A stretch of DNA of 64,000 bases from Phaeosaccion multiseriatum (taxonomy: Eukaryota; Protista; Ochrophyta, other classes). The translations under genes were made by a program, and so were the position numbers. The stretch spans positions 186,001 through 250,000 of the forward strand of contig OZ218960.1 of assembly GCA_965112735.1 (NCBI GenBank), written 5' to 3'. Of this stretch, positions 1-64,000 are shown piece by piece. Within the stretch, counting starts at the first letter, position 1; every line of letters begins with the position of its first letter. A model generated the notes under the pieces. The model was not told the origin of the DNA and searched no databases. It saw nothing but the letters and a program-made list of their open reading frames with translations.

Positions 1-175
1 CTCCATCTCTCTCTCTCCATCTCTCTATCTCTCTCTCCCTCTCCATCTCTCTCTCTCTCCAGCTCTCTCTCTCCATCTCTCTCTCGCCCGCTCTCTCTCT
101 ATCCCAAGCTGCAAGTCTTTGGGGAAGAGTTGACTTTCGGTGCGAGTTTCAGTGCCCCAAAGCTTTCAATTCCAG

Positions 176-3100
176 TTACGTGGTCTTGGCCTTGGCTGGC
201 CTGGGTGTGGGCACGAGGAAGCTGAGGCCGAGCCACGCCACAGCGAGCATCACGTGACCCCCATAGTGATATCCGCCCCACACGGCGAGGGCAGCGTGCC
301 AGCCCAGCACTTGGAAGGGCATGACGAGGTAGTTGACGAGCAATGTGTTGCAAACCTAAGGGAGGGAGGGAGGGAGGGCACATGCACGGATAGCACGCAC
401 GCACACGCACATAGAGAGAGAGAGGGAGAGGGAGGGAGAGACGCAGGGAGAGATACGCCCACGCACGCACACACACGGATCGAAACATATAGAGAGTGTG
501 AGAGAGAGGGAGCGACGGAGGGAGGGAGGGAGGGAGTAGAGGTTGGTTGGTTGGTTGGTTGGTTGACAAGAGGAGGCTTCACATCACGGGAAGGCTGAAC
601 ATCGGAAGAGAGCGACAAGAGAGAAAGGGAGATGGAGAGCGAGAGCGAGACAAAGAGACAGCATAGACAGAGACAGAGAGAGCATACACACACACACACA
701 CACACACACACAAAGACCTCTTCATGGATACCCCACCCCCCACCCCCCACCCCCCCACCTGTGCCGCTCGGTTGTAGTACCACTTGCAAGTCTTGCCGTC
801 CGCGTTGAGGAAGCGGGGTCGCAGCTTTGTTCGAGCCACGCGGGCCGTCTCAGTGATCAGTGCCACAGATCTGACAAAGAGGAGGGGGAGGAGGAGGAGG
901 AAGAAGAAGAGGAGGAGGAGGAGGAGAAGGGGGAGGGGGAGGAGGAGGAGGAGGAGGAGGAGGAGGAGGACGAGGAGGGGAAGGAGGAGGGGAAGGAGGA
1001 GGGGAAGGAGGAAGACAAGGGGGAGGAGGGGAAGGAGGAAGACAAGGAGAAGCAGGAGCGGTGCGACGAGTTGCCGTGTGAGAATCACATTTGTGAGAAT
1101 CACAAATCGAGCGAGACAGAGAACATACCGCCGACATGAACTATGCCCCTCTCCTCTCCCCCTTCTCTCCCCCCCCCCCCCCTCCCTCCTCCTTGCCCCC
1201 CGACCCTTACAGGAAGAAGAGGTAGTAGCCCGGGTAGAATCCGTGCCAAAAGGCGGAGACAAAGTACGTCGCCAAGAGCGACTTGTTGGTGCGTATGTAC
1301 ACACATCTCTCAAGCCAGCCCTGCGTGCGCTTGTTCCAGGCTCGGCTCAGGCCGGATACATTGTGTGCCGTTTCAAAGTCCCAAACGTCAATGTTGGACA
1401 CTTCGTCCCACTTGGCCTGAGAGGGGGAGGAGGAAGCCGGACAAGATGGACAAGATGGACAAGATGGACAAGATGGACAAGATGATGCGGTGGGTGGGAA
1501 GGTGCGTGCGTGCGTGCACGGCTCTTACGCCTCAAGTGAAGTGAAGTGGACTGACTCACCTTGCCCGTCTTGTCATCGATACCCCCGTAACCGAAGCCCG
1601 CGAGGTTGGCGCCTCCGTCAGAGACGGTCCACGCAAAGTAGTAGCGCAAACGCACGCAGAGGAGAGACACCCACTGCCAGCAGATGCGCTGCAAGGGAGG
1701 GAAGGGGGGGCATGACATGGAGGATTTTGGTGGTTGGCAGGTTGAAGAAGAAGCGGGTATCGGGTGTCAGGACACACGGAGCCTCAGCCTCACGGCCTGA
1801 CCTGCAGAATGGGCATGGCCAGCACTTTGGGCCCCGCGAGGCCGAGAGAGCCGTCGGACATGATGGGGAAGGAGGGGGTACCCGCCAGGTGAGCGCCCTG
1901 ATGGAAGCGGGGCACGGGGGTAGGGGGGTATGGCAAGGGGCGGCGGCAACATATGAGGGTGGGAGGGGGGTGGGAGAGGGGGCGGCCACAAATTCGGTTC
2001 ATCTTCGATAACCGGTGTACTAAACTGAAGCTAGAGCAGCTGACACTGAAACTGAATATTTTGGCTCTCTCTCTCTCTCCATCTCTCTTGCTTACCATGA
2101 AGAGCAACCCTAGGAAGAGCTTCTTGAAGGCTGCGGCGACACGGCTGGCGGGGGGACTACCGGTCTTGTCTCCATTGCTGGCGAAGGCGGCACCCGTCAC
2201 TCCTTGCTCATAGAGCGTGTACTCGAAGGCAGGGCCGGCGAGGATGCTTGCAAAGCAGTAGGAGTATCCGAAGTAGGCCAGAGGTCCGGGCACAGCGCGC
2301 ACAGCGAACTTGCGGCGAGAGGCCAGAGTTCGCTCGTCACGAGAGTTTTCACTGCCATGCGGGAGGGAGGGAGGGAGGGAGGGAGGGAGGAGGGAGGGAG
2401 GGGGGGGAGAGCGGAAGAGAGAGGGGAAGAGAGAGGGGAAGAGAGAGGGGAGGGAGAGCGGAAGAGAGAGGGGAGGGAGAGGGGAAGAGAGAGGGAAGAG
2501 AGAGGGAAGAGAGAGGGGAAGAGAGAGGGGAGGGAGAGGGTAAGAGAGAGGGAGGGAGAGCGAAAGAGAGAGGGGAGGGAGAGCGGAAGAGAGAGGGGAG
2601 GGAGAGGGGAAGAGAGAGGGAGGGAGGGGGTGTGGGGCGGAGGCATGAGCGGCGCAAGCGAGGAGGAGGAAGCAGGCTTAGGGGCGATGGCAACAGACGA
2701 ACGGGGATGGATGCATGGATGGATGGATGGATGGATGGATGGCAGCAGATGGGGAGAGAGGAAGGCAGGGGCCAGGGCGGTCCACGCCCCCCTCTCCTTC
2801 TCTCGCCTGGACCAAGGCTTCCTCTCTCCCCTCCCGCCTTTCCCTCTCTAGTCTGAAAGTCTTCTTTCCTTTCCCCTCCCCCTACGCCCCCCCCCCTCTT
2901 GCTTGTTCTCACCTCTTTCCCTTGATCTCTTCCCACAGACGCCCGTCATACACATTGAAAGCGAAGCTGAGGTGTGATTGTGTGTAGTTGGGTGTCGGGC
3001 ATGTGTGTGGGGGGAGTGAGGAAGGGAGGGAGTGAGAGGGAGAGAGTGAGCGAGAGTGAGCGAGAGAAAGAGGTGGAGGAGAAAAGAGAAAAGAGAGAGC

Positions 3101-4826
3101 AAGAGAGATGCCCGCCTCAGATGCCAACAGACGGCAGCAGCGATGCAGAGCTCCGAACCACCAGATATCGATCCGGACCTCCGTGCCGCTCATGGTCGCA
3201 CTCACCCCCCCCCATGCCCCCCCCCCTCCTGACCTGACGACCCCCACTGCCCCCTGCCCATACCCATACGCCTCTGTATGCCCGTATACCTTCCGGCTCA
3301 CTGCCCGCTACACACACTCGTATTAGGCCTGTCGCCATGCCCCTCCCCTCCCCCCCTTTACCCCTCCACACGCCCTCCCCCCTCCTCCCCACCTGCTCAG
3401 CTTGAGCGTAAGCAGCATCTGTGGGCCTGTGAAGTCTAAGCTCCATCCCATGTAGTCAACGTACTGCCTGTAGATGTGCGCTCCACACATGTAGGCCATT
3501 GTGAAGACGAACACGGTGTAGGGCATGACTCTGTTGGGCAACACCAGCACCAGCAGGTACACAATCACAGACGTCGCCAGAGAGTGGATCCACTGTGCGA
3601 GGCGGGAGGGGAGGGAGGTAGTGTGTGAAGCGAAGTGGGATGGGGGAGGATCAGCAGACATGAAATGAAGACACTCGACTCTTCTTCAGCTTCCCCAACA
3701 CTAAGCCTTTCCTCTGCGCTGCATGGAGTGAAGACAAGTCAAGCGAGAGACAACCACCCCACCTACATCCACCCACCCACCTGGCTGTAGAACAGTGTCT
3801 GCATCATCCACAGCCCCACAATGAGGCTGAAGGTGTGCTTGATAGTGGGGCCGGGGAGGCGGCTCATGATGTACGACAGAGGGTACGTCAGCAGCAGCAA
3901 GGCCACGTACTGCATTGCGCGCGTCAAGGGAGGGAGGGAGGGAGGGAGGGAGGGAGGAGAAGTGGCTGCTTAGAGAGGGGCAAAGAGAGAGAGAGACTTC
4001 AGATTGCAGCGGCTGCGACTGTGCACAGGACAGGCCCACCCTCTCCAACAGGGGGGTCCCTATACCCTTGGTGTGCCCTTCTCCACCCACGGGGCGGACA
4101 CGCGTGGCCCCTCTCCTGCTCCATCCATTGCGCAGCCAGGCCCTAGCCCCCACAGCAACAGGAAGCGCTGTGGAGTGAGCACCCCATTCCTTCCGTGGGC
4201 GCTCAGTCTTGGCCCTTCTCAGATCTCTCGCCGTGGGGCACAAAGAAGCGCGTTTCACAATGAAGCTTGTGCGCTACTGTCTTGCACCGTTCCTGCTGTC
4301 CTGGGGACTGCCGTGGGATTGCCGTGGCACTGCCATGGGGCTGGTATGCTCTCTCGCCTCCTTCTTGCTCCCCCTCCGTCTCTCTCTCCCTTTCGAGTTC
4401 GCCTGCCCTTACTCTTCCACGACGGCAACTCTCTACCGCTCGTACCATTGATCCCAACCAACGCTTTGAGCAAAGCTCTCCCCTCGAATCGCCCTTCGCT
4501 TTGCTGGACAGAGCAAAAAAAAAAAAAGGTCTCCCCTGTGCCCTCCGTCTCTTGGAAGACTCTCTCCACCGCAGCGCGAGCTCTCACCCCCCCCTGCTCT
4601 TTCTGACCCACCTCCGTTCCCTCCCCCCCTCCCCTTCTCCACCACCGCTGCTGTCACTGACCTTGAGAGTATCCTTGTCCATACCGATGACCTCCTGCAG
4701 CTTCATGGCCTGCTGATCCACCACATCCCCAGGCGACGCCAGAAAGAGCGTGTCACGCCCCACCCACTCGTTCTCGCCGCAGAAGTCGACGAACCCATCT
4801 GCGAAGGCTATGATCGACTCCATCAT
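176..4826 (-). CDS. MBOAT-family lysophospholipid acyltransferase (LPCAT/LPLAT-like), about 10 exons
   Basis: Approximate exons 4826-4662, 3909-3781, 3592-3393, 2967-2913, 2351-2096, 1897-1802, 1688-1560, 1416-1211, 870-758, 354-176, bounded by GT-AG. Motifs: DFTGPQMLLTLKLSSFAFNVYDG, YFGYSYCFASILAGPAFEY, RLRYYFAW, WNKRTQGWLERCVY, and SAFWHGFYPGYYLFF with the MBOAT catalytic His. Ends ...PAKAKTT* (TAA at 176-178). Confidence 0.92.
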
Positions 4827-5543
4827 GCTCACGCACCGGCAGCAGCCCCAAAAAAACACTTGATGAAATCGCGTGCGAGGCGGCGATTGATTGGATTGGC
4901 ATCATCCGGTTCGAGTTTCAGTTTTCCGATGTACGTACTCATTTCACCTCTCTGGCGGATCTTTTGCTACTTACTCTCGATTACTCAAGCTCTCCTTCTT
5001 CCCTATTTGAATACGATTATCGCTTTCCTTCCTTTCTTCTTTCTTGACTACACTGTACTTACATTGGCCTCCACCGCACCCATCGCATGATCGCTTTCTT
5101 ATTTTGGGGGGGTGGGTGGGGCCTTTGGCAAAAATTGTGTCGTGCGGGTGGCAGAGGATGGAGCAAAGGTTGTGAAGCAATTCCCTTCCGTGCAACCTGC
5201 CAGCTCTAGCTTCTGCAACCTGTTAGCTCTAGCTACTGGTATGAATGATAGGCGGCAGCTCAGCCGACATGCTACTTACCCTCGCCTCCCTGTCTCCTCC
5301 TCATCTCCTCCACAGAAGCAGCTCTCTACTCGTCACGTTTCGTGAAAGAATGTCAGCGGTCGAGAGATGGTATTCGCTTTCTCTCTCCCCCTCACTCTTC
5401 CCGTACCTCCCGCCCTCCCTCCCGCCCTCCCCCCTTCCGTCCGTCCGTCCGTCCCTCCCTCCCTCCCTCCCCCTCTCTCTCCTCTCCTGCCACTCCTTGC
5501 ACAGCTACTGCTGCTGTTGCTGCTGCTGCTGCTACTGCTGCTG

Positions 5544-8500
5544 CTACTGCTGCTGCTGCTTCTTCCTTTGCTGCGGGTCCAACCGGAGCTGCAGCTTGAT
5601 GGGGTGGAGCTCTTTGCCCGCCTCTCGCTCCTCCTCCGACAGCAGCCCCGGCCGCACTACCACCACCTGGTACTCCCCGTGCTTGAGAGTGTGCTCTCCT
5701 CGCTTGATGCGACTCTGCCACCCTTTGCCGCTTCTCAGGTCCCTGCAGAGGTCCACCCCCCTGGGGTGTGTGCGTGCGTGCGTGGGTGGGTGGGTGGGTG
5801 AGTGCACATGTGCAGGTGTATGTGTGTGTGGGGGGGGGGGAGGTATTGGGGGTGGAGAGAGGTTAGAGATAGCAGGGGGTGGAGGAGGCGGGGGGGGGGG
5901 TGGCAGCGAAATTGAGGTTTGAGGGACGGGAAGAGAGGAACAAACTCGCGAAAATCGATATCGACAATGGATATATCGACGAGAAGGCAGTCCAAGGGAG
6001 GAGCTTTGGCGACTCTCGGTAGGCACATGCACTTGGGGGAACACAGTGGCACCCCAAGTCCACTCACTTGCTGTTGGGGTCGAAGATCAGCATGTTCTTG
6101 ACGACCTTTCCCCCCCTGGGCAGCTGCCTCCGCTCCAGGCCCACGATGGTCCGAGAGTGGCCGTCGTGTTGGAAGTACAGGGGAAGCTTGACGCCGCCAT
6201 CTGAGGAAGAAGCCCAGCCCCCCGCCGTTGTTGGACAGGAAGGAGACGAGCACAGACGAGGTAGAGCGACAACGGAGGGAGGAATGGAGGGGAAGAGGGG
6301 GGGAAGGAGGGAGGGAGAGACAGTCGGCTTTGTGCGTGATCGTCTGTCCTGCCTTTCTGTGCCCTTCTGTACCTTCCTCTCCCGCCCCTCACTTCCCACG
6401 CACACCTCATCCACTGCCATCCCCCCCCCCAGCCCGTTGCATTGCTTTGCCCTGCTCACCGAACAGCGTGTAGGGCGACGTGTCTCTGACATAGGCCTCC
6501 ACGAAGCTCAGCAGCCCACTCGCGTCGGCCTCCGCCTCCTCCCCATCCTTCCCCCTGCCCTTCCCCTTGCCCTTGCCTTTGCCCTTGGCCGTGCCGTCGT
6601 CGTTGCCATTGCCCCCTCCAGGACCTCTCGAACCACCACCACCACCAGCAGCAGCAGCAGCAGCAGCCGCAGCCGCAGGAGGAACAGTTGGTGATACAGC
6701 AGTCGGTGCCCCAAAGCCGAAGCGGTGCAGGCTTGTGTTCTTCGACTTGTTTGGCGACTTTGGGAGGGCGGGGGTTGACCTTCCTTCCCCTTGCCCTTTA
6801 CCTTTACCTTTGCCATCGATGAAGTGGCCCCCTTCCCCCCCTCCTTTGGCGCTCTCGTGGCCTTCTCCTCCCGGCCGCTTCTTGCCGTTGCCTGCGCAGC
6901 ACAGCATGACAGAAGAGCAGTGGAAGGAGTATCAGGGTAGTGTGAGTGGTAGTGTGAGTGGTAGTGTGAGTGGTAGTGTGAGTGGTAGTGTGAGTGGTAG
7001 TGTGAGTGGTAGTGTGAGTGGTAGTGTGAGAGGTAGTGTGAGTGGTAGTGTGAGTGGTAGTGTGAGTGGTAGTGTGAGTGGTAGTGTGAGTGGTAGTGTG
7101 AGTGGTAGTGTGAGTGGTAGTGTGAGGCAGCAGAGTCTCACCTCCGGCTCCTGCTGCCGTATCACCAACTGCCTCTCCTCCTTGTGCTCGTGCTCGTTCT
7201 CTTGCTGCTTCTGCTGCTGATGCTGCCGCTGCTGCCGCCGCTGCCGCCCGACTGCCCTCGAAGTCGACAAGTTCCGCCCTTATACCGAAGTAGCGCAGCA
7301 GCACACAGCACTCCCCTGCGCCCACCCATTTGGTGCTGCCCACGAGCGCTCCAAGACCGCCGAGCTGCTCGCATCCCTGGGGGTCGAAGCCGTCTGCCCA
7401 AGCCCTCTCGATCCACATCTGCAGCGTCAGCACATCTGCGGAGGAGGAGCGGGTCAGGGGAGGGGGGGGGGGAGGGAGACGGGAGGGAATTAAAAAAAAA
7501 GCAGTCTTGTCTTTATCCTCACCATCTCTTCCTTCTCCTGTGCCTCTCTCTGTCTCCCCCTCCTCTCTTTAGGCCCCTCCATCTCTCTGTGCCTTACCCG
7601 GCACCACTCCGCATCCTCCGAAGAGCTGCTCCTTCAGCTCAGGTACTGCCATGAGTGAGGAGGGAGGCGTAGGGGTAGGAAGGCGGTACGTGAGCTGTGG
7701 AGGGAGAGAAGAGCCTCAGACCCCAGCACACACCGTTACGACACGCACTGGGCACAGGCACACGGCGGTGCCCTCCCTCACCTTGTAGGAGAGCCGCGCA
7801 GAGCATCTGCATATTGCGGAAACCACACGACCACCAGTCTCCCCTCCCGCCTCTCTGCAACAGGGCCACCAGTGCCGGGGCCAGCAGCAAGGAAGCAGTC
7901 GGGCGAGTGTGTGAGTTTGCTTGTCGTGCGCAGTGTGTGTGCGTGCTGTAGTGAATGTGCGACGGACGGACGGACAACTCAGCGATAAGGGAAGGAGGGA
8001 ATGAGGGAATGAGGGAGTAAGGCAACAACGACGACAGTGTTCCAAGATGCACACGGACCTGCGCCTTCTGCGTAAAGTGGTCCGCCTGTGGGTGCACCGT
8101 CAAAAACTCCAGCGCTGGGCTGTTGCTGTTGCTGCTCGGCTTAGTGACTCCAAACCAACTGTGATTCTTGTTGCCGCCGCTGCTGCTGGTGCATCCCTTC
8201 GTCGCCCCCCACTGACCCCCCAGTTTCTCTCTGAGCAGTGGAATCAGGCCCTGCGTTCGCGCGTGGGAGTCCCATCCTCCTTGAGCAGTCCGCTCCACTA
8301 GCTGGTCTCTCGACAGGACCGAGGACGCCCCCCGCCGCTCCGCCCCCCCGGGACCACCACCGCCCTCTTTGTTGCCTCCCCATGCCTGGTTCCGCTGCTC
8401 CCAGGCCGCACGCGCTCGGTCTTGCTGCGGCCCCTGCGGGTCTACTAGGGGGAGCCCGCACATTTCGCAGACTTGGGCACTTTTCTCGTTGGAAAAGGTG

Positions 8501-8784
8501 CACTTCGGACAGTAGCCCCCTGTGGAAATGGGATTGAATCCTCCTCCCCCGCCTCCTCCGCCTCCCCCCCCTCCTCCTCTCTTTTCGCCACAAGCCTCGC
8601 AGGTGATGGCCGCAGGCTGGTTCAATAGCGTACAAGAAGCACAGGACCACATGCTCGGCTCTTCACTTCTACTACTGTCGCTGTTTCCCCCTTCAATGGG
8701 TCTGGCGTCCCGGCACACTGTGCAAATCGACACCCCTTCAGCATTCACCACGGTACACGTCCTACATGTCCATGGACGCCCCAT
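5544..8784 (-). CDS. ZUP1: ZUP1/ZUFSP-like deubiquitinase (peptidase C78) with three N-terminal RanBP2/NZF zinc fingers, copy 1 (complete)
   Basis: ATG at 8784 (MGRPWTCRTC...). Three CxxC..N...CxxC fingers. Catalytic Cys motif WSCGFRNMQML, then LQMWIERAWADGFDPQG..KWVGAGE, His/Asp motif LPLYFQHDGHSRTIVG...LIFDP, and last exon ...HGEYQVVVV...QQQQ*. The splice phases checked are consistent. Confidence 0.88.
6936..7126. repeat. 12-bp minisatellite (GGTAGTGTGAGT) x ~16 in a ZUP1 intron
   Basis: Direct reading. The paralogous array at 13610-13729 has about 10 units. Confidence 0.95.
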
Positions 8785-9315
8785 TCCTCTCCTACTCCTG
8801 CGCAAGTTTAATTTTCCTCTCCTACTCCTGACAAGATGGATAAAATGTTTTCCAATGTAGAAAAAGAAACCAAAAAATGATGGATACCCCATGGCAAGTT
8901 GGACATCCAAGTTGGATTCAAGTTGGCGACAACTGCCCCTTCCAACAACGCAAAAAAGGTATCTAAAAAGCAAAAGCACAGGATCATCAGAGAAGGACAC
9001 CAGAGAGTAAAGAGGGAGCTGCGGAGGGCTTGGAGCCACTTTCCCTCCCCCCGCCCCTACTATGATTCAAGCCGAGAAGGGCCGAGGACGAGAGCCTCTT
9101 GTTGAGCGATGCAAACAGAAACATGAGAGAGATCCCTCCTTCCTATTGCTAGGTGATGTCGGGCGACGGAGCGACACACGAGGGGAAGGAGGGACGATCG
9201 TAGGGCACTGACCGACTGACCGCCTTGTTCCTTGCCACGGGCGGCCCGACGACGGGAGGTGCAGGGGCGGGGTACGCAAGAGAAGAATTGTTGCTTGTCC
9301 GACGGTTGTTGAGGC

Positions 9316-9494
9316 TATAAGTGTGAGTATTTCCCGCGTACAGTAAGCGGGAAGAAAGAGAGTTCAGAAAACAGGCAAAGTGCCGTAATGAGTGATGCCG
9401 ACGAAGGCCGCAAAGCCTCCTCCTTCTTCTTCTCCCTTCCCACAACCAAAGACAGCAACAGCAGCAGCAGCAGGGTGATGTGAGCATTTCCCGC
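9316..9494 (+). promoter_or_regulatory. Divergent ZUP1/lectin intergenic region with TATAA and two E2F-consensus TTTCCCGC sites
   Basis: TATAA at 9316-9320; TTTCCCGC at 9330-9337 and 9487-9494, each within GTGAGYATTTCCCGCGTA. Function is inferred from consensus match only. Confidence 0.3.
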
Positions 9495-9713
9495 GTAAAT
9501 AAATGAGTGCCGGCCTCATTGAAGTAAGGGAGGAAATGGTGCTTGACCCCGGCAGGCAATCAAGGGAGGAATTGACCTCTCAGTAACAGCGGAAAGAAGA
9601 GTGTAGTGATGGTGATGCTGATGGCCGCAAAGCCTCCTTCTCCCTTCCCACAACCACAAAGACAGCAGCAACAGCAGCAGTACTCATCGAAACTAACTCC
9701 GAAGAGCAAGAAC

Positions 9714-10769
9714 ATGAACTTCTCTCTCCAAGCAACCCGACTGCTGGTGGGCCTGGGCCTGGTCGCACGGCTTCAAGCCCAAGAGGCCGACTACCACGGA
9801 CTCCCGGTGCCCAACTACACCGAGACCTACTCTGGATCGGAGTACGCCTACGTGCCCAATCGGCTCAACCGCGGCGCTGCCCAGGCCGCGTGTGCGGCCA
9901 GCGGGGGAGCCCTCGTGTCCATCAACAGCGACTACGAGAACGAGGTCGTCATCCAGCTCATCGGAGGAGAGCTTGCGCCTGTCTGGCTCGGCCTGATTCG
10001 GAACGACGGCAACTACAAAGACAAGGCCGATGGCAAGGACGTGTTCGACTGGGAAGACGGCTCCGACACGAGGGGTAACAGCGCCTGGGCGAATGGCGAG
10101 CCCAACAACCGATCTGGTGGGGAGGACTGCGGCGTGTACTGGGGATATTTGGGAGGGTGGAACGATGCCCTGTGCTCGGGCGAGTGGTCCTTCGTGTGCG
10201 AGCGCAAAGGTGAGCTTGCTGCAAACTAAGGACCTCGGTGCCTGTACTCTCTCGGGCCCTGTTTCCCTCCTTCTCCTATAGCGCCTTGCTTGCTACAACC
10301 TCTCCTCCAACGTCCCCCCTCCCCCCACCCACCCACCCACTGACTGACAGAGCCGACGAACGTGGACCTCTTCCCGTGCTGCCGCGAGGAGCTGTTTGAC
10401 GGCGTCCCGCGAGCCTGCTACGTCGACGAGACCTGCCTCGACACCCCCCCGGGCATCTCCGGCGGGCTGGGGTGCAATGCAGATGGAACTGCCAACTGTC
10501 GCTTCTGCGGCTGGGGCGTCTACGCCGGCAAAATCGAGTGCCCCCACGGCGGCTCTCCCCCCCCCACCCCCCCTCCGGCCCCGACGCCCCCCCCCCAGGT
10601 GCACACACCTCCCCCCACACCTCCCCCCCACCCCCACACGGTGGACTGCACCACGCTGGGATGGCCGGGCAGCTGCGGCGCCTTCACCGACGCTGCCTCG
10701 TGCAACTGCTGGACCAAGTCCACCTTCGGCTGCTCGTGGTCGTACGGCAGCTGCAACAGCTACCACTAA
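9714..10769 (+). CDS. Secreted C-type lectin (EPN/WND) fused to a Cys-rich GGLGC..CRFC module, Pro-rich linker and Cys-rich tail, copy 1
   Basis: Exon 1 9714-10209: signal-peptide-like MNFSLQATRLLVGLGLVARLQA, then AQAAC..GGALVSI, VWLGL, FDWEDGS, WANGEPNN..EDC, WNDALC..FVCE. Phase-1 intron 10210-10350 (GT..CTGAC..AG). Exon 2 10351-10769 is in frame. Confidence 0.88.
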
Positions 10770-11599
10770 GCCCCAGAAAGTGAGTTAGTAGAGGGATTGA
10801 GAGGGAAAGAACTTTCCTGCATTGATCTGCTGCATCATCGCCGTCTGTGGTGCCGCCTGCGAGTCCCTCTTCAAAGTCGCCGACCTCGCTCCGTAGCTAC
10901 TCTTTGTCATTGCTAACTCTACTCTTCCCCTGTGCTGCCGCGTCTTTCCTTTCTGCGGCTCCGCATCGCGGCTTGCTTGGGACGGTGCCTCCACTACCCC
11001 ACCCCCCACCAACACGACATCATCGCCGCGCCAGGCACTGCTTTGCTCCGTTTCGTGCAGCCAGCCAAGCTTGTGGACGTCCTGTGCATCCATCAGCATC
11101 TGACTCCATCAAGGATGGCATTGGACGGTCACTCGTGCTTCTTCCCTCCCTCGCGTGGATGATGCGACCACTGAGCGAAGAGGCACAGGCCTGAACAGCT
11201 GACCAAGGACAACACGCAGTGAGGAGGGAGTGGGGATGGTAGGTAGTGAGGTGGTTCGTTATTCATGTGACCGTGCGTGGGCGCGCGCGCGCTCTCCAAC
11301 TCATGGCAAGGGAAGTAGTTTAGCAAAGTAGATAGAGCACTCGCATCGCCGTTCTCGTCGCTACTTCAAAGCATTCGGTGATAGGTGGCATTTGGAAAAT
11401 ATGAGAGCCTATGGAAATAAAAATAAATGTTGTAGTACAAAAAGCAATTGCGGTTCCTGGTGCAGAGCTTTTCCTTCTTCTGGTGGGGTGGGAGACTACG
11501 TCAGTCTCACTCACTTCGCTCTCAGACACGTGCACCAGCCAGCCCAGCCCTAAGCACATCGGTGAGCGCCTGCTTATTGTGCCTCCGTCCGCTGTACAG

Positions 11600-11711
11600 G
11601 AGACGGGAGGTGCGGCGCCTTCACCGACGCTGCGCTGCCTCGTGCAACTGCTGGACTAAGTCCGCCTTCGGCTGCTCGTGGTCGTACGGCAGCTGCAACA
11701 GCTACCACTAA
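11600..11711 (+). pseudogene. Orphan duplicate of the lectin C-terminal Cys-rich coding segment, frameshifted in unit 1
   Basis: Copy of 10674-10781 (CGAFTDAASCNCWTKS..CNSYH* plus a few 3' bases) carrying a 5-bp CGCTG duplication. Confidence 0.7.
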
Positions 11712-12272
11712 GCCCCAGAAAGTAATGAAGTACTTGGAGAGAGGAGGAGCAAGTGAGGGTGGCTATACAGGGGTTCTCTCGTGTGCATCCTGCCAGAGGG
11801 CGAAGGCAAGCCAGACACCAAGTAGATTGGGCCACAGAGTGGGTCATTGGAGGCCCAAGTACGCGTAGCAGCAGGCCTCCGAGGGGCAAGCACTGAGGCT
11901 AGAGCCAACTCGAGATTCGGATACTAGCAAGAGAGAGAGGTATGCAGGCTGCCTCATTGGGTAATTCTATACAAGTACAGTGTTTAATGCAACTACTTGC
12001 ACCATCTACGACAGACCCAAAATCTTGTGCTTTCTCCTGTACAGCCGCTTGGCTACCTCCAGCTCGGAGCCCGCGTCCACCCCTCCCGCCTTCCTACTTC
12101 GGCCCACCTCCCTTCGGAGTCTGTGTGTGCATGTGCATGTATGTGAGGAAGGCAGGGGCAGGCAGGTGAGAACGAAGTCAGTGAGAAGGAACTAGTTGTA
12201 AGTTCGCAGGATCACAAGTGTTGGCGGGATATGCATTCTCCTCACTCGGCAACCCTCGTGCTCGTCCTCGCT

Positions 12273-12386
12273 GAAGCCATAATGCTCAAGCCATATAATG
12301 CTCAAGCCTTAACGCTCAAGCCTTAACGCTCAAGCCATAATGCTCAAGCCATAATGCCCAAGCCATAATGCCCAAGCCATAATGCC
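12273..12386. repeat. 14-bp minisatellite GCTCAAGCC(A/T)TAA(T/C) at the duplication junction
   Basis: About 8 degenerate units. The counterpart in unit 2 is at ~18947-19092. Confidence 0.9.
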
Positions 12387-15300
12387 ACCCCTTGCCGCTT
12401 CTCAGGTCCCTGCAGAGGTCCACCCCCCTGGGGTGTGTGCGTGCGTGGGTGGGTGGGTGGGTGGGTGGGTGCACATGTGCAGGTGTATGGGTGTGTGTGG
12501 GGGGGGGAGGTATTGGGGGTGAAGAGAGGTTAGAGATAGCAGGGGGTGGAGGAGGCGGGGGGGGGGGTGGCAGCGAAATTGAGGTTTGAGGGACGGGAAG
12601 AGAGGAACAAACTCGCGAAAATCGATATCGACAATGGATATATCGACGAGAAGGCAGTCCAAGGGAGGAGCTTTGGCGACTCTCGGTAGGCACATGCACT
12701 TGGGGGAACATAGTGGCACCCCAAGTCCACTCACTTGCTGTTAGGGTCGAAGATCAGCATGTTCTTGACGAGCTTCCCCCCCCTGGGCAGCTGCCTCCGC
12801 TCCAGGCCCACGATGGTCCGAGAGTGGCCGTCGTGTTGGAAGTACAGGGGAAGCTTGACGCCGCCATCTGAGGAAGAAGCCCAGCCCCCCGCCGTTGTTG
12901 GACAGGAAGGAGACGAGCACAGACGAGGTAGAGCGACAACGGAGGGAGGAATGGAGGGGAAGAGGGGGGGAAGGAGGGAGGGAGAGACAGTCGGCTTTGT
13001 GTGTGATCGTCTGTCCTGCCTTTCTGTGCCCTTCTGTACCGTCCTCTCCCGCCCCTCACTTCCCACGCACACCTCATCCACTGCCATCCCCCCCCCCCAG
13101 CCCGTTGCGTTGCCTTGCCCTGCTCACCGAACAGCGTGTAGGGCGACGTGTCTCTGACATAGGCCTCCACGAAGCTCAGCAGCCCACTCGCGTCGGCCTC
13201 CGCCTCCTCCCCATCCTTCCCCCTGCCCTTCCCCTTGCCCTTCCCCTTGCCTTTGCCCTTGCCCGTGCCGTCGTCGTTGGCATTGCCCCCTCCAGGACCT
13301 CTCGAACCACCACCACCACCAGCAGCAGCAGCAGCAGCAGCCGCAGCCGCAGGAGGAACAGTTGGTGATACAGCAGTCGGTGCCCCAAAGCCGAAGCGGT
13401 GCAGGCTTGTGTTCTTCGACTTGTTTGGCGACTTTGGGAGGGCGGGGGTTGACCTTCCTTCCCCTTGCCCTTTACCTTTACCTTTGCCATCGATGAAGTG
13501 GCCCCCTTCCCCCCCTCCTTTGGCGCTCTCGTGGCCTTCTCCTCCCGGCCGCTTCTTGCCGTTGCCTGCGCAGCACAGCATGACAGAAGAGCAGTGGAAG
13601 GAGTATCAGGGTAGTGTGAGTGGTAGTGTGAGTGGTAGTGTGAGTGGTAGTGTGAGTGGTAGTGTGAGTGGTAGTGTGAGTGGTAGTGTGAGTGGTAGTG
13701 TGAGTGGTAGTGTGAGTGGTAGTGTGAGTGATAACTCACGGACCCACGCCCCCACGCACCCACGCACCCACGCAAGTCACTGCCCTCGCCCCAACATCCA
13801 ACATCAGGGCAGCAGAGTCTCACCTCCGACTCCTGCTGCCGTATCACCAACTGCCTTTCCTCCTTGTGCTCGTGCTCGTTCTCTTGCTGCTACTGCTGCT
13901 GATGCCGCCGCTGCTGCCGCCGCTGCCGCCCGACTGCCCTCGAAGTCGACAAGGTCCGCCCTTATACCGAAGTAGCGCAGCAGCACACAGCACTCCCCCG
14001 CGCCCACCCATTTGGTGCTGCCCACGAGCGCTCCAAGACCGCCGAGCTGCTCGCATCCCTGGGGGTCGAAGCCGTCTGCCCAAGCCCTCTCGATCCACAT
14101 CTGCAGCGTCAGCACATCTGCGGAGGAGGAGCGGGTCAGGGGAGGGGGGGGGGGAGGGAGACGGGAGGGGGTTAAGGTTAAGGGCAATCAGTCAAGCAGT
14201 CTTGTCTTTATCCTCACCATCTCTTCCTTCTCCTGTGCCTCTCTCTGTCTCCCCCTCCTCTCTTTATGCCCCTCCATCTCTCTGTGCCTTACCCGGCACC
14301 ACTCCGCATCCTCCGAAGAGCTGCTCCTTCAGCTCAGGTACTGCCATGAGTGAGGAGGGAGGCGTAGGGGTAGGAAGGCGGTACGTGAGCTTTGGAGGGA
14401 GAGAAGAGCCTCAGACCCCAGCACACACCGTTACGACACGCACTGGGCACAGGCACACGGCGGTGCCCTCCCTCACCTTGTAGGAGAGCCGCGCAGAGCA
14501 TCTGCATATTGCGGAAACCACACGACCACCAGTCTCCCCTCCCGCCTCTCTGCAACAGGGCCACCAGTGCCGGGGCCAGCAGCAAGGAAGCAGTCGGGCG
14601 AGTGTGTGAGTTTGCTTGTCGTGCGCTGTGTGTGTGCGTGCTGTAGTGAATGTGCGACGGACGGACGGACAGCTCAGCGATAAGGGAATGAGGGAATGAG
14701 GGAATGAGGGAGTAAGGCAACAACGACGACAGTGTTCCAAGATGCACACGGACCTGCGCCTTCTGCGTAAAGTGGTCCGCCTGTGGGTGCACCGTCAAAA
14801 ACTCCAGCGCTGGGCTGTTGCTGTTGCTGCTCGGCTTAGTGACTCCAAACCAACTGTGATTCTTGTTGCCGCCGCTGCTGCTGGTGCATCCCTTCGTCGC
14901 CCCCCACTGACCCCCCAGTTTCTCTCTGAGCAGTGGAATCAGGCCCTGCGTTCGCGCGTGGGAGTCCCATCCTCCTTGAGCAGTCCGCTCCACTAGCTGG
15001 TCTCTCGACAGGACCGAGGACGCCCCCCGCCGCTCCGCCCCCCCGGGACCACCACCGCCCTCTTTGTTGCCTCCCCATGCCTGGTTCCGCTGCTCCCAGG
15101 CCGCACGCGCTCGGTCTTGCTGCGGCCCCTGCGGGTCTACTAGGGGGAGCCCGCACATTTCGCAGACTTGGGCACTTTTCTCGTTGGAAAAGGTGCACTT
15201 CGGACAGTAGCCCCCTGTGGAAATGGGATTGAATCCTCCTCCCCCGCCTCCTCCGCCTCCCCCCCCTCCTCCTCTCTTTTCGCCACAAGCCTCGCAGGTG

Positions 15301-15479
15301 ATGGCCGCAGGCTGGTTCAATAGCGTACAAGAAGCACAGGACCACATGCTCGGCTCTTCACTTCTACTACTGTCGCTGTTTCCCCCTTCAATGGGTCTGG
15401 CGTCCCGGCACACTGTGCAAATCGACACCCCTTCAGCATTCACCACGGTACACGTCCTACATGTCCATGGACGCCCCAT
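12316..15479 (-). CDS. ZUP1: ZUP1/ZUFSP-like deubiquitinase, copy 2, 3'-truncated with a novel C-terminus
   Basis: Same exons as copy 1 with the Cys/His/Asp motifs intact. The last exon breaks after ...SGKGW at ~12383 and reads into the 14-bp repeat (HYGLGIMAWALWLEHYGLSVKA*). Confidence 0.72.
13610..13729. repeat. 12-bp minisatellite (GGTAGTGTGAGT) x ~10
   Basis: Direct reading. Confidence 0.95.
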
Positions 15480-16408
15480 TCCTCTCCTACTCCTGCGCAA
15501 GTTTAATTTTCCTCTCCTACTCCTGACAAGATGGATAAAATGTTTTCCAATGTAGAAAAAGAAACCAAAAAATGATGGATACCCCATGGCAAGTTGGACA
15601 TCCAAGTTGGATTCAAGTTGGCGACAACTGCCCCTTCCAACAACGCAAAAAAGGTATCTAAAAAGCAAAAGCACAGGATCATCAGAGAAGGACACCAGAG
15701 AGTAAAGAGGGAGCTGCGGAGGGCTTGGAGCCACTTTCCCTCCCCCCGCCCCTACTATGATTCAAGCCGAGAAGGGCCGAGGACGAGAGCCTCTTGTTGA
15801 GCGATGCAAACAGAAACATGAGAGAGATCCCTCCTTCCTATTGCTAGGTGATGTCGGGCGACGGAGCGACACACGAGGGGAAGGAGGGACGATCGTAGGG
15901 CACTGACCGACTGACCGCCTTGTTCCTTGCCACGGGCGGCCCGACGACGGGAGGTGCAGGGGCGGGGTACGCAAGAGAAGAATTGTTGCTTGTCCGACGG
16001 TTGTTGAGGCTATAAGTGTGAGTATTTCCCGCGTACAGTAAGCGGGAAGAAAGAGAGTTCAGAAAACAGGCAAAGTGCCGTAATGAGTGATGCCGACGAA
16101 GGCCGCAAAGCCTCCTCCTTCTTCTTCTCCCTTCCCACAACCAAAGACAGCAACAGCAGCAGCAGCAGGGTGATGTGAGCATTTCCCGCGTAAATAAATG
16201 AGTGCCGGCCTCATTGAAGTAAGGGAGGAAATGGTGCTTGACCCCGGCAGGCAATCAAGGGAGGAATTGACCTCTCAGTAACAGCGGAAAGAAGAGTGTA
16301 GTGATGGTGATGCTGATGGCCGCAAAGCCTCCTTCTCCCTTCCCACAACCACAAAGACAGCAGCAACAGCAGCAGTACTCATCGAAACTAACTCCGAAGA
16401 GCAAGAAC

Positions 16409-17462
16409 ATGAACTTCTCTCTCCAAGCAACCCGACTGCTGGTGGGCCTGGGCCTGGTCGCACGGCTTCAAGCCCAAGAGGCCGACTACCACGGACTCCC
16501 GGTGCCCAACTACACCGAGACCTACTCTGGATCGGAGTACGCCTACGTGCCCAATCGGCTCAACCGCGGCGCTGCCCAGGCCGCGTGTGCGGCCAGCGGG
16601 GAGCCCTCGTGTCCATCAACAGCGACTACGAGAACGAGGTCGTCATCCAGCTCATCGGAGGAGAGCTTGCGCCTGTCTGGCTCGGCCTGATTCGGAACGA
16701 CGGCAACTACAAAGACAAGGCCGATGGCAAGGACGTGTTCGACTGGGAAGACGGCTCCGACACGAGGGGTAACAGCGCCTGGGCGAATGGCGAGCCCAAC
16801 AACCGATCTGGTGGGGAGGACTGCGGCGTGTACTGGGGATATTTGGGAGGGTGGAACGATGCCCTGTGCTCGGGCGAGTGGTCCTTCGTGTGCGAGCGCA
16901 AAGGTGAGCTTGCTGCAAACTAAGGACCTCGGTGCCTGTACTCTCTCGGGCCCTGTTTCCCTCCTTCTCCTATAGCGCCTTGCTTGCTACAACCTCTCCT
17001 CCAACGTCCCCCTCCCCCCACCCACCCACCCACTGACTGACAGAGCCGACGAACGTGGACCTCTTCCCGTGCTGCCGCGAGGAGCTGTTTGACGGCGTCC
17101 CGCGAGCCTGCTACGTCGACGAGACCTGCCTCGACACCCCCCCGGGCATCTCCGGCGGGCTGGGGTGCAATGCAGATGGAACTGCCAACTGTCGCTTCTG
17201 CGGCTGGGGCGTCTACGCCGGCAAAATCGAGTGCCCCCACGGCGGCTCTCCCCCCCCCACCCCCCCTCCGGCCCCGACGCCCCCCCCCCAGGTGCACACA
17301 CCTCCCCCCACACCTCCCCCCCACCCCCACACGGTGGACTGCACCACGCTGGGATGGCCGGGCAGCTGCGGCGCCTTCACCGACGCTGCCTCGTGCAACT
17401 GCTGGACCAAGTCCACCTTCGGCTGCTCGTGGTCGTACGGCAGCTGCAACAGCTACCACTAA
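16409..17462 (+). pseudogene. C-type lectin copy 2 with a 1-bp frameshift (true pseudogene or homopolymer sequencing error)
   Basis: G4 at 16598-16601 versus G5 in copy 1 (9903-9907). Otherwise the coding sequence appears identical. Confidence 0.7.
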
Positions 17463-18278
17463 GCCCCAGAAAGTGAGTTAGTAGAGGGATTGAAAGGGAA
17501 AGAACTTTCCTGCATTGATCTGCTGCATCATCGCCTGCGAGTCCCTCTTCAAAGTCGCCGACCTCGCTCCGTAGCTACTCTTTGTCATTGCTAACCCTAC
17601 TCTTCCCCTGTGCTGCCGCGTCTTTCCTTTCTGCGGCTCCGCATCGCGGCTTGCTTGGGACGGTGCCTCCACTGCCCCACCCCCCACCAACACGACATCA
17701 TCGCCGCGCCAGGCACTGCTTTGCTCCGTTTCGTGCAGCCAGCCAAGCTTGTGGACGTCCTGTGCATCCATCAGCATCTGACTCCATCAAGGATGGCATT
17801 GGACGGTCACTCGTGCTTCTTCCCTCCCTCGCGTGGATGATGCGACCACTGAGCGAAGAGGCACAGGCCTGAACAGCTGACCAAGGACAACACGCAGTGA
17901 GGAGGGAGTGGGGATGGTAGGTAGTGAGGTGGTTCGTTATTCATGTGACCGTGCGTGGGCGCGCGCGCGCTCTCCAACTCATGGCAAGGGAAGTAGTTTA
18001 GCAAAGTAGATAGAGCACTCGCATCGCCGTTCTCGTCGCTACTTCAAAGCATTCGGTGATAGGTGGTATTTGGAAAATATGAGAGCCTATGGAAATAAAA
18101 ATAAATGTTGTAGTACAAAAAGCAATTGCGGTTCCTGGTGCAGAGACTTTCCTTCTTCTGGTGGGGTGGGAGACTTACATCTGTCTCACTCACTTCGCTC
18201 TCAGACACGTGCACCAGCCAGCCCAGCCCTAAGCACATCGGCGAGCGCCTGCTTATTGTGCCTCCGTCCGCTGTACAG

Positions 18279-18385
18279 GAGACGGGAGGTGCGGCGCCTT
18301 CACCGACGCTGCCTCGTGCAACTGCTGGACCAAGTCCACCTTCGGCTGCTCGTGGTCGTACGGCAGCTGCAACAGCTACCACTAA
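18279..18385 (+). other. Intact orphan duplicate of the lectin terminal Cys-rich segment (candidate alternative last exon)
   Basis: Preceded by pyrimidine-rich ...GTCCGCTGTACAG. Reads (G)DGRCGAFTDAASCNCWTKSTFGCSWSYGSCNSYH* in phase 1. Confidence 0.45.
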
Positions 18386-18946
18386 GCCCCAGAAAGTAAT
18401 GAAGTACTTGGAGAGAGGAGGAGCAAGTGAGGGTGGCTATACAGGGGTTCTCTCGTGTGCATCCTGCCAGAGAGCGAAGGCAAGCCAGACACCAAGTAGA
18501 TTGGGCCACAGAGTGGGTCATTGGAGGCCCAAGTACGCGTAGCAGCAGGCCTCCGAGGGGCAAGCAATGAGGCTAGAGCCAACTCGAGATTCGGATACTA
18601 GCAAGAGAGAGAGGTATGCAGGCTGCCTCATTGGGTAATTCTATACAATTACAGTGTTTAATGCAACTACTTGCACCATCTACGACAGACCCAAAATCTT
18701 GTGCTGTCTCCTGTACAGCCGCTTGGCTACCTCCAGCTCGGAGCCCGCGTCCACCCCTCCCGCCTTCCTACTTCGGCCCACCTCCCTTCGGAGTCTGTGT
18801 GTGCATGTGCATGTATGTGAGGAAGGCAGGGGCAGGCAGGTGAGAACGAAGTCAGTGAGAAGGAACTAGTTGTAAGTTCGCAGGATCACAAGTGTTGGCG
18901 GGATATGCATTCTCCTCACTCGGCAACCCTCGTGCTCGTCCTCGCT

Positions 18947-19092
18947 GAAGCCATAATGCTCAAGCCATAATGCCCAAGCCATAATGCCCAAACCATAATG
19001 CTCAAGCCTTAGTGCTCAAGCCTTAACGCTCAAGCCTTAATGCTAAGCCTTAACGCTCAAGCCATAATGCTCAAGCCTTAATGCTCAAGCCT
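18947..19092. repeat. 14-bp minisatellite GCTCAAGCC(A/T)TAA(T/C), about 10 units
   Basis: Direct reading. Marks the right end of duplication unit 2. Confidence 0.9.
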
Positions 19093-19158
19093 AGCCCCTA
19101 CAGACCCCCAACGGCCCTTGTCCTGCCGCGGTAGCACCCGGTTTCGGTCGGGACTTTT

Positions 19159-26410
<7,252 letters not shown>

Positions 26411-26552
26411 CTCGCAGCGCAGCGCCTCTCTTCAACGATCACTGCTTGACATCTCGCCTTCACTCGCGCAAATTCCGATTTGACTTGGCGACTGTTGTAT
26501 TCCAAATTGTGTATTCTGCCGAAGACACATTTGAGTGCCACCGTGAGAAACA

Positions 26553-29500
26553 ATGAGTTGCCAAGCCAAGGGAATAGGGGAAGGAGGAGGAGGGGAGGGA
26601 GGGGAGGGAGGGGAGGGAGGAGAGGGAGGGGAGGAGGGTGATGCTGGCAAGGAGAACGGGGCGGTTGGAGATGGGGGGGGAGGGGAGAGAGCGGCACGAG
26701 GGCAGGAGGGAGGTGCTGGCAAAGAAAACGGGACTCCTGAGCGGCCTTATAAGGTGGCTATCATTGGTGGGGGGCCCGCAGGCACGGCGGTGCTGGTCAG
26801 AGCGGCCCGGATCGGGCTCTTGGAGGTGAGGCTGACTTGTCTATTTTGGAGGATGCAGCGTTGTGTTGCGGGGAGACAAAAGGGGGAATGAAACAAATGG
26901 ATTTATTTTATACTGTGATGCCCGTGCTTGGTCTCACCGCGGTATTCTTCAATTGCCACGGCTGCACTGGACAGGAGCTGCTCAAGGGCGAAGGTGGAGA
27001 GAACGAGCCGCTACCCCCGCCCCCGCCCCCAACAAGACCACTAGCAGGAGCAGGATGTGCCCCCACGGAGGTCAACGGGGGGAGCAAGAGCTTAAGCCGT
27101 GGCAGGAAGAGCAGATCACGCCCCAGGCACGCGTGCGCAGGAGTGGCGGTGCTGGAAGCCGGCGCCGCATCAAGGCTTGGGGTGGGCAACTTGGGACAGT
27201 ACCAAATCAACAGGTACAGTAAAGGTGACAGGGAACGGAGAGCCTTTATTTTTTGCACCTTCATTTCCTTCTCCAATCGCAACAACCACCGCTGCCGTGG
27301 AACGCGCGCACCCACGAACGCGTCCTAAACAACCCCCTCTTCTCCTCTCTGCCACTCCCTTCCCCAGCAACACGAGTGCGTCGTTCTTCAGCACCAACGT
27401 CACGGGCGACCGTGATGATGTTGTCCCATCGGAGAAGGCCACAGGAACCGTTTTGGAGCCGCTGCGAGAGGTGTGTGCGTGTGCGTGCGTGCGTGCGTGA
27501 GGGAGGGGGAGGGGGGGAGCGGTGCGGTTTGGGTCGCGGTGGACGGCACTGGATGGCATCGGACGATCTCCCCTCTATGCCCTTCCCTTCCAGAGACGAA
27601 AGAACTCCAGACAGAGGAGACCTTTCAGGACTGTCCATGTCGCTTCTTCGTCCCACCAGCCACACACACACACACACACGCTTCGTCCCCTTCGTGTCTT
27701 TCCATATGACTCGCAGCCGTCTGCTGTCCTCTCGGCCACCGCTTATTCACGTGTTGCCCTCCCCTTCTCCCCATGTCCCACACACACACACACACACTTC
27801 AGAGCTCCAACGGGAAGCTGTTGGAGGCGATAGGCTCAGCGCCTGCCCCGCTGCCTCTCGTGGGTAACTTCCTTCGTGACGTAGGGAGCGTGATTCGCCA
27901 GAAACTTGAGTCCCACGCCGACTGCGCCGTCCTCACGCGCTGTGAGGTGCTGAGTGCGACGTTGCTGCACGAAGGAGAAGGAGGAGGAAGAGGTCGTGGA
28001 TGTGAAGGGGGGGTGAATGCGGCAGCACGCGCAGTGGACGATGCCGTGGTACTAGATGGAAAGGGGAAAGTTCGAAAGAAGAGTCGAAGCGTCTCGCCGC
28101 CGCCCCCTTCGAAGGATGACCTTTCGAGCAAGCGGTGGCGTTCGTCGTCTGGCCACGTGAGAAAAGTGGCGGCGTTGGGAGGAGGGGTGGGAGGAGCGAC
28201 GGGGAGGCGACGCGGCACTACTGCCGATACAGTCGACCACACAGCCGCAGCTTCAATTGATGAGTCCGAGGGAGTGTTGGGTTCAGGGGAGAGAAGCAAC
28301 GGGGAGGAGGGAGGAGGAAGAGGGGAGGACGAGGACAAGGAGAACCGAGCAAGGCAAGGGGGGGAGCCCGTTGGTGGTACAGCAGTTGGTGGTTCAACAG
28401 CAGGGGCACACGATGACACCGCGCCGCTCGACGACGAAGGGGCGCTTTGGCAGTTGCACGTTCGGGCCCAGGTGGATGTTGATCTCGGTCTCGATGTTGC
28501 TGCTGACTCCGACGGCGGACGAAACGTCGCCAACGGGAACAGCCCCTCGTCCGCCTTGAGGAAACTCGCTCGACTTCAGCCCGCCCCGAATATGGCACCA
28601 GACGGAGGTTGGGACGGCGGCGAGTGCCTAGTCAAAGGGAATGGTGGTGGTGGCGGTGGCGCAAAACGTGTTTTGGACTTGTTCCTCTACTCGCGAAGGA
28701 TCGTGCTCGCCACAGGAGGGAAACAGACGGCGCCTTCTCTCGGCAAGCAGAGCTGGGATGCAAAGGTGGGGTATACATCTCTCTGTCGGCCCCTCTCTAT
28801 GGACATCGACCCGTCTTCACCTCTGTGGAGTATCTCTATCTCTCTCGACGTCTGTCTATCCCTCTCTATCCCTCTCCTGTCTCTCCGACGTACTGAATTG
28901 AACGGAGCTTGCTTTGGCTCACACCCCCTTGACCTGCCTCACCAATCACATACCCTGCCTCTGCCCCTGCCTATATGACTGCTTCTTCCTCTGCCCAAAT
29001 GACTGCCCCTACCTCTCTGCTATCCTCGGAAGGTGATGACCTCTGATTCTCTGCTCCGACAGGAGGGGCGCAACGCCCTCGCGGAAACCCTCTCACAGAG
29101 CAGCAGTGTTGGGCATCCTGCACCCCCCAAGAAGGTGTGCGTGGTCGGAGGCAGTCATAGCGCCTTCAGCGTGCTGTGGACATGCCTCAATGGACTGGAC
29201 CTTGACGTGGGGGCAGCGGCAGCTGTATCACAAACTGCTGACACTACTTGTGCCTCTGCATGTGCAAGGAGGAGTGGTACGGACGGGGCCGACGGACGCA
29301 GGCTCCTGACCCCTCGGGGCCGGTCTTCTGTACCCCCCCCTCCCACGGCGGCGGGCAGGGTGACGGGAAGGAAGGAGTCCAAGTCGCACTCTCCCCCCCG
29401 GCGCTCCTCCCTCTCCCTCGCTCCTCGGGCAACGAAGGTGCCCGTGGTAGTACCGGTAGGGGCAGCAGTTGGTGATACGACAGTGGTTGGTGCTGATGCA

Positions 29501-31128
29501 GCAGTTGGTGATAAAGCAGCAGCAGAGGGACCGATGCCTCTGGAGGCCTTCTTCAGTGCTGGAGGGGCGGCGGAGCTGTGCCTCTTGCACCGCAGTGCTG
29601 TGAAGCTCTTCTACAGCTCCGTCAGAGAGGCAAAGAAGGACAGCAAGCACATGGGCGCGCAAGATGCCGCCGCCGCGATCGGGCATATGGGCAAGCTGGC
29701 GCAGACAGACAGCAAAGGACAGGTGGGGGACGCACCACGGACAGACTCACTCACTCACTCACTCACTCACTCACGGCCTGACTTACGGAAGGACTGACTG
29801 ACTGACCGCAGTGACTGACTGACTGATGACGTATTCACTAACTGACTGACTCTCTCCCTCAATCTCGCTCGCTGACTCATTCACTCACTCACATACCTGA
29901 CACAAGGTGAACGCCTTCACGGGGCTGAGGGGGGATGCCAAGGATCTCTTCGTCCGTCTGCGGAGAGAAGCAAGGCAAGCGGGCCCGGGGGGGGGGGGGC
30001 AGCTGTGGGCCCAGGTGCAGCAGAAGCAACAGCAGCAGTTTGTGATGCAGCAGCAGCAGCAGCAGCAGCAGCAGGCAAGTCAAGGCTGGTCCGGACTCGC
30101 TGCAGGAAATCTGGGTGGAGGCGGAGAGGCAGGAGTAGTAGCAGCAGCAGCAGCAGGAGGAGGAGGAGGAGGAGGAGGCGGAGGAGGGGGAGGCGGAGGG
30201 GCAGGCAGACTGAAGGTGAAGATGTACAAGGCGGCAGGCACAGTGCTTCAGCAGCGCCTCTACGACGAAGCCGTCGCCATTGTGTGGGCCTGCGGCTACG
30301 GATCGAACGCCATACCCCTGGCCCGGGTAAGTTACATGCTCCCTCCCTCCCTACCTACCTACCTACCTCCCTACCTCCCTACCTCCCTACCTACCTACCT
30401 ACCTACCTACCTACCTACCTACCTACCTACCTACCTACCTACCTACCTCCCTACCTACCTACCTACCTACCTACCTACCTACCTACCTACCTACCTACCT
30501 ACCCACCCACCCTCTCCCTCTCTCTCTCGACTGAATCTTAATCCACATTCCCACCAGAGGGGGGGACGGGGGTCGAGAGACGGAGGGCAAAGGGGGATGG
30601 GGAGGGGGATGGGGGGCACTCGGGGGGCTGTGGAACAGACAGGAGAGAGAGGGGTAGAGGGGTTTGTCTCGGAGTTTGTGTATGCCTCTTCACTTGGTCC
30701 GTCCGGCGAAGCAAAGAGCTCCCTACTTCCCTTTTCCTTCCATGCTTGACATTACACCTGAAGCTTTCCTTTCCCGCTTGACATTATATCTGAAGCTTTC
30801 CTTCCCCGCTTGACATTGTACCTGAAGCTTTCCTTCCCCGCTTGACATTGTACCTGAAGCTTTCCTTCCCTGCTTGACATTGTACCTGAAGCTTTCCTTC
30901 CCCGCTTGACATTGTACCTGAAGCTTTCCTTCCCTGCTTGACATTGTACCTGAAGCTTTCCTTCCCTGCTTGGTCTGTGCTGTGCTGTGCAGCGGGGAGC
31001 ACCGGGGGAGGCGGCCATTCCCTTTCGAATGTCGTGTGGGGCCGGAACGGGGGTGCAGCAAGTGGAACCGGATGAGGAGGGGAGGGTCACGTGTGTTGCC
31101 ACCTCTGGAAAGGGCTGTAAGAAGCGGC

Positions 31129-31162
<34 letters not shown>

Positions 31163-31950
31163 CAAGGGAGCCGGAGGAGTAGGGGCAGGTTCGGGTAGTG
31201 GGGCAAGTAAGACACCCAACAGCGCGAATGACGGTGCCAAAGCGGTTGGTGGTGGGGTTAGAGGAGGAGGGGGAGGAAGGGGGGCAGCAGCAGCAGCAAT
31301 CGACGAGATTGGGGGAGGAGCAGCAACAGCCGGAGCAGGCGCAGGAGGGACTTCCAGAGGGCCGCCTCCTCCTCCTTGGTCCGTGCCTACCCCAATCCCG
31401 AATGTCTATGCCCTAGGCCTCGGCTACGGCCTCACTGTACGGGAGGAGGGCGGCGCAACGTCCAAGGCGGACGGAGTAGCGGTGTATCAGAAGAAGCAAG
31501 GATCGCTCGTTCTCGCGGCCATTCTCGGGACGAGGTGCTACGGGCCCGGCTGCCGCTCGTGGGGTGACCGGATGGAGGTCTGCGCGCAGCTGCATAAGGA
31601 GGGTCACGACAAGGGGCAGGGACCGCTCACGCCGGAGCGACAGGCGCAGAGCATGGACAGGTGGGAAGGAGCGAATACAATTTGACTTACAGGAATCAAC
31701 TTAAGAATTACGTATGTGTATGTGGGTGGGTGGGTGGGATGTGGTTGGGGCTCATCCCGTGTGAGCACCGCCTCTCTGTTGCTCTTTCTCCCTGTCCTTC
31801 TCTGTCTCGCTCTATACTGCATAGCTGTAAAACTCAGAGGGAGGCGCTGGATTGCGGTGTTGCACCTTGACCAGAGAGAAATCAGTTTCGTCAGTTTCAT
31901 CAGTTTCATGAGAGAAGAGTGAGTGCCACAACGTCATTCACTTCTTGCTG

Positions 31951-31986
<36 letters not shown>

Positions 31987-32999
31987 ACACACACACACAT
32001 ACACACACACACACACACACGCATTCGCACGTTCTGGCAGGCTGTCAGGACCGCGCACTCGAAGAAAGAGCGTCGAAGGCATAGCGCCCAAGGCTGGCGG
32101 AGGTAATGTGGATACGGAGGGCGTCGGCGGCAGCGACGGAGGAGGAGGAGAAGGAGGAGGAGGCGGAGGAGGCGGAGGAGGAGGAGGAGGAGGAGGAGGA
32201 GGAGGAGGAGGAGGAGGAGGAGGAGGAGGAGGAGTCACCGCTCCCCAACCCTCCTCGGGGAACCCCTCAAAGCCACGGAACAGCCTCACCAGCAGCCTCG
32301 TCAGTGACGGCAGTGGCTGCTGTAGCACCAGCTGTACCACCAATTGTAGTAACAGCAAAGTCACAGATGGCGGTTCTAAGGGCCTCTCTGCAGGCAACGC
32401 CGCGGAGGCGTTAGACGGGGCCGAGGCCTGCGGAGGGCCTGGAGTAGCCGCAGCGGGTGGTGATGCAGTAGCAGTGGCACCAACTCAAGGTGAGGAGAGC
32501 CCTTCGGACTCCGACTCAGCACCTCTTCGCCCTCGCTCCTCCTCCGACCGAAACAGTCGCGTGTTGGTGGGGAGCCGCCCCGTAGTAGGAGGAGCTCCAA
32601 TGGGCGCATCTGTGTCGGCGTCGGTGGCATTGGAGGCCCTGGGGAGCCAAGCGGGAGTTGAAGCACCGCCGCTGCTTCGTCTCGCGCCACACAAGGTGAA
32701 GGAGGGGCGAAGGGAAGAGAGACGAGAGGAGTCCGAGGTAGATAGGGTGGTGCCTGGTGCTGGCAGTGGTGCTGACAACACCAGCAGGTGCAGTAGCAGC
32801 AGCAGCAGCAGCCGTAGTAGCTGTAGCGCAACCACTGTAGGCTCCCGGGTGCAGCAGCTGTGTAGCGGCAGTAGCGACGGCAACAGCCAGCGGGGTAGGG
32901 GGGGGGGCGGCAAGGAGAATTGTGGTAGGGTGGTGGTGGTGATGGGGGTGAGAAGCAGCATCGACGCTAGCGGCAGCAGTAGCAGTCGGAAGAGCAGCA

Positions 33000-33033
<34 letters not shown>

Positions 33034-34042
33034 TTACAGCACAGGGGGGAGGCCTGTCGCGACAGAGGGGAGGGGGGGGAGAGGAGGGGGGGCATGTGGA
33101 GGGTCTTCGAGTCGAGGAGCAACAGAAGCAAGACGGGTATGCGCGATTCCTCACTCTCCTCCTGCCCTACAGAAACTGCCCTCAGGAGGGGAAGGAAGAG
33201 GAAGAGAAGCTGGAGGAAGAGCAGGAGGAGGAAGAGGAGCAGGGCTAGCAGGAGGGAGAGGAGGAGCAGGAGGAAGAGGAGGGCAGGGGGGTGCAGAGAG
33301 GACCGGATCGGGCGCTGTTCGAGTTTCGATCGGTTCGGGATCTTTCTCAGTCATCCGACCCGGAGCTACGGCCCTGTCGGCGGAAGGGATGACGAGACCG
33401 CGAGCGGGGACAGGAGGAGGAGAAGGGGGAGGAGGAGGCACAACAGCAACGCGGCCGCCGTCTCTATCATCGGGGGCGGCGCGTGGTAGCACGAGGAGAG
33501 GCAGCTGTAGCAGCAGCTCCAGCAGCAGCGCCAGCACCAGCACCAGCATTAACAGGGGGAGCAGCCGAGGGAGCAGCCGAGGGAGCAGCCGTGGCAGCAG
33601 TCTAAGCAATGCGAACACGAGACCCTCCTCGAGACCCGCCCCCCCCTCCTCCTCCTCCTCCTCGTCGTCGTCGTCGGTCCATGCGGTCTCTCCTGGGGCT
33701 CCGAGGATTCTTGTGGGGTCGGCGCGGCGTGCTTCGAATTCGACTGCAGCGGTGGTAGAGGAAGGCTTGCCCCCCATCCGCTGCCATCCGTCGGGAGTCT
33801 CCGGAGAAGAAGCAGCAGCAGTGGTTGGTGATGCTGCAGGCGACACAGTAGCGGTAGATGCAGTGGAAGCGGTGGGAGGAGAAGGCCGCTCCACGGCCTC
33901 GGCTCCTCCATCCACTGCCATCGCGGCAGCAGCAGCGCACCCCCCTCCATCCACTGCCATCCCCTCCTCTCCATCCACTGCCATCCCCTCCTCGCCCTGC
34001 TGCAGCCCTCCCCCTCGCGTGCTTTCGGCCGTGTCCTCGTGA
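26553..34042 (+). CDS. FAD/NAD(P)-binding oxidoreductase (two-dinucleotide-binding flavoprotein) with low-complexity insertions and tail, multi-exon
   Basis: FAD Rossmann motif KVAIIGGGPAG; LGVGNLGQYQINSN; IVLATGG; second Rossmann motif KKVCVVGGSHSA; LLHRSAVKLFY; VNAFTGLRGDAK; IVWACGYGSN; NVYALGLGYG; ADGVAVY. The last exon 32041-34042 is Gly/Ser low-complexity. The final TGA overlaps a possible GTGAGT donor. Confidence 0.78.
30349..30500. repeat. (CCTA)n tetranucleotide repeat, intronic
   Basis: Direct reading. Confidence 0.93.
30744..30970. repeat. 32-bp minisatellite GCTTGACATTGTACCTGAAGCTTTCCTTCCCY x7, intronic just before an acceptor
   Basis: Seven adjacent units with no spacers, so not a CRISPR array. 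Confidence 0.93.
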
Positions 34043-34191
34043 GTAACGCCCCTCTTTACTCACCACCCTAATCATTAGTCGTCTTGTATTGGATATATAT
34101 ACGCACAATTAAAATGTATTTTATGTGCACCAGTTTGAATTTGATTGTCTGCTACACAATGCTCTACACTGCGACTGGTGCTACAGTGCCA

Positions 34192-35700
34192 CTACCGCTT
34201 GGCGACGACTGACGACTTTCGCAGCGACGCCCTCCTCCCGTCCACCCACTTGTCCCGGAAGAACAGCGGGCGCTGGTCAGACGCACCCATGCCCCTGTCG
34301 CTGTTGATGACGATGCCCTCGTTGTGCACAAGCTTGTAGGCTAGGGTGCAGCGCCCCAGCAGCCGCCGCAGGGAGAGGGCGAGGCGCTCGATAGTCGCCA
34401 TCTGAGGGGGGCGTGGGGGGGAGGGTGATTCGACTCTCATCAGCTTTTTGCATGTCGTGATGGGTGTGGGTGCATGTATGTGTATGTATGTATGTGTGTG
34501 TGTATGTATGTGTGTATGTATGTGTGTGTATGTATGTGTGTGTGTGCTGTGTGTGTATGTGTGTGTGCGTGTGTGTGTATGAGTATGTGTATGTGTCTGT
34601 ATGTGTGTGTGTGCGTGTGTGTATGAGTGTGTGTATATGTGTATGTGTGTATGTGTGAGAGGTCATGGGTACGAGAAACGCATGAACACACAAACACACA
34701 CTCACACACAGAGAGAGAGACACACACTCGAGAGAAAAAGTAAGACCGAGACAGGTATACAGGTATGCAGGTATACAGGTATACAGGTATACAGGTATAC
34801 AGTCTGTATACGAAGACAGTGTCAGGACCCCTCAACAGAGGCACATGGGCAGTGACACTGACACTGACACTGACACTGACACTGACACTGACACTGACAC
34901 TGATACTGACACTCACCTGTGAGTACTGTCTGGCAGCGGGCCGTGCGTCGCTCAGCGTAGCCCTCTCTCCGTGGTACCTTTTCATGACGGCAAGCTCCCT
35001 CTCTAAGTCAATGAGAGAGTCCTTCAGGGAAGACAGGCTGGCCTGGAGGACGGGCTGGGGGCTCTGCAGCCAGGCATATGGAAAGGCAGGTATATGGGCA
35101 GGCAGGGAGGGAGGGAGGGAGGTTGGAGGGAGGTCGTGGGGATAGTAGAGGCACACGGGGCAAGGCAAAAGCCTCTTACCTGATACTGCTTCTTAAGCTC
35201 CTTGAGTGCCGCTTGCACGCCCTCCCTCAGCACCGTACCATACGCCCCCCACGCCACAAGCAGGCTGCCCCGGGCTGCGTCAGCGCTGAATACAAACGTT
35301 AACGCTGCCTCTGACTCTGAAGGTGGCGAAGGTGGCGGCGTTAACGCTACCGTTGTTGCCGTTGCTGTGTCCGTTAACTCTCCCGTCGTCGGAGGAGGGC
35401 CGGCCTGCATTCCTGTCTCTGTCTTGTTCTGATTGGGACTTCCCCCGGGGGTGGGGCTGGTGCCTCGCAGGTCCCACAGGAGCTTCGGGCTATGCTGCAG
35501 GGCGTGACGGAGTGCGGCTACCAGAGACATACCCTGTACATGGGGATTGAGTAAGTCAGTGAGTCAGTAAGCCAGTGAGTGGGGGAGTGAGCGAGTGGAT
35601 AGGACGAGGAGGAAGAGAGAAAGGGGAGAGAGGGGAGGGAGTGGAAGGCGCCGTGGTGGCGCGTGTTGAGAGTGAAGGCTATGATACAACGTCACACACA

Positions 35701-35784
<84 letters not shown>

Positions 35785-38700
35785 ACACACTCACCTCCTG
35801 CTGCCGGGCCTGAACGACGCGTAAGGTCTGCGAGTAGAGCGAGAGGCCCAAACTAGCAGCGGTACCCAAGTCCATGTACGTTGATGTTGACGCAGTGAGA
35901 GGATCTCCACCGCTCAACTCCGTTGCGCCTGGGGGGGAGAGAGGCGAGGGAGGAGGGAACGAGGGGGGAGGGGGGGGAGAGGAGAGAGCAGAGAGAGAGA
36001 GTAAGCGGGCAGACAAGAGGGAAGAGAGAGGGATGTGCGAGGGAGGAGTGTGTGTGTAGCTGAGAGAGGGATGGAGGCAGATGGAGAGCATGGAGCTGTT
36101 CGGCACTGCTCAGGCCTGCTCACCGTTGACGCAGGGGGGCAGCCCCATGAGCTTCTCCATTTGGCGCTGGAACGCCGTGAAACCGTCAAGGCTGGACAGC
36201 GCCTGCGGGCAGCAGAGTAGAAGGGTCAGGGTCACCGTCAGGGTCAGGGTCAGGATCAGGGTCAGGATCAGGGTAAGTGTCAACTATCTCGCTCATCCAC
36301 TCACCCACCCACTCACCCACCCACCCACCGACCGACTTGCCCGGCCCCTCTCTCTCTTCCTCCACGCACTGCCCAAAGCAAACAAAGCAAGCAAAGTACA
36401 CATGCTCTCGCACCTTGAGGCACATGATCTGCATTGGCGACGCCTTGGCTGCGATGAATGTAAAAGACGGCAAGGATGTGGTGCTGCCACTCAACATACT
36501 GCTCAACGGGCCCAGTGTGTTATTGCTGTTGCTGTTGTTGTTGCTGCTGTTTTTGTTATTGTTGTTGTTGTTGTTGCTGCCGTTGTTGTTACCGGTGTTG
36601 TTGTTGTTGCTGGCCGCCGAGGAGGAGGGCTCCGTGAGCACTGTATCGAGTACGAAGAGGCGATGATCACGCACTCTGACCCATTGGAACATCAAGAGGA
36701 GCAACAAATCGTCGGCGTCCACGAAGGGCGCTCCGCTCGCGCCCTGGATGGCAGTGGATGGGAAGCGAGCGAGAGAGGGAGGGAGGGAGGGATGGCAGTG
36801 GATGTGGAGGGGAGGGATGGCAGTGGATGGGAGGAGAGGGATGGCAGTGGATGGGAGGAGAGGGATGGCAGTGGATGGGGAGGGGAGGGATGGCAGTGGA
36901 TGGGGAGGGGAGGGATGGCAGTGGATGGGAGGAGAGGGATGGCAGTGGATGGGAGGGGAGGGATGGCAGTGGATGGGAGGAGAGGGATGGCAGTGGATGG
37001 GAGGGGAGGGAGGGACTTGTTAGGGATGGATGGGCTTGTTGGGGGGGGGGCATCTCAGAGTGTGTATATATGTGTGTGTGTACATGTGTGTGTAATAAAA
37101 AAATCCTTTCCTCCGTCCTCCCATCCACTGCCATCCCACCACCCCCTCACCATTCCCTTGATGTCTCGAAGCAGCTTCTGGTATTTGACCTCCACGTCTG
37201 CCGAGGCGCTGGCAGCGGCGGCAAGCTTAGGGTCGGACAGATAGGCAGATGCAAAGGTCAGAGGCTTGCTCGACTCTGCCTCTTCCGCCGCCTCAAACGC
37301 TCTTTGGGCGGCTTGTGCCTGCCCCGTCGCATTCTCCCCGCTCGACGGCGTTGTCGCCCCCTCCTCTTCTTGCCCTCCCCCCCCCTCTTGCCGTTGCTCT
37401 TGCCCTTCCTCCGCTTGTTGCTGCTTGTCCTCCTCTTCCCTGTGCTTGCTCTTGTCACTTCTCCTCCCTCCTCCCCCTCCCCCTGACTTGGGCCGTTTGC
37501 TGCTGCCTCGATGGTGGTCTCTCTCTCCGTTCGAGTGGGGCTTCTTCCCAACGGCTGCCGCGGAGGCTGCAAACAGAAGAGCCGCAGTCCTCGTTGCAAC
37601 CTGAGGGAGGGAGGAAGGAGAAGAAGAGACAAAGAGAGACGGCCGCAGCAGAGAGAAGGGGAGGAGGAGGAGGAGGAGGAGGAGGAGGAGGAGGAGGAGG
37701 AGGAGGAGGAGGAGAAGGAGGAGGAACAGGGGGGGTAGGTGGTGGAAGAGGAGAAGGAGGAGAAGGAGGAGGAGGAGGAGGAGGAGGAGGAGGAGGAGGA
37801 GGAGGAGGAGGAGGAGGAGGAAGAGGAGGAGGAGGAGGAGGAGGAACAGGGGGGGTAGGTGGTGGAAGAGGAGAAGGAGGAGGAGGGATGCGGGGAGGAG
37901 GAGGAGGAGGGTCCATCAGGTCGGTCATGGTGAGCTTGGGCGAGGGGCTCCATCCATCTATATCCATCCATCTATCCATCCGCTGCCATTCACTGCCATC
38001 CATCCTTACCTCTCTGGGTACCATCCAGCGTTGCCTGCCCGTGTGTACGTCAGTGCTCGTGACAGGGAAGAGCTCCACCCCTCCCTGCAGCTCCCCGAGG
38101 GGGTCGTCTGTCGTTTGGTCCTCCTGGACTTGGGCCTCGTTGTCGACTTGAGATGGAGAGAGGAGGGGAAGGGAGGGAAGACAAGAGGAGAGGAGAGGAG
38201 GGGAAGGGAGGGAAGACAAGAGGAGAGGAGAGGAGGGGAAGGGAGGGAAGAGAAGAGGAGAGGAGAGGAGGGGAAGGGAGGGAAGAGAAGAGGAGAGGAG
38301 AGGAGGGGAAGGGAGGGAAGAGAAGAGGAGAGGAGAGGAGGGGAAGGGAGGGAAGAGAAGAGGAGAGGAGAGGAGGGGAAGGGAGGGAAGAGAAGAGGAG
38401 AGGAGAGGAGGGGAAGGGAGGGAAGAGAAGAGGAGAGGAGAGGAGAGGAGAGGGGGTAAGAGAAGAGGAGAGGATAAGAGAAGAGGACAGGAGAGGAGAG
38501 GAGAGGAGGGGAGGGGAGGGGAGGGAAGACGAGAGGAGACGAGAGGAGACGAAAGGAGAGGAGAAGAGAAGAGAAGAGAAGAGAAGAGAAGAGAAGAGAA
38601 GAGAAGAGAGGTGGTCAGACGGGCTAGGGACAGACAGGTTGATGTGTGTGTGTGCGTCTGCGTGTATTAATTTGCAGAAAAGCGTGTGCATACGTGCGTG

Positions 38701-41158
38701 CGTGCGTGCGTGCGTGCGAGTGTCCATATTCCCCTCTCCTTCTCCTCCTCCTCACCTTCGAGCAGCCCCATGGCCCTAAGCTTGTCCTGCTCCTCCCTTT
38801 CGTGCTTCCTCCCCTGTCTATGCAGCTCAAGCAGGGCCTTGAAGTAGAACGCCAAAGCGTCCTCGTTGAAGAAGTCTGCATGCAGTAAGTCAGTGAGTCA
38901 GTAAGTCAGAGGGTGATAAAGTTAGCGGGTGAGTGAGTCTGGGAGATGAAGAGAGCCGTACTCCTCGTTTCTTCTCGTCCCTCCCCTTCCTCCCTCCCCT
39001 TCCTCCCTCCGCTCCCGCCCTGCCTCCCTCCCTCCCTCCCTCCCTCCCTCCCTCCATATGCCTCCAACCAGCCCAACTCACCCCTTCTGTCATTGGCCAG
39101 TGCCATGGCCATCCCACTCACTCCCGAGGGGTCCGTCGATCCCCCCCCCCCCCCTCCTGCTCCGATTGCAGCTTCTTCGGTACACGGTGGTAGGCAGCCA
39201 CTGAAAGCCGCGAAGAGCCTTACACGGGGCAACGCAGCGAGCTGCTCTCTGACGTTGAAGTAGAGGTCGTGACAGGCTCGCTCGGTGAGCACTTGCGAGC
39301 CCCACTGTTGGAGGAGCTGGAGGTAGACTGTGCCCATGAGGGAGGAGTGCTTGGTGAAATCCCCACACCTTTGTTAAGAGGGAAGGGAGGAGGAGGAGGA
39401 GGAGGAGGAGGAGTAGGGGGGGGTAGGGAGGAGGGGTATAAGCTTGCCTGTGTGTTTGCGAGGGCTTTCGCGGCTGCTGCTACTGCTGCCCTGCTGATAC
39501 CACTGCTGCTGCTGCTGCTGCTACCGTGGCTGCCTTATCATACGCCTCGCCTTACCTGCCGCGAGCCGACTGCGAGGCCTTAGGGGGTTGGACACCACCG
39601 CCACTGCCGCCGCCGCCATTTACAGATGGCAGGGCAGGGGGCCCGCCCTGGCTGTATTGCTCGAGAGCCCTCTGCACCTCGGCATCTCGGCAACCGGACT
39701 GGTCCCTCCTTAGCTTATGCAGGTACATGTCCGCAATAGCGCTTTGGAGCCACGCCACGGGTTTGAACACGCGACGCGAGGTGAGGCCGCCCGCCCCTCT
39801 GAGATAGCCCGGTGTCATCCACCCTAGCAGCTGTAGGGGGAGACGGCAGTGGACGGCAAGGCGGCGCCTCCAAGTGCGCTGCACCAGGGTCACCGCCAGT
39901 TTGAGCCGCACCTACACGTGTTGGTTGTTCACGGGATTGGTGAGGGGTTGGGTGTTTGTTAGTCTTGTCGAGTTTCACTTGCGCACGCACGCACGTTTGC
40001 ACACCCACCCACGCCCTCACGCAACCACCCACCCACGCATCTACCTACTCACCAACCCACCCATTGACATACTACACCTTTGATACACTATCCCACCTGC
40101 TTGAAGACCCTGAATCGCCGGTCGAGGTCAAGGTCAAAGAAGACATGCTCCAGGGCATTGAACTCCTCCTCCACGCAGTTCACAAGGTTCTTTTTGGAGG
40201 GGGCAAAGCCGGGGCCGCTCTCGTGACGGAGTGTCCGAACATGATAGAGGATGACGAGGAGACGGCGATAAGCAGCGAGTGGCTTGGTCCCGTCCATATC
40301 CACGCGAAGGCGCGACACCACATCGGAGGAGGAGGAGATGGGCCCCTCGCCGCCCCCTGTATCTCCCGCGGCCCCGCCCCCTCCTCCTCCTCCTCCTCCT
40401 CCTCCTCCTCCTCCCCCTCCCTTGCCCTGCTGCTCCCTCCCCCGACCCCTCGACGAAGCCGAACAAGCGCTCACCAGAGCCTCCTCCACCCGATCCCGTG
40501 CCGCCCGGAGTTTGCTTGTGGCCTGCTCCGGAAGCTGCTCCATGAGGCGCTCGATGGCTGGTCTCATCATTGCCATGTGTCGATGAACAAGACTGCCAAG
40601 TTGACTGCGCTCTCTCCTGCCGAGGGTGACGTCATTCCTGGCGGGGCTCTGCAGAGGGAGGCGTAGTGCCTCGGTGAAGAATTGGAATCGCTCCGCCACC
40701 TTTTGAGTTGAGAGCGGAGGAGGAGGAGGAGGAGGAGGAGGAGGAGGAGGAGGAGGAGGAGGAGGAGGAGGAGGAGGAGGAGGAGGAGGAGGAGGAGGAG
40801 GAGGAGGAGGAGGAGGAGGAGGAGGAGGAGGAGGAGGAGGAGGAGGAGGAGGAGGAGGAGGAGGAGGAGGAGGAGGAGGAGGAGGAGGAGGAGGAGGAGG
40901 AGGAGGAGGAGGAGGAGGAGGAGGAGGAGGAGGAGGAGGAGGAGGAGGAGGAGGAGGAGGAGGAGGAGGAGGAGGAGGAGGAGGAGGAGGAGGAGGAGGA
41001 GGAGGAGGAGGAGGAGGAGGAGGAGGAGGAGGAGGAGGAGGAGAAGGGGGATCAGTTTGCAACACTGTTTGGAGCGCAAGTGGAGCCAGTTTCAGTTCTA
41101 GCTTCTCCCCTCCCGATGCACACGCACCCACCCAGACACATACAGAGACTATTAGCAT

Positions 41159-41192
<34 letters not shown>

Positions 41193-44100
41193 TAAGGAAC
41201 ACCTCGTTGTTGACACCCTCCCCTCCCGAGGCTTCGTGACAGTCTCTGAAGACGCTCACAGCCTCCGCGGTGGTGATACGCGGGCTCAGCGTGCGCGTAA
41301 TGGCCAGAAACTGGGGCAGGTCCACACTCGGTTTGCGCTCCGGCCCTCCTCCTCCTCTTCCTACTGCTCCTCCCCCTGCTCCTCCTCCTGCGCCACCGCC
41401 TCCTCCTCCTCCTCCGCCGCCGCCGTTGTGATCGCCATCCTCCCCACCGCCGCTGCCACCACCTCCTCCTTCTCCCCCTCCCCCCCCACCCATGCCGGCC
41501 CCTCCCTTGCTGCTGGACAGCATGTTAGAGGCAGATGGGTCCTTTATGCCCCCCCCGTGGCCGTAGAGAGGCCTTCCGTCCGTCAGCACGCCGGAACTTG
41601 CTGTGTCGAACATGAGCCTTACTGCGGCCCGGCGGTTCACCTAGACAAGTTGGTAATACAGACGGTTGGGAGAGGGGGCGGTGGCGCGTGTGTGCGTGCG
41701 TGATGAGCATCCATCTATAGAGCTCATACTATTTCTTCTGCCGATATGCCTACCTGCCTGCCCATATGCTTCACCCCACCCCTCCCCATGTGCTGCCTGT
41801 GCGCCTGCCTGCCCATATGCCTATCCCTATCCCCTCCCTCAGCTCCTTCGCTGACATACCTGCTCCTCCTTGTACGAGTGCAGCATGATGCGCATGAAGA
41901 AGAACAGGTCCAGGCACTGCTCGTTGTGCCATCTGTGACTTTGGCTCTTGCCCGTATGCTGCCCTTCCTTCCCTTCCTCCTCCTCCTCCTCCTCCTCCTC
42001 CTCATCCTCCTCCTCCTCCTCTTGCTCCTCCTCTTCCTTCTCATCGCCCGTGAGAACGGAGCCCCCCCCGTCATCGGACGAAGCGTCGTTGTCGTTGTCG
42101 TTGTCGTTGTCCCGCTCCTTCTGCTGCTGCCCCTGCCCCTGCTCCTGCTGTTGCTCCCCTCCTCCTGCAGAGTAATGCCCCATCCTACTGCGACCGCTGC
42201 TCCTCCTCCTCCTCCTCCCTCCTCCTCCTCCTCCTCCTCCCTTCCCTGCCACCCCCAGCTCCAGGCGATCCTTGCACGAGACGCTCACCCCCTTGATGGC
42301 GTCTCTGACCTTGGCCTTTTGTCCATCCAAAGCGTTGCCCAAGACTTGTGACATGCATCTGAGAGCGTCCCTTGTCAGCACCCACACCACCTCCCTGCCC
42401 GACGCCATGGTGTCAATGGTGTCAGGGCCCTCCCCCTCCTCCTCCTCCTCCTCCTCCTCCTCCTCCTCCTCCTCCTCCTCCTCCCCCTCCTCTTCCTCCC
42501 CTTCCTGTCCTGCATCCTCGCCTTCCTCCTCCTCCTCCTCCTCCTCCTCCTCCTCCTCCTCCTCCTCCGCCTCCGCCTCCTCTCCTCCTCCTCCTCCTCC
42601 TCCTCGGGCGCTGCCGTTGGCGCTGTAGATGCTCCCTGCCCCCTCCGCCCCCTCTTCTCCTGTATCACCAACTTCTGCTGCTGCTCCTTCTGCTGCTGTA
42701 TCACCAAGCGCTCCATCTCCGCCTCTCTCTCCCCCCTTCTTCTTCTTCCTCTTCCTCTTCCTCTTCTTCCCCTTCATCTTCTTGCCCTGCTGCTGTGGCT
42801 TCTTGCCCTCCCCCTGCTGCAGACACTTAGCCAAAGTGGCGAAGTCCGCACAGGTGGTAGTGACTCCCCACTGCTCTCTTAGCGGCTCCCCACAGAGCCC
42901 TTCCATGACGGCGAGTGTGTACATGGCGAACGTTACATAATCCTCTCCATGTGTCTCGTCCAGCAAGTGCCAGAAGATCTGCGAGTATATGGGCATAAAG
43001 GCATATGGGCATAAAGGCATACGGGCATATGGGCATGAGGGGATCAGGAAGACGGGCATAGATGGATATACTGGTATGGATGACGGGCGCATGGGCATGG
43101 ATGGATATACTGGTATGGATGGTAGACGGGCATAGATGGATATACTGGTATGGATGGTAGAGCGCATGGGCATAGATGGATATACTGGTATGGATGGTAG
43201 AGCGCATGGGCATAGATGGATCTACTGGTATGGATGGTAGACGGGCATAGATGGATCTACTGGTATGGATCGTAGACTGGCATAGATGGATCTACGGTAT
43301 GGATGGTAGACGGGCATAGATGGATCTACTGGTATGGATGACGGGCGCATGGGCATGGATGGATATACTGGTATGGATGGTAGACGGGCATAGATGGATA
43401 TACTGGTATGGATGACGGGCGCATGGGCATACGGGTGAGTCTGCATGCGGGTGTCGGAGATCGTTCGCTCCTCCCTCCCTCCCTCCCTCCCCCTCACCTT
43501 GGCCTCTGCGCTCTCTCTGGCGAGTGCCTTGGTGCCATAGTAGAGTGCCCAGCGGTCCTCATCCGCCTTACGTACTAAGTCACTCTTGGCCAGCACCGTT
43601 CCGGCGGCGTCCAACAGGGCCCGAGGGGGCTCGAAGAACGTGTACACGAACTCAGGGAAGCGCACCTACAGCAAAGTAAGTCAGTGACAAAGGGAATGGA
43701 TGGCAGTGGAGGGAGGGGGCAAGGGGCGCGGGACTTAGTGTCCATCTCTGTCTGCCTCTCTCCATCTCTGTCTGCCTCTCTCCATCTCTGTCTGCCTCTC
43801 TCCATCTCTGTCTGCCTCTCTCCATCTATGTCTGCCTCTCTCCACCTCTGTCTGCCTCTCTCCATCTCTCCCTCTCTGTATCGCCATATGCATGTGTGTG
43901 TGCGATCCATTCATGCCTTCGCGCCCCTACCCACCCCACCCACCCCCCGCACGCACGCACACACGCACCCGCCCATTGACATAGCACACCCAGCCATTGA
44001 CATACTACACCCACCCACCTTGAGGCATCCATCCTTGTGCAACACCGCGTCGTCCCACACTTTTGCCCGGAGCACCGAGCGAATCACCGTACGGACCCAA

Positions 44101-46226
44101 TGGACCGACCGAGATGGCTTGGGGTATTGAGTCAGGCCCCCTGAAGAGCCGTTGCCGCCTGTGGCGCCGCTGTGCCCGACGTTGAGATTCGGTAGGAGCA
44201 GGCGGTAGCTGAAGGGGGGGGTGGGGGGGTGGAGGGTTTCTTTGTGTTAGACTGCGAGCGTGACGAGGAGTAGAGAGCGGGAGGAGGTGGTTGTTATGTT
44301 GGGCTTGATGGCTGGATTGGCGGGAACAGGAGGCTCCTGCCGCCCGTACCCACCGACAGACGCACCACGCAAACGCACGCACACTCCTCCACACACACGG
44401 GATGGCAGTAGGCACACACGCACGCACACACGCACGCACACACGCACGCGCCCACGCACCTGTGGCACTGCAGCCTGACCACCGCCGTCTGACTCGACCT
44501 CTCCGCCTCGAGGGCCTCAGCGATGTTGGCGACGTCGTCAAGTGCCTTCCTGCACTTGATGCACAGAACGCTGCTCCCCACCACGTCCTCCTCGTCCATA
44601 GAGCCTCGTCCAGACAGGGCGGAGTCGTCGTCGTTCCCACCTCCTGTATCACCAACTGCTGCTCCTCCTCCTCCTCCTCCGGATGCTGTATCACCAACTG
44701 CTCCTCCTCCTCCTGCTGGTCCTGCCGCTGCTTCCCCGTCCCCTTCGGCGGCGTCTGAGGACAGTATGCCTTTGCGCTTGGAGTGGCTGCTTCGTCGACT
44801 GCCCCCTGTACCACCAACACCCCCACCCCTTCTGCTGCCCTCGACGCCACCATCCTCCCTCCCCGCCTCATCGTAATCACCGGTTCCCCTCCCGTTACTC
44901 TTGTACTCGCCTCTTCTCCTCCTCTTTCTGCTGCCGCGACTCCCTCGGAGACGCCCCCCTCGCTCTCCCTCCTCTTCACTGCTGCCGTGTCCTCCCCCTC
45001 CTCCCCCTCCTCTGCTCCCTTCTTCGTCACTGAAGTGGTCTTCATCCTCCTCCTCTTCGGAGTCGACTCCCTCTTCCTTCACTTGTGACTTGAGGGCTTC
45101 AATCTCGGAGGCTCGTGTCGTCTCCACGTCCATGAGATCGGCGATGAGGCCTTGCCTGAAGCGTCGCAAACAGAGGGGGGACAGCGCAACAGGGACGAGA
45201 GAGTGAGAAGGTGAAGTGCCACTGTAGGAAGGAAGGAACGAAACAGCAGTGAGGATGCCCCATACCCCATACCTCGTACCCCATACCCCCCATGCCTATG
45301 CCCATATGCTTACAAACGTGTACAGAGGTACACATAGGCCTATGTGTGTATAAATGACCTCTGCGTAGGCCTATAAATGCCCGCCTGCCTATGCCCCTCC
45401 TCACCTTCTGCTGAGCTCGAGCTTGAGTCTGTTTGCCTCCGTCACCGCCGCGGCCTCTCCCTTCCTCGCTTTGCTCAATTGGGCCTCCAAATTGATGCAT
45501 CGCTCCTTCAGCGCTCTGCAATGATTGTCATCATCATAAGGCATTGGGGGATGGGAAGGCAGCGGATGGCGGCGAGGCGATGAGGCGGAGGGGGGGCGAG
45601 GAGCGAGGAGAGTACGTTCGTAAGTCAGCAATCCCTCCCCTCCCCAACCCAACACAACACAACCCAACCCAACCCAACCCACCTGAGTGCCGTGAGCTCT
45701 GCCTGTGCCTTGACCAGATCCGCTGCTTGCATCTTGTTCTTAGCACGGAGGTCCGTCAGCTCCAAGTGGTCGTTGTCCCCCTGGAAAGGATGGCAGTGGA
45801 TGGGAAGGGATGGAAAGGGATGAGTATTTCTTGCGGCGGACCCCACCGGCAGGCACTTCGTTCTTCTTTCCTACCCAACCACCCCCCCCACCCCCCCGCC
45901 ACCCCACACACACACACACACACACCCATTGACATACTCCACACGGACCTGCATGCCCTTGAATATTCCGTTGAGTGTCTTGAGTGTGTCGCCCATCCTG
46001 TCCACATGTTGACGCGCCTCGCCCTCCTGCCGGGCCTTGTGCAAGTCGCGCTGCACGTACTCCTGTTTGGGGGGGTAGGGTGGGTGGGTGGTGGGGTGGG
46101 GCCCATCATTGAGTGGGTGTGTGCGGAGAAAAAAGGGATGGCAGTGGAAGCTTTCCCTCGCTGCTGGCAAGGCAATGCAAGGGCTGGGATGGCAGTTAAA
46201 GGCAAGGCAAGCACGCACGCACGCAT

Positions 46227-46277
<51 letters not shown>

Positions 46278-49200
46278 CACACACACGCACCGCATGGACG
46301 TCCTCCACCCTCCTGTCGCAGTCCCTCCGCATGGCGAGGAGTCGAGCCTCGATCTCCTCCTGGCTGGCGGCCTGCCTCCTGGCGCTCTCCATCAAGCTCT
46401 CCACGCACTTATCAACGGCCCACAGCCTGAGGGGTCAAGAGTGAATGAAGGGAGGGGGAGGGGAGGCGGGTAGAATCTTTCAGCTTCCTGCCAAAGGCTG
46501 CCAAAGGCTCGTTTCTTTCATCGGCGCATCTCCTTAGTAATCTGTCCCCCTCCCTCCCTCCCTCCTTCCCTCCCTCCTCGCCTCCCCATACGCCTCCAAC
46601 TGCCTTTTTCCCTCCCTCACTCACCCGTCGCTATAGAGCCTGTGGAGCCTGTCGAAGAGCCCCGCGTATCTCACTCTTATATCTCTCAGCAGCTGTCCGT
46701 GCTGCAGACATGTAACTGTCACTTGATCGCAGAGGTCGGCAGCGGTGAGGTCTACCCACTTCTGCTCGTAGGTGCAGCGGGCCAACATCTCCTTGCTGAG
46801 GGAGGGAGGCAGGCAGTGGATGAAGGAGGAGGAGGAGGAGGAGGAGGAGGAGGAGGACGAGGAGGAGGACGAGGAGGAGGAGGAGGAGGAGGAGGAGGAG
46901 GAGGAGGAGGAGGAGGAGGACGAGGAGGAGGAGGAGGAGGAGGAGGAGGAGGAGGAGGAGGAGGAGGAGGAGGAGGAGGAGGAGGAGGAGGAGGAGGAGG
47001 AGGAGGAGGAGGAGGAGGAGGAGGAGGAGGAGGAGGAGGAGGAGGAGGAGGAGGAGGAGGAGGAGGAGGAGGAGGAGGAGGAGGAGGAGGAGGAGGAGGA
47101 GGAGGAGGAGGAGGAGGAGGAGGAGGAGGAGGAGGAGGAGGAGGAGGAGGAGGAGGAGGAGGAGGAGGAGGAGGAGGAGGAGGAGGAGGAGGAGGAGGAG
47201 GAGGAGGAGGAGGAGGAGGAGGAGGAGGAGGAGGAGGAGGAGGAGGAGGAGGAGGAGGAGGAGGAGGAGGAGGAGGAGGAGGAGGAGGAGGAGGAGGAGG
47301 AGGAGGAGGAGGAGGAGGAGGAGGAGGAGGAGGAGGAGGAGGAGGAGGAGGAGGAGGAGGAGGCGGAGGAGGCGGAGGAGGAGGAAGGTTAGTCGGGGTG
47401 GCTGTTTTGGTGCGTACATGCGTGTCTTTGTGTGTCTGTTTGTGGGTGCATGTGCCTGTATACGTGTGTGTACGTGTGTACGTATGTACGTGTGGATGTG
47501 CGCATGTGTGGGCCGTGTCAAATACAGCCGAGGGGCCCTCCCTTACCTCTTGTTCCACAGCGCAGGCGTGATTCCGATGCTCTCCCCTAGCCACCGCCCG
47601 TCCACAGCCTGAGCAAGCTCGTTAGGCAGGTCATCCTCATCGTCATTCAGCTGCTGCTGTCTATCCGGCACGGCACCCGAGGCACGGAAGGAGGAGGAGA
47701 AGGAAGAGAAGGAGCCGGCACCCCCCCCTCCCCCACCCCCTGTACCCCCTCTTCTGCCCTCTGCGAGTCGCATGGCCATCGACATGTGGCGTCTCTGCCT
47801 GAGCCCCCTCGCGATGGTGTGTTGCACTCCTTTATAATCCTCCTGCATCTCCTCTTCCAACGCCGACATTTCGTCCTCCTCCCCCCCTCCTCGGGCGAGT
47901 CCCCTGCCATCCCCCACAGCCATGGCCGTTAGGAACACCCTGACTATCTTGTCCACGTCTGACCTGCTCACCGGCAGCTCCCTCACCCCCCTGCTGCGCG
48001 ATACGTACTGCCACATACCGCCTTGCCCGCGCAGTGCCATTGTCATGGCCTGAGGCCGAACCCCTCCTTCTCCGCCTGCTCGTCCTGCCCCTCCTCCTTC
48101 TCCTCCTGCCCCTGCTCCTCCTCGCTCCCCTTGCGTCTTACTCCGGGGCCCCCTCTCTTTCGCGAAGCCTATGCCCCCTGTGGTAGCCGAGAAGCCACCC
48201 TTGCCACCGGCTCCGCCTCCTGTTCCTCCTCCTCCTCCCCTGCGGCCCCCACCCTGGGTCGTGGTTTGTGGGCGGGTGGTGGTGGCCAGGCCTCTCATTG
48301 TGCGTGCCCCTCCCATGATTCCGCCCCCCCTTCCATTCGCACCGTCCAACGTTGGACCACTCCGACTCGTGAGAAGCATGCCTCGGCCGTCCTTGCCGCT
48401 GCTGCTGCTGCTGCTGCTGTTGCCGCTGCCGGCCAGTGGCGTGATGACAGGCAGCTCAGCATGGTGGTCCTCCGGTCCTCCGCCTCCAAAGTCGTCGCCA
48501 ACGCGCCCCCCTCCTCCTTCCTCCTCGGCCATCAGATTCGCGAGCTCCCTCTGGGCCTGTGCTCGGTCCACCTCGTCCTGATCCCTCCCTTCCATGTCCG
48601 TCTCGGCGTCAGGAGCCCGTCCATTGCTGAGGAAGGCATCAAGCGCACGACTGCGACTCGCCGCTGACACTGCCGGAGGAGGGGGGTGTAGAGTATAGTC
48701 GTATGGATCATAGCGAGCTGGTACAGCATGATAATATGGAAAAATGAGTAAATATGCGGGGGGGGGGAAGAGGTTGATTGATCTCCATTTCATTCCCCTC
48801 CGATGTTCACTCACCTGCCCGGGTCATTCCTGCCGTCCTGTCCATCTCCTGCTGCTCAAAGTGAGCCATGCTGAACAGCTCGGGCGGAGGCCCGCTCGGC
48901 TGCCAAAGCGCATCTGTGTCCGTCCGCTCCAGTAGCTCCGGCCCCGAAATGTCCCCGTGCCCATGTGTCATATCAAGCATATGATCCATCTTAATGGCTG
49001 AAGGCCCCACAGCCGCAATCGATGACATGGCGCCTCCTTTGCCGGCGCTGGTATGGGCCTTTGTCTGTGCCCCTGTCCTTGCCCTACCCCCTTCTCCTTG
49101 AGCCTCGTTCTCGGGGAGCGCATCATCGAGACTGGCCCACTGCCGATCGTTGGTGGAAGAGCCTTCCTTCCTCAGATCATCCACGCTGCCCCGGCTGCTC

Positions 49201-49394
49201 CTCTTCGCTCTGCCGTCCTGGCTGCGCACTGACTGCACCGTGATAGGCCGAACGTTGCTCACTCCAAGCACGATTGGGCTGGCCTGATCCTGTCCAAGCC
49301 CTCCTCCTCCGGAACTGCTTCCGTCCCGTAGGCGCAAGGAGGGCGAGGAGCCAAGGGACACGGTGGAGTACTGCTGCGCCCCTACCCCAGGCAT
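34192..49394 (-). CDS. Very large coiled-coil/EF-hand/IQ protein with an axonemal dynein light chain (p28)-like and a TSNAXIP1-like segment, more than 20 exons; possibly flagellum-associated
   Basis: Chain of GT-AG exons from ATG 49394 to TAG 34192. Segments: DLCDQVTVTCLQHGQLLRDIR (p28-like), coiled coil, RFPEFVYTFF..RWALYYG..IFWHLLDE, EF-like VDLPQFLAI..EAVSVFRD, IQ-like VQRTWRRR, LQQWGSQVL..HDLYFNVR..RVRLFAAF. Family calls come from remembered motifs. Could be two genes. Confidence 0.55.
36746..37005. repeat. Intronic array of ~23-25-bp units containing GGATGGCAGTGGATGG
   Basis: About 10 units, by direct reading. Confidence 0.9.
40716..41043. repeat. Pure (GGA)n triplet tract, ~109 units, intronic
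   Basis: Direct reading. Lies just upstream of an acceptor on the - strand, where it reads (CCT)n. Confidence 0.95.
43050..43430. repeat. ~35-42-bp minisatellite (GGGCATAGATGGATATACTGGTATGGATGGTAGAC), intronic
   Basis: About 10 degenerate units. Confidence 0.88.
46824..47385. repeat. (GGA)n triplet tract, ~187 units, intronic
   Basis: Direct reading, with few interruptions. Reads (CCT)n before an acceptor on the - strand. Confidence 0.95.
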
Positions 49395-49671
49395 GGTTCC
49401 GTCCCCTCCTCTACTCTGCCATAAGCTCTGTAGGGGGGGCCTGCGAGGAGAGATCGATTATCAGAGATCACAATTTTTGTAACGCCGTATGGGGAACGGG
49501 GTTAATAACTGAAATTTTTCTACACGACGCTCTCTCTCACTGAGGCCGCGATCGATAAATAATAGTACATCGATCGATCGATAAACAGTACACGATAATT
49601 GTAGAGGGTGAGGAGGGGAACGGAAAGAAGGGCTTACAGATCGCTTTTTGAAGCGCGGTGGACTTTCCCTC

Positions 49672-50598
49672 ATGCAAAAGCAGGCTTTCCCACCTCCGCC
49701 CCCGCTGAAGGACGTGAACGCTCCAAAAAATGAAGCTGCGGAAAAGGGAGAAGCAACACCAGCAGCGGCAGCCCCACCCGCTCCCACGGAAGGTGGCGGG
49801 GAGAAGGAAAGCAGGGCGGCCCCTTATGTGTGGGACCCCCTGTCGAAGAAGGGGAAGGGATGCCCGAGCAGAGAGTGTCTAAAGCGGACGAAGAAGGATC
49901 TGAGAGACCTGCTGCGATCGCCTCTGCCTGGTGTGTTTGTGGCGCCAGATGAGGAAAATGTCACCGTGGTAAGTGGGGGACGGACGAAGCAGAGAGATCA
50001 GGGCGCGATGCGGGACAGTGGTGGGTCTGTAATGTGACATTTCTTGGTGTGTCTGGGCAGAGCACCGTAGCGCCCCGCGAACGGAGATGTGACGCCCCCG
50101 TCCCGTCCCATCGTCCCCTCCCCCTTCCTTGCATGGTCGAAGGTGCACGCGCTCATCACGGGGCCGTTCGACACACCGTACGCGGGAGGTGAGGGAAGAC
50201 CATTCGCGCCATTGTGGCAAGACGCCATACCTGTCTGACCTGACCCCACCGATGCCTCCCTTGCTCCCCTCCTGCTGCCTCCCGTTCGCACGTCCTCCCC
50301 TCCCCTTTCATCCTCTTCCCTGGCCTACAGGGTTCTTCTACTTCATCCTGCGCTGCCCCGACTCCTACCCATACAGCCCTCCCAAGGTTAAGCTCATGAC
50401 CACGGGCGGAGGGCGGGTAAGATTCAATGTGAGTGGGTATGCGAGGGGGGGTGGGAGGCATTTGCGTTGCTTGCGTCGCTCACACAGGAGGGTAGGGTGT
50501 AGGGAGAAGGGGAGACAGAAGGTGCTGTTTGTTGCGTATGTGTGCGTGTGAGCAAGGCGTGTCTTGTCTGGCTCCCTTTTCTCTTGCTGCTCCCTCTT

Positions 50599-50635
<37 letters not shown>

Positions 50636-51455
50636 ACAAGCTTCTATCACCACCCCTCCCCACCTCCCTATTCGTCCCCACTGACGTCTTGTCTGTACGA
50701 ATGTGGCATGTGCACGCATGTCTCGCACTTGCCCATGGCCCAACCGTGTCTGCTGTTGGGGTGTGTCCACACGGCAGCCCAACTTGTACCAGAACGGAAA
50801 GGTCTGCCTATCAAGTGAGTGCAGAATGGAGAGTATTGCATGGCATTGGATTGAATTGGGTTGGATTTGGAGTGTATTGCATGGCATTGGATTGAATTGG
50901 GTTGGATTTGGATTCGCTGTGCCGGTGCTTCCACTCTTCCTGTTGATCTTCACATCCAGAACGCAAGGAGTTGAAAGTTTGCGATTGACTTTCGTTTCCC
51001 CGTTGCTGATTTTCCATTGCTCTACCATCTCGCCTGCAAAATTCAAGTCTCATTTCATTCCTTCCCCTCTTGCCCCTCTCCCCCTTTCCCTCTCTATCCC
51101 CCCCTTCTCCCCCCCTGTCTCTCGTACTCTTTCTCTCCCTGCTCCTCCATCTCCTTCTTTTGCTTTCTCTCTGGCTCTCTCTCTCGCTCTCTATATCCCC
51201 CTCTTCATATCCCTCGCCCTCCCTCCCTCCCTCCCTCCCTCCCTCCCTCCCTCCCTCCCTTGTGCTCGTGCCTCAGTCCTGGGTACCTGGCACGGCCCTG
51301 GGTGGACGCCTGTGCACTCCCTGTCGAGCGTGCTCCTGTCCATCCAATCGCTCATGAACGATAAGCCCTACCACAACGAGCCCGGATTCGAAGTGGCATG
51401 GTGAGAAGAGCGATTCGAGGGAAGAGAGAGGGAGAGAAGAGAGGAGGGGAAGGGG

Positions 51456-51498
<43 letters not shown>

Positions 51499-52338
51499 CG
51501 GTTAGAGACCCCTCTCTCACCCTCCTCACCTCCCCCTCAGGAACCCCGACGACGTGAGCAACTACTCCGCCTGCATCACGCACGAGACGCTCCGGGTGGC
51601 CGTGTGTGAGATGGTGGGCCCCTCCACGTCAATGCACAAGTCCCTCCCTCTGCCCTTCCAGCAGCTCACAAAGGTATCTATTCCTCGTACCATAGAGGGA
51701 AGGAGCAGGAGCACACAGGGGAGGCACTGCGGATGGCAGCAGATGGCGTGTGTCATGTGTATATGTGGAGTGACTTGTTCAGATGAGACAGGAAGGAAGA
51801 AGATGCCTCCTTGCTCCCCTCCAGAAGAAGGGGGGGCGGGAGGACCGCCCAGCAGGAAAAAATGGAATCCGTTCATTCACTTCCCCTCTTCCCCCTCCTC
51901 CTCCTCTGCTGCCTCCCTCCATGTCCCGACACACACACACACACACACACACAGGACCTGTTTGTCTCCTTCGTGGACCACTACACTCTCATATGTCAAC
52001 AGAACTGCCAGAGGGATGGAGCCAAGTTCGCAGACCCGTTTAACAACAACTTGGGCTCCTTCCAATACGCTAAAGTCCTCAGACAGATAAGAGAGATTGA
52101 GCAAGGTATCCTGGTGGGGGATGATACAACAGTAGCAGTTGGTGATTCAGCAGCAGTCGTTGGCGATACAGCAGCCGCAGTAGTTGATGAGACAACACCA
52201 CCAGTTGATGATTCAGCAGCAGTCGTTGGCGATACAGCAGCCGCAGTAGCTGATGAGAGAACAGCAGCAGCGACAGCACCATCAACAGGAGGGGCAGGGG
52301 CAGGAGAAGCAACGGAGTCTGTCCAGAAAGCGAAGTGA
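49672..52338 (+). CDS. UBE2Z: Ubiquitin-conjugating enzyme E2 Z (USE1)-like
   Basis: Spliced reading: [35 protein letters not shown]|[15 protein letters not shown]|[33 protein letters not shown]|[12 protein letters not shown]|[48 protein letters not shown]. The catalytic Cys and the UBE2Z-type C-terminal extension are present. Confidence 0.9.
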
Positions 52339-53053
52339 TCGAACCGTGTGTGTGTATGTGCGTGTGCGCACACGAGGGTGTGGTCTGAGTGACGATAGAC
52401 CATATCCACACACCACACACCACACACACCTCCCATCACTCGTGAGTGAGCTCAGCGGCGGTATTGCGGCAGTGCCGGGGGGGCGGGGTGAGAAGGTGGG
52501 AGAGGAGAGGGGGGCAGGGGCAGGAGAGGAGAGGGAGAGGCCAACCGCGGGCAGCGGTCACAGGCTGGCAGCAAATGCAAAGGAGTGATCGAGGCCCACT
52601 CTCACTGGTGGGAAGGAAGGAACTCCGTGACGTGGGGCTTGGATACAGTCAGAGCGGCTTTGGAGGGGGAGGGGCAGGGGGGGGCGGTTTATTACGTCCG
52701 CCCCTTTGCCTCGGCAGGACAGGGGCTCCCAGGCCAGCGCGAGGGGCACCAGTTTTCTGCCGCCCGTCTCGTGTGGGATGGAATGATTCCTTTTTGTGTG
52801 GAGGGCGGAGAGCAGGGCCTCCTGACCTTGTCTACTTGTATATATTGTATTGAAAAGTGTTTGGGCCCTTTTCGTGCTGAGGAGGCAGCTCCTTTTGAGC
52901 CATCTTCACGCCGCAGCACCAGGAGCCCAGACGGGAGCAAGGAGGAAACCACACTGCATGTGTCATTACGTGTGTCACACCCGCCGGGATCATCATGGTC
53001 GTCATCATCAGCAGTGTCATGGTAGCAGCATCAGCAGCGGCAGCACCAGCAAC

Positions 53054-53089
<36 letters not shown>

Positions 53090-53399
53090 TGGTGATACAG
53101 CAGCAGCAGCAGCAGCAGCAGCAGTGCCGCAAGAGACGGAGAGATGAGAACAAAGCAAAGCCCCAAAGTTTAAACCGGAGGGGAGGGCGGAGGGTGGCTG
53201 TGGCTGGCTTCTTTTCGTGACTGGCGGAGAGCGAGGGTCGCGAGGCCCTAACCCCTCTCTCTCTCTCTCTGTGCGTGTGTATATATATTTTTGTGTGTCT
53301 CTCTCTGGTGTGGTGAGGGACCATCAGAGAGTCTCGTCCAAGGCAAGAAGGGGCTGGTTTTGAGCTGCTGAGGATGGTTGTTGATGGTTAGGCAAGGAA

Positions 53400-53615
53400 G
53401 GGATGGTTGTTGATGGTTTGGGGATGGTTGTTGATGGTTTAGGGATGGTTGCTGATGGTTTGGGATGGTTGGGGATGGTTGTTGATGGTTTAGGGATGGT
53501 TGTTGATGGTTTGGGGATGGTCGTTGATGGTTTGGGGATGGTTGTTGATGGTTTGGGGATGGTTGTTGACGGTTTGGGGATGGTCGTTGACGGTTTGGGG
53601 ATGGTCGTTGATGGT
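53400..53615. repeat. 21-bp minisatellite GGGATGGTTGTTGATGGTTTG x ~10
   Basis: Direct reading. Confidence 0.92.
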
Positions 53616-53861
53616 TGCTGCTTGGGCTCACGGCTGCCGACTGGGCATGCACACGCCAGGGAGGCAGCATCTTTGTTTTCTGCAGGCCTTCTTTTCCTGT
53701 AGGGCTGGGCTTGTTTGAGCATTGCGGTGCAGGGGGGGCACCAATAACAGACAAGGGCAGGGCCATCTTCCGAGGGGAAGGGACAGGGACTGATAGAAAG
53801 GGGATACGCGTGTTGAGGGAAGGGACAAGTGTGTTGAGAATTGAGGCTGCGCTTGGAGAGA

Positions 53862-53896
<35 letters not shown>

Positions 53897-55099
53897 GTAG
53901 CAGTTGGTGATACGAGCACAGCGCACAAGGAGGAAGGGGGTTAGCGTGGAACGCAAGATCCGACGCTTTTTGGCTGCCCACCGCCGCTGTCGCTCAGGCA
54001 GAGGAGAGGAAGATGACGCTGACAAGAAGCAGAAGGAGTGGGCGGTGCTGGAGGAGGGCATGATGGCGGCGAGTGAGACCAAGAGGCGCGGGCGGAAGGC
54101 GCTGGGAGACCTACGTGTGCGTGGAGGGCGTGTTAGAGGCTTCTGTTGGGACTTGAGCTCGCTAGTTCCTCCTTGGCCCTTTTTGAATATTTGCGTCCGC
54201 CTGAAGGCCGTCGCGGCGGTGAAGCTTGGAGGTTGATTCGTCCGAGGGGATGATGTCAATGAAAGTGAGGGCTTGCACAGCCAGGCCTTTCCGTTCCACT
54301 GGATGGGTACTCCTTCGTCAATGGACAAATACATGCGTCGCACATGCGTGTAACATTATATACAAACTGTCTTCCCCATGGGGCAGCACCATTGCTGACT
54401 CGAGACAGGAGCTGCCCGTTCTCTTTGCTACGGCCTTATAGGGTATAGAGGCACAGCCTCTGTCGTATACGCGCATATCCCCCCCCAGCGCCGAGGCACC
54501 AGTAGCTGCAGCAGTAACATGGGCATCAATTGCCCCACATACAGCCCTACCCTCCCTTCCGTTTCTCCATCACTTCCCCCCCTCTCTCCCTCACTCCAAC
54601 AAATTGAGGTGAAGGGCGCCACCTCCCCTCCCAATGGTGGCTGTGGGCATGGAAGAACGGGCGGCCCACGAGTTATATCAAGTCCATAAATACATTCCCC
54701 ACCCCACCCCACCCCACCTCCGGAGCCGTGTATAGCAGGTGGCTGCAGAGCCTTTTGCCCTCGTGGTCCTCCCCCCTCAGAGCTGGCAACTTATCGTAAG
54801 GCCGGGCCCTCGACATCAACTCACTCACATCCCCAATCCCCATGCGGCGTGATAATCGACACATCATGGGGCGGGACGGATGCCAAGAGGTACATGAGTG
54901 GTCTCCTCTGTAACTGACGCTGACTTGACTGTCCGCTGGCCCCGCTCTCTCACCCCGCTGGACACAGGCCCTTTCTTTCACCATTGCCCGAATTGCCCGA
55001 AATGGGTGTGCGGCCGACGAGGCAGACAGACGCGTGTAGCGTAGCGGCCAAACGAAAAGGAAGTAGCGCACCGCCGAGGCCTCTGGAGAACAGTCTCCG

Positions 55100-55140
<41 letters not shown>

Positions 55141-55289
55141 CGCAGACACGCACTGACACAGACATACACAAAAACATCCAGGCACCCAAATGTTTCGAGT
55201 CCGGCCCTGAGACCCGCCCCCATGATGCAGCCGGCTGCACTCATCGCCATCCTCTGCTCTGCTTCTCTGCGCCAGCGCTCCTGTATTGT

Positions 55290-55326
<37 letters not shown>

Positions 55327-55361
55327 CACCGCCTCCCCCCTCCACTAAACCCAACTATACT

Positions 55362-56832
55362 CTACTCCAGCCGCTCCAGCTCCTGAATCCGCGCTATAAT
55401 CTCCTTTTTGCTGCTCTCCTGCACCTCTCCCGCCAGAATGAAGTCATCCAAAATGCTGTACACCTGAGTGAGTTTGCGTTGTGGTGTGTGTACGTGCGTG
55501 TTGTGTGTTGGTGTGCAGTAGTCACAGCGGAGGAGGGGATAGGGGCGTCAGAGGGAGAGCAACAGCAGCAGCAACAGCAGAGCGAGAGAGGGTATATCAT
55601 GATGGGGATGGATCCACATAACTGTCTTTCTCTCCCACAGGGCTGTCAATTGACTCGCATCGCATCGCATCGGCACAACGAGCAAGACATGAATGACATA
55701 AATGAGAAGAACGGGATGAATCACCAGACAACCACTGGGCAGTGTTGCTTACACCGCCACGAACGAGAGGGGCACGGCTTAGAGAAGGAGCCAACGAGCC
55801 AGATATCCAAGTGCACCCCAAGACTCAAAGAGAGGTTCCTTTTAGGGTGAGGATGGGGTGCAAGAAAGGGCCGTCCCGTACCGTAGCCGTACCTTGTTGA
55901 AACCGAACACAATGTCCAGCTCGCACACTTGCTTGAAGCTTGAGTCCAGCAGCTCCACAAACAGGTGGATGGTCTCCAGCGCCAGCAGCTCGTTGTCGGC
56001 CACGTCCATGCCGAATGTGAAGTACAGACCGCAGTACCTGCGGGAGGGCATGCAGAGAGGTTGACGGGTTACGCCACGCTATTGCACCGTGGGTGGAAAG
56101 AGCAGCAGCAGTAGCAGCAGCAGCACCAGCAGCAGCAGAAGGGCTCGGGAGGGAGAGGGGAATTTGCCCTCCTCATTACAAACTAGGTCCTGTGAATACC
56201 ACCGACCTCCGATAGATGAGCTTGTAGGTGCCGTACTCTACGAAGTTGGTGTACTTGCTGTTGCGAGCCACCACCAGCCGGTACACTTCGTTCTCTATCC
56301 GCTCCTGAGTGAGACAAAGGACGGCGTGTTGGGCGAAACAGGACGGACAAAGGGGGTGGAGATGGAAGGAACAAGGTGAACAGGGACAGCAGCGAACAAC
56401 CCCCACAGGTCACTCCACAGCCGTGGGAGTGAGCAGAAAAGCCGGCCTAGCAATACATAGACAGACGTTTGCTGTTCTGGAGGCACGCACCTTGTCGGCG
56501 TCATCCTTGGGGGCCACCCACCACTTGCTGAGTCGAGTCTTGCCCTGCTTATTTTGGAGAAGCAGGAAGCGAATCTGTTGCGTGTGGATGTGAGTGTTCG
56601 GAAGAGGGCGCACACAACGACAGGGAGAAGGCATCAGTGCAAGACGCAGCGTGTACGCAACGGTACAGAGTCAACGGCGGAGGGGCAGGGGATGGGGAAG
56701 GAGGGATGACGGGGAAGGAAGACGTGGAAGAGGAAGAATATTGCCGTCGAGGACGGGTGGGAGCGGCAGCAGCTGAAGAGAGAGGAGCACGAGCAGACGA
56801 AGGAGCTTAAGTACCCACACGAGGCGTACCAT
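55362..56832 (-). CDS. AP2S1: AP-2 complex sigma subunit
   Basis: ATG-only first exon (56832-56830, followed by GTACG), then [18 protein letters not shown].., ..TNFVEY..KLIYR|[36 protein letters not shown]|[18 protein letters not shown] (TAG at 55362). Confidence 0.9.
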
Positions 56833-57474
56833 TTTCGTTGTCCGTTAACTCTCACTCCTCTTCGACTGCCCGGTTCCACGAGCAGTTTATCACCGATTCT
56901 GTGAGTCGGTGGACCAACACGGCAACTTAGTCGTCGGCGTGTGTGTCCATTTTTTTCAGCTGATTTTTTTCTTCTGTGCACCACCCAGCGCAGCACACCA
57001 ACGGGCAGTTCTCTTCCCTCGTCTCTAGCGAAGCCCCACACACTTCGGCGGAACGCAAATGAGAGCTCTGTGAGCTCAACACATCGGTGCCGATCGGTTT
57101 TAGAGTCTTAGTTGGGGAAGGTGAAGCTGAAACTGAAACCTTTCTCACAAGGAAGGCTATCCTTCGGCTCTCACCGTGACTCAGCTCGGAGGCTGACTGG
57201 GTGCCTTAGGGGGGCATAAGGGGGATGGAGAGAGGAAACCAGCTCAACGTGCCTGCATGTGGAGAACAACTCCGGGACGATGGAGAGCGCAATGGCGCTT
57301 GAAGAGCTTGGCCTCGAAAGCGCTGCTGAAAAAAAGTTGACACAGTCTGTCGTGGTGACAGGGGGGGGAGGCCTTGGGAATCATGGACGAACTCGGCCCG
57401 CACAGCTGATGGCAAAAAAAAAAAAAAGCAAAAATAAACCCTAAAAAAGGGCTGATGAGCTGAAAATAAAATTC

Positions 57475-57555
57475 TGAGCAGTGTGGGATTTGAACCCACG
57501 CGTATCACTACATTGGCGCCTAAAGCCAACCCCTTAACCACTCGGGCAACTAAAA
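57475..57555 (-). tRNA. tRNA-Leu(UAG) with unpaired acceptor-stem positions 1-3 (pseudogene or 5'-repaired tRNA)
   Basis: TTTTAGT TG CCC GAGTGGTTAA GGG G TTGGC TTTAGGC GCCAA TGTAGTGATACGC GTGGG TTCAAAT CCCAC ACTGCTC A. The D, anticodon, variable and T arms pair; A and B boxes are present; downstream T-runs follow. Confidence 0.85.
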
Positions 57556-58137
57556 AGCTGCAGATTTTACAGGCCTTCCGAATCCGAATAGGGTCCTCCG
57601 TCAGGAGGCATGGCCCAACTTCTCCTTCTTGCATGGAATGCTTCGCCAGCCCATTCTTCGCCCTTTTCCATGCAACGGGGGGGCCAAATCTTTATGGTGG
57701 CGAACGACGGGTCAGTGAATCTCAGGGCCCGAGGAATCAGCAGCCACACGCACGCACACGCGCAGCGCCTTCCGTCCGCGCCTCTTGTTCTCACTCGACG
57801 CCACCATACTCCCCTCTAGCACCGCCCACTGTTTCTGCTTTTCGTTCTCACCATCATCCTCTCCTGCTCCTCCTGAGCGATAGCGATGGTAGGCAGCCAC
57901 AAAGTCTCGGACTGTGCTCTCCACGCTGGCCCGTTTCCTCTTACTCCGGCTCACAGCCACCACCACGCCATTCGCCAGATCCCAGTCTCGACGGCCGCAA
58001 GGGGCTGTGGCAGCATCAGCCAGTCCCGCCATCTTCCAGCCCTCTCCACAGACAACGGGCAGCTGAATTTCGACCCCGGCATGAAGCCCATTCCCATCGT
58101 CCTTTCCTCCCTTTTCCTCCCTCTTCTCCTCCATCAC

Positions 58138-58390
58138 TTAGCGGGGGGACTCTTGCCCTCTTCCTTCCTCTCCCGTTGCCGTCAGTTGAAGCTCCTCGCT
58201 TGGCCACAGGTGGACACTGGGCAAGGTCCTCCTCCTCCTCCGCTCCCTCCCTTTCATTCGTGCATGCCTCTTGCAGTTCCCTCCGACTCCACCCTGATTC
58301 TGCTTCTCACACCCCTCTACAGTACATCCCCTGACCACAGCACCGTGGGACACGCAAAGTCCTCCTTGGACCCGTTTCTTATCGCGCGGC
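58138..58390 (-). pseudogene. WRKY19-like (CxxxGCxK..G..CxxH) zinc-finger fragment
   Basis: DKKRVQGGLCVSHGAVVRGCTVEGCEKQNQGGVGGNCKRHA. There is an in-frame TGA shortly upstream and no clear start, so this is either an exon of an unresolved gene or a remnant. Confidence 0.5.
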
Positions 58391-59288
58391 GGCAGCCACG
58401 GGCCCCATCAAGGGCCTCCTGCGCCAGCAACTGTCCCTCGCCCTTCAACGCGCCCTCTCACAGCGGGAGAGGAGATATGGCACACCCTCCTTAGAGCCAC
58501 AATGACGCAGCATGAGGCAGCGGAAACCCTCCGACTGGGGGCTCATGGAAGCCATCGACGGAGCGGACGCCTGAGGAGTAGGAGTAGGCACGACAGCAGA
58601 CATATTCTTTCCTCTTCCCCCTTCCCCCCATCCTCTCCTCCTACACATCACTCTCCATCATCTTTTCATGGTTACCACTCACCTCAAGCGCGCAAATGCT
58701 GAGCCCATAAGCTCTACTATACAATATACATATCGCACCCCTCAACAGCACACCTCTTCCGTATCCTTACCGCATCGTGGTGAACGTAAAGTCGTCCTTG
58801 GGCCCCATTCTAAACGCACTCCTCAGCATTACACCTCCTACGCATTTCACACCGCTGCCGGCCCTTTCCTCCTTTCCTTTCTTCCTACCGTCGATAGGTA
58901 GGAGGTCCGTCTGAGAGCCAGAGGCTTCTCCAGAGAGAGAGAGAGAGAAGAGAGAGAAAACAGAGAGAGAGAAATGAAATGACCAGAAATTGTGTATGTC
59001 AACGAAGTAAGGCAGGGCCCCCATGGGGCTCTCGGGCTCGGGCGCCGCTCCCTCTCCTAATCCTTTCCTCGCTGAAGAGATTTTCTCGTTTAAGAGTGGA
59101 GGAGAAACGGCGGAAGAGTGGAGAGGCGCGGAGGGGCGGAAAGAGGAGCCGGCCGGCGAGAGGTACTGAAGAACCGTTGCCGAAAAGAGGCGCGGAGACG
59201 GAGAGGGCACTGCCGGCATCATCCGACAAGAGTGCAGGACTCAACGGACCCCGGCGGAGGGGTGGCCTGAGCCTCGGACTTGGAAAAG

Positions 59289-62200
59289 ATGGTGAGGAAA
59301 CGCGCCTCGTGCACGGCGAAGAGAGGGAACGTTCTTTGTGCACACTTGCCCATCGCTCCCCTCTTCTCCCAGCCCTTTTTCTTTGCCAACCCTCTCTCTC
59401 AATTCCGATCGGACTGACAAGCCTCCCTTGGTCATTCTCCCTGTACCCTCTGCCCTTCTTCTCTGCCTGCCCGTGCAGCAAGCCCTGCTCGGCCGAAATC
59501 CCGGCGCCTCTGTGCTGATAGAGTTTGACGGCGCGGATAAGAGGCCGACAAAGTCCCTTCAAGTCAGCGACAAGCGGCCCCCAATCTTCCAGGCCCTTCC
59601 AATCTTCCAGGGGGGGGAGGTGAGGATATAGGTATCGACCGCGCGGGACTGGATTGATCGGCAGCTTCCCTCCGTACCATCCCCTCCTGCCCCCCTTCTC
59701 TGAGGCTTGCCCGTTATCGTTTCATCTCCTTGTCGCCACCTCTCCCTCATTCCCTCTAACTCTGTCTGTTGTTCCCGGGCTCCATCCTACTCTTCCTTTC
59801 TCTCCCTCTCCCTCTCTACATTACCTTCCGCCCCTCTTCCTATTCTCCCTCTCACTTTCCTCCTCTCTTGTCATCATTGCCTCTGCTTTCCCTCTTGCGC
59901 TTCCTCGCCCTCCCTCAACTCTCTCCCCCCACCCACCTCCCCGGCACGCAATGCACACGCACACCCTCTCTCTCCACTTCTGATGGCTACTCCTCTCCCA
60001 GTCCGTGCGAGGCGTGGTCACAGTGCTTGTATCCCCCGGCAAGCGTGTTGAGCACTTGGGCATCAAAGTCGAGCTTGTGGGGCAGGTTGAGCTCTTCCAC
60101 GAGAGGGGAAACAATCACGAGTTCACCAGCCAGGTACATACAGGGTGTCATGTGTCAGGTATCAGATGTCAGGAGGCAGATGGCAGCAGAACGAGAGGCA
60201 TGCACGCAAGGTAGCAAGCATGCTACCCACCCACCCCAACCCTCCTCACTGAGCAAAGGGAGGTAATGCCTTGACGCATCCATTCATCCACACCTATCAC
60301 AGCAAGCTAAACTCCAGCGTACTCCATACTCCTCGTTTCATCACCTTCCCTTCCCTCCCCTGCCCTGCCCTGCCTTGCCCTGCCCTACTCAGGTGAGGGA
60401 GCTGGACACGGCCGGTCTGCTGACTGAGAACCGCTTCTTCCGCTTCGACTTTAGCTCCGTGCTCAAGCCCTTCGAGTCGTACAGCGGTCTCAATGTGCGT
60501 TTGCGCTACCTCGTTAGAGTCACCATCTCCAGGGGGTACGGAGGGAGCATTTCCAAGGAACAGGTGGGTGAGGAGGGAAGGAGGAAGGGAGGGAGGGAGG
60601 GAGGGAGGAAGTTATCGACCCATGGATGGACGGATCGATGGCATTCCTCTCTCTCTTTCTCTCTCTCTCTCTCTATGTGTGTGTATGAGGGCGGGTGTCT
60701 CTCTCTGTCCTCTCTCCTCCATCGCTCCCTCATGGCTTCTTTACCTCAGCCCGTCGGGGGGGGGGGGGCATGCCCAATGGGGTGTGTGCGCTGTGTGAGG
60801 CTTGCTCTCACCGTTCTTGCCTTGCTTTGTCATGTGACCTCCTTCTGGCATGCACGCGCGTTCTTGTGGTGGTGTATGGCTCTGGTGCCTCTTACCCCCC
60901 GCCCTCGCGCCTTGATTGTCCGGTGATGGGGCATACCTTGGATGCTGTGTGTGTGTGTGTGTGTGTGTGCAGGACTTTCTCGTGCAAATATTGGGGCGGG
61001 AGCCTGAAGTGAACCCCACTCTGAAGATGGAGGTGGGCATCGAGGAGTGTCTACACATCGAGGTGAGGGGTGAGGGGTGAGGGGTGAGGGAGAGAGAGGG
61101 GGAGAGAGAGAAAAGAATGAGGAGGCAGGAAAGAAGGTCGGCGGCTGCTAGACGAGAGAGACTCCTTCTGAGGACAGGACATGTCATATGTCGTCCGTCA
61201 CGTTGGAGCTTTGGTCTGTGGGGTTTGTCCCTCCTCTCGGTCAGGACCAGGGACCAGGGACGGGGGGCATTATCCCCCGCACCTCCGCTTCTTCTGCCTC
61301 TGCTTTGTCGGCATCACGCTGGACGATCGGCGATCCGGTCTGCCCCTTCTCGGGCTCCTGTGATGCCACCACGACACTCTCAATGGTCCTGGGCCTTCTC
61401 ACCTGCCTCCTCACCCTCTGTTCTCGCCCCCCCTCGCCATTCAGTTTGAGTATGACAAATCCAAGTACCATCTCCAAGACGTCGCCATTGGGAAGGTGTA
61501 CTTCTTGCTGGTAAGTCAAGAGGAGCGCCCCTGGGTCTTGACATACGTGTGTAGGTGTGACGCTTTGAAACGAAACGAAACGAACCTGCAACATGCCCCT
61601 GCCCCTGTATCACCAACTGCTGCCCCTGCCCCTGCCCTGTGAAGGTGCGCATCAAGATCAAGCACATGGAGCTAGCCATCATCCGCCGCGAGTCCGCCTC
61701 GTCGGGGCAGAAGGCGTACAACGAGAGCGAAACGCTCGTCAAGTACGAGGTCATGGACGGGGCGCCCGTCAAGGGGGAGTGCGTACCCCTTCGCATCTTT
61801 TTCAAGCCCTACGACCTCACACCCACGGTCAGTCAGTCAGTCAGTCAGTCAGTCCGTCCGTCAGTATGCAGCTTGCAGTTTCAGGTTCGGTTTTTGAGCA
61901 TCAGCTTTGAGTTTGAGTTTTCAGGTGGTGGTGGTGGCGGCAGCGGGCATTGCTCATCAGAGCTGTCACATGGTGTGTGTTCGCGGGGGGGGGGGGGGCT
62001 TGGGAAGGGAGGTAGGGCTGCATGGGCCTTAGGAGGAGAAAGAGGCGGCCTGGCGCATGGTACGCCTTCGTAGGAGACGTGGGGTGGAGGGCTTCTCTTT
62101 AGTGGGCGTGCTTGTGCCTGAACCCTGGCTACTAACCAACCAACGAATCGATCAGCCAACCAAACCCCAAACCAACCAACCCAACCAACGAACCAACCAC

Positions 62201-62353
62201 CCACCCACATACACACCCAACTACCTCCAGTACGTGGACGTGAACAACAAGTTCAGCGTGCGCTACTTCCTCAATCTCGTGCTCGTGGATGAGGAGGACC
62301 GCAGGTACTTCAAGCAGCAGGAAATCATCCTCTGGAGAAAGTTCTTCGGCTGA
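59289..62353 (+). CDS. VPS26: Retromer subunit VPS26
   Basis: ATG|GTGAG micro-exon at 59289, then exons giving ..PGKRVEHLGIKVELVGQVELF, VRELD..FDFSSVLKPFESYSGLNVRLRY, KMEVGIEECLHIE|FEYDKSKYHLQDVAIGKVYFLL|VRIKIKHMELAIIRRE..KYEVMDGAPVKGECVPLRIF..LTPT|YVDVNNKFSVRYFLNLVLVDEEDRRYFKQQEIILWR. Confidence 0.95.
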
Positions 62354-62728
62354 GGAACTCATCTTCTGAAGAACGTTCGTCCACTGACTGCTGACGACTT
62401 GCTTCAGTAGAACAATAGTGCAATTGATTGGGGACGTGCCGTTATTATTGGATCTATCTGTCTGCCTGCCTGCGTGCGCTTTCGGTTATTTTCTTTCCAC
62501 CCGGCGCGGTGGAGCGTTGAGGAGCGTTGAGGAGCCCCCCCCCCCCTCCGGGGTGATGGGATGGTGATACATTGAGTTGTCGTGATGGTGATACATTGTT
62601 GTTGTCGGCGGTTATCACCCCACCCTTGCCTCGCCTTTGTCTCCTGTTGCTTCGCGGAGGGAGGAGCATTGCGCACGGCAATTGAAGACAGAGAAAGATT
62701 CAAGCAGCGGCGGCAGCAGCAGAAGAGA

Positions 62729-62765
<37 letters not shown>

Positions 62766-64000
62766 ATACACATCCAGTTGTACCAGCAGCAGTACAGTAG
62801 TAGCAGCAGCAGGGACACAAGAGGGACAGTGACCGAGCCCCCCCGGGGTGGCGCGTCCCATGAAGTCAATGGGGAAGCAGAGCACTTTGCTCACCCAAGC
62901 CGCCTGGCGCTGTGTGAGCATTTGGACGCCTCTTTCGGTCTGTGCCCTCGCTCCATCATAAGGGGCTGTCGGTCGTCAGGAGCACCACCGTTGAGGGCAG
63001 TCAGTTGGGCAGTATGTGACAAGAGCGGCTCAGCGAAGGGGTGACGCGCCTGCCGCCCCATGCCAGCCGTGCAGATCAAAAGAATAAGTATGAGTATGTA
63101 ATTACGGACGAGGACGCAGTTTCCGCGGGCCTTGCTCCCCTTCTCCGCCTCCTCCCGCAGCAGCCAGGAGAGACCGTATGCGTCGCACCATGTAGGGTCC
63201 TGCGTAGCTCAGCAGGGAGGAAGGGAGGGAGTGGGGGGGGCCTCTGACTGCGTCCTGCAGGGATGCAGGCTGCCACGCGCCGGTCGCCTCCTTCTCTTAG
63301 TGGCTCACCCAAGCATCAGAGCATCCAATTCCTCCTTCCCTCCCTCCCTACCCAGGACACACCCGGGAAAGAGTAAAGCGATGCCTTAGGACCCCCCTCC
63401 CCTCAGGCCCACGCCGTGGCTGTGACACAGGGCATGCGCTCCAACACGTGTACTTCAAGTACCACCGACCGGGCCAACTGACCGACTGACCGACTGACCG
63501 ACTGACCGGCTGACCGGCTGACCGATTGACCGATTGACCGACTGACCGACTGACCGACTGACTGACTGATCGACTGAGTGAGTGTCGGGTCTCTCCGAGT
63601 CACCCGCACAGCCTGCCTCGCTGCTTGCCGCTAAAGGAATATTGACCCTATCCGCCACTTCTTCCCCTCCACTCTTCTCTCATGCGTCATTTCTTCCGTG
63701 AGGTGTGGGGGGGGGTTGTACATGCTCCTCGAACAAAGCTCAAACTCAAACTGATGGCAAGAACCGTCCGCGTGCCTCTCGGACTAGCAAGCTCTCAGCT
63801 CGCAAGCCCCACACTCCACCACAGCGAAGCCCATCAACGGTCTCGAAACCAGAGGGAAAAGACCGAAGACAAGACTACCCTCTCCACCTTCAATCTCCTC
63901 TCGTCGTCTTGGTGTCTATGCCCACTGGAGGGTGGGGTTAAGAGTGATGAAAGAGCAGTCCCCGGGAACAAGGTGGTGGGGGGGGCAGTCAGAGAGGCCG

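Follow-up and report, generated by a model that had tools for sequence, protein, structure and literature searches.

Introduction

To our knowledge, templated repair of tRNA 5' ends in living cells is known only from the mitochondria of a few protists, and the cytosolic role of Thg1-like enzymes, for example the essential DdiTLP4, is still open. In the mitochondria of Acanthamoeba, Dictyostelium (DdiTLP3) and chytrids, the 5' ends of tRNAs are edited by Thg1-like 3'–5' polymerases (PMC6471195, PMC4284800). The nuclear genes described here resemble the substrates of these enzymes in three ways: apart from mismatches in the first acceptor pairs the tRNAs are intact, the compartment has several such tRNAs, and a template for repair could be provided by the 3' strand (PMC6471195, PMC4284800). 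They differ in being nuclear genes for Pol III, with introns of the nuclear type and with T-runs as terminators. In addition, one of them needs position 4 to be fixed, a search revealed no clear gene for a Thg1-like protein (TLP) and the organelle tRNAs need no editing.

Small disruptions of tRNA genes are also known from the nucleomorph of Guillardia theta, where inserts of 3–24 nt that do not fold into a bulge–helix–bulge motif (BHB) are removed, as was shown by RT-PCR (PMC4090602, PMC3728597). The similarity lies in tiny inserts unable to form a BHB, found there in an alga with a red-algal-derived plastid and in a genome where further tRNA genes are disrupted too (PMC4090602, PMC3728597). 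However, the Guillardia inserts lie in the D arm, the T arm and the anticodon stem–loop, whereas the acceptor stem is concerned here, and the upstream match that would define an ‘insert’ is not beyond chance. The permuted and ectopic-intron tRNA genes of Cyanidioschyzon, Ostreococcus and the Bigelowiella nucleomorph likewise belong to low-copy algal sets in which the odd genes are the only copies. In contrast to these, the present Leu(UAG) gene has no 5' piece downstream before the terminators and no BHB, and is collinear except for positions 1–4. Finally, the Leu(UAG) gene shares with ordinary nuclear tRNA pseudogenes the broken acceptor stem, a T-run inside the gene and its rejection by ARAGORN, but it has no functional paralogue in standard layout and no decay elsewhere, its promoter boxes and terminator are intact, and its defect recurs in two more single-copy genes. 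Further literature drawn on is PMC13578239.

The reading favoured below, to which we give a probability of about 0.35, is that this tRNA-Leu(UAG) gene is functional and that its 5' end would be repaired post-transcriptionally.

Structure of the tRNA-Leu(UAG) gene

The window is a 64-kb stretch (G000:C11:186001-250000) of a 67-Mb assembly of an ochrophyte alga with 22 contigs, of which 16 are nuclear and C17-C22 are organelle DNA. It contains a single tRNA match, on the minus strand. In the numbering used here position 1 of the tRNA is nucleotide 57555 and the discriminator A73 is nucleotide 57475. The features of the locus are as follows.

57475–57555, minus strand: tRNA-Leu(UAG) gene of class II, 81 nt, with neither intron nor encoded CCA (Rfam RF00005, 41.8 bits; class II model R1 built here, 85.4 bits, full length)
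57552–57556, minus strand: T5 run over position -1 and acceptor positions 1–4, the fifth T (57556) being position -1 (from the sequence)
57476–57482, minus strand: 3' acceptor strand ACTGCTC, positions 66–72, which would template G1-A2-G3-C4 (C4 opposite G69, where the encoded T4 already wobbles; from the sequence)
57522–57520, minus strand: anticodon TAG (Rfam and R1 alignments)
57538–57548, minus strand: A box, positions 8–18, within a stretch (positions 8–25) identical to Leu(UAG) on metagenomic contigs L120 and L121
57486–57496, minus strand: B box GGTTCAAATCC, inside a 19-base T-arm stretch GCGTGGGTTCAAATCCCAC common to Leu(CAG) and Leu(AAG)
57443–57471, minus strand: Pol III terminator region, T4-A-T4 (57463–57471) then T6 (57443–57448) (from the sequence)
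57564–57569, minus strand: upstream TAAAAT at -14 to -9 (flank comparison of nuclear tRNA genes)
57557–57560, minus strand: upstream CAGC, giving 6/7 acceptor pairs if the T5 run is skipped, which is consistent with chance (simulation, P = 0.29–0.70)

The 5' acceptor strand TTTTAGT faces ACTGCTC, which is followed by A. This gives the mismatches T1×C72, T2×T71 and T3×C70, a T4·G69 wobble and normal pairs 5–7, such that in place of a seven-pair acceptor stem only pairs 4–7 form, the first of them a wobble. Rfam RF00005 aligns the gene over model positions 5–66 only, and ARAGORN rejects it. In the class II covariance model pairs 1–3 are the only non-standard ones, the other 20 of 20 being standard; were three broken pairs placed at random among the 23 modelled, they would be the three terminal ones in 1 of 1771 cases. 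The remaining traits are those of a eukaryotic cytosolic class II tRNA-Leu: a cloverleaf, a long variable arm (with a stem of 3 bp), A73, a Leu anticodon and G at position 37. The anticodon probably reads CUG as well as CUA.

A first-pass annotation made from the sequence alone had described a tRNA-Leu(UAG) with mismatched pairs 1–3 and a T4·G69 wobble but with intact D, anticodon, variable and T arms, A and B boxes and downstream T-runs and no encoded CCA. The sequence and the covariance model bear out this description in full. The span given there, 57475–57556, covers the gene but also takes in position -1 (57556), and the strand, which was left unstated, is minus.

The defect is confined to the 5' end. 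Positions 8–46 are identical to those of Leu(UAG) genes on metagenomic contigs, and the body can be considered undecayed because positions 8–25, which were unforced by the search pattern, are identical in two such contigs. The T arm is that of Leu(CAG) and Leu(AAG). Neither the scattered lesions nor the loss of A box, B box or terminator by which a pseudogene may be recognized is seen in Leu(UAG). Moreover, the acceptor stems are normal in 10 of the 12 other nuclear tRNA genes read and in all organelle tRNAs (ARAGORN end offsets being allowed for), and in the six metagenomic Leu(UAG) genes all seven acceptor pairs are normal; the defect is therefore not a general artefact. On four contigs from marine metagenomes (L117-L119 and L122) the tRNA genes are tightly packed in clusters, in which a normal Leu(UAG) is followed 10–25 nt on by a tRNA gene with an intron-like A-rich insert.

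The same anatomy can be read as that of a recently broken gene, in which one small rearrangement has put T-rich upstream sequence at positions 1–4 and the tRNA is no longer made or used. Four adjacent changes with none elsewhere fit a single mutational event, the T5 run amounts to a Pol III terminator-like signal within the gene, and the gene is rejected by ARAGORN. The leader and positions 5–10 together form a near-palindrome (GCAGCT, TTTT, AGTTGC) which could mark a template-switch mutation. Against this, the body is undecayed and matches distant orthologues. On balance we regard a broken gene as nearly as probable as the favoured reading, and the evidence from copy number and from other tRNA genes, given below, bears on it from both sides.

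Several other origins were considered and rejected. A chimera with half of Ser(UGA) was suggested by a 28-nt identity with that gene at positions 3–30, an identity accounted for by D and anticodon arms of Leu(UAG) that are conserved in other organisms. A retro-copied tRNA is not compatible with the lack of CCA and the presence of a genuine terminator, and an organellar origin or organellar editing is not compatible with organelle tRNAs that are clean and of a different type.

Copy number and the class II tRNA set

A BLAST search with 82 nt against the whole assembly returned the Leu(UAG) locus itself only. Searching the whole genome with the class II model gave nine nuclear class II tRNA genes of standard layout, and a pattern running from the D arm to the anticodon assigned nine anticodons to them, all different (Leu AAG, CAG, UAG, CAA and UAA; Ser AGA, UGA, CGA and GCU). 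The locus is the sole standard-layout Leu(UAG) gene of the genome; BLAST, model and pattern all cover the standard layout, and permuted or split genes of dissimilar sequence would escape them. Within that scope none of the three revealed a functional paralogue of the same isoacceptor, such as would be expected for a pseudogene, nor a Leu(UAG) copy with a normal 5' end elsewhere. The suggestion of 5' repair made in the first-pass annotation thus survives this comparison.

This sole gene is most likely still in use. The lack of an intact standard-layout copy counts against a broken gene, as does the use of CUA, which accounts for 1 of the 19 Leu codons in the exons of the neighbouring Vps26 gene; long ORFs gave codon counts with too much noise to be useful. 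On the other hand, CUA is probably readable by an inosine-bearing Leu(AAG) tRNA, which would take over if the gene were broken. Leu(UAG) itself may for that reason be dispensable, and this weighs against repair.

The nuclear tRNA set as a whole looks non-redundant, each class II isoacceptor having a single gene. Of the 15 nuclear tRNA genes read, 9 have a canonical 37/38 intron, some 13–40 nt long, which is a very high share for a eukaryote. Genes like Leu(UAG) are missed or mis-scored by standard tRNA finders, such that the decoding set of the genome would be under-reported in its tRNA annotation.

Acceptor stem mismatches in other nuclear tRNA genes

Fifteen nuclear tRNA genes were read, with Leu(CAA), Ser(GCU) and most class I genes falling outside the sample. 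Leu(CAA) maps to C12:901028-901110 and Ser(GCU) to C3:5749842-5749936. Three of the 15, all from the nuclear compartment, have mismatches at the 5' end: Leu(UAG), Ser(CGA) and Leu(UAA). In Ser(CGA) (at L097) TATTGTT is set against AGCAGAC, breaking pairs 1–2, and in Leu(UAA) (at L051) CTGGGAA is set against TTCGTCT, breaking pairs 1, 2 and 4. Both are single-copy by BLAST. Both have intact arms (D, anticodon, variable and T), along with intact canonical introns and terminators made of T-runs, the one exception being a non-standard pair that the class II model places in the variable arm of Leu(UAA).

All eight broken pairs of the three genes fall within pairs 1–4 of the 23 modelled. If the three genes represent independent events, the chance of such clustering is approximately (4/23)^3 = 0.005. 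The defect of Leu(UAG) belongs to a pattern that is small in this genome but not random. The first-pass annotation had looked to other nuclear tRNA genes for the same pattern, and its expectation holds for 5'-end mismatches but not for their composition, as the mismatched letters in Ser(CGA) and Leu(UAA) are not T-rich.

That three non-redundant genes are hit in the same small region is otherwise hard to explain and argues that selection keeps the rest of each gene intact. By the wobble rules UUA can be read by the Leu(UAA) type of tRNA only. The sole Leu(UAA) gene is therefore unlikely to be dead, which speaks for a cell able to rescue or tolerate 5' ends of this kind. The clustering and the need for a UUA reader together make the strongest, though indirect, case that the genes function.

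Were the genes broken instead, Leu(UAA) and Ser(CGA) would be independently decaying minor isoacceptors, or would have been replaced by genes of unusual layout. The affected tRNAs are indeed minor U34/C34 isoacceptors, and Leu(CAG), Leu(AAG) and Ser(AGA) have no acceptor-stem defect. However, three single-copy genes hit in one four-pair region (~0.005) are unlikely without selection, and UUA would become unreadable if the single Leu(UAA) gene were lost. A pseudogene, named in the first-pass annotation as the simpler alternative, is weakened by this recurrence and by the lack of an intact copy, but it is still a serious rival. If the genes are dying, the alga is in the course of losing its sole reader of UUA, which would be an unusual instance of a codon being lost.

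The mismatches could also be harmless, with the tRNA used as encoded and its end left frayed by three terminal pyrimidine–pyrimidine mismatches. Class II tRNAs may tolerate such an end because recognition by their synthetases depends chiefly on the long variable arm and the discriminator base, and the three strongly affected genes are all class II (3/3). Pyrimidine–pyrimidine oppositions make up 9 of the 11 acceptor mismatches in the nuclear tRNAs read. These include a milder defect in Ser(UGA), the single U3:U70, and the only Glu(UUC) gene seen (L050:291-362, G000:C1, minus strand) has adjacent internal U:U oppositions at 5:68 and 6:67, which stem from a T4 run in its 3' acceptor strand. Nevertheless, the acceptor stem of Leu(UAG) would be left with four pairs, one of them a wobble, and the acceptor helix is used by RNase P, tRNase Z, the CCA-adding enzyme and the elongation factor. 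A cytosolic tRNA mismatched at all three terminal pairs is not known to us, and we consider use of the tRNA as encoded very improbable.

Two further observations were made on these genes. At the Leu(UAA) locus (L051:225-360, G000:C1:3797358-3797493) a second, degenerate T-arm-like copy lies 5 nt past A73 and is followed by a T7 terminator; the 3' part of the gene seems to have been partly duplicated in tandem. Partial 3' duplications of this type are thought to be the raw material for permuted tRNA genes. Retrotransposon primer sites were sought as proof of mature tRNA-Ser and the idea was dropped, since BLAST with Ser(CGA) and Ser(UGA) matched the genes themselves only.

Predicted transcription of the locus

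Most of the 15 nuclear tRNA genes read have an A-rich motif (YAAAAT or CAAAAW) 9–25 nt upstream, which may mark the region in which Pol III starts. In Leu(UAG) this motif sits upstream of the T5 run. After other tRNA genes a first run of T4–T5 is always backed by a longer run, which suggests that T5 is leaky as a terminator here and would permit read-through. Yeast Pol III starts about 18–20 bases before the A box, from which A5 is no more than 3 bases away. The idea that the T5 run forces Pol III to start near A5 is thus unsupported, in view both of the place of the A-rich motif and of the closeness of A5 to the A box. A separate word, GCTATTTTTCG, is common to the upstream flanks of Ile(UAU) and Leu(UAA), and together with the A-rich motif it may represent upstream elements for Pol III. 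The folding of the precursor is not better than that of shuffled sequence (z = 0.19 and -1.16).

In another reading the true positions 1–4 would be the upstream CAGC and the T5 run would be a small insert of 5 nt in the 5' acceptor strand, to be looped or cut out. In the other two genes the corresponding parts would be AGAC, an insert CTGG and GAA for Leu(UAA), and GT, an insert A and TTGTT for Ser(CGA). Skipping the inserts restores 6/7 pairs in Leu(UAG), 7/7 Watson–Crick pairs in Leu(UAA) and 7/7 pairs in Ser(CGA), and according to a passage in PMC4090602 (citing Kawach 2005) 3-nt tRNA inserts are removed elsewhere by an unknown mechanism. However, random leaders match as well (P = 0.29–0.70 for Leu(UAG), 0.55 for Ser(CGA) and 0.04–0.21 for Leu(UAA); combined ~0.12), such that the match is suggestive in Leu(UAA) alone. 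C1×C72 would still be unpaired, Pol III would have to get past T5, the three genes have inserts unlike one another in length, sequence and position, and five bases cannot form a BHB motif. We consider an insert improbable.

Two larger rearrangements were rejected. For a permuted layout, the only fitting four-letter word downstream is GGGT, which lies beyond two T-runs. For a long intron at position 4/5, GRGY words occur at -61 and beyond but have no BHB support, and the T5 run would be intronic.

Possible repair of the 5' end and search for an enzyme

With the transcript expected to begin upstream, the favoured reading of Leu(UAG) as a tRNA with a rebuilt 5' end would proceed as follows. We infer an upstream start by Pol III, with transcription carrying on across the leaky T5 run. 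Processing at the 5' end would then strip the leader together with the unpaired positions 1–3, and perhaps 4. The lost letters would be resynthesized in the 3'–5' direction with C72, U71 and C70 (and G69) as template, giving G1-A2-G3, a fill-in like that performed by Thg1-like proteins in mitochondrial tRNA 5' editing. Two points in the genes themselves weigh against this scheme. A T5 run inside the transcribed region should end part of Pol III transcription, and the pair-4 mismatch of Leu(UAA) lies past the three positions that are edited in known systems.

A candidate enzyme was sought by a six-frame search of the genome. The Thg1 domain (PF04446) gave one partial match at G000:C6:1575734-1575886 (E 0.021, 20 bits, profile positions 80–126), a possible exon of a Thg1-family gene by sequence similarity. 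The same search gave no match to the Thg1 C-terminal domain (PF14413) and no extra Thg1/TLP paralogues, while the identical method recovered both catalytic subunits of the tRNA-splicing endonuclease. Thg1 is wholly absent from some eukaryotes (PMC4338351). None of the organelle tRNAs has 5' mismatches; as they need no editing, no TLP would be expected for the organelles and there would be no existing editing system to borrow. The extra Thg1/TLP paralogues predicted in the first-pass annotation were hence not forthcoming: there is a single marginal PF04446 exon, no Thg1 C-terminal domain and no organellar editing that would need a TLP. The possible PF04446 exon counts in favour of repair. That it is one 20-bit partial match, with neither C-terminal domain nor paralogues and with clean organelle tRNAs, counts against it, and a genome search that yields no convincing repair enzyme sits well with the genes being broken.

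A wider claim would be that the 5' ends of Leu-UAG, Leu-UAA and Ser-CGA are all removed and rebuilt by templated 3'–5' synthesis, and that this photosynthetic stramenopile has cytosolic tRNA 5'-end editing, the first outside mitochondria. We consider this unlikely. If it were true, one-third of the single-copy class II nuclear tRNA genes would need their 5' ends rebuilt, and the alga would offer a direct test system for the cytosolic role of Thg1-like enzymes.

Genomic neighbourhood

The stretch at 57708–57999 of the window, 150 nt upstream of the tRNA gene, belongs to a repeat family of at least 54 copies with 72–86% identity. The scored copies are all on contig C1, most of them at 83–770 kb, and some carry an insert of about 35 bp; the family has no significant Pfam match. 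Truncation of the gene by a transposon was rejected, as the repeat stops 150 nt short of the gene.

Two loci elsewhere in the genome (L067 and L068; G000:C13:951361 and 1089595) contain good T arms, GGGTTCGATTCCC, which in place of an ordinary tRNA body are preceded by repeated units of about 40 nt, tggtggtacaagaatcacaag..., and may represent either repeats derived from tRNAs or genes that have been disrupted. At G000:C8:1630314-1631202 the D-arm pattern search met by chance a tandem array of period 36 bp, the unit of which includes AAGCGGTCAAGATGAGGGTCTTCGG.

With regard to synteny in relatives, the one related contig examined (L123) is without a tRNA, and its exon identity is only 77–81%. 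The Vps26 gene, made up of short exons, lies at 60005–62353 of the window on the plus strand. In the databases it comes closest to brown algae and a EukProt transcriptome, with 60–81% identity over one exon.
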